Numbered from the whole stretch's first letter, positions 1-63,582 are shown. The stretch: DNA of 63,582 nucleotides, filler included, from Octopus bimaculoides (GCF_001194135.2; 6 parts of 6 records of this genome joined end to end with filler, not necessarily neighbours in it); one strand, 5' to 3'. The notes: generated by a model not told the origin, from the sequence alone. Numbers and translations are program-made.

Positions 1-49
<49 letters not shown>

Positions 50-587
50 TGTGTGTATAATGTATGTATTTATCATTCATTCTTTCTATATTCTTATCTA
101 ATGTATTTCAATATATTTTAACATATGTTAACCAGTTTCTATTTGGGAGTAGAGCATTCATAGGCGATAAATATTTTAATTAAATAAATAAGTTATGCGT
201 TGTGAGGTCTGTGTTTGTCTAGTTAACGTGTGCCTATGTGCATATGCGTTCGTGTGTATGTGCGTGTAGAGAGCTTGTCTGTTTGCGTGTGGGGAGGGCG
301 GAGGGAGGGCGGTCAGTATGTGTGGATGTGTATGTGTGTCAGTGAGTGTATGTAAGCATGTGTGTATTTGAGAGCATAAAATGTATGCATCCTCGACAGC
401 ACGCAATGCAATCAGGGCTAAATGCGATAAATCTTCGAAACAACGTCGACACTAAATAATAGATGGATTGTGGGTGGAGTCGAGGGAAAAGGTACCGAAC
501 GCTGGAGTGGCATGTACTCTAGTGACAATATTCACACGCACATATACACACTAGCTATTCATAGATGAGTGCATCTGTGTGTATGTG

Positions 588-685
<98 letters not shown>

Positions 686-826
686 NNNNNNNNNNNNNNN
701 NNNNNNNNNNNNNNNNNNNNNNNNNNNNNNNNNNNATATAATAATATAAATTATATATATGTATATATATATATATATAATAATATAAATTATATATATG
801 TATATATATATATATTTACATACATA

Positions 827-863
<37 letters not shown>

Positions 864-1100
864 GCGTGCGTAGGTAGGTAAAAACGTTTCAAATGTACAC
901 GTACACAACACACAGACACATATATTGTATATATGTGTGTATGTATGTATGTATGCATGTTTGCATACACAAATGTATGAGACACACACACACACTCATA
1001 TGTATGTGTGTGTGCGTGTGTGTATGTGTGCGTTTGTGTGTGTGTCTGTTTGTAGATATATATGTGTGTATGCATCGATATATTTATACATACGTATCAT

Positions 1101-1138
<38 letters not shown>

Positions 1139-1849
1139 TCATGTATGCATTTACGTACATACATGTGTGTATCTGTGTGGGTGTGTGTCTGTGTGTGAGT
1201 GTATCTGTGTGCGTGTGTGTGTGCGTGTACTACACATTCAGATATACATAGTTACGCAGTCATTCATGCATATGTTCATGAACGCATGCATTCATCTACA
1301 CAGACTTATATACTTACATACATATCGCATGTGTGTGCATATGTGTTTGTGTGTGTTTGTGTTTGTGTGCGTTTGTGTTTGTGTATATAACTCTGTCAGT
1401 ATCCTTGGTAATAGTGTTTGTGTCGACAATCGCGTCACCGCCCAAATTACTAATGCAGGAAATAAAGATATACATTCGGTTTGCAGCAATGTTGTGTTGT
1501 CTCGAAATTAAACAGTTATTATGATGAAGACAAACTGAAGGCTGTGGAATGGGTTGAGCGTAAGGATCTGTAGAGTACACAGACATGACATTCCATCAGC
1601 AAGAGAATTTACGGGTTCCGTCGGGATGCTAGAAACACCAGCCAAATATCGCTCTAATCACGTCCTACTGTTTAAAAGAATAAAGGTTCAAGATTATGTT
1701 TCCTGAACCCTAGAATTTATAAGGTCAGTAACTCGGTTTCTAAGGCGTTTACGTAGCTGATTTCACAATATTTCCCCTGAGCGTGACGCCGGTCCGTTGC
1801 TGGGTTGAAAATGAGCAATTCTGGAGGCTGGAGACAACTTAATTACATA

Positions 1850-2010
1850 GTTCCATTGATGCCAGTACTTGACTGGTACTTTATTTTATCGACCCCGAAA
1901 CGACGAAAGGCAAATTCGATTTTATTGATATTTGAACACGGAACATAAAGAGCTGGAAGGAATGCCGCTAAGACTTCTGTACGACGTGCTGACGATTCTG
2001 CCAGCTCATT
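1850..2010 (-). mobile_element. SINE family A (octopus OK-type, tRNA-derived), degenerate
   Basis: Matches window consensus ...tatcgaccccgaaa.ga.gaaaggcaaa...tttgaac.cagaac...ctgccagctc. Confidence 0.75.
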
Positions 2011-3879
2011 TTATGACCGGTCCTAGATACATGCTATGAGTATATGGAGGTGAAATTGGAAAAAAAAAAACCTTTAACCATTGGTTGGCAAAATTAGAGC
2101 TGACCAGGGGCTAATCGGCAGCAGCAATGACAACAATAATAATGACAACAACTTCCTGTCCTTGGACGTCGATTACACGATTTGAATCATAGAATCATAG
2201 GACATAGGACAATAAGTATTTCGTTTTGTGCGCATGTATATCAGTGTATGAGAATGTGTCTTTACGGATATCCACATGAAGGTATGCATATTGGGTTATG
2301 TTGAACTTGTTGGTGTAGCTGTTCTAACAGTTTAGTTTCTGGTATGTTTTGATCCCATGTGAAGACTGTATCAGCTTAGCGGATAATCGCAACAAATATT
2401 GAACAGATACTTTTTTTATAAATAAAGATGAAAACAGTCTGTTATAGCATATGAATGTATATAAAAGTATATACATATATATATATACATATATATGTCA
2501 AGACTTCCCTAGAAATATGTTCTTTGTGTTTAATGTAAGAAAGTCTTATTTCTCAATTTAGTCAGTAGTTCAGTATTGAAGTGTGTTTATATGAAAGGCA
2601 GAAAGTGACTTTTGGGTGGAAATGCGATGTTTATGCTTTATGATGAATGTATTCTTGAGAAGAAAAACTGATCGTGCTCCCTGTACATACACAGAATATA
2701 TANNNNNNNNNNNNNNNNNNNNNNNNNNNNNNNNNNNNNNNNNNNNNNNNNNNNNNNNNNNNNNNNNNNNNNNNNNNNNNNNNNNNNNNNNNNNNNNNNN
2801 NNNNNNNNNNNNNNNATATATATATATATATATACATGTACCTAGATACATAACATACATGTGTGTGTGGGTGTGTGGGTGTGTGCGCGCGCATGTTGTG
2901 TGCTCGTACATCCTTTCTGTCACTCGAATTCAATCAGTAAACATTGCTTGCATATATGTATGTATCCGAAAATATACATAATGTATCAATATACAGACCC
3001 CAAGAGACATAAAAAAATAGATAGATAGATAGATAGATAGATAGAGTTGAAAAGGAGCTAAGTGTCAATGAATATATGCTTCTGTTTATATACAGACAGA
3101 TATACATGTATACAGAACGTACAATATAACATACATAAGCATGCGCGCATGCGCGCACACTCAGACATAGGTGCCTGTAGATAGATATATCTGCGTGTGT
3201 GTCTATCTTAGCTGTCACTCACAACCGAGTATGGCTTTACATCATTTCCCATACTTTCAGTAATTGCTTTCTGTGCCTATGTATTCATGAATAACTATAG
3301 ACACCTTCTCGTGTTTTTTTTATTCGTGACCCAGTACATCATCCGGTATGTGACAGCTGGTACTCATTTTCGGAAGAGTAAGAAACTCCCTTCCTCAAGG
3401 AGTCGAACCCACAACCTAATGATCGTGAGCTCAACATCCTGACCACTTGGACCTTTCTTGGTAAATATTTATGCATATAGATGCTATATGACCATTGTCT
3501 TATCTTGACAGATGACAGCGTCTCACATTCGACCTAGTTGCTCTCATTTACTTTCATCCTTGAATGTGCGAGGATATGATATTTCACATCGCCACGCATC
3601 CATCGTCACGCATCCATCGCCAAAGGACTTTATAAAATTCGAAACAGATCAAGAAATGAAGCAATGATAAGACATATGTACGTCACTTTTGCCACACTCT
3701 TGGTTGCCATAGTAGGTTCCAGTGACAAGCATAGCTAGATGAATGGTAACTATTTCTGACTGCAAGTTTTATTTAAGATTATCTTTCTCCTGGAAGAGCT
3801 GCCTTCCCCACTTCGATTCGAAAAAGAATTCTCTACGTTTTCATCAGATTATGTACGTTTTGATTAGATTCTGTACGTT

Positions 3880-4002
3880 TCATCCGAACGGATGAAAGGC
3901 AAAGTCGACCTAGGCAGAATTTGAACTCAGAACATAAAGACAAACGAAATACCGCTAAGCATTTCGCCCGGCGTGCTAACGTTTCTGCCAGCTCGCCGCC
4001 CT
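3880..4002 (-). mobile_element. SINE family A
   Basis: ggatgaaaggcaaagtcgacc...gccagctcgccgcc; CpGs intact. Confidence 0.9.
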
Positions 4003-4477
4003 GTCACTCATTCTACCTCTTTCTTATAAACACATGCAGAGAGACAAACACAGAAAAAGACAGACAGACAGAAACAAAGAGAGAGAGAAAGAGCGAGAGA
4101 GGGGGGTGAAACATGCACAAATACATGTTTAAAAACTGAAAAATATATTAAACAAAAAATCAAATATAGACCAAAGAAAACCATTTTTTTTTAAACAGAG
4201 AACATCTATTTGTAAGGGCAAGGGTTCAGCCTTTGGAATTTGGCACTGGGTTTGTGATCAGGAATTTCGCAGTAGGTGCTCATTTAGAATTTGGCTTCCT
4301 TTAAAGTTTCTTTTTATTTGTCTCTTTGTTTTGGTATGTCTTAAGTGTTTAAAAATTACTATTTAAGTCTTATTGTATCTATTATTCTGTTTACATTTAA
4401 GTCCGTCTCCATGTTTTAGTGCTAATAGATTTATTATATAAACACCATGTGCTTTGTAATGGAATTAAAAAAACGAT

Positions 4478-4554
<77 letters not shown>

Positions 4555-4666
4555 ATGAGACTCTGAGAAAAGGAGAGGAGCAAGTAGTAAGATATGAGAA
4601 CGGGGATAGCGAAGAGAAAGATTGGGAGGGATAAGGATAGAGAGAGAGAGAGAGAGAGAGAGTGAC

Positions 4667-4745
<79 letters not shown>

Positions 4746-4766
4746 CGGACAGACAGACAGACAGAC
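4478..4766. repeat. (TAG)n then (GA)n/(GACA)n/(GATA)n microsatellites
   Basis: Direct reading. Confidence 0.95.
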
Positions 4767-6164
4767 NNNNNNNNNNNNNNNNNNNNNNNNNNNNNNNNNN
4801 NNNNNNNNNNNNNNNNNNNNNNNNNNNNNNNNNNNNNNNNNNNNNNNNNNNNNNNNNNNNNNNNNNNNNNNNNNNNNNNNNNNNNNNNNNNNNNNNNNNN
4901 NNNNNNNNNNNNNNNNNNNNNNNNNNNNNNNNNNNNNNNNNNNNNNNNNNNNNNNNNNNNNNNNNNNNNNNNNNNNNNNNNNNNNNNNNNNATATATACC
5001 TCTATTTCTCTTCCAGCAGATGAAATGTGAAGATTAAACGCGTAAAATTTGTTTCCAGATCCAAATGCCCACTCTTTCTCAATCTCTCTCTTTTTCCCTC
5101 TCCATCTCCCACTTTCTCACTTTCCTCTCTCTCTGCCTCTCTATCTCTCTCTCTCTCTCTCTCTCTGCCTCTCTCTCTCTGCCTCTCTCTCTCTCTCTCT
5201 CTCTCTCCCTCTCTCTCTCTCTCAAAATTGGTGCTGGAAATACCTCTGTTTTGCGAAAAGATATATTATATAAATGTTTCGAACAGAGTGACGAAAGAAT
5301 TCTATACTAGATTTTTGAAAAGTGACAATCGTATCTTGTCTCTTACACCAAGACCTTCACTGCGAATAGGAAAAGTGACTGAAGAATACTTGACTAGACT
5401 CTTTAAAATATGGTAATCGTATCTTGCCTTTTTATAAGACATTTACAGCATCACTACTGATAACAATATTTGCGATATTTGAGTAGTATATAAAAGAAAT
5501 CTGCACCATAGATATTATTAAAACGCACGAGATCCTGATATCAAATAGTTGATTCAATAGACACGTGATATTGGCAGACCCTCTAAAAAAAGAGTAGAAA
5601 AAAATGCTTAAGATCAATGCAAACCGTTTTTATGATTCGCTTTGTATTTCTCACACAGTATCTGCTAAAGAAAATCAAAGATCATTCACGAAAAAAAAAA
5701 ATACATCAGATTAAACGAAATCTAAAAAGAAAACTCGTATTATTTGGGGACAGCAACAGGAAGAATACAGTAAAACTGCCTTCGTACATATGAAGCATAC
5801 ATCGTCGTCCGTAACTCGTAGTTCCTCAATCACAGAAGATGTAAAATTCTGCTCTTTTTCTTTTTTATTTCTCTATTTCTCATCTTTAGCCTGAAGATGG
5901 ATAATGTTCAAAACATTGGATATTCGACTCTGCACAACGATAAGATAATACAACAACAAAGTACTCAAAGGATAAGATAACAATATCCTACAGGTCTGTA
6001 GTGAATACCTCAAGAACTATTCACTTCTCGATGACCGCCCATGTGACCTCTGAACTGTATGACTTGCGTACCTCAACAAAAACCTGGAAGTGAAGCATTC
6101 TGCAAACGTAACGTCATGCGTTCGATTTTTCTCATAATTTTGAGGATGTGAAATACAGCGGAAA

Positions 6165-6520
6165 GCTAGTCGAATCGTTAGCGCATCGAACAAAATGATT
6201 TCAGAGTCGATAAATTTAATACCAGTCAAATACTGAGGTCGATATAATCGACTTGTCCCTTCCCCTAAAACTGCTGACCTTCTACCGAAATTATTAATAT
6301 GAAGTAAAGCGACGATTGGCAGAATCGTTAGCGCGTCGAACAAAATCCTTAGTGGTATTCTTCCGGCTTTTAACGTCCTAAGATTTAATCACGCGGGGGT
6401 AGGTTCAGCATTTCATCCTTCCAGGGAGGATATAATAAATACCAGTTAAGTACTGGGGTCCATATAATCAACGTGCTCGCTTCTTCAAAAGTGCTGGCGT
6501 TGCCCCAAAATTAGAATGGC
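6165..6520 (+). mobile_element. Two tandem degenerate SINE family A copies
   Basis: gaatcgttagcgc.tcgaacaaaat repeated at about 6172 and 6321, each followed by ataccagt.a..tactg.ggtc.atataatc. Confidence 0.7.
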
Positions 6521-6921
6521 GCATAAACTCGATTCTTCTCGTGACCGTTAAATCTTATCCCATTCCAAGGGTTACGTTAAGCAATTAAAGAACAAGAGAT
6601 AGCTGGGAAATACTTCAGACAGTGGATCTCTTAGACGGCCTCGATTCAACCGAAAATTTCGTTGATGTCAGATTTTTTGGGGGGAAATTTAGACTTGTAA
6701 TTAACAGCTGCTCAAAAATGTCATCTAGATACTGGCTCCCATTGGGATACGTTGCTACCAGAATAATGTAAAAATGCCATCCGTAGGAAAGACTCCCCAG
6801 GGATGGATATAGGGAATATCCTTGTTATTGAATACAACCATATCAGCAGACGGAATACATGTACACACACGTATAACATGTATGTATATATATGTATGTA
6901 TACATGCATGTAAGTATGTAA

Positions 6922-6952
<31 letters not shown>

Positions 6953-7104
6953 TGTGTGTGTATGTATGTATGTATGTATGTATGTATGTATGCGTATATT
7001 TATACACACACACATGCACACATACATACATACATATATAAATACGTTCTTTTAATATATAAAACTGTAAGCTTATGTACTTTTTGTATGTATGTCAATA
7101 TGAA

Positions 7105-7200
7105 CGCAACTGGCACTTCATTTATCGACCCCGAAAGGATGAAAGGCAAAATCGACCTCGGCGGAATTTGAACTCAGAACGTAAAGACAGACGAAATACC
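7105..7200 (-). mobile_element. SINE family A fragment
   Basis: atttatcgaccccgaaaggatgaaaggcaaaatcgacctcggcggaatttgaactcagaacg. Confidence 0.9.
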
Positions 7201-7889
7201 GATGGTGAAAATAATAATTGCTGGAGTATCGAGTACTTTATTTTTGTATCTTCAAGACTTGCTCTCGTGAATCAATACAGGCACTCACACACAATCATGC
7301 ATATGTGAGTGTGTGCGTATATATATATATGCATGCATGTATCTATGTACAACTGTAAGCTACAGTACATTTTGTATACATGTTAATATATGTGTCCATG
7401 AACGAAAGACCATGTGTGAATGTGTGTACGTTCTGACACACACACACACACGCAAACATATAGCTGAATCACTAGATAAATAGAGAGAGAAAGCGAGAGA
7501 GTGAGAGATTGAAAGAGCGATATATGTGTGTGTGTGTGTGCGTGCGTGTGTGTGTATGTGTGTGTGTGTATACATATGTATATATATAAGTGTGCATTTA
7601 TGTTAATATGTATATAGTTAATGTGTATATGTATATATATACTTGTATATACATATATATGAATACATATATATGATATATATATATGTGTGTGTGTATG
7701 TATGTATATATGTATGTATATATATATATGTATATATTATATACCTGTAAATAATATATATGCATATATACGGTTGTACGCATAGAATACGTATATATAC
7801 ATACATACATACATACATACATACATACGTACGTACGTACATACATACATACATGACAAATTTTTAGATAAAAAAAAAGACCTAACTAA

Positions 7890-8480
7890 ACTATATACAG
7901 AGTGTGAGATGTAATAATGATCCAAAGACAAGAAGTCGATGTCAAAACCTTTCCATGTTGTCAGTTGTCCATGAAAGAAACAACACAGAATTTGAACGTT
8001 TATCAGTTGACAATCTGGGATGGCTTTCACAGAAATGGATAATAAAAGAAAACATTTGAAAAATAAATATATAAATAGAAGCTAGTTTTACAGAACTTAC
8101 AAATTACATCATCTTTCAAAGAAAAAAAAAGCTGATATATGTTGAGTTTAGAAATGAACCGAGTCAAAGAAGGAAAAAAAAATGACAGGCGAAACTAAAA
8201 ATATGGCGAACGTGCGGATGGTGTTTGGTCGTTACGCAACTGGAGATAACCTGTGACAACAACAACAACAATAACAACAACTATATTAGTGATGAAGGCA
8301 GAACAACAGCAGCAAAAAGCGACAGATGTAGAAACGAGAAAAGCAAGTTTATTAAAAGTAGCTTTAGGTAGTCAGGAACATTTATTGGTGTTTGTATTAG
8401 TAAAGAGACGCGGAGGAGACCGTATCTGGAAGATACGGATGCATTAATGACAATAACACTAGGAATGTGTGTATGTGTGC
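7890..8480. repeat. Diverged paralogous segment, copy 1 (copy 3 at 12318-12860, partial copy 2 at about 11380-11560)
   Basis: Shared blocks ccatgttgtcagttgtcc, gggatggctttcacaga, aaattacatcat, GTTACGCAACTGGAGAT, ctggaa.atac.gatgcattaa in colinear order. Confidence 0.85.
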
Positions 8481-9084
8481 GTGTATGAATGTACATACCT
8501 GTATATATATAAATATATATATATATATATACTTATATTTTGAGGTGTGTGTGTGTGTGTGTGTGTGTGTGTANNNNNNNNNNTATATATAAATATTTAC
8601 TTACATACATGGTTTCTTAATGAGCAATATATATGTGTGTGTGGTCTCTCGATGAGCTACGCACACAAACACACACTTACACATGCACGCATACATCTAT
8701 ATATAGTTATGTTTATACGTATACAATATATATATACATATATATATGTGTGCATGTGTATTTTCATATAGCTCTTCAAGACACCATACCAGGGTGTGTA
8801 AACAACAACTCAATCGCACCAGGACGATAATACGATAAGCAATCTAATTGAATGTAACAAAAAAAAAGGACATTAGATAATTTTAAACATTGAAAGTAAA
8901 GAGTAAGTCGTGCTTAAGATAAACTTTTCGCAGTAAAGTAAGACACCAGGAAAGCCAGTAGCGAGAAAATATAGAGATGAGAGTACAACAAAAACAATAG
9001 TGTGAGCAGAATGAAGACGGCATATTAAGATCAGATAAGCTAAGATATATATAGACATATGAAAAATACATAATTTATAACAAT

Positions 9085-9397
9085 CTTTTCTACTCTAGGC
9101 ACAAGGCCCGAAATGGCCAGTCGATTAGATCGACCCCAGTACGCAACTGGTACTTAATTTATCGACCCCGAAAGGCAAGGTCGACCTCGGCGGAATTTGA
9201 ACTCAGAACGTAAACACAGACGAAATACCGCTAAACATTTCGCCCGGCGTTCTAACGTTTCTTATTTCTTTATTGCCCACAAGGGGCTACACACAGAGGG
9301 GACAAACAAGGACAGACAAACGGATTAAGTCGATTATATCGACTCCAGGGCGTAACTGGTACTTATTTTATCGACCCCGAAAGGATGAAAGGCAAAA
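9085..9397 (-). mobile_element. Two adjacent SINE family A copies (different tail types)
   Basis: Consensus body at 9085-9262; second copy with tail tttcttatttctttattgcccacaaggggct at 9259-9397. Confidence 0.9.
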
Positions 9398-10268
9398 TCC
9401 CGGTGCATGGTTGCCACATGCTCTGAACGAAAGAGATACTAGCGCTTCTGTATTACTGCCGGTTTGCTTGTTCGATATCAGGCTTTTCGTGTGCACAAAG
9501 ATTTCTTTAACTGCATCGTCAGCAGCGATGAAAAAATGGTGTCTTTATGTTAATGTGAATCAGAGGAAAGAACTGCCGAGTCCCAGCAAGGAAGCAACAT
9601 CTCGATCCAAGCCAGAGCTGCATCCGCTCAAGACAATGATCCGCATTTGGTTGAATCAGGAATGGCCAAGCCACTGCGAAATGATTGAAAACAAACCACC
9701 CGCTTAATGCTGGGGTTTAACGTTCAGCAAATGCACAGGCTTAACGAGACAATCCAACCGAAACCACCCGACCGATGACATGACGTTCTTCTTAAACACT
9801 ACAGAGATCGATCCTTGACGCTAATTTGACCAAAGACGATATTCAAAAGCCCGTTAGGTTCTACCGCACCCAGCGTATCTTTCTGATATAGTTCCTTCAG
9901 ATTATCATATTTTTTAATCGACCCCCACCAGTCTGCTATGTGTTCTTTATTTTTATTAGGCACTACGGCCCGAACACAGAAGGGAACACCACAAGGACAG
10001 AGAATACAGTACAACACGTGGGGTACATAACAGTCTGCTAGGTGTTCCCGTCAACAACGACTTTGAGCTGAAAACATGCCTCGATGAATTCTTCGAATCA
10101 GTAGCCAATGATTTCTACCGTCAAAGCATTGGCAAGCTAAAGGAAAATGGCTAACAAGTCATGAACAATGCAGGAGAGTGTATTATTGATTAATTTGCTA
10201 CGACTGTTGGTAAAGAATAAGGATATAAACTAAATGGTAAAAACGAACGAATTTATCTGGCAGCATAA
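9398..10268 (+). mobile_element. Mariner (Mos1-like DD34D) transposase remnant, frameshifted, 5' end truncated by a SINE, interrupted at 9946-10030
   Basis: Translates GAWLPHAL (WVPHEL motif), IVSSDEKWCLYVN, KPELHPLKTM, VLPHPAYLSDIVPSDYHIF (YSPDLAPSDY) and C-terminal DEFFES..DFYRQSI..VMNNAGECIID*. Confidence 0.9.
9946..10030 (-). mobile_element. 85-bp 5'-truncated retroposon tail with 17-bp target-site duplication
   Basis: Flanked by CAGTCTGCTA(T/G)GTGTTC at 9929-9945 and 10031-10047; removal restores mariner SLLGVP; A-rich 3' end on the minus strand. Confidence 0.75.
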
Positions 10269-10451
10269 CATGTATACGTGTACACTGCATTAAACGTGAT
10301 GGCGATCCCCAAGTTAAGATTCCAAATCAAAAGCAAAATACTGGACAACTTTATCATTTATGTAGGGAAAACATACAGAGTCAATTCTTATCAGTTGGCA
10401 AACATGGAGGCCGGTCACAAGATGGGCGCAGACAGAGGAAAATCAAATTAA

Positions 10452-10696
10452 CCCATTCGTGCCGAAATTTTTCTAGCGAATGAAATTGCCTGAAAATGCA
10501 CAGATGCTATTATTTTGACCCAATTAGCAACTGAAAAACATTTCATTGAAATCCGTTTGATACAGACTGCATACGCGTTAAGAACATGTTTCATTCTTTG
10601 ATACAGATCATACACAAATCACAATTTGCATCAAGTATTTGTTTTATACCCTTATAAATTAAGGGTCAGTTTAAACAGACGATCGGCATGAATGGG
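10452..10696. mobile_element. piggyBac-type MITE (245 bp)
   Basis: TTAA on both sides; 14-bp TIRs CCCATTCGTGCCGA / TCGGCATGAATGGG (1 mismatch); no ORF. Confidence 0.85.
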
Positions 10697-10744
10697 TTAA
10701 GAAACAAAGTTTACATAATTCAAATAAGAAACATGTATATCAAA

Positions 10745-11335
10745 ATGGCTGTGTGTTCGCTTCGCAACCACGTGTATTCGGGTTCAGTCCTGCTGTGTGA
10801 CATCTTGAAGGAATATCTTTTGCTACAGACCCTGGCTACCCAATACTTTGTGAATAAATTTGGTAGACGGAAATCGTGTGTCTTTGAACTCAACCACCGT
10901 TTGATAATCAATGTTGGTTTGTTTACTAAGGCGGCGAGCTGGCAGAAACGTTAGCACACCAGGCGAAATACCTAGCGGTATTTCGTCTGCCGCTACGTTC
11001 TGAGTTCAAATTCCGCCGAGGTCGACTTTGCCTTTCATCCTTTAGGAATCGATGAATTAAGTACCAGTTGCGTACTGGTGTTGATCTAATCGACTGCCCC
11101 CCCTCCCCAAAAATTTCGAGCCTTGTGCCTAGAGTAGAAAAGAACGTTGGTTTGTTTACAGCCCGTAACTGAGCGGTTCGGCAAAAGTCAATGATAGAAT
11201 TAATGCCAGACTGCAAAAATAAATAAATAAATGAATGAATAAGCACTAGGATGGATTATTTTCTTCGACTAATAGCCTTAAAGGTAGTGTCTCAGCATGG
11301 TTGCAGTCAATGGTTGAAACAAGCAAGAAATAAAA
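10745..11335 (+). mobile_element. SINE family B (tRNA-head ggctgtgtg...), interrupted by a family A copy
   Basis: Head 10745-10900, tail cccgtaactgagcggttcggcaaaag...gtcaatggttgaaacaag 11160-11335. Confidence 0.8.
10927..11145 (+). mobile_element. Full-length SINE family A with 14-bp TSD
   Basis: GTTGGTTTGTTTAC at 10913-10926 and 11146-11159; A/B-box-like tggcagaaacgtt and gttcaaattcc. Confidence 0.95.
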
Positions 11336-11742
11336 CATAAAAAATACAATTTCAGATACAAATAGAAATACGAAAGCGTGATTGGAGGGGGAGGGGAGAT
11401 GGAGATGAAGGTGAAGGTGGAGGTGGAAGGGGAGTGGATGTCTGTTACGCAACTGGAGATATTCTGCAATAGCAATATCGATAGCAACAATATTAGCAGG
11501 AAATATAATAACAATAACAACAGCAGCAACAATTTGTTACTAAAAGCAATTTACATTGGCAAAAGAAGGAAGAACAGGCATTTGTTTGTTTAAGTTCATA
11601 AAAAAAAACAGTGAGCAAGGGAAAAACATTAGGCAATGCAGACATAGAAGTACCTCCAGGGATTGTGTGTGAGTGTGTATACGAATTTATGTATGTATAT
11701 ATGAATTTATAAGATACACATATGTATATGTATGCTTGTATG

Positions 11743-11804
<62 letters not shown>

Positions 11805-11837
11805 CTACATTACACATGTATAGATGTATAGATGGAT

Positions 11838-11902
<65 letters not shown>

Positions 11903-12934
11903 GTGAGAATGGGATAAATGTAAAGAAGATCATATAGATTCTGATAGACAGTTATATAAATCAAACTATGAAAAATACATGGTCAAGACAGAAGTAAACA
12001 TGCAAATATGCGGAATCGTGATAATTTTTTTTTTATGAAACCTAAAATGTGCCTCAGTGGGATTGAACCCAAAACCTCATGCACACAACCATGCATGTAT
12101 AGAATTAAAATAATTTTATTAACATTGACTTGAGTTTCTTGGTGTATATGCTTCACTTACACTCGTACATAAACAAACGCATACTCACACTCACATTTGT
12201 GTGTATATGTATGCATAAATAATCTACACGCCCGGTGCTACTTTGTAGTCATTGTCAATAAGATTACGTGCGTGTGTGTGTGTGCGTGTGTTTTTATATT
12301 TCTCTCAAAACAAACTTTATACAGGGTGTGAGATATGATAATAATTCTAAAACAAGGAGCCGATGTCAAAAACATTCCATGTTGTCAGTTGTCCCTGAAC
12401 AAAAACAGTTGACAAACCGGGATGGCTTTCACAGAATGGATATTGTAAGAAACACGCCAAAAAAATAACAATTAATAATAGAAAGACATTTTACAAACTT
12501 CAGAAATTACATCATTTTCGACGAAAAAGAAAAGACAAACGAAACGGGTGCGTTTTGAGTTTTAAAACGAACTGAGACGAAAGGAAGCCGGACAAAACTA
12601 GTGGTAGGTCGGAAGTGGATGTGGTGATGATGATTGGTTGTTACGCAACTGGAGATGACCTGCAGCAACGACTGCAAAAATAATGGTAACAGAAACAGAA
12701 CAACAACAGCGAGAACAACATGGGTGACACTAACAATCGCAACAAATGTTACAAAAACATATTCTTAAAAGAATTGGAGGGGGATGCATGAGAGACGTGA
12801 CTAAGACATTCTGGAAAATACAGATGCATTAACTATACAAAGCACAGGAATATATATATATATATATATATATATCTATATATATATCTNNNNNNNNNNG
12901 TGTGTGTGTGTGTATGTGTGTGTGTGGGGGGGTA

Positions 12935-13945
12935 TATACCTGGAAGAGTATGCGTGGCGTTCACTTAAATAATAATATAAGTAATATATATGCATATATG
13001 GGTACAGGACGTCACCGACTGTTTAAACAACATAAAGTACGAAAACAAGCGAGTTAAATACGCAAATAAAGAGGGAGAAAAAGGTAAACAGGACAAGTAA
13101 CACAAACAACGACCCTTCATCAATTGTCGGCTGTCTATCTACTCTTCATTTCGAGCATTCAATGACAATATGAGTCTTCGAAGACAGTTAGTTGCTCCCA
13201 TCACTTCCAACATCAAATTTCGGGTTTATGGAGGGTTAAAGTTGGGAACAAAAACAGGACAGTGGAGAAATACAAGGAAACCCAATGAAAACAAACATGG
13301 AGGATCGACAGACCAGAACGAGAAGAAAATAGTGAACGCTGGGAGAAATATTTTCTTTGAAAAGAGAAAAGATAGAAAAGACATATAGAAGACGTCCAGT
13401 CCTTTGAACGTCGTGCAGGAAAAGAAAGATGGTCAAATGAATGAAAGAAAGATGGACGAAGGTCACGTGTGAGGTCTCTCTCTCTCGCTCTCTCTCTCTC
13501 TCATTGCTCACACGTGATCATCGTCTGTCTATAGAAGCCACCGGGGAATGGCGAGCCAACGAACAAGAGACCAAACAAGACAGAACGTGACAAACAAACA
13601 AGACAAAATGTGGACATACGAACAAACTGAAATACCTAAACAGAATACGGCTTTAGGGATAGACAGGAGACGAAAATATAGTTAACGCCAGGAGAGAGAG
13701 AGAGACAGTGAAACGTAATGAAAGTGAGAGAAAGAGGGTGAAAGAAGGGAAAGGAAAAGAACGGACAAGAAGAGACATCGTACGAAAATATAAAACCACT
13801 CACTGTAAGCAAAATACGAGTAAGTGGCGTTCCATTAAATAATAAGTTTTAAAAATCATATTATAAATGCAGAAACAAACGGAAAACAGACACAGAAGGT
13901 CACCAAATCCTTATCAGTAGTTATCAGCGAGAGGGTCAAACCCAA
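12935..13945 (-). mobile_element. Penelope-type terminal-repeat (pLTR-like) non-coding remnant
   Basis: Diverged direct repeats gagta..gtggcgtt..ttaaataataa at about 12948 and 13818; minus-strand (C/T)TGATGAAGGG and CTCGAAA motifs. Confidence 0.45.
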
Positions 13946-14380
13946 TTTCGCGCCTTCAACGATAATATTGTTCCCATTTGTGGCGCCGGTAGAAAATCAG
14001 AAGTTGAAAATGGACTTGGGATCGTTTAGATATTTTTATTTCTTAGTTTTTAAAGGCTTAACCTATTTCGCTGATTTCTCTGGTTTTTCAAAAGTTGAGA
14101 CAGAACGCCCTGGAGCTACACTGCAACTGCCTTGCTTCTGATTGGAATATTTTAATTCTTTTTTTTTTTTCTTAGAGAGAACATAACTCAAATTAGTATT
14201 TGTTTTGGATTCGTTTTGATTGGCCGAGAATGATCACGGGATTAGGTTTAAGAATTTTCGTATGTTGCCCGCTACGTCCGTTCCTTAATGTCATGTGACA
14301 ATATGTTATTTGGCGCTGTAAGTTGAAACTGTCCCTAGACACGTTCACTCAAAAGTTGATACAATTGCGCGCGCGAGTGC

Positions 14381-14434
<54 letters not shown>

Positions 14435-14984
14435 NNNNNNNNNNNNNNNNNNNNNNNNNNNNNNNNNNNNNNNNNNNNNNNNNNNNNNNNNNNNNNNNNN
14501 NNNNNNNNNNNNNNNNNNNNNNNNNNNNNNNNNNNNNNNNNNNNNNNNNNNNNNNNNNNNNNNNNNNNNNNNNNNNNNNNNNNNNNNNNNNNNNNNNNNN
14601 NNNNNNNNNNNNNNNNNNNNNNNNNNNNNNNNNNNNNNNNNNNNNNNNNNNNNNNNNNNNNNNNNNNNNNNNNNNNNNNNNNNNNNNNNNNNNNNNNNNN
14701 NNNNNNNNNNNNNNNNNNNTATATATATATATATATATTTATACCTCTCTGTCTATCTATCTATATATCTATCTATCTATATATCTATCTATCTATCAAT
14801 CTACTTCTCTGTCTATCTATCCATTTGTCTGTCTATCTATGTATGTGTATGCGTATGTGTATGTATGTGTATGTATGTGTATGTATGTGTATGTATGTGT
14901 ATGTATGTGTATGTATGTGTATGCGTATCTTATCTAGGCATGTATAGATTGATGGATATATGTATATGTATGACTGTATGTACA

Positions 14985-15095
14985 TATGTATGTATGTCAT
15001 TATTAAGTATATTTCAAGATTTCTTGCCAACTGAGACAGCGCCGGTTTCTAACCTAGGTCCAAAGCTTCTTCCTTGGAATTTCAACATCATCGGC
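14985..15095 (-). mobile_element. Detached copy of the R4/Dong-like 3' UTR
   Basis: Reverse complement matches 56505-56610 (gatgttgaaattcca...gttagaaa.cg...ttggcaagaaatcttgaaata...aatgacatac). Confidence 0.8.
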
Positions 15096-15407
15096 AAAGT
15101 ATCTTTACATATATGTGTGTATGTGTGCAATATTTCGAGTTCGTGCATGTGGAGATATGCATCTGTCAGGAAATCTTCATATATATATTTAAATGGTAGA
15201 CGTATGGTATGTATGTATTAATGGTTTACTCAGGGCAGATGTGAATATGTCGCACTTCAACGATGGTGTGAGTATGATTGCAAAGATATTAAATGTATGT
15301 GGGTATACCTAGTGTTGTATGATGTGTTGATAGGCGTCATTAATTTGTAAAGCTGTTATAGATAGCATTGCGATTACAGCAAACATAAACAGAGGGAAAA
15401 AGGCATA

Positions 15408-15465
<58 letters not shown>

Positions 15466-15946
15466 CGTATATACATATACATATATATGCATATATGAAT
15501 GTATATATATGTTTACATACATATATACATACAAATGTATGTATACATACATATATATAAATACACACACATGTACATGTATATCGCAAATGTACACGCA
15601 TATATATATATATAAGCATTAACATACGTATGTATATATATGTATATACATACATGCATACATACATACATACATACATACATACATACATACACACATA
15701 CATACATACATATACACACACAGGCGGAAAAAGTGACAGAACGATTAGCAGAAATTTGCGATAAGAATATTAGAAGCTTCACTGGAACATGTCAACGAAT
15801 GAAACGAATGAGAAACAAGAAGATTTTCAAAATATATCAAATTCTTAGAAATGACGATTACACAGCGACTGCTTGAAAGCAAACGACAACAGTACATGCT
15901 TCTGTATGATGCGATCAGTGCTGGAGGAATACAGTTACATTTTTAG

Positions 15947-15991
15947 GGATTACATCAAACTTAGAAGAATCTAGGCTAATTTTGAACGATG
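15947..15991 (+). CDS. Candidate exon (G)ITSNLEESRLILND, phase 1-1
   Basis: ttacatttttag| ... GATG|GTAATC; joins in frame to 20627-20664. Confidence 0.25.
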
Positions 15992-16232
15992 GTAATCTAA
16001 TGCGCTAGCGAGGCTATGACAGGGTATGCTGCATTTTTCGTTGTCCTTTATACATACATATTTATATATATATATATATATATCCATATATATGAGTGTA
16101 AGTATGCATATATATCACCCATATATATGTGAATGTTCTGTATATAAGAATATATATACGAATATACATATGTATGCACGAAAAGACCATAGGAGAAGTT
16201 CTCTATTAAAACTGGTTCTGTCGCTACTAATT

Positions 16233-16267
<35 letters not shown>

Positions 16268-16439
16268 CATATATATACACACATATAAATATATATATAT
16301 ATATACATATATATACATATATATGTATGTATATTGTATGTGTGTGTGAGAAAGAGAGAGTATGTGTGAGAGAGAGTGTGTATGCGTCTGTCTGTCTGTG
16401 CGTGTACGCGTGCATGCGTATTACCTTGGACAAACATAA

Positions 16440-16635
16440 TCTACAGATGTCTCGTAACCGCGTGCGTATCATTGGCGATTTTCTTCCTCCGTCTTCCCCT
16501 CCTTTGGACTTTCCTCTATTTCTGACGAAGAGCTTTGCTCGAAACGTTAAATCCTCTTTCCTTCCTTTCCTGAGCGTCTGATAATACACTACTTGTACCA
16601 CGTCCTTGCGTTATTGTTCTTTCTTGTTTGTTCTT
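16440..16635 (+). mobile_element. Penelope-type 3' terminal segment containing a minimal hammerhead-like motif
   Basis: CTGACGA-AGAGCTTTGCTC-GAAACGTT at 16522-16548 in a pyrimidine-rich tail. Confidence 0.6.
16518..16552 (+). ncRNA. Minimal type I hammerhead ribozyme-like motif
   Basis: Core CUGACGA...GAAA, stem II GAGC/GCUC, palindromic ACGU stem III, stem I AUUU/AAAU. Confidence 0.5.
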
Positions 16636-17483
16636 CTTTGTTTCGAGTCACTATATANNNNNNNNNNNNNNNNNNNNNNNNNNNNNNNNNNNNNNNNNNN
16701 NNNNNNNNNNNNNNNNNNNNNNNNNNNNNNNNNNNNNNNNNNNNNNNNNNNNNNNNNNNNNNNNNNNNNNNNNNNNNNNNNATATATATATATATATACA
16801 CACGTATGTTTATTTACGTATATATTGTATGTATATTGTACGTGTATGTATGTACGTGCGTGTGTGTGTGTGCGTGATATTTACTTCAAAAATTTCTCTG
16901 AGATGTTCTAATAATCTCTTGCCCTGTCTTTCTGATGTTTCGTTGATTTATTTCGTTGATATTCGAAACCCTTCCGTCCCTACCAGAAGACACCTGGAGA
17001 TATCAGTGATCAGTAATAAAAGATGGACCAGATACATAAGACATATGTCTGCCATTAAAATGCAATTTATTGGCAGATAAATTAATTAATGGAAGGTATT
17101 TCTGTTTGTAGTTTGTTTACATATCTTTCAACATTAATATTTACAACTTGGTGAGTTTGATAGAATAGATTTTATAGCACTGTTAGTTTAGAGTATCTAT
17201 ATATATAAATCATATATAAAAGGAGATTTTAAATCAAGCGGTTCGCTCAAAGTAAAGACCAAACTGTTCTATAAAGCAACCAGCTGACAGTCTTCTGCCT
17301 CAATTACACTGCAAATGCTTTTACTCACGATGACAGGGAACGAACGTCAAAGCATTTGTTTCGCCTATGGAATACACAACTGTTCTAGTTTCATCTTTCT
17401 ATCAAGCCCCCCCCCCTTTTGTTATCTCATATGAGTGTGGCTGCAGCTTGTTCGCCACAGTAATGTGTTTTAATCCATTATTA

Positions 17484-17549
17484 GGCGTAGGAGTGGCTGT
17501 GTGGTAAGTAGCTTGCTTACCAACCACATGGTTCCGGGTTCAGTCCCAC
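17484..17549 (+). mobile_element. SINE family B head running into a gap
   Basis: ggcgtaggagtggctgtgtggtaagtagcttgcttaccaaccacatggttccgggttcagtcccac. Confidence 0.9.
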
Positions 17550-18439
17550 NNNNNNNNNNNNNNNNNNNNNNNNNNNNNNNNNNNNNNNNNNNNNNNNNNN
17601 NNNNNNNNNNNNNNNNNNNNNNNNNNNNNNNNNNNNNNNNNNNNNNNNNNNNNNNNNNNNNNNNNNNNNNNNNNNNNNNNNNNNNNNNNNNNNNNNNNNN
17701 NNNNNNNNNNNNNNNNNNNNNNNNNNNNNNNNNNNNNNNNNNNNNNNNNNNNNNNNNNNNNNNNNNNNNNNNNNNNNNNNNNNNNNNNNNNNNNNNNNNN
17801 NNNNNNNNNNNNNNNNNNNNNNNNNNNNNNNNNNNNNNNNNNNNNNNNNNNNNNNNNNNNNNNNNNNNNNNNNNNNNNNNNNNNNNNNNNNNNNNNNNNN
17901 NNNNNNNNNNNNNNNNNNNNNNNNNNNNNNNNNNNNNNNNNNNNNNNNNNNNNNNNNNNNNNNNNNNNNNNNNNNNNNNNNNNNNNNNNNNNNNNNNNNN
18001 NNNNNNNNNNNNNNNNNNNNNNNNNNNNNNNNNNNNNNNNNNNNNNNNNNNNNNNNNNNNNNNNNNNNNNNNNNNNNNNNNNNNNNNNNNNNNNNNNNNN
18101 NNNNNNNNNNNNNNNNNNNNNNNNNNNNNNNNNNNNNNNNNNNNNNNNNNNNNNNNNNNNNNNNNNNNNNNNNNNNNNNNNNNNNNNNNNNNNNNNNNNN
18201 NNNNNNNNNNNNNNNNNNNNNNNNNNNNNNNNNNNNNNNNNNNNNNNNNNNNNNNNNNNNNNNNNNNNNNNNNNNNNNNNNNNNNNNNNNNNNNNNNNNN
18301 NNNNNNNNNNNNNNNNNNNNNNNNNNNNNNNNNNNNNNNNNNNNNNNNNNNNNNNNNNNNNNNNNNNNNNNNNNNNNNNNNNNNNNNNNNNNNNNNNNNN
18401 NNNNNNNNNNNNNNNNNNNNNNNNNNNNNNNNNNNNNNN

Positions 18440-18497
<58 letters not shown>

Positions 18498-18724
18498 TAA
18501 TCGTACGTATGTGTCTTTTAAACAATGTTTGCTCCACATCTTATCAAGTATATTGTGTATGTAAGTCTATGTGCATGTGTGAATGTGTGTGAATGTATGT
18601 GTGTAAGCATAATTCTTCTCAACGAAGATTTTTCTCCGCCAAACAAGAAACAGTCCCTCCCTAACACAGCGTCAAAAACAACTTGAATTAAATGCCAACC
18701 GTCAAACTTAAAATAATAATGGTA

Positions 18725-19295
18725 ATAATACCTTCTACTAAAGGCACAAGGCCTGAAATTTGAGGGAAGGGGACAAGTCGTTTACATCGACCCCAGTGTT
18801 TCAGTGCTACTTAATTTTATCGACCCCGAAAGGATGAAAGGTAAAGTCGGCCTCGGTGGAATTTGAACTCAGAACGTGTTGGCGAACGAAATGCCGCTAA
18901 GCATTTTGCCCTGCGTAATAATAATGACAATTCGTTCCACTAAAGGCACAAGATCTGAAATTTGGAGGAGGGGACAAGTCGATTACATCAACCCCAGTGT
19001 TTCAGTGGTACTTAATTTTATCGATCTCGAAAGGATGAAAGGGAAGTCGACCTCGGCGGAATTTGAACTCAGAACGTAAGGGTGGACAAAACGTTGCTAA
19101 GCATTTTGCCAAGCGTAATACTAATGATGATAATAGCAACAACAACAATAACAACAAAGTAGTAATAATGGTTTCAACTTCTGGTAGAAGGCCAGCAATT
19201 TTAAACAAACGGGTAAATCGATTATATCGATCCCAGCGCTCAAAGTCGTCCTCGACGGAATTTGAACTCAGGATATAAAGACGGACGAAATATAT
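18725..19295 (-). mobile_element. Tandem cluster of three SINE family A copies
   Basis: Repeated aaggcacaag..ctgaaattt...gtcgattacatc...ggaatttgaactcag, separated by (AAT/AAC)n. Confidence 0.9.
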
Positions 19296-19464
19296 TCATC
19301 TTGACGTCATAATAATTTTTAAAATTTCGAGAGAACGTGAAGCAACCGGTATTAGTTTATTTACATCCCCCTAATAGCGGTTCAGTAAAAATATGTCCGG
19401 CAGAAGGCGTGCCATGCTCTAAGAAAATAGTACTAGTGTCAATTATTTGGATCAAATCCCATAA

Positions 19465-20271
19465 AGGGGAGGTGCTCAGCTGAAAAAATCATGGATCGAA
19501 AAGTGGATAAACGTTGATCCGTCATTATGAAATTCGCCGAAAGCATGGTATTAGCTAAAGGACAGTTAGCATGTGTGTGTGTGTATGTATGAGAAAGCTT
19601 TCCACAAAATGGGTGCCAAAGTGCCTGAATGCAGATCAGAAGCGCAACAGGGTTACGACATCGAAGGCGATTTGGCACTTCTTTGCAGCGTGAGAGGCTA
19701 ATTTAATGGCTCGTTTAGTCGCCAAGGATGAAGCTTGACTTCATTGTTGTGATCCCCCGACCAAGCAGCAACCAATGGAGTGACGCCACAGCACTTCACT
19801 GCATCCTTGGAAGTTTCGGACACAGAAATCAGCTGGAAAGATTCTGACTTCAGTGTTCTGAGACAAAGATGGAGTACTTCTCATAAAATATTCGCCAAAA
19901 GGTCGCACTATCAACGCAGAATGCTACATGTCTCTGTTGGACGGACTGCATGAAGTTTTGAAGCAGAAACGCCGTGGGAAGCTGAGTCGTGGTGTCTCTA
20001 TGCGACTTTGGGTTCGAATTTGTTGACCAACCACTTTACTCTCCTGACTTGGCCCTCTCTGACTAGCAACTCTTTCCACAATTGAAGAAACATCTCAAGG
20101 GAACGAAATTTCACACCGATTCGGAAGTGATCACTGCTACAAAGGCCTGGTTGGAGGCCCAACATTTCGAGTTCCTTTTTGCAGGGCTTAGAAAAACTGA
20201 AGGACCGTTGCAATAAGTGTGTGAATCTGTATTTTCTTTTACCCAAAGACAGGAACTTTTCAGCCCCACCC
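19465..20271 (+). mobile_element. Mariner (irritans/Hsmar2-like) transposase remnant with stops and an internal deletion
   Basis: KWVPKCLNADQK, QKSAGKILTSVF, KGRTINAECY, QPLYSPDLALSD, LKKHLKGTKF; TIR-like GGAACTTTTCAGCCCCACCC-ATA at the 3' end. Confidence 0.9.
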
Positions 20272-20422
20272 ATATATGCATTTATGCGTGTGTGTGTGTG
20301 TGTGTGCATGTGTTCGTGTGTGTGTAATAGGACATAAACGAATAGATGGATAGAGAGATGAACACATACATATATAAAGATGTTATACACACATATATAT
20401 TTATATATACATACGTATATAT

Positions 20423-20471
<49 letters not shown>

Positions 20472-20626
20472 GTATATATATATCATACATGCATACACAC
20501 ATACAGACATACACACATGTGTGAGTATATACGTATATAAGTAAATGTTTATCTATACGTATACGCTCCTGCCATTATGTATGTGTATCTATGCGTCAGT
20601 GTGTAAGAATGTTCTTTGTTTTGCAG

Positions 20627-20664
20627 CTGAAAAACAATTGGAAGAAGCATGGGAAAATATTCTG
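20627..20664 (+). CDS. Candidate exon (A)EKQLEEAWENIL, phase 1-0
   Basis: Strong acceptor gttctttgttttgcag|, weak donor CTG|GTTTGC (alternative GTATGG at about 20682); helical-looking peptide. Confidence 0.35.
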
Positions 20665-20885
20665 GTTTGCGTGATCTCTTGCGTATGGCCTCTTTGTTGT
20701 TTTCATTCTAAAAGAAACGTGTTAGCCAAAAGCTGGAGTCCATACATTTATCATTTCTGTTGCTACTACTGTTATTGTTGTTGTACTTCTCGTTGCTATT
20801 GATATTGCTGCTGTTGTTGTTGTTGTTATTATTGTATTTGCTGTTTCTGTTCGTTTGTTTCAGTTGCTGTTTTCTAGTTTTTCAG

Positions 20886-20960
20886 TTATACACAGATGAA
20901 TTATTTAAAAGTATTTCAGAGTATCCTCCCATCTCAAACCAACAAACAAAGCATTCTTAA
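20886..20960 (+). CDS. Candidate terminal exon LYTDELFKSISEYPPISNQQTKHS*
   Basis: Strong acceptor ctgttttctagtttttcag|, phase 0 compatible with 20627-20664. Confidence 0.3.
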   Translation, partial: LYTDELFKSISEYPPISNQQTKHS

Positions 20961-21754
20961 TTTGTTTAGACAATTTTTGTCAGGTTGTAACCAAGGTCTT
21001 GTCACACCCAGCTGTCTAATGGAATCTTTGTTGAGATTTCATTAATCTTTCACACTTAATTTTTTTTTTTTTCTAAAGAAAAAAAGTGGGAACCACAGAA
21101 ATTTATGTCATTTGCACCGAAACTAAAACAGTGTAACGCTTATGTCAATATATGTCTTTAAAACACTTCCAACTCCTGACTATGCAATCTGTGATAATAG
21201 GATGCATATTTTCAAAAGGAAATACAAATGTCGTCTGCTTTTAACCAATTCGTAATGGCCGTTTTCAACTGGTTTTTACGTCATCGAGAAAAATTATTTT
21301 TCTCAGTATTATTTTTATTGTTGTTGTCGTCGTCGTTTCTTTTGTTGATGATGTTCATTATATAAGGATAATGCAGATGGTGGAGTTCTGATGACAGAAA
21401 TAATAGCCGTTGTTGCGTAATGTCGTTGGTTCTGATTGTTGTAGCTTAATACTCGAAAAAGAAATGGCAGGTAAGGAGTAGCAGTGAGAGAGTTGAAGGA
21501 GAGAATGAGGAAAAGGAGGAGAGGAGGAGGATGGGAGGAGGATGAAGAGAAGGAGGAGGAGAGGAAGTGTGGACCATGGGAGTCGGGATGAAGTCTGTGA
21601 TGATGATAGGATGTTGGTGTTAACGGTTGAGATTGTGACAGCAATAGATGGAGTAAGTGTGGTTCGCCTTTCAAAGATCATAACAGCTTCCTGTCAATGG
21701 AAGTTAATTGTCGGATTCGCATTTCAATTGTTATTTGAAATAGGTTTTAACAAA

Positions 21755-21825
21755 GAGAAAATAAGAACTACAACAATAAGAACTACAACAATAAGAACTA
21801 CAACAATAAGAACAACAACTGTAGC

Positions 21826-21898
<73 letters not shown>

Positions 21899-21928
21899 CT
21901 GCTGCTGATGATGATGATGATGATGATG

Positions 21929-21981
<53 letters not shown>

Positions 21982-22057
21982 GGACAATAATCTCTGTATA
22001 ATGTAATCTCTATCTACCTCCGTCTTCCTCTCTCTCTCTCTCTCTCTCACTCTCTCT

Positions 22058-22100
<43 letters not shown>
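21755..22100. repeat. 15-bp tandem AATAAGAACTACAAC followed by (AAT)n-(GAT)n-(AAT)n, (CT)n and (CA)n
   Basis: Direct reading. Confidence 0.95.
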
Positions 22101-22101
<1 letters not shown>

Positions 22102-22323
22102 GATATTTGGAAACTATTCAAATATACAGATCTGGAAATAGAGATAACCACAATATGAAAGGGACACAAAACAGAAAAAATTCTATTAATGGGTGCTTGT
22201 CTTGGTGATTGGTGAAAAACATGTGCGAATAAAACTCAAGAATCTGCAATTATTCACAGCATAAAGCAAAATGCTGCTGCTGCTACAGTTAATAATAATA
22301 ATCATAATGATAATAATCCTTTC

Positions 22324-22395
<72 letters not shown>

Positions 22396-22807
22396 CGAGT
22401 GAGAAAGAATAGGAATGGCATGTACATACATTCTGCCAAAATTTGTCTCTGGCAAATATATTGGAAAGTAACAGAAAAGTTATCATGAAAGCCACGTGAC
22501 ACGCAATAAAACGATCAATTTATGGTTGCCATTTTACATTTGTTATTTTGTGGAAGATTAGAATGATCATTACACATTAACTAGTAGATTAACGAATGTT
22601 CCAGTCCAGTTACAGATTAAATGCTTCCAAATACTTTGACTTAAGTGGAGTTTATAACTTTTATTTATTTAGCTGTTTTTTGTTGATGTTTTTTTTTATT
22701 ATTATTCTATTCCTTCAGTCATGAAATTCTTGGCTGAATAATTAAATTATTAGAGCAGAAACACAGAAAAGTAGCTTCCAAATTTAAGATGTTATACACA
22801 CACACAC

Positions 22808-22845
<38 letters not shown>

Positions 22846-23289
22846 GCTTATACAAACATACATTTTTATGTATGTGTATGTATGTGTGTATGTATGTATG
22901 TATCCTTATATGCTCACATATTTATAGACATACACATGTGGTGTGTGTGCGTGCATGTATGCGTGTATGCATATGCATATATACAAATATATATATATAT
23001 ATTTGAGTATGCATATACATATTTATTAGTATAAATATACATATACTGTTACATATATTTACGTGAGTATATATCAGTGTGAGCGTGTTTGTGTGTGTGT
23101 GTGTGCGTGTGTTTGTGTGTAAAAGTGTATGTGTGTGTATACGTAAGTCTCTGTGCGAGTGTTTGCATACAAGCATATATATAATAAATAAATATATATA
23201 CATACTTCTTGGCATATATATATATATACATGTATGTATGTGTATGTACGTGTGTGTGTTATTTTTTGTATACAAGTATATATATATAC

Positions 23290-23575
23290 TGGCTAAGGCT
23301 TGGCTACTCTGCATTGACAAGGGGCAACACCCTGAAACTAGTCTAGTCTGCAGATGCCAAACCAGCAGGGGGACACTGCTGACCTCCCCTGTTCGAAGGT
23401 TATAAAGGACACAGGTTTCGTGTGTCACATAGCTAGCTAGAGGCGATGGCTTCTTGGAGCTAATTCACGGCAGCTTTCGTCCTAATTTTGGGACTGCCAT
23501 GTTGGCTTGGCGATAACTATTAATTTCCAGTACCGCTGCCGTAGTCTCCTTTAGAGAGACTTAGAAATATTAATA
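23290..23575. mobile_element. Short interspersed element with two degenerate hammerhead-like motifs on opposite strands (Penelope/retrozyme-like)
   Basis: + strand TTGACAA-GGGG-CAACA-CCCT-GAAAC (23314-23338); - strand GTCC-caaaatta-GGAC-GAAAG (23474-23494). Confidence 0.4.
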
Positions 23576-24344
23576 ACTCTATATATATATATATATATAT
23601 ATNNNNNNNNNNNNNNNNNNNNNNNNNNNNNNNNNNNNNNNNNNNNNNNNNNNNNNNNNNNNNNNNNNNNNNNNNNNNNNNNNNNNNNNNNNNNNNNNNN
23701 NNNNNNNNNNNNNNNNNNNNNNNNNNNNNNNNNNNNNNNNNNNNNNNNNNNNNNNNNNNNNNNNNNNNNNNNNNNNNNNNNNNNNNNNNNNNNNNNNNNN
23801 NNNNNNNNNNNNNNNNNNNNNNNNNNNNNNNNNNNNNNNNNNNNNNNNNNNNNNNNNNNNNNNNNNNNNNNNNNNNNNNNNNNNNNNNNNNNNNNNNNNN
23901 NNNNNNNNNNNNNNNNNNNNNNNNNNNNNNNNNNNNNNNNNNNNNNNNNNNNNNNNNNNNNNNNNNNNNNNNNNNNNNNNNNNNNNNNNNNNNNNNNNNN
24001 NNNNNNNNNNNNNNNTTGAGGATAAGATCAGAACATCAGTTGTGAATTTCCTCGAGTGTGATGTGTGGAGGGATCATGGACAGTGTTGCTAAACAGATTG
24101 TTGACTGTCCATTAGAGATTATTGATAAGAAGTGATAATGTACTTGGTCCTTGACGAAGGTATTTTTTTTTAATTTAGAGAGGTGGTGATGGTGGTGGAT
24201 GTGGGAAGAGGGGTCTTTTAAGGACTACGCGCGTATTAATAGGAAAAGGGTTCGGAAAAGAGGTCCATAATTTTAGTTGATATGAGGAGTAACCAATGTA
24301 ACGTTTCGGAATATTATCGTTCATCCAAATGTAAAGGCGAGAGA

Positions 24345-24376
<32 letters not shown>

Positions 24377-25074
24377 AGGGGTCAGAGTTAATAAAAGGGA
24401 GAAATGGGTGAAAGGAAGAGAAAAGGTAAAAGGGAGATAGAGGATTAGGGACACAGAGAAGGACAAATAAGGAGAGAGCAACAGATAGACAGAAAGAGAA
24501 AGAAAATGACGATATTTTATTCATTTACTTACTTTGCAACGGGAAGCGACACCAGATCCAATTTCTTTTTCTCTCTCTCAGACTAGGAGCAAGGACAATC
24601 CTGGCCACCAAACTCTTCTATATACTTTCCTGTGAATATAATTAAATCAGTTTGTTTACGTAGACCCATNNNNNNNNNNNNNNNNNNNNNNNNNNNNNNN
24701 NNNNNNNNNNNNNNNNNNNNNNNNNNNNNNNNNNNNNNNNNNNNNNNNNNNNNNNNNNNNNNNNNNNNNNNNNNNNNNNNNNNNNNNNNNNNNNNNNNNN
24801 NNNNNNNNNNNNNNNNNNNNNNNNNNNNNNNNNNNNNNNNNNNNNNNNNNNNNNNNNNNNNNNNNNNNNNNNNNNNNNNNNNNNNNNNNNNNNNNNNNNN
24901 NNNNNNNNNNNNNNNNNNNNNNNNNNNNNNNNNNNNNNNNNNNNNNNNNNNNNNNNNNNNNNNNNNNNNNNNNNNNNNNNNNNNNNNNNNNNNNNNNNNN
25001 NNNNNNNNNNNNNNNNNNNNNNNNNNNNNNNNNNNNNNNNNNNNNNNNNNNNNNNNNNNNNNNNNNNNNNAAAC

Positions 25075-25119
<45 letters not shown>

Positions 25120-25176
25120 GTAAACAACAAAAGAATGAGACCTTGATGTTAAAGAAATAGAGGATTATTTTATATA

Positions 25177-25405
25177 TGTTATAATTTAGAACAAACAGTA
25201 AAAAAGGTTGTTATTATAGTACTCGGAGTTTCAAATGTCGGAGCGAAGAGCTACGATGCATCCTCGTCGGCTATTAATGGTAACAGACGCTAAGAAAAAC
25301 TGTTGGCATTAATAGCCGACGAGAATGTATCGTACTTAGCTCTTCGCTCCGACATTCGAAACTCCGAGTACTATAATGACAACCTTTTGCTCTTTGCTCT
25401 AAATT

Positions 25406-25411
<6 letters not shown>
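25177..25411. repeat. 235-bp fold-back palindrome (about 110-bp arms, 13-nt loop), probable MITE/foldback element
   Basis: ttatagtactcggagtttc.aatgtcggagcgaagagct...tcgtcggctattaatg mirrored by cattaatagccgacga...agctcttcgctccgacatt.gaaactccgagtactataa. Confidence 0.9.
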
Positions 25412-25445
<34 letters not shown>

Positions 25446-25684
25446 TTTAAAAAATGGATCTTCGTCAGTTTGACGATGCATATTCTAGTTTCATTGAATT
25501 AATGTGTATTTATTTACACAATTCTATAATATTCCATAAGCAAGTGTTTTTTGAGCATATTTCTTCAGATAGATATAGAAATCAGTTAGACGTAGCAATA
25601 ATACATCCGAAGGGCTTCAGTATAATATCCGTCCACCCAGTTTTACTCGCACAGCTCGAGTCGATCCGTGGTGGTACATAATGA

Positions 25685-26075
25685 GTAGGGTTGTTTGGTT
25701 AAGAAGTTCACTTTGCAACCAGTGGTTTAGTGTTCAGTATCACTGCGCAGCACCTTAGACACATGTCCTCTACTATAGTCCTGGGCCGTTCAATGCCATG
25801 GAGGTGAATTTGGTAGATGGAAGCTGAGAAATGGTCAGTCGTATATGCGTGTTTCTGTTGTGTGCGTGCGCGCGTGCGTTTGTGAACGTGTGTGCGTGTG
25901 TGCGCGCGCGCGTATGCCTTTCTGTTTGTCTCCCCCAGCTGATACTTAATTTATCGATCACGAAAGGATGAAAGGCAAAGTCACCCTCGGTGGAATTAGA
26001 ACTCAGAACATAAAGACAGACGAAATACTGCTAAGCATTTTGGCCGGGGTGCTAACGTTTCTGCCAGCTCGCAGG
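25685..26075. mobile_element. SINE family B head (+) followed by SINE family A (-)
   Basis: 25685-25860 family B-like; 25935-26075 family A body. Confidence 0.8.
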
Positions 26076-26481
26076 CTGTTCTGTTGATCGGATCAACTGG
26101 AACCCTCGTAGTTGTAACGGGCGGAGCGCCAGCAGATTAATCCATTGAAAAATTACATTGCTGACTATAATTTAGATATCTTTGAGAATAGTAGAACGTG
26201 GGTGAACTACTGATGGTTTGAGTTAGCAAAAAGGGAATATAAACCTAAATCAAAGTGGAATAAATCATATTACCGTATGGAAAGGGAGAAGTCAGACAGT
26301 TCGGGAAGCCAGGAGTAGCGTAACCCTTCAACGAAAATGAATGAAATATTTACGTTCTGCATCTTTTTCTCTTGTTTGTTGTTCAAATGATTTATTACAC
26401 TTCGTAATGTAGACATATTGACAGATACAACTAGAGAAAATATGAAAAGAGCAGGTGCAGACGAAGATGAGGATGGTGAGT

Positions 26482-26623
26482 AGATACACAGACAGACTGA
26501 CAAGCAGACAGACAGACTGACAAGCAGACAGACAGACTGACAGGCAGACAGACAGACTGACAAGCAGACAGACAGACTGACAAGCAGACAGACAGACTGA
26601 CAAGCAGACAGACAGACAGGTAG

Positions 26624-26695
<72 letters not shown>
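26482..26695. repeat. 20-bp tandem CAAGCAGACAGACAGACTGA (about 6 copies) then (GATA)n
   Basis: Direct reading. Confidence 0.95.
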
Positions 26696-26696
<1 letters not shown>

Positions 26697-26792
26697 TTAT
26701 TCATTAAAATACAGAGATGCCTATAATAGGACATCTAACCCGCTAGAAAGAGCAGCCTATTATAGGCATCTCTGTATTTTAATGAATAATAT
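26694..26792. repeat. Perfect 37-bp inverted repeat with 25-bp spacer
   Basis: ATATTATTCATTAAAATACAGAGATGCCTATAATAGG ... CCTATTATAGGCATCTCTGTATTTTAATGAATAATAT. Confidence 0.95.
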
Positions 26793-26883
26793 ATATATAG
26801 TCTATTGACTAATTTTTATTCCCGCTGGACCACTGGTGGTAAATTAAATTTCTAAAATTTTTTTGCTGCCCTATGATTTATTA

Positions 26884-26947
<64 letters not shown>

Positions 26948-27387
26948 GGTATACACCGGCATATGGACTCATACGGAGACGGACATATACACAGCCAGCC
27001 AGACACATTGACAGACAAACAAACGGGCAGTCAATCAGACAGCTAGACAGACATAAAATGTATAGAACGTCATATGGACCGACACAGGGACAGACAGACA
27101 AACCACATAAGCAAATGTAGAGTTAGATAACAAGGTAGATATATTATACAGCGTCAAATTGAACGATATCTAGATACATTTCTTTTATTAGCCACACAGG
27201 GCTCAACGAAGATGGGACAAATACAATGTAGAGCTTTTCTTTTTGGGAGGGGGAAGGAAGGAAAAAAAAAAAAAAAAAAAAAAAAAANNNNNNNNNNNNN
27301 NNNNNNNNNNNNNNNNNNNNNNNNNNNNNNNTTAATTAATTAANNNNNNNNNNNNNNNNNNNNNNNNNNNNNNNNNNNNNNNNNNNN

Positions 27388-27436
<49 letters not shown>

Positions 27437-27614
27437 ACACACAAAACTATACAAAAATATATAAATATTCATATATCCATATCATCATCATTTAGCATTT
27501 ACTGTCCATGCTGGCAGGGGTTACCTGTTTGACTGAAGCTGTTAAGCTGGTGAGTTGTACCAGGTTCCACTCATATATACATGCATGCACACATATACAC
27601 ATATGTATATTTAT

Positions 27615-27739
27615 CTTTTATCTTGTTTCAGTCTGTAGACTGTGGCCATGCTGGGGCACTGCTTTGAGAAATTTTAGTTGAACTAATTGACCCTATTACT
27701 TATTTTCTTTTTAAGCATGGAACTTATTCTCTCTCTCTC

Positions 27740-27786
<47 letters not shown>

Positions 27787-28455
27787 TTATAAATGTGTGT
27801 GTGCATGTGTGTGTGTGGCCATGCTAGGGTGCTGGCTTGAAGAATTTTAGTTCAATGAATTGACCCCATTTAATATTTTTTGTAAAGCCTGGTACTTATT
27901 CTATCAGTCTCTTTGTTAAACTGCCTGTCAAAATCCCTGTTTACAGGGATGTAAACACACCAACACCAGTTGTTAAGTGGTAGTGGTGGTGGAGGGGAGA
28001 CAAACATACACACACACGCACATATAAATACAATGGGCTTCTTTCAGTTTCTGTCCACCAAATCCACTCACAAAGCTTTGGTTATCCCAGAGTATTAGAA
28101 GAAACTTGCCAAAGGTTTGATACTGTGGGACTGAACTCTGAACCACGTGGTTGGGAAACAAACTTCTTACCACACAGCCACACCTGTACCTGGGGACAGT
28201 TGGTACATCAGAATTTATTTGATCCATGGGGTATACTATTCTTATTTCTTTATTGCCCACAAGGGGCTAAACATAGAGGGGACAAACAAGGACAGACAAA
28301 TGGATTAAGTCGATTACATCGACCCCAGTGCATAACTGGTACTTAATTTATCGACCCCGAAAGGATGAAAGGCAAAGTCGACCTCAGTGGAATTTGAACT
28401 CAGAACGTAATGACAGATGAAATACCACTAAGCATTTTGCCCGGCGTGCTAACAT
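27615..28455 (-). mobile_element. SINE family B copies (27615-28185) and family A copy (28240-28455), CpG-decayed
   Basis: Consensus motifs with CG>TG/CA changes (gacctcagtggaa, gacagatgaaataccact). Confidence 0.85.
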
Positions 28456-29496
28456 TTAAAAAAATTTTTTGCTTCAGTGTATCCCTGAAGATTAAATAAA
28501 GGCTGGAGAATACAACAGCCAAAACATGGTGAAAGCAACAATCAGGATGATAACACCAGTCTAACTAATATAAAAAGTGCACATAATTCTGAATAACTGT
28601 TCTTCAAAAACAGATTCGGAGGACAACCACTCTTCATACCAACAAAACTTCTGCATGATTATGATTCTTAGAAACTTGACAATGATTCCAACATTGACTA
28701 GAAATATAGCCTTTCTCAAGCTTGTGACCATTACATCACATTTCAATCCAAGAGCAAGAGACAGGGCTTAAAAATACCATTTGAACAAAGCTAAATGTGA
28801 GCCACTTAAAGCTATAAGATGTCAATTTTGTCACATATTCATGGAATACATTATGCATTTGAACAGTAACTACTCCACCATCACCAATGCTATCAAAATA
28901 TCACTTTCAAAGTAGCATGACATTTAGTAGAACAGTATACAATGCTATTAGTAGGATAGACAACCATAGCCTCATAGAAACACAAGTTTCTTCAGGTATA
29001 CGATTGATTGTCATTTGAAGTTCAATATGGCTGTTGTTTCCAGAAGATGCATGCATGATTTCGTTTAACAAGAAAAGGCATCTATGTAAACACTAGCGTT
29101 GATATTGATTATATGTAATTAACGATTTTATTACGACCAATGAACAAATGATACAGTTGAAAACAGGATTTTAATATCTTGCCATCTAACATCCTCCACA
29201 CACATAATACACACTCCTGTTTGATAATCCGCTACTGAGTCACCAGTATGCTCCATATACGACCATACTCACTGATGTGCATGAATGAAGACGCATGTAT
29301 GCACGTGCATGTATTGAGGTTGTATGAAAGTGCTTAAGAAGTGTTAAGGAAATAGACAAACAAATTTAATGATTTGAAGTTATGAAAAGAAGCAGAAAAA
29401 CACAAAGATATCCGGAGAATAAAAGGATAAAACCGATGTAGGATGTATATATATATACACACACATATATATGTATATGTGTGTATGTTTATATAC

Positions 29497-29549
<53 letters not shown>

Positions 29550-29761
29550 CATACATATAATATATATATATACATGCATGTATACACACACACAGAATAT
29601 TCATTTGTTCATTTAATGTGTCTGTTTACATGCTAATATAGGTTGGGATGTATTAATAGAAAGATTTTACAGTTGGATGCTCTTTCTGTTGTCAATGCCA
29701 ACTGGTTTATTTGTTTGTTTGTATGTATGCATACATGCATACATGCTTGCTTACATGTATG

Positions 29762-29792
<31 letters not shown>

Positions 29793-29859
29793 CTATCTAT
29801 CTGTCTGTCTGTCTGTCTGTCTATCTAGGTAAGTAGGTATGCATGCATTTTACTGCCAT

Positions 29860-30265
29860 TGTCATCACCATCATCATCATTATCATCATTTAATGGCCCT
29901 TTTTCCATGGTGGTACAGGTCAGATGGTTCAGTGTGAAATGTGAACAGATAAGCCAGCGTCTCATGCCACATTCTAATGTCTGCTTGGCATGGTTTCTAC
30001 AACTGGCTTCTCCTCATAGCACTAACCACTGCAGCAAGGGTACTTGGTCCTTTATACATGGCACCAACTCTAATGCGGTCACTGAGTCCCCCCAACACAC
30101 ACATACACACACATGTTTCCACACAGTTTTAATTCACCAAATTCACTCACATTACTGTTGATAGTGCAAGGGTATCGTAGAAATCCCTTGCTTAAGGTGC
30201 CACACAATGGTATTGAACCTGAAGCCATTTGGTCACAAAGTAACCTTTTTAACACAACAACCATG
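29860..30265 (-). mobile_element. Degenerate RTE-associated SINE tail (family C) plus family B head
   Basis: catcatttaatggcccttttccatg..., gcttggcatggtttctacaactgg; aaggtgccacacaatggtattgaacc. Confidence 0.65.
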
Positions 30266-30756
30266 TCTGTGCTTTGTGAATATCAACACATTGAACAATA
30301 AGGATACAGACAAGATAAAGGGAAAGCTAAAATATTTTGGATCAATGATTTTAGATGTGTGCAATAACATCAACAACAAAGCAATGTTTTCACATTTTCA
30401 ATATTTTTCCATTTGCTTGACATATTTTTCATGCAAGACAGGAGATGAATGGCCATGCTTGTGGGACGATGTTGCTCATTTAGCTAGACACACACAGACA
30501 CACACACACAGACACACACACACAGACACANNNNNNNNNNNNNNNNNNNNNNNNNNNNNNNNNNNNNNNNNNNNNNNNNNNNNNNNNNNNNNNNNNNNNN
30601 NNNNNNNNNNNNNNNNNNNNNNNNNNNNNNNNNNNNNNNNNNNNNNNNNNNNNNNNNNNNNNNNNNNNNNNNNNNNNNNNNNNNNNNNNNNNNNNNNNNN
30701 NNNNNNNNNNNNNNNNNNNNNNNNNNNNNNNNNNNNNNNNNNNNNNNNNNNNNNNN

Positions 30757-30867
<111 letters not shown>

Positions 30868-31413
30868 ATATATAAACATGTATATATATGTGCATATATG
30901 CATATATTCATACATGTGTGTGTGTGTGTGTGTGTGTAAGTATACATATATAAGTAATAATCATGCCTTTCAATCATGACATCCAAAGATGTGAACGTAC
31001 TACAGGAATATTATCACATATTTCATATATTATAGTATGTATTGCTTAACATTGTATGAAATGCAAAACATTGTAAGGGATATGGATTAAATGATATTGT
31101 CCATTTGCAAAAACAATTGTAATGTCAATTTGACTTCTCTTTTCCTCAGTTAAATTATTACTGTTATTATTCACACTTATATTAAGCCTGTTGGGTCTTA
31201 CCTTGGAGTTGTGTAGCATTCCCCTTTCATATCAAAGTATTTTGAAGTATTATGCTAATCACGGTCCTTTATGATGTGTTAATGAGGTGACAACTAGGAT
31301 TTTAATTACTGTCAATCAATTTATCTATAAGCCTATTTGTCTGTCTGTCTCTGTCTGTCTATCTGTCTCTCTCTCTCTCTTCCTCTCTCTCTCTCTCTCT
31401 TCCTCTCTCTCTC

Positions 31414-31469
<56 letters not shown>

Positions 31470-31910
31470 ATGCACAAAGAGATGTGTGATCATCTAAAAT
31501 GACAAAAGCAGTAGTAGATTAACAGGGCTGTAGATTATCATAGTAAATACATTAAAATATTTAGTTTTATGTAGGCTGTAAGCTGGCAGAATTATTAGTA
31601 TCTGGACAAAATGCTAACTGGCATTTTGTCTGAGCTCAAATCCCATCAAGGTTGAGTTTGCTTTTCTAACTTTTGGGGCCAATAAATAAGTATCAGTTGA
31701 ACACTAGGGTTGATGTAACCAACTTACCCACCCAGAAATTTTTAGTTTCATGTCATTCAGATATCAATGTAGCTCATCGAGGGTTTCATAAAGAGACAAA
31801 CAGCAAAATAACTGTCAATTTAATTGTCTTTTTGGTATTTTTTTCTATTTGCTCAGCATCATCTATTCACTACAATTTGTAATTTCATCAAACGTAAAGA
31901 TGACTACACC

Positions 31911-31997
31911 ACATAACCACATAAACCATTCCATCATTCATGTCTATAGATTATCATAACCACATATACCATTCCATCATTCGTGTCTATAGGTTAT
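31911..31997. repeat. 43-bp tandem duplication
   Basis: cataaccacata.accattccatcattc.tgtctatag.ttat x2. Confidence 0.9.
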
Positions 31998-33355
31998 CAT
32001 CTTTTAATCCATCAAGATCTTAATCATAGTTTTGGGATAATGCTCACTAATCCTCCTACCATCGACCAAATGTCCACATGAGCACTGTGGCTGGTGTGCA
32101 ATTCTGTGAGTTGTCTATCATCTTCTTCCTTCATAAAACTTATAAAGATATTAATAGTTTTGCTTTTCACTATTTCATGTTTAATTTGTCATGTTTCAAT
32201 AAGTCACAAAGGTTTGAAATATTGATAATTGGATTTGTCCTTTGAACTAGTTTTATACAGCTGAATAATTTTTCTAGAGTCAGCAATTTATATCCTCGGG
32301 AAACCAATTCAACTGAAGCTAATGTATCATCTTCTAGTGGTGTCTGCATAATTTGATCCAGGTATTTTAAAAGATTAAATATAGTATATATGATCTACAC
32401 TTACCAATGATTAATTAATTTAGTCTACTGAAATTTTCTTTTATTCTTTTAATTTTTTTCCACTCATTGGACCTCAGGCATGCTGGGACATCACCTTATG
32501 TTGTTAATATACTTGAGAAGGTCTTTATTTCATCATACACATTTTCTTTCCTCACCAAAATCTGAGGTTCTGTGTGTGTATGCATGCATATGTGTGTGTG
32601 AGTGTGTGTGTGAGTTCATGTACTCTTGTTTTGACATCCTGTTATGATTGTAAATGAGCATCACTGTCATACAAGTCAGGCTTTTCATTTTTCATTTCCA
32701 GCCTTCATTTCTAGCTAAGGGAAATATTACGTTATTGGAAGGAGGGAGGGTTGGTGACAGGGAGGGTATCTGGCCATAGAAAATCTGCCTCAAAAAATTC
32801 CATTTGACCCAAGCAAAAATGGAAAGATGGACATTGAATGGTGGTGATGATGATGATGATGACTCCCTAATAAATTTCTTTAGGGCTGCTTCTATTTAAT
32901 AATGGAATGAAATGCAAATTTAAACAGTTACAGATGTTTTATAATCTTTGAGTCACATAATGATGGAACAATACTTCACAAACCTTATGAATAACAGATA
33001 TCTGGTGCAACTACCATTGCACCAGCCCCATGTATAAGTTTTAGTTGGTAGATGATGAACAAGCCATGAAGTCCTTAATATTGAAAATTGTGAGAAATAC
33101 AAAATATGCGAGCGTATTAAACTGAACATTTCTAAGAGGAGAAATGTTGGGTAATATTGGAATGGAGATAAATGTGAACAACTGAGATAACAAGTTAATA
33201 TACTGAGATCAGTAAAGTAAATGTATACTGAAAAATATGAAGGTCAGCAATATATGGTTATCATATTGAAGTATAAAGATAAAATAAATATGGAAATAAC
33301 AGAGAAATATGAAACTATGAAGTTGAGAAATGGCAATAATAATAATGATAATAAA

Positions 33356-33401
<46 letters not shown>

Positions 33402-34214
33402 GCAATAACAACAATAAAATCCAGATGCAATATAAATGAATAAATAAAATGATAGATTTGATGTTGAATAGAATAATCTAAAATGGTGAAATATCAAGAA
33501 AAGATGAAGATAAACGAAATGCTGAATAAAATCTGGTGAATAGAGAAACATATACGTATACACAGATATAAAGGTAGGATGCTTTTATAAAAACAAATTT
33601 CAGAAGTAATTGCAGAAATATGGAGTTTGTGATGAAATAAAATGAAACAATGAAATGCAATGGGTTTGCAGAGAAAAGGAGAAATAGGCAACATAACATA
33701 AGAATGATAATGTATATATATATATATATATATAAAAGCATGGGAGAGAGAGTAAGACTGGAACATTGAAATAACAAATAACTGAGACATACAGCTAAGT
33801 AAATTAGAAGTGTACACGAGAAAGAATCTAAACTAAATCTGGGAAATATAATAGAGACTGGAAAATGTCTATGTGTATGTGTATATGTATATATATACAC
33901 ACGCATACATATATATATATATATATGAAATACGAAAGCATCAATGAAATATAAGTGCTTTCTTTATATTTCACAGTTTTGTCTCTCTGTTCCTGTTGTA
34001 CTGGCATTTGTTTCATATCGCTATTCTTCCTTGCTATCACCATAATTCTCTGTTATGTCCATATTTCACTAACATAACTTATAATTTTCTATTATCTCCA
34101 TATTTTACTTCCATAGCTATTTTTTCTGTTATATTCATATTTCCATCCTCCTTCTCATATTTCTCATAACCAGATGATATTTATCATTTATTGCTTTCTC
34201 TTTGTGTGTGTTTC

Positions 34215-34277
<63 letters not shown>

Positions 34278-34944
34278 ATGTTTGTATGAATATATAATAT
34301 CTTATATGTTCCTCTATCATAATGTTTCAAAATTGTTTTCATATTTATCTGCTTTTCCAGCATAATAATAAATAAATATTCTCATAACCCACACACCAAC
34401 CTCCTGAATATTATTTGTGTAGCTTACCCTTCTGCTCTGTTACTGCTAAAAAAATTTTTTTTTTCCTATTTTCTTATGGTCATTTAACTTCATTTATTAC
34501 TATAATATCACAATTTCAGTGTTTTGCTCAATACTGTCAGCTATCATGAAATTGTTGTTTCAAATAATAAGTTTTTGATTGTTTAGATGACCAATGGGTG
34601 ATGGTTTGATACCGTGCATCATTTGAAAAAGTGGATTTCTCCAATCGTTCTGGATTGTATCAATTTTAACTAAAATAAGGCAATTTTAAAATATTTCTAT
34701 GTAACCTGTATATAAATGTTGATATTGCTAAGTTGAGCCTATCATAAGCTAATTTTATTCATGATGCTCACTTTTCCCTTATTATGCACTGCTGAAATTC
34801 AGGTGCATTAAATTTGCCTTGTGTGTCTTTTTATATCGTTGAATATGATACTTGTTTTATCAACCATGATAGGAAGAAAAATGCCCCAAAATGCCTATTG
34901 CACAAAAAGAGCATGTTACCAAAGCTGACAATTAAAAGAAATCA

Positions 34945-35175
34945 ACCAAATGAGCAAATTGTCATGGTATAGGTTGCTCTCTGACAGATTTGTGGTCGAG
35001 CTTGTGGCAGTGGAGACCTCTGGCATTTTCAGTACCCAAACCATAACCCTGCTCACTGTTAGTGGGGTGGAGACAGCTATCTGCAAGTGCAAGCCCTGTG
35101 AGCCAGAGTGGCTGTTCCAGTGCATCTCCCTCACCATACTCCAAGGCAATGCCTTTTTCCATTTTGTCTGCTGGG
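34945..35175 (+). mobile_element. Non-LTR retrotransposon 3' end, REL endonuclease tail (CRE-like), copy 1
   Basis: LSDRFVVELVAVETSGIF...EPEWLFQCISLTILQGNAF matches the CRE-type F.PVAVETSG...EWLFQRLS.AI.RGNA ending. Confidence 0.75.
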
Positions 35176-36031
35176 ACCATGAGGCAGTCTGAATTGCAAG
35201 AAATTGTACATTCTCCTCCTTAATGTAAAGTTACCCCATATAAACAAAGAAAAAAATTATCATAAAAAAAAGAAAAATATCAAAATGAACCATCATTCCT
35301 ATTCTGATCTACATACTGAATCTACAACTTGATGTAGAGGCTACAATACATTTCCCACTCAGACTGGCATTACTCTTTACCTCTCCTCCTTTCCCATTCA
35401 TATTGTATTGCTCACTCCAGACCTTCCACTAACCACTTAACCCAGTCTTTCTTTCTAGTAAGGTTTTTCTCTAGAATTCCATTCATGCACATGTTTTTTC
35501 TGCAGTGATCAATCCACTGTTGTTCTGTGAAAACTCACCATTTTCAATAGGCCTGTAAAAGACCATGGACAAAACCTCTTCTACTAGATCAAACTATTAA
35601 AACAAATAAATAAAAAGGTGGCATAAATAATATAAGAAATTACCAGTGTGCCACCAACCCTTGATCAGTTACATTTAATACCATTATGGTTTCCAAAATT
35701 GATTATTGTAATACTCTGGTTTTCTCAAAATCCTTTCAACAAGATGTTGATCAGTCAGTCTGTCAATATGTCTGCCTATCTGTCTGTCTGTTTGTCTGTC
35801 TGGCTGCCTGCGTACATGTCTGTCTGTCTATCTGTCCATCCATCCATCCATCTATCCATCTGTCTATCTATTTATCTGTCTGTCTGTCTGTCTGTCTGCC
35901 TGTCTAACTATTTGTATGGATGTATGGGTGCGCATGTATACACACACACTCATATAGTTTTTATGTTGAGTTATAATAAAACAATTTTACTTCAAATTAC
36001 ACAGTATATATTCATTATAGTGTTACAAGAA

Positions 36032-36087
<56 letters not shown>

Positions 36088-36994
36088 ACACCTACTCATG
36101 CATGCACATGTGTGTGTGTGTGTGTGTGTATCAGTTCCATTGAAAATGCATTGGTTATTCCAAGTCTGTTATAGAAAACACAAGCTCAAAGTGACAGGTA
36201 AGGGGACTGAATCCAAAACCATGTAGTTGATACATGAACCAGTTAGGCACACAGTCATTTCTGTGCCTTATATATTCATTCCCCTTGTGAATTCTCCATT
36301 TCTACAATCTCACTCTCTCCTATAGTTTTACATGAGGAATTCATTTTTGTAGTACTGCCATACTTTTAAGAAGCATTCTAGAAGTAATCCAACCATTGTG
36401 TTCTTTTATTTGTTTACTGGTTTTCAGTCATTGGACTGTAGCCATGCTAGGGCAGTACCTGTAAAGGTTTTAGTCAACTACACATATTTCAGTCTGGTAA
36501 TTATTTTATCAGTCTCTGTATATCAAATGACTAAGTTCATCTTCTATATAAATGGATATAACTTAATTCACCACTTTACACACTCTCTTTCTCCTCCTCT
36601 CTCTCTTTCTCATGTATGTATATAAAAATTTTGATAATCTAATTGTGTGACTAGAGAATCAACAATGTACAGTTAGGCATGGTATACATAAGACTACACT
36701 ATTCCATGTGTCCTTTCTTTGTTAAAAGTCTAATTTGAGGAAGATTTGATTGCTACTTTTAGCAAGTTGAGAAATTGTACATAACCTCTCTTGCTGGCTT
36801 GCCCACTTGTAAGACTTTTTTTTTTTTATTGAAGTCTGAACATTAACTCATGCTTAGCAAACCATAAAAACTTCAAATCTGTTGATGTGCCAGAGTCTTT
36901 GTAATTCCTTTTTTAGAGATTTTCACATAGGTATTATTTTCAACCATTGTCTATTGTTCATCTCTCTCTCATAGTATTGCATAGTTTTAGACCA

Positions 36995-37335
36995 AGTGGA
37001 TGATAAAAGGCCTGATGGTATGATAATTTTCTTGTTCCATGGCAGTAGGCATTCATCTGGGATGTCACATGCTGTAACACTTTTCCCAATAGCAACTCGG
37101 TGTGTTCAGCTAACAGCCCAAGTTCTGCTGCTCTTCAGGCTGAGAAAAGCAAACTATCAAAGTATTGGTTGCTTTCTGACAGGTTTATGGCTGAGCCAGT
37201 GGCAGTGGAGATCTCCAGCATTATCAGTGCTCAGACCATATTTCTGCTCACTGCCATTGAGGCAGAGATGGTAATTCACAGTTGTGAGCCCCATGAGTCA
37301 GAGTGGCTGTTCCAGCACATCTCCCTCACCATATG
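36995..37335 (+). mobile_element. Non-LTR retrotransposon 3' end, REL endonuclease (CRE-like), copy 2
   Basis: DDKRPDGM (catalytic PD), AEKSKLSKY, FMAEPVAVEISSII, HESEWLFQHISLTI; frameshifted. Confidence 0.8.
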
Positions 37336-37484
37336 AGAAAAAGAGTATGATTGTGAATGCAAGCAGCCAAACTGGGGTTTCTACAAAGGATCTCTACTTG
37401 ACAGGATGTATAGCTTGGAGACCAGGAAGTTTCTCCAGGTTGAGCTGCAAGTTTTCCACATTGAAAGGCCACATGTGATTATAA

Positions 37485-37720
37485 TGTCACTGGAAAGGAT
37501 AACAAGACAAATTCTTCAAGCCAACCAACAGGTGACCTAACGGTAGAGCAAGTGTGAGATGGTTAGATATTATCCATAGTCACTGTTGGTCATGTTTGGG
37601 AATCCAGCTGGAAAGTCTAATGGTGGTTGCTTCTGATAGAACCATATAGAGGCAAAGTGTGAGGATTCATCCACCACGACCTTGCCAGTAATAGTGGGCA
37701 GAGAAGATGAATCGATGGAG
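37485..37720 (+). mobile_element. RTE-clade LINE 3' fragment
   Basis: ERITRQILQA..GR..VRWLDII...CLGIQ..LMVVASDR..*R with frameshifts and a GAAGA-rich tail. Confidence 0.7.
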
Positions 37721-38606
37721 TAAAGAAGAAGATGGAGGCATAGACTTTGTCAAGGTGGATTTTCTACAAACTGATACCCTTCCTGATGCCGAACTTTATC
37801 TGTTCAAGGCAAGAAAAATAATTAATAGACATCTGATGTCAGAGATACAGATATTATCTAGAGAAACTACTAAATAAATAGTAGTAAAAATAGTGGGAAT
37901 ATTTCTATTTTATTTATTAATCAGAACTGAAAGGTAATGCCCATATCTCTTTACTGTTCTTTGTGATTGGTGTCAGGAAAAGAGAAAAGGATACACAGCT
38001 GGAGAACTAACCTCAAATTTTGCAACAGAGTGGAGTCTTTTGAAACTAGGTGATAGAGTGAAGTATAACCATCCAAGTAAATCGTGCTGGAATTTGAACA
38101 CAGAATGCAAAGAACTAGAACAAATACCACAAGGTATTCTGACCAATATTTCTACAAATCCACTGTCCTTGACTGGTATTTTATTACATTCATTGATCCT
38201 GGAAGTTAGCCTTGCTGGGATTTGAACTAAGAATTCAGAACGCTAACATAAATATTATATTACATTTTGTCCAACAGTCTAACTAATCTCACAATTTACT
38301 GCCTTGAAATGCCAGTTGAAATGGATATAGATGAGTACAGAAAGAATAAACATTCTCTTAAAATCCCCTTATAAAAACCATTTCACCAAATTCCAAGATG
38401 AAGACAAAAACAAATAGGTATTGTTGAAAAGGATTTCAAGAGTTTTTATAGAATGTTTGGAGCCACATGTTCCTTGAAAGTAATTGAATAGTAAAGAAAT
38501 TTAGAAGTAGATATATCTGTCAGGAAATCAGAAATTGATCTCATCTCAAAGGATTGTTATTAGCCAATACACACACATGCATATGTCTGTCTCTCTTTCA
38601 CTGTGA

Positions 38607-38717
<111 letters not shown>

Positions 38718-41714
38718 CATACGTATGGAGAGAGAGAGACAGATAAGACACTGGAGAATGTTATCACTTGGTGATTTCCCAGAAGTATTGGAAATATTTC
38801 ATGTAACAGTAATTGAGAAGAAGTTAAATAGATTATGTAATTTTTCAGTGTTTAAGCTGAAGCAAATCCTGATTCTTTTTCCTTTGGTTGACTTAAAAAT
38901 GGTGCTAAAAAATATCAACAAAGTTGTGGAAATGAAATGAAAAATCTATTAAAATGGTTATTATATGTTCTAACTTGAAGAATATCGGTAACTGGATGCT
39001 AAAATGTTGAAGAAAATAAAAATTGTTTTGAAAAGTCTCAAAAGTTTTGAGAAAAATAAATTGAATAGTGAAAGAGAATAGAAAACAGTAACACTTTTGT
39101 TTTATGTTAATCTGTCTTATCCCAATTTACATTAAAGTGGGGTATTAATCCAATTTGGAGAAACAGTTAAAGACTGTTAAGAACTATATAGGTATATATT
39201 AAAAGCAAAAGATATGAGGCTGCAGGTGAAGGACCAATAGTTTTGAAATTGCAATTCTGAAGTAGGTTTTAAATCTATTATTCTTTTAGTGGACTCAATT
39301 ATCAGACTGCAGTTGCTTGACAGAATTTTTCAGGTGTTGGACAAAATACTTTGCAGTATTTAGTAACAGTTCTTTACTTTCTGAGTTCAAATCCTGTTGA
39401 AGTCATTTTTGTCTTTCATCCTTCTAAGGTCGTAAAATAAAATCCTAGATAAATACTGGAGCCTACCCTACAATATTGTGTTTATTTGTGCCAAGGACAG
39501 AGACCAAAATTAGGTTTGCATAGGTAATTTCTTAGAAGGATAGAAACAAGGGCAGAATAAATGCACAATAAAAGAGATTGGTTCAAGTAAAATTTCTTTG
39601 AGGGTTTGAATTACAAAACAGCTTTGATGACCGAAACTAAAAATGAATATGATGTGAATAAAGCAACAAGTTGATATGGCTGATATTTCACCCTAACATA
39701 ATTTTTCAGGTTTTATAGTGAAACACCAAAAAAAAAAAAAGAAAAACAAAACAGTCTGAGAAAAACTGGAGACAGCAGTGGTTTGTCAGCAAAGATTTTT
39801 CAATATAGTTCTTGCGTTTGGATAAATCTGTATGCTACAAAGAGTAGGGGAATTTAACATTCTAGGATGGACTCTGCATTTGAGAAGGGAGCTTTCAACA
39901 AAAAGAGGTCAAAGAAATTACAGTTTTTCTTCCACCTCACAATTGTGTGAAAGCTTAACAATAATCAAGAATAGGTACATAAAATAACCAGATATGGAAA
40001 AAACTGGGAAGTTGACATATGTTGTTGTCTAGTATGATAAACTATGTTTACATCTCAAACTTTATCATTCCTGGCATTGTTAGTGCATCTCTTGTGAAGA
40101 AGATAGTGTAGGAGGGTTGGCTTCTCTAGAGCAATAAACATGCATCACTTGTTACTTATTTAATTTATAGGATTCAAATCCTTCCTTGATCAATTTTGTC
40201 ATCCTCTTGGGGGTTGATAAAATAAAGTACCAGTTGAGTACTGGGGTTAGTATAATTATTTGTTCTTTCTCCCAAAATTTCTGGACTTGTGCCAATGTAA
40301 GAAATCAATTCTATTTAATTTTGTATTAAACGCTCAATGAGGTGCATGTGATTGGCTCTTTCTAATTAATAACCCATTTCTAGGCATTTTCATAAGTCTT
40401 GCATGAAATTTGTTTTGGGGTAATTCTAGGCTCTTTCTAACTAGTATTCTAATTCTAGGCACAGTTTTATGAGTTTTTGCATGAAATTTATTTTTGATTA
40501 TAAACATTGCTGAAAATCTTTGTTTACAAGTCAAGAGGAATAGCAAAAGGCTTTTCACACATTTTTTTTACACACATGAGTTGTGTTTATAGCTGGTTTT
40601 GATTACTTCAAAATTTCTGTTTTTCATAAACCTCACACAACCCTCATCTTCTCTTGTGTAACCTGGTTTGAGAACATGCAGCCAAGAATATGGCAAGATG
40701 AATTCAAACACCCAGACTTCTATAATGCAGCAGCACCATTGAAAATAACAAAATTAATAAAATATTTATTACGTTAATTATAAATCTATGCTGATTTCCT
40801 CCTTAAGTTGCTCCAACTGTCAGACTGTTCTTTCCTTTTACAATGCCATATAATATCAATCAGGAGTGCAGGGTGGAGATTAACAACTTGGAAGAGGTCA
40901 TGCGATTACCAATACATGGACTGCTTAAATTAATATGCTAATGATAGCATGATAACTTTTATTTTTATCTACAGTTTTCATTTTTCTTTTTCACTATTTG
41001 AACATGGATTGGATGGTTCTATAAATTTGGATATTTTATGCACTATTGGAGCTGATGTCTTTACAACTGAATGCTCTTTCTAACATTTCAACCAAGAAAT
41101 TGCAATGGAGCTGGTTGGCTAAGAAACTAGAATAATTAACATGACAATGAGATTGAAAAATAATTCAAAATTATAATCCTTAACTACTTTCAACAGCTAG
41201 TTTTAATGACTTTCATAAAATTAAGGCCAATTTTAGTTGATTTATATAAAATAATTTCAAACCAAAAATTTTTTTACAGTATAATAAAATCAATACATTT
41301 TCTCATTTACTCACTTAAAACTTTAAAATGTTTTCTATAAACTATTTATATCAATTAATTAAAAAAAATACCAGAGCAGTGTAACATTATAACTAACAAC
41401 TATTTTGCCACACTTGTTTCAGTGAATGTTGAAAATATAGACAATTGTGTAACACAGATGAGGATTCTTCTTAATGTTAGCAACAAGACTTCGAGGTTAA
41501 TGTAGGGTCTCTTTTCTGCTGATTCAACTAAATCTAATTGAATAATTTGCCTCATATATACACACTAAGAAAATCTGCACATGTCAATCATTACCATCCC
41601 ACTTTTTGTGCTTCTCTAAAATTTTAAGTGGACTTGACTGCTAATTTTAGCAGATCAAATAACCACATAGAGGCACTCTTATAGAATTCACAACATTATG
41701 TACATACTGGTTTC

Positions 41715-41925
41715 AAATTTTGGCACAAGGCCAGCAACTCTGGGAGATGGGGTAAGTCGATTATATTGACCCCCACCCAGTGATCAACTGATAATTTTGT
41801 ATTGACCCAGGAAGGATGAAAGGCAAAGTTGACGTCGATGGAATTTGAAAGCAGAACATAAAGACGGATGAAAAGCTACTAAGCATTTTACCCAAGATGC
41901 TAACAATTCTGCTAGCTCACTGCCT
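41715..41925 (-). mobile_element. SINE family A, CpG-decayed (further decayed copies at about 31575-31750, 38040-38300, 39310-39470, 40170-40310)
   Basis: ggcacaaggcc...ggaaggatgaaaggcaaagttgac...ctgctagctcactgcc. Confidence 0.8.
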
Positions 41926-42074
41926 TCATATTCGTGAATGAATGTTTTCAATTAGCTAGATATTATATTTTAGTTTGCATGTATGGGTACAAAGGCCGCT
42001 CAAAGAGAGAGATATGTGGACAATACCCAACATAGGCCACTTTCTTGGAAACCTAGTAAATTGTTAATGCTTAC

Positions 42075-42146
42075 ATATTTTCTGACTCCAAAAGAAGACT
42101 AACTTTGGTACATATTTCGGCAATGTTGTAGGCATATGGTCAAACA
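42075..42146 (-). CDS. Candidate 72-nt symmetric exon (x)FDHMPTTLPKYVPKLVFFWSQKI
   Basis: Minus-strand acceptor ttcaaattacag| and donor AT|GTAAGC; single open frame, phase 1-1; lies in the CpG-depleted domain. Confidence 0.25.
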
Positions 42147-42477
42147 CTGTAATTTGAAATAGTTTATTTATGTTTTCCACAAGACTTCTCAAACATATTC
42201 ATCAGATTTAAATTAGCATAACTGCATTTAATAAACTTGGTTTGGTTATTACTAGCATTAGTTCTGCCTTTTTTGGATGTCTTGGTTTTAACCTGAAGTT
42301 GGTGCTCTGATAGTGGTTTACTGATGGATGTCTAGATTATAGATCTTACTCTGTACAACATGCAATGTATTCGATAGTGTCATCATAAATTTCACTTTTA
42401 TATCAAATAGTTAACTGAAATTTGGTCTCCAATATCCCCCTTGATTTCTATATTACTGCAAATTTGAAGATGTATGT

Positions 42478-42778
42478 ATGTCATCATCATCATCGTTTAA
42501 CGTCCGCTTTCCATGCTAGCATGGGTTGGACGATTTGACTGAGGACTGGTGAAACCGGATGGCAACACCAGGCTCCAGTCTGATTTGGCAGAGTTTCTAC
42601 AGCTGGATGCCCTTCCTAACGCCAACCACTCAGAGAGTGTAGTGGGTGCTTTTACGTGTCACCCGCACGAAAACGGCCACGCTCGAAATGGTGTCTTTTA
42701 TGTGCCACCCGCACAAGCCAGTCCAGGGGCACTGGCAACGATCTCGCTCGAAAATCCTACAGGAGCCAGTCAGGCGGT
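42478..42778 (-). mobile_element. Young SINE family C (RTE-type, (GAT)n tail)
   Basis: catcatcatcgtttaacgtccgctttccatgctagcatgggttggacg...ctggatgcccttcctaacgccaacc; related decayed copies at about 27481, 29860, 32700 and 37735. Confidence 0.85.
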
Positions 42779-42965
42779 NNNNNNNNNNNNNNNNNNNNNN
42801 NNNNNNNNNNNNNNNNNNNNNNTTAATTAATTAANNNNNNNNNNNNNNNNNNNNNNNNNNNNNNNNNNNNNNNNNNNNTATCTACCTATCTATCTATCTA
42901 ACTATCTAATTAACTATCTATCTATCTATCTATGTATCTATCTGTCTGTCTGTCTATTTGTCTCT

Positions 42966-42997
<32 letters not shown>

Positions 42998-43964
42998 TTA
43001 TCTGTATGTTTGTCTGTTTGTCTCTCTATCTTTCTGTCTATCTATTTGTCTATCTATTGGTACACACATACACACACAAACATACACACACACACACACA
43101 TAAATATACATACACACACACATAAACACATTTATGTGGATATATCTTTGTATGTGAAAGTGTCTGCGAGTGTATGTATTTACATATGTGCACACATTGT
43201 ATGCATATATGTATGTGTATGTGTGTGCGCATGCATAAGACAGCTTAAGCGTGCAGTGTGTACATACATACAATCATTTTTGATGCATGTATATAATGCT
43301 ATGCACATTTGTTTTTGTATGTCTGTAATTAGGTTAATTAATTATGCTTCTTGTATCAAGGACTAAACGAAGAATAAAGGAACAAAACANNNNNNNNNNN
43401 NNNNNNNNNNNNNNNNNNNNNNNNNNNNNNNNNNNNNNNNNNNNNNNNNNNNNNNNNNNNNNNNNNNNNNNNNNNNNNNNNNNNNNNNNNNNNNNNNNNN
43501 NNNNNNNNNNNNNNNNNNNNNNNNNNNNNNNNNNNNNNNNNNNNNNNNNNNNNNNNNNNNNNNNNNNNNNNNNNNNNNNNNNNNNNNNNNNNNNNNNNNN
43601 NNNNNNNNNNNNNNNNNNNNNNNNNNNNNNNNNNNNNNNNNNNNNNNNNNNNNNNNNNNNNNNNNNNNNNNNNNNNNNNNNNNNNNNNNNNNNNNNNNNN
43701 NNNNNNNNNNNNNNNNNNNNNNNNNNNNNNNNNNNNNNNNNNNNNNNNNNNNNNNNNNNNNNNNNNNNNNNNNNNNNNNNNNNNNNNNNNNNNNNNNNNN
43801 NNNNNNNNNNNNNNNNNNNNNNNNNNNNNNNNNNNNNNNNNNNNNNNNNNNNNNNNNNNNNNNNNNNNNNNNNNNNNNNNNNNNNNNNNNNNNNNNNNNN
43901 NNNNNNNNNNNNNNNNNNNNNNNNNNNNNNNNNNNNNNNNNNNNNNNNNNNNNNNNNNNNNNNN

Positions 43965-44900
43965 CGAAAAATCAATTTATAACACATTTGCCCTTCCTCT
44001 TTTTATTTTTCACATTCATTGTTATGAATCAATTTTCATTCGTGAAATCCTTTGAAAATGAGAATGTTTAAATCTCAAGTTCAAAAATTTATATTTTCAC
44101 ACTCCGCAATGCACTTGAAATTTCGAAATTATGTGAAATAAATACACTTTTTGAATATGTTTACTTTATTATTTTTAATACTAGGTCACTGAATATATGA
44201 GTACACACAGTCTAGATTACACACCCATTAAAATAAAATTATGTGTAAACGAAGTTTTGATTCTTGACACATTTTGGTGATAAAAATAATTAACATTTCC
44301 AATTTACTCGCAATAATTCCGTGTAACTAAATAATATGAATCACTGTAGTGCATTCCTTTTCTTCCCAGTAATAAAGCCAATTAATTTTTTTTTGTAAAT
44401 AACAATTAGCATCACACTCTCAAATAAAGAATGGAACAGTCAAAGATTTGTTGCTTTGGAAATTTCTGAAACGACATAATGCTAATTGTTTGTTACATTC
44501 ATAATAGCTAAACCTAAAAAATTCTAATTGATTATTGTTGTATTATCTTTCAATTTGAAGTCCTTTTTTTTGACTCGAACATCGGAGTTTTTTTCCTCTT
44601 GATTCTATTCGACTCCTAATGAAACCATCTCAACTGTTCTCGCCACAAACATTAGATGATGCTTCTGTTACAAGTTTTACACATATCTCCACCGTTTGGA
44701 TGTGGCACGGCAGTTTTACCGGTTGCTTCAAATGCCGCTGTTGAATGAAGGTATCGATTTCTTCATCGGAAAATACCTGTGCTAGACTCGGTTCAGTAAC
44801 AGTAGTGCCCAGCCAGTTAATTATGTCCATGAAGTTTGAGGCAGCAAAGTTTAGGGAAGGAAATTTGAAAGGTCTCACAGATTTCCCTTTATACTGTGTT
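43965..44900 (-). mobile_element. DNA transposon remnant, C-terminal transposase (hATm-like) plus AT-rich subterminal sequence
   Basis: LPCHIQTVEICVKLVTEASSNVCGENS*DGFIRSRIESR resembles the PCHTQAVERCVKLVTEAS motif recalled from hATm/Cc8K15.2-like transposases; family assignment from memory. Confidence 0.6.
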
Positions 44901-45071
44901 CAAGCCTGCTTTATGCGCCTCTATTCTCGTTCTCGAGTGTGGCTCCATTCATCGTTTATCGTGGACAGCAAAATATCTTAGTTACAGGGACGTAAACACA
45001 CCAGCATCGGTTGTGAAGCGATGTTGGGGGGACAAACACAGACACACAAACATATACACACACACACACAT

Positions 45072-45120
<49 letters not shown>

Positions 45121-45653
45121 NNNNNNNNNNNNNNNNNNNNNNNNNNNNNNNNNNNNNNNNNNNNNNNNNNNNNNNNNNNNNNNNNNNNNNNNNNNNNNNN
45201 NNNNNNNNNNNNNNNNNNNNNNNNNNNNNNNNNNNNNNNNNNNNNNNNNNNNNNNNNNNNNNNNNNNNNNNNNNNNNNNNNNNNNNNNNNNNNNNNNNNN
45301 NNNNNNNNNNNNNNNNNNNNNNNNNNNNNNNNNNNNNNNNNNNNNNNNNNNNNNNNNNNNNNNNNNNNNNNNNNNNNNNNNNNNNNNNNNNNNNNNNNNN
45401 NNNNNNNNNNNNNNNNNNNNNNNNNNNNNNNNNNNNNNNNNNNNNNNNNNNNNNNNNNNNNNNNNNNNNNNNNNNNNNNNNNNNNNNNNNNNNNNNNNNN
45501 NNNNNNNNNNNNNNNNNNNNNNNNNNNNNNNNNNNNNNNNNNNNNNNNNNNNNNNNNNNNNNNNNNNNNNNNNNNNNNNNNNNNNNNNNNNNNNNNNNNN
45601 NNNNNNNNNNNNNNNNNNNNNNNNNNNNNNNNNNNNNNNNNNNNNNNNNNNNN

Positions 45654-45684
<31 letters not shown>

Positions 45685-46539
45685 AATGCACACATGCACG
45701 TGCACAAAATCTCCTGGCGTATGCTTATACAAGTTAGTTGTTGCAGGCAAAAGAAAGAGAAGGAAGCATTGAGTATGGGGAGGAGGAAGAAAACAGTGGA
45801 GAAGAAGAAGAGAAAGAGAAACAGAAAACTAGCGAGAGAAAGGGGGAGGGGAAATAGACAAAGAGAGTGAGTGGTACATAATGGCACTTACAAGTAAACA
45901 ACACCGTTTAAATACTTCATATAGCTTGCACAATGAGCACATAAAAACGCACACATAAAATTACATGAATATATCTACATAACTATAAATATCCATACAA
46001 ATATACACACCCATGGATACATATACAAGTATACAAAAATATATACGCAAATACATGCTCACATAAATAAAAGTATACATACAAACATGTACACATTTAT
46101 ATATGTATGCATATATATGTATATATGTATATATATATACATACACATATATATATACATATACACACATGCACATGTATACGTACATACACATGCATAT
46201 ACATACATATACATACCTACAACATAAATATAGATGTATTGAGACACATCTACAGTATAACGTATATAGCAAACAATTTTTTAAAAAACTGCATGGTGTG
46301 TATAATATTAAAATATAAAATATAAAATATGAAGTAATGAAATTGTAAATTAATTTGTTGTAACATAATTAAATACGTGAGTAAAAACAAAAATGAAATA
46401 AAATAATAAAAAATAAACCTCAGCAAAAGATTAAGCATAAAATTAAATTTATAAAACAGTTGAAAGCTTTCTTAAAGATTAAGTCGAAATATATACATCA
46501 TCGTTGCGATGCAAAATAACTATACCATGTAAAGCCAAA

Positions 46540-47040
46540 TTCAAATGCGACAGTCAAAAAAATATATTTTGAAAGCCAAAACATTTTACTCAAACGGCAT
46601 TTTGTCGGTTGACATTTTAAATTTTGTGGCATGCTTGCAGGAATTTAAGAGCTCGTGTCTCTGGTTCAAAGCGTTTTTATCCTGGAACAGGATGAAAAAC
46701 TTTTCTGTGAGGCAAAGATTACATTTCATAGGTCTTTTATGAGCTTCATTTCTGTATGCCGATGCTTTTTCTAGAGTTTTCCAGATTACATCGAAAGGAC
46801 AGGTGTCATTCTCTTTCAATTCCCAGACGTGCTTTGCGAGATTAGTCGCTGTCCTGTTCTCAGGGTTATTGGAAAGAACTTCGGTGGGAATAGAATTGTG
46901 TCTTGAATAAATTTTCTGAAGCCCCTGTATATGTTTTATATTCTTGCGAGCTATCTATTTGTACTTTGGCTCTATAAACAATACCTTTTTCAAGACATTT
47001 TCCTTCCAACAAATAGCATATATACGATGGGTTTCTCTCA
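46540..47040 (-). mobile_element. Penelope-like element GIY-YIG endonuclease domain (one frameshift)
   Basis: LEGKCLEKGIVYRAKV...KTYTGASENLFK...H then TATNLAKHVWELKE...VIWK...KCNLCLTEK...LNQRHELLNSCKHATKF. Confidence 0.9.
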
Positions 47041-47420
47041 GTTTCTGTCTCACAAAGCTTTGGTCAGCTTTGGTCTTTGGTCACAATCCACTCACAAGGC
47101 TTTGGTCAGCTTTGGTCTTTGGTCAGCTTTGGTCTTTGGTCAGCTTTGGTCTTTGGTCAGCTTTGGTCTTTGGTCAGCTTTGGCCTTTGGTCACAATCCA
47201 CTCACAAAGCTTTGGTCAGCTTTGGTCTTTGGTCATAATCCACTCACAAGGCTTTGGTCAGCACGGGGCTCATTAGTTCAGCATAGGTATTTTCTTTTTC
47301 CCTGATCTTCAGCTTTATGTTAACATCCACTGGGCAGCTAACTTGCTCAATGGGGCCACATAGTGGAACTTGAACCAAGAACCATGTCATTGGAAAGCAA
47401 GTTTCTTATCACACAGCCAC
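47040..47420 (-). mobile_element. SINE family B with an internal tandem expansion
   Basis: Family B head at 47340-47420; expanded ctcacaa.gctttggtca segment. Confidence 0.8.
47049..47261. repeat. Higher-order minisatellite: 17-bp unit GCTTTGGTCTTTGGTCA (x1, x5, x1) between four CTCACAARGCTTTGGTCA units
   Basis: Read directly from the sequence. Confidence 0.95.
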
Positions 47421-47916
47421 ACCGTACTATTTATAGTTTCCTTTATTTGAGTTTTAGAGTTTAAATCAAATTACCTACGCATATATCCACGTGTGAATAT
47501 AAATATCAGATTCCTTTAGCTACCATCTTGCACCTTTGTGAAGGTAACACCTGTAAGACATCTAACGAAGTGGCTCTCATTTGGCATTGGTTTTTCTATA
47601 ACCTCTATTTCTTACCAGCTGATGGCGCTTTCTGTCTTTTGTGTTGAAAGTACTTTGAGATGCAATGCCTTCTCAATTTGAAGAAAGTCACACATTCAAG
47701 ATGTATACGTTCAGATTTATTTGTTTTGCTTTATGCATGCATTCTCATGCATAGTGTTGTATATCTAGACTTGTTCATATATACTTGACTTTGTAAATGA
47801 ACAATCTGGTGTGTTTATTTTAATGGCCTACCAATGCATACAGTGAGTTTCTTTGCCCTAGGAGTCGAGAAGACACAAGGCAAAAAAATGGAAGCAAGAC
47901 TGAAAGAATAATAATG

Positions 47917-47947
<31 letters not shown>

Positions 47948-47959
47948 TGATCATAATAA

Positions 47960-48194
47960 TCCTTTCTACTGGAAGCACAAGGCTTCAAATTTGGGGGAAG
48001 GGATTAAGTCGATTAGATCGACCCCCAGTACTCAACTGGTACTTAATTTATCGACCCCGAAAGGATGAAAGGCAAAATCGACCTCGGCGGAATTTGAACT
48101 CAGAACGTAACAGCAGATGAAATGCCACTAAGCATTTTGCCCGGTGTGCTAACAATTCTGCCAGCTCACCATCGTAGTAATGATAATAATAATG

Positions 48195-48231
<37 letters not shown>

Positions 48232-48420
48232 TGATAATTCTTTCTACTAAAGACACATGGTGTGGAATTTTTGAGGAAAGGTCTGTTTGTTTACATCGAA
48301 CCCCTTGAGTTCAGCGGATACTTATTTCAGTGACCCCTAAAGAATGTGCGGCAAAGTTAACCTTGAGGATCAAAGAACTCAGAGCATTAAAAGTTAGAAC
48401 AAAAAGCTGATTGACAATTG
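47960..48420 (-). mobile_element. Two SINE family A copies separated by (AAT)n
   Basis: Consensus body 47960-48175; degenerate copy 48240-48420. Confidence 0.85.
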
Positions 48421-48676
48421 CCTTTTATGTAATCACACAGGTGATTGGTACCAAAAGAGAAAAAGAAAATAAGCAACAATAGCCTTAATCACAGATATGT
48501 GAAAGAAAGAGAGAACAACCAAGAGGAAGGTGTGAGAAAGCGTTTGAGTTTAGTCAGAAAATTGGGAGAATAAAAAATTAGATAATTTATTTATACTTAT
48601 GTTATACAATATTGTCGCTCAAAGATAGGTGGTTTGATGGGAATTGTCTGAAATATGCTAATGGCACTGGCTGCGC

Positions 48677-48684
48677 TATAAAAG
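48677..48684 (+). promoter_or_regulatory. TATA box (TATAAAAG) of the secreted-protein gene
   Basis: gcgcTATAAAAGgc, with an Inr-like CCAGT about 33 nt downstream (48709-48713) and a donor AAG|GTAGGC at 48813/14. Confidence 0.6.
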
Positions 48685-48710
48685 GCTAAGTGGGCTGGTT
48701 TTTATTTGCC

Positions 48711-48813
48711 AGTGTGTAGCTGTCTTCTATCTATCTCCTACCTTGTGTGTCGGTGTGAAACGGGTTCAATTTTCGTTTGAGCTACTCCCAGGAACTTTTT
48801 CTCAAAAAAAAAG
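48711..48813 (+). other. Predicted non-coding exon 1 (5' UTR) of the secreted-protein gene
   Basis: Starts at the Inr-like A downstream of the TATA box, ends at AAG|GTAGGC, contains no ATG; the next exon starts with an acceptor upstream of its ATG. Confidence 0.5.
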
Positions 48814-49130
48814 GTAGGCAAAGAGTTCTATTTACCCCCCACCCCACCCGGGCCCCACACCNNNNNNNNNNTCTCTCTCCTGTTCTTTCTTCCCTCTTTC
48901 TCCTCTCCCCTTTCGCTTTCTCCCACTCTTCTTTTTCTATCTGGTCTCTTGTTATCTTATGGTCCCTATTTTCAGTTTATTTTTATGTTTTTTTTTATGT
49001 TTAGTTCCCCGCCTCCACTTTTTAGCCCCTTTTCTTATCCCTTTTTTTGCTTTTTTATTTGCACATGCATACAAGTACTTGTTCATACACACACACGTAG
49101 ACACATTCGGATGTATGTACATCTGTCCCT

Positions 49131-49215
<85 letters not shown>

Positions 49216-49595
49216 TATATATATACATACTCACACACATATACACAGACATACAAACACACACACACACACACATATACATGTGTATAAATATATATTT
49301 ATATTTAATCAAATTTCTTTTGGTTTTTTTAAATAGCATTTTTATAACAACATTAATAATAGCCATTGTATCACAAAAGCTTCGATTTAAAAAAGTAGGT
49401 TTATTCAGTCAGAAAATATTTTTATATTCTCTTAAAGAAAAGTAAAATATTTTCTCTGCTTTTCATAAAAATAATTTCAACTGTCTGCATATTAATTAGC
49501 AACAGCAAGTCATAACGAAATCAAAACGAAGATATACATAGATACATACACATCCATTCTGATATATTATATATATATATATATATCTGCATACA

Positions 49596-49661
<66 letters not shown>

Positions 49662-50072
49662 CACCTACATAGATATATACATATATGTATGTGTATATGT
49701 ACTTATATATCTGTATATACCTATATATGTGTGTGTGTGTGTTTGCTGTATAAATTAAGGGTAACCCACTTTTTACCCCCATCCATACGTGACACTCAAT
49801 CATGAGAGTGCCGTGCAAGAACTAGCATGCCGCATCATTAGATATTTCACCGGTCTAGAATTCTAGAATTGGAAGAAATTTAGAAACAAAACAGATTTGA
49901 AGATTTTAGTTAATTTCCAAGTGTATATATATATATATATATGCATGTAAGAGTACGCATGTAAACAATAAGAGTGCATACACACGCACACACACATACA
50001 TATGTATGTATATGTATATATATATATATATGTATATCATTATCTTTTTTTCAATTTTTCAGACCTGAAAAA

Positions 50073-50109
50073 ATGTTTTTGCAGTTGCTATTGTTTGCTC
50101 TTGTAGCAG
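50073..50109 (+). CDS. First coding exon (exon 50063-50109): signal peptide N-part MFLQLLLFALVA, phase-1 end
   Basis: Strong acceptor tctttttttcaatttttcag|, A-rich Kozak aaaaATG, hydrophobic 12-mer, perfect donor CAG|GTAAGT. Confidence 0.8.
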
Positions 50110-50157
50110 GTAAGTAAATTATTGTTGTTTGGTCCAAGTGGTTTGTTTGCTGCTCAA

Positions 50158-50193
<36 letters not shown>

Positions 50194-50409
50194 ACTTCTG
50201 TTCATAAGAACACACATTACACAAAATATCTATTAATAATTATGTATTTTGTGCTTTGCATCCGCTGATCACCATAAATCACTTTTACATATGCTCATTG
50301 GTATGTTGCTAATATTGTATATAGACATGTCTATGTATATATACATGCATGTATGTATGAATATATGTATGTACATATCATGTATTATATGTGGATAAGC
50401 ACATACATA

Positions 50410-50625
50410 TACTCTTTTACTTGTTTCAGTCATTTGACTGCGGCCATGCTGGGGCACCACCTTTTAGTCGAGCAAATCGACCCCAGGACTTATTCTTTGT
50501 AAGCCTTGTACTTATTCTATCGGTCTCTTTTTGCCGAACCGCTAAGTTACACGGACATAAACACACCAGCCTTGGTTGTCAAGCGAAGTTGGCGGGACAA
50601 ACACAGACACACAAACATATACANN
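50410..50625 (-). mobile_element. SINE family B tail (intron of the secreted-protein gene; similar tail at 44945-45060)
   Basis: cttttacttgtttcagtcatttgactgcggccatgctgg...gaaccgctaagttac. Confidence 0.9.
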
Positions 50626-50873
50626 NNNNNNNNNNNNNNNNNNNNNNNNNNNNNNNNNNNNNNNNNNTTAATTAATTAANNNNNNNNNNNNNNNNNNNNN
50701 NNNNNNNNNNNNNNNNNNNNNNNCACACACACATGTACGCACACACACACACACATCCATTCAGATGCACAACATGAACACCTACACGGTCTAATTAAGT
50801 CTTAAAATTGGTCTAGCTTTAAAAGCGAGCTAACCTTGTTGTCCGTAAAAGATAGGGCAATATTGTGTGTGTA

Positions 50874-50916
<43 letters not shown>

Positions 50917-51360
50917 TCGCACACACACACATTCACACACACACACACACGTGTGTACTGGAAGCAAACTGATAAACAAACAAATAAACAAACAAAACCA
51001 CAAGAAAACCAAAGCCAGCCTTAACACATTGCCAGATTTCTGAAGCCGACACTTGAAATGTATGGTGTGGCGGACAGAAGATCGTAGTAGAGACTATAGG
51101 GGGTGTTTTACATCAGATTTCTTTTTCCCTTGGTAATTTCTCCACCCATCCCCCACGTATAATACCTATATTTCCAACGCCCTTATATTTACGTGTGTGC
51201 GTGAGTGTGAGCGATATAACATTGGTGCGTATGTGTAATTCTTGTATGTGCTTAATTGACAAGGAAAAAGCTTTTGGGTTCCTATCCGACATTTATTCAG
51301 TTCTTTTATTTATTATTTATTATTATTATTTTTGTTTTTGCTTTTGTTTTTTTGTATTAG

Positions 51361-51473
51361 CGGCATCTGGGGAGCAAAGGCTATCGGAGAGTTGTCTGTT
51401 AGTTAGTCACGCCAGACATTTCAATGGTGCCTGCTCTCAACTGGCTGGGACATTTCGTCGGCGAGTTAGTTGG
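51361..51473 (+). CDS. Second coding exon: (A)ASG|EQRLSESCLLVSHARHFNGACSQLAGTFRRRVSW, end of signal peptide and start of Cys-containing mature region
   Basis: Long T-tract acceptor ...ttttgtattag|, perfect donor TGG|GTAAGT; only the phase-1 frame is open, matching the upstream exon, and it completes an A-S-G signal peptidase site. Confidence 0.8.
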
Positions 51474-51737
51474 GTAAGTGGTATTGTGGTCCGCCTCTTG
51501 GATTCGTTTTGGTGGTTTGGTGTGGTTTGGTTTAACGCAACGTGATGGTAGTTGTGGGTGGATATGATTTATAAAAGGAATAATTTTTATTGTTAATCTT
51601 ATTGTTGGTGGTGTTGTTGGTGTTATTATTTTTATCATCATCATCATTATTATTATTATCATTATTATTATTATCATTATTATTATTATTATCATCATCA
51701 TTATTGTTGTTGTTGTTGTTGTTGTTGTTCTTGTTAA

Positions 51738-52870
51738 GGCGGCGAGCTGGCAGAATCGTTAGCACGCCTGGCGAAATGCTTAGCGGTATTTCGTCTGCCG
51801 TTACGTTCTGAGTTCAAATTCCGCCGAGGTCGACTTTGCCTTTCATCCTTTCGGGGTCGATAAATTAAGTACCAGTTACGCACTGGGGTCGATGTAATCA
51901 ACTTAATCCGTTCGTCTGTTCTTGTTTGTTCCCTCTATGTTTAGCCCCTTGTGGGCAATAACGAAATAGGTATTTCGTCTGTCTTTACGTTCTGGGTTCA
52001 AATACCGCCGAGGTCGACTTTGCCTTTCATCCTTCCGGGTTCGATAAATTAAGTACCAGTGAAAGACTACTCCCCTCTCCCCACATTCGAGGCCTTGTAC
52101 CTCCAGTAGAAGGGGTTCTTCTTCTTCTTCTTCTTCTTCTTCTTCTTCTTCTTCTTCTTCTTCTTCTTCTTCTTCTTCTTCTTCTTCTTCTTCTTCTTCT
52201 TCTTCTTCTTCTTCTTCTTGTTACAGTGGCGAGGTGGCATGCCAGGCGAAATGCTTAGCTGTATTTCCTCTGCTGCAACGTTCGGAGTTCAAATTCCGCC
52301 GAGGTCAACTTTCCCTTTCATCCTTTCGGGGTCGATGAATTAAGTACCAGTGAAACGCTGGGGCCGACGAAACCGACTATCTCCCTCCTCAAAATTTCAG
52401 GCCTTGTATCTATAGAAGAAAGGATTATTGTTGCTGTTGTTCTCGTTCTTGTTGTTGTTAAGGCGGCGAGCTGGCAGAATCGTTAGCACGCCAGGCTTAG
52501 CGGTCTTTCGTCTGTCGCTGCATTCTGAGTTCAAACTTCGCCGAAGTCAACTTTTCCCCTCATCCTTTCAGGTTCGATGAAATAAGTACCAGTTACGTAT
52601 TGGGGTCGATGTAATCTACTAACCCTCATCCCCACAAATTCCAGACCTTGTGCCGATAGTAGAAAGGATTATTGTTGTTGTTGTTTGTGTTGTTAAGGCG
52701 GCGAGCGGGCAGAAACGTTAGCATGCTGAGTGAAATGCTTAACGGTATTTCGTCCATCTTCACGTTCAGAGTTCAAATCCCGTCGAGGTAGACTTGGCCA
52801 GTCATCCTTTCGGGGTCGATAACATGAGTACCAGTAGAGCAGTGGAGTCGATGTAATCGAGTAATCCCCT
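51738..52870 (+). mobile_element. Head-to-tail array of five SINE family A copies with (TTG)n/(TTC)n spacers
   Basis: Copies at about 51738, 51968, 52225, 52462 and 52697; (TTC)n at 52107-52218. Confidence 0.95.
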
Positions 52871-53955
52871 ACGTACAACGGCTTTCGTTTCTTCGTGCTT
52901 TAGAACTCGCGATTTTTATCGGATGATATGATATTTGTATTTCACCACTTTTAATTTGCTCGCTGCCTCTTCGTTTAAACTATTCTTCTCTGTTGTTCCT
53001 TCTTTGTTAAACCATATGGATTCGGTAATCACAGTCTTTAGAGAGCTCACAAATCGTTCTTGACGTTCACACCTCTAAGCTACCACCTAACCAATTAGTT
53101 AATGCGGTAATGCCCGCGAGGGACAAGAAGTTCAACTTCCATTGTGTTCTGTTTGGGTCAACCATATAGATGACAAATTTACCATTTGTGTCGTGGATTG
53201 AACTGTGAATACCTTACATTATTATTGTCCATTAATCTAACAAATACCCAAATTAAATCGATTTTGGATGGTTTGGTGTGGTTGCTTTATATTTATACTT
53301 GTGAATTTACGAAATCCTTTCTGTATCCATTAGAGGGTTGCAACTGACAGAGAAAGTTCGTGAAACTTTTACACCATCCTTTCCTATCGGCTGGCCCTAC
53401 ACAATCCAAGCGTACGCCGAAAATGTCAATTCACTCTCTGATTAACACTGCCTTCTACCATAGCTGTCATATTTTTAAAAGAGGCATATTTTTATAAGAG
53501 ACACTGTATACTGTGCCGAAGCATACACACACATATGTATATATACATACACACACATATGTATATTTATATGTATATATAAACATATAGAATAAGAAAT
53601 TTTAGTGGAAATAATACTTCATGTATACATATATATATATATGTGTGTGTGTGTGTGTATGTGCGTGTGTGTGTGTGTACGTGTGTGTTTGTATGTGAGT
53701 TCATATATATTTGTGCAGCTCAAATGATGATTGTCTATTCCCACCGAGTTTACATACATAATACAAACATACATGCACGCACACACACACACACGCACAC
53801 AGAAAGAAGTATAGCGCACAATAAAACATTGTTATTGTATTGGTGTGGTACATGTGGTGTGTTTCCTTGTATGTGTGTTACGTATGTATGCATATGTTTA
53901 CGTAAATATACGTATATTTGCGTGGGTGCGTGCGTGTTTGTGTGTGTATGTGTGA

Positions 53956-53992
<37 letters not shown>

Positions 53993-55269
53993 AAGTATTA
54001 TTTTGCTTCTATTGTCCTGTATCGCTAAACACGACAGCTTGTTACTGATAACGAGTACACGAGTACATGTGAGTACATGTGTTTTTACAACCTCAGCGTC
54101 TATCAGCGCAGACATGTTTAGGCTGGCCTGTCCAGCGCATTGTCTACATCATCGCCACCACGACCACCACCGCCTCCCAACGCCCCTATTACTACAACTA
54201 CGACGACGGTGACGAACCAAAACCACCGCCACTGCCACCACCATAACCACCACTACCACGTCGCCACTAACACCGCCGCCGCCACCNNNNNNNNNNNNNN
54301 NNNNNNNNNNNNNNNNNNNNNNNNNNNNNNNNNNNNNNNNNNNNNNNNNNNNNNNNNNNNNNNNNNNNNNNNNNNNNNNNNNNNNNNNNNNNNNNNNNNN
54401 NNNNNNNNNNNNNNNNNNNNNNNNNNNNNNNNNNNNNNNNNNNNNNNNNNNNNNNNNNNNNNNNNNNNNNNNNNNNNNNNNNNNNNNNNNNNNNNNNNNN
54501 NNNNNNNNNNNNNNNNNNNNNNNNNNNNNNNNNNNNNNNNNNNNNNNNNNNNNNNNNNNNNNNNNNNNNNNNNNNNNNNNNNNNNNNNNNNNNNNNNNNN
54601 NNNNNNNNNNNNNNNNNNNNNNNNNNNNNNNNNNNNNNNNNNNNNNNNNNNNNNNNNNNNNNNNNNNNNNNNNNNNNNNNNNNNNNNNNNNNNNNNNNNN
54701 NNNNNNNNNNNNNNNNNNNNNNNNNNNNNNNNNNNNNNNNNNNNNNNNNNNNNNNNNNNNNNNNNNNNNNNNNNNNNNNNNNNNNNNNNNNNNNNNNNNN
54801 NNNNNNNNNNNNNNNNNNNNNNNNNNNNNNNNNNNNNNNNNNCTCCTGGTGGTAGTCATATGAGCAGTGAATAAGCAGCGGCAGTTGTGTAGATGGTGGA
54901 AGTGCCGGTGGAGTAATGCGGCTGCAGTGGCGGAGGCGACGGCAGTGGTGGTGGTCCTCTTGGTAGACAAGGTATGGGTGGTCATGATGGTGGAAGAGGT
55001 GTTGATGGTAGGTGTGGTAGCGGTGTTGATAGTTGCAATGGTCGATGGCTGCTGTGGCCTGTTGTGGTTTTAAGATGGTGGTGGTGGTGGTGATGATGGC
55101 GGTTGTGGTTGTGATGGTGGACGTTGCGTTGGTGGTTATAGAGTGGTAGTAGCGGACGGACGCTTTGGTGACGAGCGGCCATAACACTAATGGCGATCGT
55201 GGATAAGTTGTTATTGCTTGCCGTGGTAGTTTTGCAAGGTTGCAGAAGCATCAATCGATGACAATTTAA

Positions 55270-55465
55270 AATCAACAAGACCCGGAAGGGGAAGGCTTTC
55301 GCTTAAGGAAACATATGACACGTTGCAGAAAAATCCGAAAGGATGCTGCAAGAAAGCAAGGAATCAAATGGAAAGAAGCACGAAAAAAGTGCTCAGAGTC
55401 TAGAACAGAGAAGAAAAGTCATCAGCGACGGCCTATGATCCATAAGAAGCGAAGGGCTTAAGTAA
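55270..55465 (+). mobile_element. RTE-clade LINE 3' fragment (degenerate)
   Basis: Remnants of GR.R.TW.R, W.EARK.AQ.R..W and a ...GLK*-TAAGTAAATAAG ending. Confidence 0.5.
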
Positions 55466-55489
55466 ATAAGAGCCTTTAAAAAAAATGCT

Positions 55490-55726
55490 CCCTTTTAAAG
55501 CCTTGCCAGGCTCATTGGCCCGGTTTCCCGGTTTCAATGGCGTATGTGACACCCAGCTGAACGCCAGTCCATCGCAGCGTTACTCATTTTTAACAGCTGA
55601 GTGAACTGGAGCAACGTGAAATGAAGTGTTTTGCTCAAGAACGCAACGCGTCGCCCGGTCCAGGAATCGAAACCACAATCTTACGATCATAGTGCTGACA
55701 CCCTAACCACTAAGCCACGCGCCTCC
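55490..55726 (-). mobile_element. tRNA-derived SINE with V-SINE-like central motif (degenerate relatives at about 1770-1850 and 3320-3450)
   Basis: Minus strand ggaggcgcgtggcttagtggttagggtg...ggtttcgattcc (A/B boxes), ttgagcaaaacacttc, gctgcgatggactggcgt. Confidence 0.8.
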
Positions 55727-56024
55727 ACAAATAAGGGCAATAAGGCAGCTTATTACCCAGAAACAGCATCAGCAATGCAAAGCTATTGAAGCAATTCATT
55801 GTGAGCTTGTTTCCTCCAGAGACACTGAAGTTGTTAAGCTTGCTGATGATATCGAGGACTCGCCTGATAATGACTCGGTCTCTTCTCTGTTCTATCAGAC
55901 CTCTACGGGTTGGCAGCAAGGGCTAGTAGAACATCGCAGTCCTACTAGCTCAAAGTGAAATGTCATTCCGTGTACGTGTCTTACCCCAACCTTAATACAT
56001 ATCGTTAACACACATAGCGAAGAC

Positions 56025-56640
56025 CTCAGTAAAATGTAAGCACGACAAACCTAATATAATGATTTGGGATAGAGAAGGGAAACTCTGCACAGTTGTGGAA
56101 ATTAGCTGCCCAGCGGATGTTAACATAGAGCTGAAGATTACTGAAAAAGAGAACACTCATTCTGAACTATTTAGAAATCTACAGTTGCTCTATCCAGATT
56201 ACAAGTTCCGGTTTATACCTATAATTATTGGTGCCCTGGGATGTGTAACACACTGCCTAAATACCACTCTTGAGTAATTAGGCTTTTCAGAACCAGAAAG
56301 GAGAAAGCTAATTCGAAGACTACAGCTCCAACCCATCACTGGAACTGTAAAAATTTGTAAAACTTTCCAGAAGTTTATCATTTAAATACATATGAGCATG
56401 TCTAGATATGCAACTATATGCATGAGAATACACGCATAAAAGCATACATACATACATTCATACATACATATATACGTACATACATACATACAAACAAAAT
56501 ACCCTGTTGTTGATGTTGAAATTCCAATGAAGGAACCGCAGATCTTCGTTAGAAAACGATTCTTTCTCAATTGGCAAGAAATCTTGAAATAAACTGGATA
56601 ATGACATACATACATACATACATACATACATACATACATA
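56025..56640 (+). mobile_element. R4/Dong-like LINE 3' end: REL endonuclease plus 3' UTR and (TACA)n tail
   Basis: HDKPNIMIWD...VVEISCPAD.N...EKE, IPIIIGALG, one internal stop, ends KTFQKFII*. Confidence 0.85.
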
Positions 56641-56906
56641 CAATATTGAACATCACAGCCTCTCCTTCATTAAAATCGCTAGATTCCAATGCATATCAAT
56701 ATTATAATATTAATTTAATCCACATTTTAAAATGAGTTATACAAGGGGAAAGGCAGGTAAATTTTTCGCTGGACAAGACCCAATGACGTATATATATGCA
56801 TAAATATATATACATGCGTGTATGTATACATGTAAATATATATTTATGTGCATATATATATATACATACATTATATATTTATATATATATTCAATATATA
56901 TACGTA

Positions 56907-56939
<33 letters not shown>

Positions 56940-57066
56940 CACATGAGTGTATGTTAGTCTGTATGTGCGTGTGTTAGTCTGCGTGTGTGCGTGTGCGTGT
57001 ATGTATAAGTGTCTGTGTGTCTGTGTGTGTATTTGTATATGAACGTGTTTGTGTGCTTCTCTGTAG

Positions 57067-57087
57067 GTGTGTCAAAAATCGAAAGAG
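57067..57087 (+). CDS. Candidate 21-nt micro-exon (VCQKSKE), phase 0-0
   Basis: Acceptor tttgtgtgcttctctgtag|, donor GAG|GTAAAT; phase compatible with exon 51361-51473; other exons could lie in N gaps. Confidence 0.4.
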
Positions 57088-57379
57088 GTAAATAAACTCT
57101 TAAGAATCATTCTTAAGGAACGATAAGCGCTAATCTCATTAATCCGCGGGATTAAAATTGGAAATGTTTCAGACACTCTGTGATAACTTATCTCGAGTAA
57201 AAGACGGCACGTGGCTGATTAAAATATCTTAATAACAGAAACAAAAATATCTTTTTTCGTTTCGAAAATATGTTTTTTTATTATATTATATTATATTTCA
57301 TTATTTTTTTTGCATATTTATTTTATTAATTTTAATGATTATTACTATGAACCCTTATTATTCTTCAACGTATCCATGT

Positions 57380-58040
57380 CTTATCTTGTTGTTGTTAGTG
57401 ATGCTGATGATGATGGTCGTGGTAGTAGTGGTGATGACGGTGGTATTGTGGTATAGCTGTTGTTGTTTGTTGTTGTTTGTCGTAGTTGAGGTGCTGTAGG
57501 TGGTTTTGATGATGATGATGATGTTATTGTTGCTGTTGTTGATGATGATGATGATGATTTTGATAAAGATGGTATCAGTGGTTATGCTAAGACTGATGGT
57601 GGTGGTGGTAGTGGTGGTAATATAGGTCGTCGTGGTGTACGTGGTAGTGGTGGTAGTCGCAGTGGAAGTGATGTACATGATAGAAAAGCTAATGATGCTG
57701 GCAGTGCTTGTGGAGATGTTGATGATAATGATTATGATGATAATGGCAGTGGTGGTGGTGGTGGTGGTGGTGGCGGTGGTGGTGGTGGTGGTCGTCGTCG
57801 TAGTAGTAGTGGCTGTATAGGTTTCGGTGGTGTTAGTGATGTGGTCATGATTGTGAAGAGGGTGATGATGACGACATCGACAACAAGGTCGACAACCAAG
57901 ATTATAATGACGATGGTGATGGTAATGGTACTGATAGCCATGTTGATGATGATGAGAATGATAAATGTTGTTGTTGTTGATGATGATGATGATGATGAGG
58001 AGGAGGAGGAGGAGGATAATGACGACGACGACGATGCTAT
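57380..58040. repeat. Degenerate triplet low-complexity field (GTG/GAT/GTT/GAC); similar fields at 54140-55250 and 62990-63200
   Basis: Direct reading; no coherent ORF. Confidence 0.85.
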
Positions 58041-58311
58041 GTTTAAGAGCAGGTTAATGAACCCTTGTATGCAAATATGGTAGAGTGTTTGCCGATAAAG
58101 CTTTTGATAACAATCTATATACCAGGCTGTTTATGCACACAAAGACATTTACATATATGCGTATGCATAAATTATTTCCATATCTGTATAATTCTCGGCG
58201 CTTCTGTAAAAAACAAACTTTGTTTACATATATCATAATTTGAATTTCACAAACAACAACAATAAAAAGCTAAATTTGTAAGTTCAAAAATTGCAGAAAA
58301 ATTTGTCAGTG

Positions 58312-58383
58312 GACAGTTTAGCTTAATGGTAAAGCACTTGACCGGTAATCACAGAGATGTAAGTTCGAGTCTCATGGCTGGCC
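58312..58383 (+). pseudogene. tRNA-Thr-like sequence (anticodon GGT), degenerate
   Basis: D-arm GCTT-AATGGTA-AAGC perfect; anticodon arm CTTGA-CCGGTAA-TCA(C)AG with a 1-nt bulge; T-loop TTCGAGT; mismatches in acceptor and T stems. Confidence 0.65.
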
Positions 58384-58519
58384 GCTGACAAATTTCAGCA
58401 TTATTCTGTGTTTGAGAATAAATTTACTTCCATATCTGTATATATATGTGTATGTCGTGGAATTATAAATCTGTTCTATGCAAAAGATTTACTCCTTGAC
58501 AGAATAATATGAACAAAGA

Positions 58520-58860
58520 AAGCGCTTCAAGAACACATTCAATGCTTCACTGAAGAGTTTTGAGATCAACCTCGACATCTGGGCAACTCAGTCACAAGAC
58601 CGTACTGCCAGGCTAAGATACACCAACTGAGTAACCGTCTAGTACAGACAGAACAGGATTGCAGGGGCACTACGGAAACGCGAACTACACAAGGCCAAAT
58701 CCAGTCCGTGTTTTCAGTCTCAAATGACCACCAGTTCTTGACTTGCGGAGGAGCCTTCTGACTATGCATCGGACTGATTGACCGTAGCCGGATACACCCG
58801 TTCACCATCTTCTTCTTCGAGGTGATGCTCTTGGTCAGCGTTAACCACGACGGATAAACT
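58520..58860 (+). mobile_element. RTE-BovB-like LINE 3' end
   Basis: KRFKNTFNASLKSFEINLDIW..Q.QDR, ALRKRELHKAK, terminal C.GAF..CIGLI...RIH zinc-knuckle remnant. Confidence 0.8.
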
Positions 58861-60210
58861 AATGATAAGGTTTGATAGTAAGAAACAAATGACATGGTTG
58901 AGGTAACCACAAAATCTTTTTTTGATCAAGTTGTCAGTTTTAGGATAAGAGGATACGTTGTAAAATCTGATTACACTGCATGGGAAAAGCAAAAAAATGT
59001 TTACGGATTTCATCATAACTCTACTGGATCGCATTTGGCCGTGAGGTTAATAATTCTCAAGTAACAAGGGGGAAAGATAACTTTTGTTAGTTCTCACTTA
59101 AGTTTTGTAAATATACATAAAAGTAACCTGTTAATGCATTCGTATCTATACAGATATATACATACACACATAAGCACAAACACAGACTCCTATATGAATG
59201 TATATTATGTATATATGTACCGTCATCTGGTCGAGCTCTCTCGGACGTTTTTAATTCGCACGCGCCATCCACCTCGGTCCGGCTTTAGTTGAGGAGCGTC
59301 TTCGTGGGGTGTGGGGAGGGCATGCAGTGTCTCTGTTGAGCTGATCTACATACGTTGTGTTCGGGCGATAACTTCAAGTACGGCGGCCATGCTTATAAAT
59401 ATATATGCAAATGCACACATGTAGACACACACACACACATACATACATTTACATATATACCAACATACATATATACATACATACATGCATATATACATGT
59501 ATATATATATATATATATATATNNNNNNNNNNNNNNNNNNNNNNNNNNNNNNNNNNNNNNNNNNNNTTAATTAATTAANNNNNNNNNNNNNNNNNNNNNN
59601 NNNNNNNNNNNNNNNNNNNNNNTGTGTGTGTGTGTGTGTGTGTATGTGTGTGTGTGTGTGCGTGTGTGTATGTGTGTATAATTTTTTGATCTCTTGTCAT
59701 TTATTTCATTTCTGATATCTTTCTCCCTTCTTTCTCTCTCTTTCGCTCTCTCTATACACACACACACACACACACACATATATATGCATACATTATATAT
59801 GTATGTGTATGTATGTGTATGTATGCCTATATATATATATATATATATATATATAGCACTGTGTGTCTTGGTCTTTGCTTCTCTTTCTCTTTCCCTCCAT
59901 CGCATTGTGTCTCTCTGTCTTTCTCTTTATTTAACTCCTTTACTCTCTCTTTCCCTGTTTCTCTCCCTTCTATTCCTCCATCTATCTCTCTTTCACGCTT
60001 CCCTCTCACTCTCCCTCCCCTCCCTCTCTCTCTCGCTTTCTATCTTTCATTTCCACAAAGAGCTTCCTTGGCTGCAATGGCTAAGCTCTGCGATAATTGG
60101 GCAGGGCAGACATTTGGATGCATGGACGGATGTCGGAATGTATGGATGACTAAATGAATGGACGGATGGTTTAGATGGAGAGACGAATGGTTGACTGGCT
60201 GGCTGGCTAG

Positions 60211-60241
<31 letters not shown>

Positions 60242-60284
60242 GCTGGGTATAAGAATGCATGTATGGATAGATATATCTTGTACC

Positions 60285-60625
60285 TTTTACTTGTTTCAGT
60301 CATTAGACTGCGGCCATGCTGGAGTACAGCCTCGAAGTTTCCTTTTTTTTTTTGTCGAACAAATCAATATTAGGATTTATTATTTCTTAAGCCTAGTACT
60401 TATTCTATCGGTCCGTTTTGTCAAATCGCTGAACTACGGGGAGGCAAACACACCAACACCGGTTCTCAAGTGGTGGTGGAAGACAAACAGACAGAAAGAC
60501 ACACACATACAGGAGTGGTTGTGTGGTAAGTATCTTGCTTACCAGCCACATGATTGCGGGTTCAGTCCTACTGCGTGGAACCTTGGGCAAGTGTCTTCTC
60601 CTATAGCCTTGGGCCGACCAAAGCA
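60285..60625. mobile_element. SINE family B tail (-) abutting a family B head (+); another head (-) at 62211-62340
   Basis: cttttacttgtttcagtcattagactgcggcc... then ggagtggttgtgtggtaagta...ttgggccgaccaaagc. Confidence 0.85.
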
Positions 60626-60659
60626 ACTGTGATAATTTTAGGAGTGACGAGTGACGAGT

Positions 60660-60990
60660 AACGATGTCCATGTCATGCAATCTCACCTGATTCAACAGGG
60701 GCTTAAAGTCAATTGATGTGCTGGGGACATTTGCTTAATCCTGGATGGATGAAGTACGCAATAGAAAACTGTACATGCTTCATCATGACTCAGCAACTTC
60801 GCACAAACCCAGAGTAACTCCAAGAACGAATGCTTGAAAATCTTTACTATCATGTAACACCAAATGTATGTTCTTTAAGCACATCAAATTTAAATCCCAT
60901 CGACTTCTACGTATGGGGTGTTGTTGGAGAGAGTGAGACTAATCGAATCCTCTCAATACACTACTATAGGTTCCGTGAAGGCCGCCATTG
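60660..60990 (+). mobile_element. Tc1/mariner maT (DD37D)-like transposase fragment, degenerate
   Basis: Remnants of HVM..HL.QQGLKVN, PWMDEVRN.K.YMLHHDSA.SHK, NPIDFYVWGVV..ETN. Confidence 0.75.
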
Positions 60991-60994
60991 GATG

Positions 60995-61507
60995 AAGGGA
61001 TGATTATGGAATGTTTATTATTTTGATATTTAGATATTTTTAATAATTTTTCTATCTTTATAATATAAGTATTTCATATAAATTCATTTGGTACTTATTG
61101 TTGGTTGATATATATATTATTTATTATAATTATTGTTCTATTTACGACCTGACGATTAGCTGTATTTTTGAATAGAATTTATTTTCTATAATTTTAATTG
61201 ATTTTAATCGATTTAAATTTCCTTTCTATTTGAAAATTAGTTATGAAACACGTGTAGTCATTTTATTATCTTTATCTTATGATATTTACTTTGTTTTATA
61301 TTATACTCATTTATTGTGCTTTTAATTATTAATTTTTCTATATGTGATAGCGGATTTTCATCGATGAGTTCTTGAAACTTGGTTATTTTCCCTAAAACTA
61401 TATATTTTATATATATTTTAATCTATAAAACTCAATTTAATTTTAATTTTTTATAAATTGATTTTAATTGAGTTTTTACCTGTAATTTTGGATTTTGTCC
61501 CTAATAT

Positions 61508-61510
<3 letters not shown>
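60995..61510 (+). mobile_element. AT-rich Penelope-like terminal-repeat remnant
   Basis: Internal diverged direct repeats (ttaattgattttaat), ctgacgattagc and cgatgagttcttgaaac core-like motifs. Confidence 0.35.
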
Positions 61511-61550
<40 letters not shown>

Positions 61551-61987
61551 TACTTATATAAGTATATGTACATATTCACGTGCGTATATACTTACATACA
61601 TACATAACTATATATATACATTTTTGTATATATTGTATGTAATATGATATACATATATATATATATATATATATAATGATGTAAATATGTATATATATGA
61701 TATTATAAAAATTTGCATGTATGATTATGTATGTATACATTTGTGTGCATGTACGCATGTATGTGAGTATGCGTGTATGTGTGTATGTATGGACATGAAA
61801 GTTTTTTCGGTGGGTAAATGCAAACGGTGAAGGAGAAAGTCGATGATAGAAGCCCGGCGTGGTGATGGGAAGGAAAAGTGCCACAAAGGACGAAGCTGGA
61901 CAACAAGGAAGTGGACAAACCATTTTATGTAAGAACTCTACTGTTGCTGCGCTATTAAAAATCCTTAGGTATGTGTGTGCATGTGTA

Positions 61988-62049
<62 letters not shown>

Positions 62050-63582
62050 AGAGACAGAGAGAGAGTAAGAGTGAAAAAGCTGGGTGAGTAGCGAATAATG
62101 AGAGTGGATANNNNNNNNNNNNNNNNNNNNNNNNNNNNNNNNNNNNNNNNNNNNTTAATTAATTAANNNNNNNNNNNNNNNNNNNNNNNNNNNNNNNNNN
62201 NNNNNNNNNNTACCAAATCCACTCACAAGGCTTTGGTCGGCCCGAAGCTATAATAGAAGAAACTTGCTCGAGGTGCCACACAATAGGACAGAACCCGGAA
62301 CCATGTCGTTGGAAAGCAAGCTACTTACCACACAGCCACGACGAATATATATCTAACACTGTATTATTTTAATTACAAATTACTACGAACATTCGATCAT
62401 AATTCTTTGTGTGTGTGAGCGTGTGTGTGTGTGTGTGTGTGTNNNNNNNNNNNNNNNNNNNNNNNNNNNNNNNNNNNNNNNNNNNNNNNNNNNNNNNNNN
62501 NNNNNNNNNNNNNNNNNNNNNNNNNNNNNNNNNNNNNNNNNNNNNNNNNNNNNNNNNNNNNNNNNNNNNNNNNNNNNNNNNNNNNNNNNNNNNNNNNNNN
62601 NNNNNNNNNNNNNNNNNNNNNNNNNNNNNNNNNNNNNNNAGTCACCTGGCAAAGACTTCATCGCTGACGACAACACACACACACACACAGGTATCACACA
62701 CTACCTGCGTAGTTACTAACTTAGGTAGGCTGTGTGATAAGATACACAGGCAGGTACTCGCAGGTAGACAGACAGGTATATAGATAACGGGAGAGGTTTG
62801 TTGTTCTACTTCTGCCCAGTCAGGTCTCGGGGTACAAGATGTAGGTAGGTTTGTAGGTAGGTAGGTAGGTAGGTAGACAGGTAGGGCAGATAAGGGACGT
62901 TTACATAATGTAAACACCACGAAAACATAACGGCAATAACAAAAGAGGAACAATGAATAAACAAGTAAATAAATAAGTGAATGGAAAAATAGGGTCTTCA
63001 CCACCACCACCACCACCACCACCGACATCATCATTACCACCATTACTATCACAACCACCCCCCACCTCCACCCCCACAATATGAAAACAAGCCAGACGTC
63101 TGTTGATAGAGATATTCTTCCTTGACTTTCTTCAAGTATTTTCATAATGATTAGTAGAATGGTAAGTACCATATTTGTTTTGCAGTGGCACCGTTGTTGT
63201 TGTTGTATCAACAGTGACATCTAACCACACCGCGCCTGTCCTCCCCCAACTTTAAACTAATAATTCTAACTTCCTCTCGCTCTCTCTCTCTCTCTCTCNN
63301 NNNNNNNNNNNNNNNNNNNNNNNNNNNNNNNNNNNNNNNNNNNNNNNNNNNNNNNNNNNNNNNNNNNNNNNNNNNNNNNNNNNNNNNNNNNNNNNNNNNN
63401 NNNNNNNNNNNNNNNNNNNNNNNNNNNNNNNNNNNNNNNNNNNNNNNNNNNNNNNNGGATGGACGGATGGATAGATAGATCAACAGATAGGTGCCCAGAA
63501 ATAAAGACAGACACACAGGCAATCTTACAGACAAAGGCACTGACAGACAGAGGGATTGACAGGCACACACACACACACACAC

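What the first reader, a model, noticed from the sequence alone, without database searches (positions are those of the whole stretch)
48677..57087. Unannotated multi-exon gene for a small secreted Cys-containing protein or prepropeptide, missed by the ORF track
Seen: TATA box, Inr-like site, non-coding exon, then two exons with near-consensus splice sites whose phases match (37 nt phase 1; 113 nt with only that frame open). Spliced reading: MFLQLLLFALVAAASG/EQRLSESCLLVSHARHFNGACSQLAGTFRRRVSW. The hydrophobic core and A-S-G ending form a textbook signal peptide split across the intron. The tribasic RRR could be a convertase site releasing a 28-aa peptide with a C-x12-C loop. I do not recognise the protein, so it may be lineage-specific. 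TATA-driven, CpG-retaining context fits a tissue-specific gene.
Basis: partly seen in the sequence, partly recalled or inferred. Interest (0 to 1): 0.8.

Follow-up and report, generated by a model that had tools for sequence, protein, structure and literature searches.

The report
Hidden, divergent octopus insulin-like gene
Four small exons in octopus DNA spell the front half of a predicted secreted protein that matched no database protein here and is likely an insulin-like hormone with an unusually lengthened B chain; its second half lies outside the window and expression is not shown.

Summary
That reading matches the three-cysteine B chain of molluscan insulin-related peptides: G two before the second Cys, S-Q-L-A-x-T, V-S-x-V-C. 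A post hoc score was reached by 2 of 20,000 shuffles. It breaks one near-invariant rule: 14 residues between B7 and B19, against 11 in 40 of 40 published chains counted, explained by loss of Gly-B8 plus a four-residue insertion carrying RRR. No A chain is in the window, no true homologue was found, and four laid runs held no read on exon 3 (uninformative). Verdict: a likely real, apparently unannotated gene; most likely a divergent insulin-like hormone precursor (about 0.62), not filed as a family member. The stand-alone C-x12-C loop peptide and the CpG argument are not supported.

The parts
48677..48684 (+). TATA box (TATAAAAG)
   Evidence: one of 11 TATAAAA[AG] matches on the + strand, the only one flanked by two G/C before and G after; promoter role inferred
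48704..48813 (+). Exon 1, predicted non-coding (start uncertain, about 48704-48713)
   Evidence: Donor rank 22 of 7,195; no ATG in the leader; unique sequence
50063..50109 (+). Exon 2: ATG at 50073, first 12 residues of the predicted signal peptide, ends phase 1
   Evidence: Best of 1,206 candidate exons, donor rank 1 of 7,195
51361..51473 (+). Exon 3: end of signal peptide and most of the B-chain-like segment (Cys24, Cys37, RRR at 45-47), phase 1 to 0
51465..51470 (+). Weak in-frame alternative donor (after 51464); would shorten the Cys37-Cys52 spacing to 11 but drops V-S-W
   Evidence: 3.3 bits against 9.2 for the main donor; B-chain score 12.6 against 17.4; use not shown
57067..57087 (+). 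Exon 4: 21-nt micro-exon, phase 0/0, adds Cys52 (B19-like)
   Evidence: Top of 18 phase-0 stop-free candidates downstream of exon 3 and the only one of 45 acceptors that starts aliphatic-Cys; the only candidate tested that completes the motif
57088..63582 (+). Intron 4 running to the window's end; the predicted C-peptide and A-chain exons are not in the window (531 N inside)
   Evidence: No A-chain pattern other than repeat-derived poly-Cys runs; no convincing next exon

Best explanation
This is likely the 5' half of a gene for a divergent molluscan-type insulin-related peptide: four exons give a predicted signal peptide and a three-cysteine segment that reads like an insulin B chain. Shown: exon coordinates, phases, an open frame, Cys at 24, 37, 52, and the motif match. 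Inferred mechanism: a TATA promoter drives tissue-restricted transcription; the signal peptide, predicted to be cut after Gly16, sends the precursor into the secretory pathway; exons beyond the window would supply a C-peptide and a five-Cys A chain; Cys24, 37 and 52 would each bond to the A chain (four disulfides in all, as in MIP-type peptides), not to each other. The hormone would act through the single molluscan insulin receptor kinase on growth, feeding or gonad maturation, but Gly-B8 is lost and four residues (F-R-R-R) are inserted into the central helix, so affinity or receptor choice may differ.
For: PMC5996578 (passage) gives the molluscan B chain as C-x(9-14)-C-x11-C; the first interval (12) fits. 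Hand tally of 40 lophotrochozoan chains shown in three parts of the PMC6425005 supplement: G two before B7 in 22, S at B9 in 10, Q at B10 in 11, L/I/M at B11 in 39, A/S/P at B12 in 24, T at B14 in 8, L/I/V at B15 in 33, S at B16 in 13, V/I/L/M at B18 in 34; the reading shows every one once Gly-B8 is removed and four residues are inserted. Non-Gly B8 occurs in 9 of 40, including an O. bimaculoides peptide. Score 17.4 bits: reached by 2 of 20,000 residue shuffles, 15 of 20,000 with Cys fixed, 0 of 1,264 six-frame stretches of the window; eight other downstream exons give at most 8.3. Exon 4 was picked by splice strength alone yet supplies the missing V-C. A phase-1 intron near the start occurs in some IGF genes (PMC8286064 passage).
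Against: B7-B19 spacing is 14, against 11 in 40 of 40 chains counted. The score was built after I had guessed the family and from classes tallied by eye (values in the script differ from the final tally by up to 3 of 40), so its p-values are optimistic. No A chain, C-peptide or dibasic exit site is in the window. Pfam gave no family for exon 3 alone; PDB, Atlas and fold searches gave nothing usable. Two phase-0 introns at the end of the B chain and a micro-exon are not the usual layout, which has a phase-1 intron in the C domain; a clam ILP has three exons. A single-sequence AlphaFold model of exon 3 is one long helix without the B-chain turn. The hydrophobic moment of residues 40-52 is ordinary (8,339 of 20,000 shuffles).
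Confidence: 0.62

Rival explanations
1. A real secreted protein of another kind, for instance one of the helical, Cys-spaced secreted proteins common in molluscs; the insulin likeness is chance.
For: Spacing of 14 breaks a rule kept by 40 of 40 chains; unusual intron layout; all-helical model; unrelated molluscan secreted proteins with widely spaced Cys appear in the PMC6425005 supplement (passages).
Against: Nine flanking positions match the B-chain tally; 15 of 20,000 Cys-fixed shuffles reach the score; no family hit for any alternative.
Confidence: 0.2
2. A decayed or silent copy, or exon-like sequence that is never spliced together.
For: No matching protein although octopus models are in the collection; lesions in a conserved helix could mean relaxed selection; no orthologue in hand.
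Against: Intact TATA, four strong splice pairs in order, matching phases, open frame and a clean signal peptide; neural peptide genes are often missed by annotation (14 of 63 in scallop, PMC5996578 passage).
Confidence: 0.09
3. One reading: a convertase cuts at RRR and frees a 28-residue peptide closed by a Cys24-Cys37 disulfide.
For: Signal peptide, RRR at 45-47 and two Cys in exon 3 are really there.
Against: A third Cys follows in exon 4; Val after the basic run is unfavourable (recalled); short motifs of the peptide were not found in the paper library.
Confidence: 0.06
4. The N-terminus of a Wnt or another large secreted ligand whose annotated model lacks its first exons.
For: The residues around Cys37 and Cys52 resemble the start of some Wnt proteins (recalled, from no call).
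Against: The recalled Wnt pattern with G-L and Q is absent; no hit in the protein searches.
Confidence: 0.03

Closest known systems
Molluscan insulin-related peptides with four disulfides (MIP type; Lottia Lotgi1169325 and Lotgi1232734, Patinopecten ISNL1-3, Sepiella SjILP)
   Same: Signal peptide followed within a few residues by three Cys; first interval 12; C-x-L after the first Cys; G two before B7; S-Q-L-A-x-T and V-S-x-V-C.
   Different: B7-B19 spacing 14, not 11; no Gly at B8; RRR inside the helix; end of B chain on a 21-nt exon; A chain not seen.
Known octopus insulin-like peptides (Ocbimv22011416; O. vulgaris 18638; Ov-Mirp3; XP_014782891.1 and XP_014772597.1 named in PMC9221753)
   Same: Same animal group and three-Cys B chain; Ocbimv22011416 also lacks Gly-B8.
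   Different: The two sequences seen are C-x14-C-x11-C and share no stretch with this reading; the Ov-Mirp3 primers do not match the window, which would not exclude exons beyond it; the two XP records could not be viewed.
Gonadulins and echinoderm multinsulins
   Same: Highly divergent insulin-like peptides that are hard to find in genomes; multinsulin genes have four coding exons.
   Different: Described from arthropods and echinoderms; their intron phases differ; no sequence comparison was made.

Membership tests
Molluscan insulin-related peptides (MIP type) | N-terminal signal peptide | tested here: met
   Nine-residue hydropathy 2.3-3.1 for windows starting at residues 1-7, negative from 11; SignalP not run
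Molluscan insulin-related peptides (MIP type) | Extra B-chain Cys 9-14 residues before B7 | tested here: met
   Cys24-x12-Cys37 against the motif in PMC5996578
Molluscan insulin-related peptides (MIP type) | Eleven residues between B7 and B19 | tested here: not met
   14 with the main donor; 11 in 40 of 40 chains counted by hand. A weak donor gives 11 but scores lower
Molluscan insulin-related peptides (MIP type) | Hydrophobic B11, B15, B18 of the central helix | tested here: inconclusive
   All three present only with one deletion and a four-residue insertion
Molluscan insulin-related peptides (MIP type) | A chain C-x-C-C-x3-C-x8-C | not testable with these tools
   Not in the window; no genome held
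Molluscan insulin-related peptides (MIP type) | C-peptide between dibasic sites; phase-1 intron in the C domain | not testable with these tools
   The reading ends five residues after Cys52; later exons are missing
Insulin family, Pfam profile | Match to a Pfam insulin-family model | tested here: inconclusive
   No family for exon 3 alone, 37 aa, lacking B19 and the A chain; the spliced reading was not scanned
dilp7 orthologues (invertebrate relaxins) | Strongly conserved A and B chains, easily found across protostomes | tested here: not met
   No true homologue among 1.84 billion representatives
Wnt ligands | N-terminal pattern with G-L and Q before the Cys (recalled) | tested here: not met
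   Pattern absent

The most novel reading that the evidence does not exclude
An octopus insulin with a cut site built into its receptor-binding helix: the F-R-R-R insertion is cleaved to give a three-chain hormone, or switches the hormone on or off, and two splice donors nine bases apart toggle between a 14- and an 11-residue helix.
Probability: 0.1. Interest if true: 0.78.

Novelty: new variant of a known kind. Interest (0 to 1): 0.45.

Why it matters
Insulin signalling is implicated in octopus feeding, maturation and post-brooding decline, but its actions are described as unknown (10.1101/340984 passages) and only a few cephalopod ligands are listed (PMC9221753). An extra, unannotated ligand would change that inventory and give a gene to test in existing brain, optic-gland and gut data. 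A working B chain with a four-residue insertion would also be a natural test of how rigid the insulin fold and its receptor contact are. If the insulin reading fails, what remains is an ordinary unannotated secreted-protein gene.

Tried and rejected
Own genome: none held. Protein searches with a 40-aa window frame over exon 3: lengths 71-2000, 9 candidates, none at E<=1; lengths 22-70, no candidate; 1.84 billion representatives, 4 hits, of which three (P0001, P0002, P0004) are tandem-repeat sequences on inspection and one a 2,266-aa Ig-repeat protein, all rejected. Pfam none; PDB best E 0.46; Atlas no usable hit; Foldseek none. Metagenome contigs: 596 pattern matches, none confirmed. No paralogue of exon 3 in the window (best other E 1.4). 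Motif searches: 0 papers for three motifs; no matching protein in the PMC6425005 supplements, but files 2 and 3 are cut when stored, so octopus entries may be unseen; none in the PMC7357564 supplements; the data table of PMC6321970 and clionin sequences could not be seen, so clionin was not tested. Venom-insulin idea: a cephalopod venom-gland survey that included chordate insulin models lists no insulin mimic (10.64898/2026.02.02.703354 passages; its supplements are closed); dropped. Earlier scan notes: nothing for this genome or sequence; one insect ILP note without bearing.

Full report
Setting. The window is AT-rich, full of microsatellites and has 5,216 N. An intronic fragment at 55996-56274 is 80% identical over about half its length to a predicted Octopus vulgaris protein, so the DNA is octopus-like; the species was not determined and no genome is held.

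Observation. With simple splice matrices of my own, the exon-2 donor is the best of 7,195 GT sites and exon 2 the best of 1,206 candidate exons; exons 4 and 3 rank 23 and 36. Among 64 unique, stop-free candidates the three coding exons rank 1, 7 and 3, and none of the four exons lies in an interspersed repeat. They are collinear and phase-compatible, giving 57 stop-free codons. The N-terminus is hydrophobic as a signal peptide should be; the cut after Gly16 is inferred from the usual small-residue rule (recalled). The CpG argument fails: 0.55 and 0.78 against 0.69 for the window.

The missing piece. The finding ends at 57087 but its reading stops at 51473. The 21-nt exon 57067-57087 is the top of 18 phase-0, stop-free candidates downstream of exon 3 (18.2; the runner-up at 18.0 lies in a repeat) and the only one of 45 downstream acceptors that opens with an aliphatic residue and Cys; 6 of 587 do so window-wide. 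It makes the pattern Cys24-x12-Cys37-x14-Cys52. Its use is predicted, not shown.

What it resembles. Molluscan insulin-related peptides have a three-Cys B chain, C-x(9-14)-C-x11-C (PMC5996578, passages; SjILP has Cys48, 63, 75, PMC9221753, parts 1-2 of 5 read). I read three parts of supplement 3 of PMC6425005 and tallied by hand the 40 lophotrochozoan chains with both B7 and B19; one chain lacking B7 and one fragment were left out, and other chains lie in parts not read. The reading shows the common residue or class at B5, B9, B10, B11, B12, B14, B15, B16 and B18 if Gly-B8 is dropped and four residues (F-R-R-R by eye) are inserted between B12 and B15. A crude log-odds score with gap penalties gives 17.4 bits: reached by 2 of 20,000 shuffles, 15 of 20,000 with Cys fixed and 0 of 1,264 six-frame stretches; eight alternative downstream exons give at most 8.3. 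A regular expression gave 0 of 200,000. Both tests were designed after the guess and the expression was widened to admit this sequence, so they support but do not prove.

What speaks against. All 40 chains have 11 residues between B7 and B19; this has 14. A weak donor nine bases upstream would give 11 but removes V-S-W and scores lower (3.3 against 9.2 bits as a donor, 12.6 against 17.4 as a B chain). Insulin-type genes carry a phase-1 intron in the C domain (PMC8286064, passages); here two phase-0 introns cut the end of the B chain, and the C domain is unseen. No A chain is in the window. Pfam, PDB, Atlas and fold searches on exon 3 alone gave nothing usable, the single-sequence model is one helix (mean pLDDT 76.9) and the segment's hydrophobic moment is ordinary. 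I therefore say it likely works like a MIP-type precursor but do not file it in the family.

Is it annotated? No true relative of the exon-3 frame came up at lengths 22-2000 or among 1.84 billion representatives, while O. vulgaris models are in the first collection. A near-identical annotated protein should have been found; a distant orthologue could be missed with 40 residues. The two octopus insulin-like sequences I saw are different genes; two RefSeq records named in PMC9221753 could not be viewed. Three motifs found 0 papers; supplements cut or closed may hide a match.

Expression. Not shown. No RNA holder was on record and four laid runs had nothing on exon 3; this is no evidence either way.

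Mechanism. Shown: gene layout, frame, Cys pattern, motif match. Inferred: secretion; an A chain encoded further 3'; three interchain disulfides from Cys24, 37, 52; action on the single molluscan insulin receptor (one receptor in a clam, PMC13198591 passages) in growth, feeding or maturation, as proposed for relatives. Confidence 0.62; other secreted protein 0.20; silent or chance 0.09; loop peptide 0.06; Wnt-like 0.03.

Papers seen: PMC9221753 parts 1-2; PMC6321970 part 1; passages of PMC5996578, PMC6425005, PMC13198591, PMC8286064, PMC7357564, PMC5736919, 10.1101/340984, PMC8557429, PMC8398477, 10.64898/2026.02.02.703354, PMC13311285, PMC12965858; supplement parts or searches for PMC6425005, PMC6321970, PMC7357564, PMC8398477; other titles only as search listings.

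Verdict. A likely real, apparently unannotated octopus gene, most likely a divergent insulin-like hormone precursor; a new variant of a known kind; interest 0.45, limited by the unseen A chain and the lack of transcript evidence.

Noticed in passing
window 58312-58383 (+): tRNA-like element in intron 4: Rfam RF00005 at 35.3 bits (gathering 29), not called by ARAGORN; probably a tRNA-derived repeat or pseudogene.
   Followed up: partly
window 48713-48813 (+): Exon 1 also has an acceptor-like site at 48713 and is open in frame with the ATG of exon 2, with no ATG of its own; an upstream exon could lengthen the N-terminus.
   Followed up: partly
window 51670-52870: Cluster of an interspersed repeat (up to 19-20 matches elsewhere in the window; roughly 242-nt period) in intron 3; another copy at 47904-48361 just upstream of the promoter.
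   Followed up: no
window 55700-56390 (+): Broken reading that resembles the end of a LINE-type retroelement (label recalled; no Pfam family); relatives include a predicted O. vulgaris protein.
   Followed up: partly
window 46586-46954 (-): 122-aa frame resembling a Penelope-type GIY-YIG endonuclease remnant (label recalled; no Pfam family).
   Followed up: partly
window 50668-50679, and similar near 59570 and 62160: The same 12-nt palindromic spacer between runs of N recurs; likely an assembly linker, not biological sequence.
   Followed up: no
window 27518-27549 (+): A unique, stop-free 32-nt candidate exon with strong sites, second of 64, with no evident partners; probably chance.
   Followed up: no
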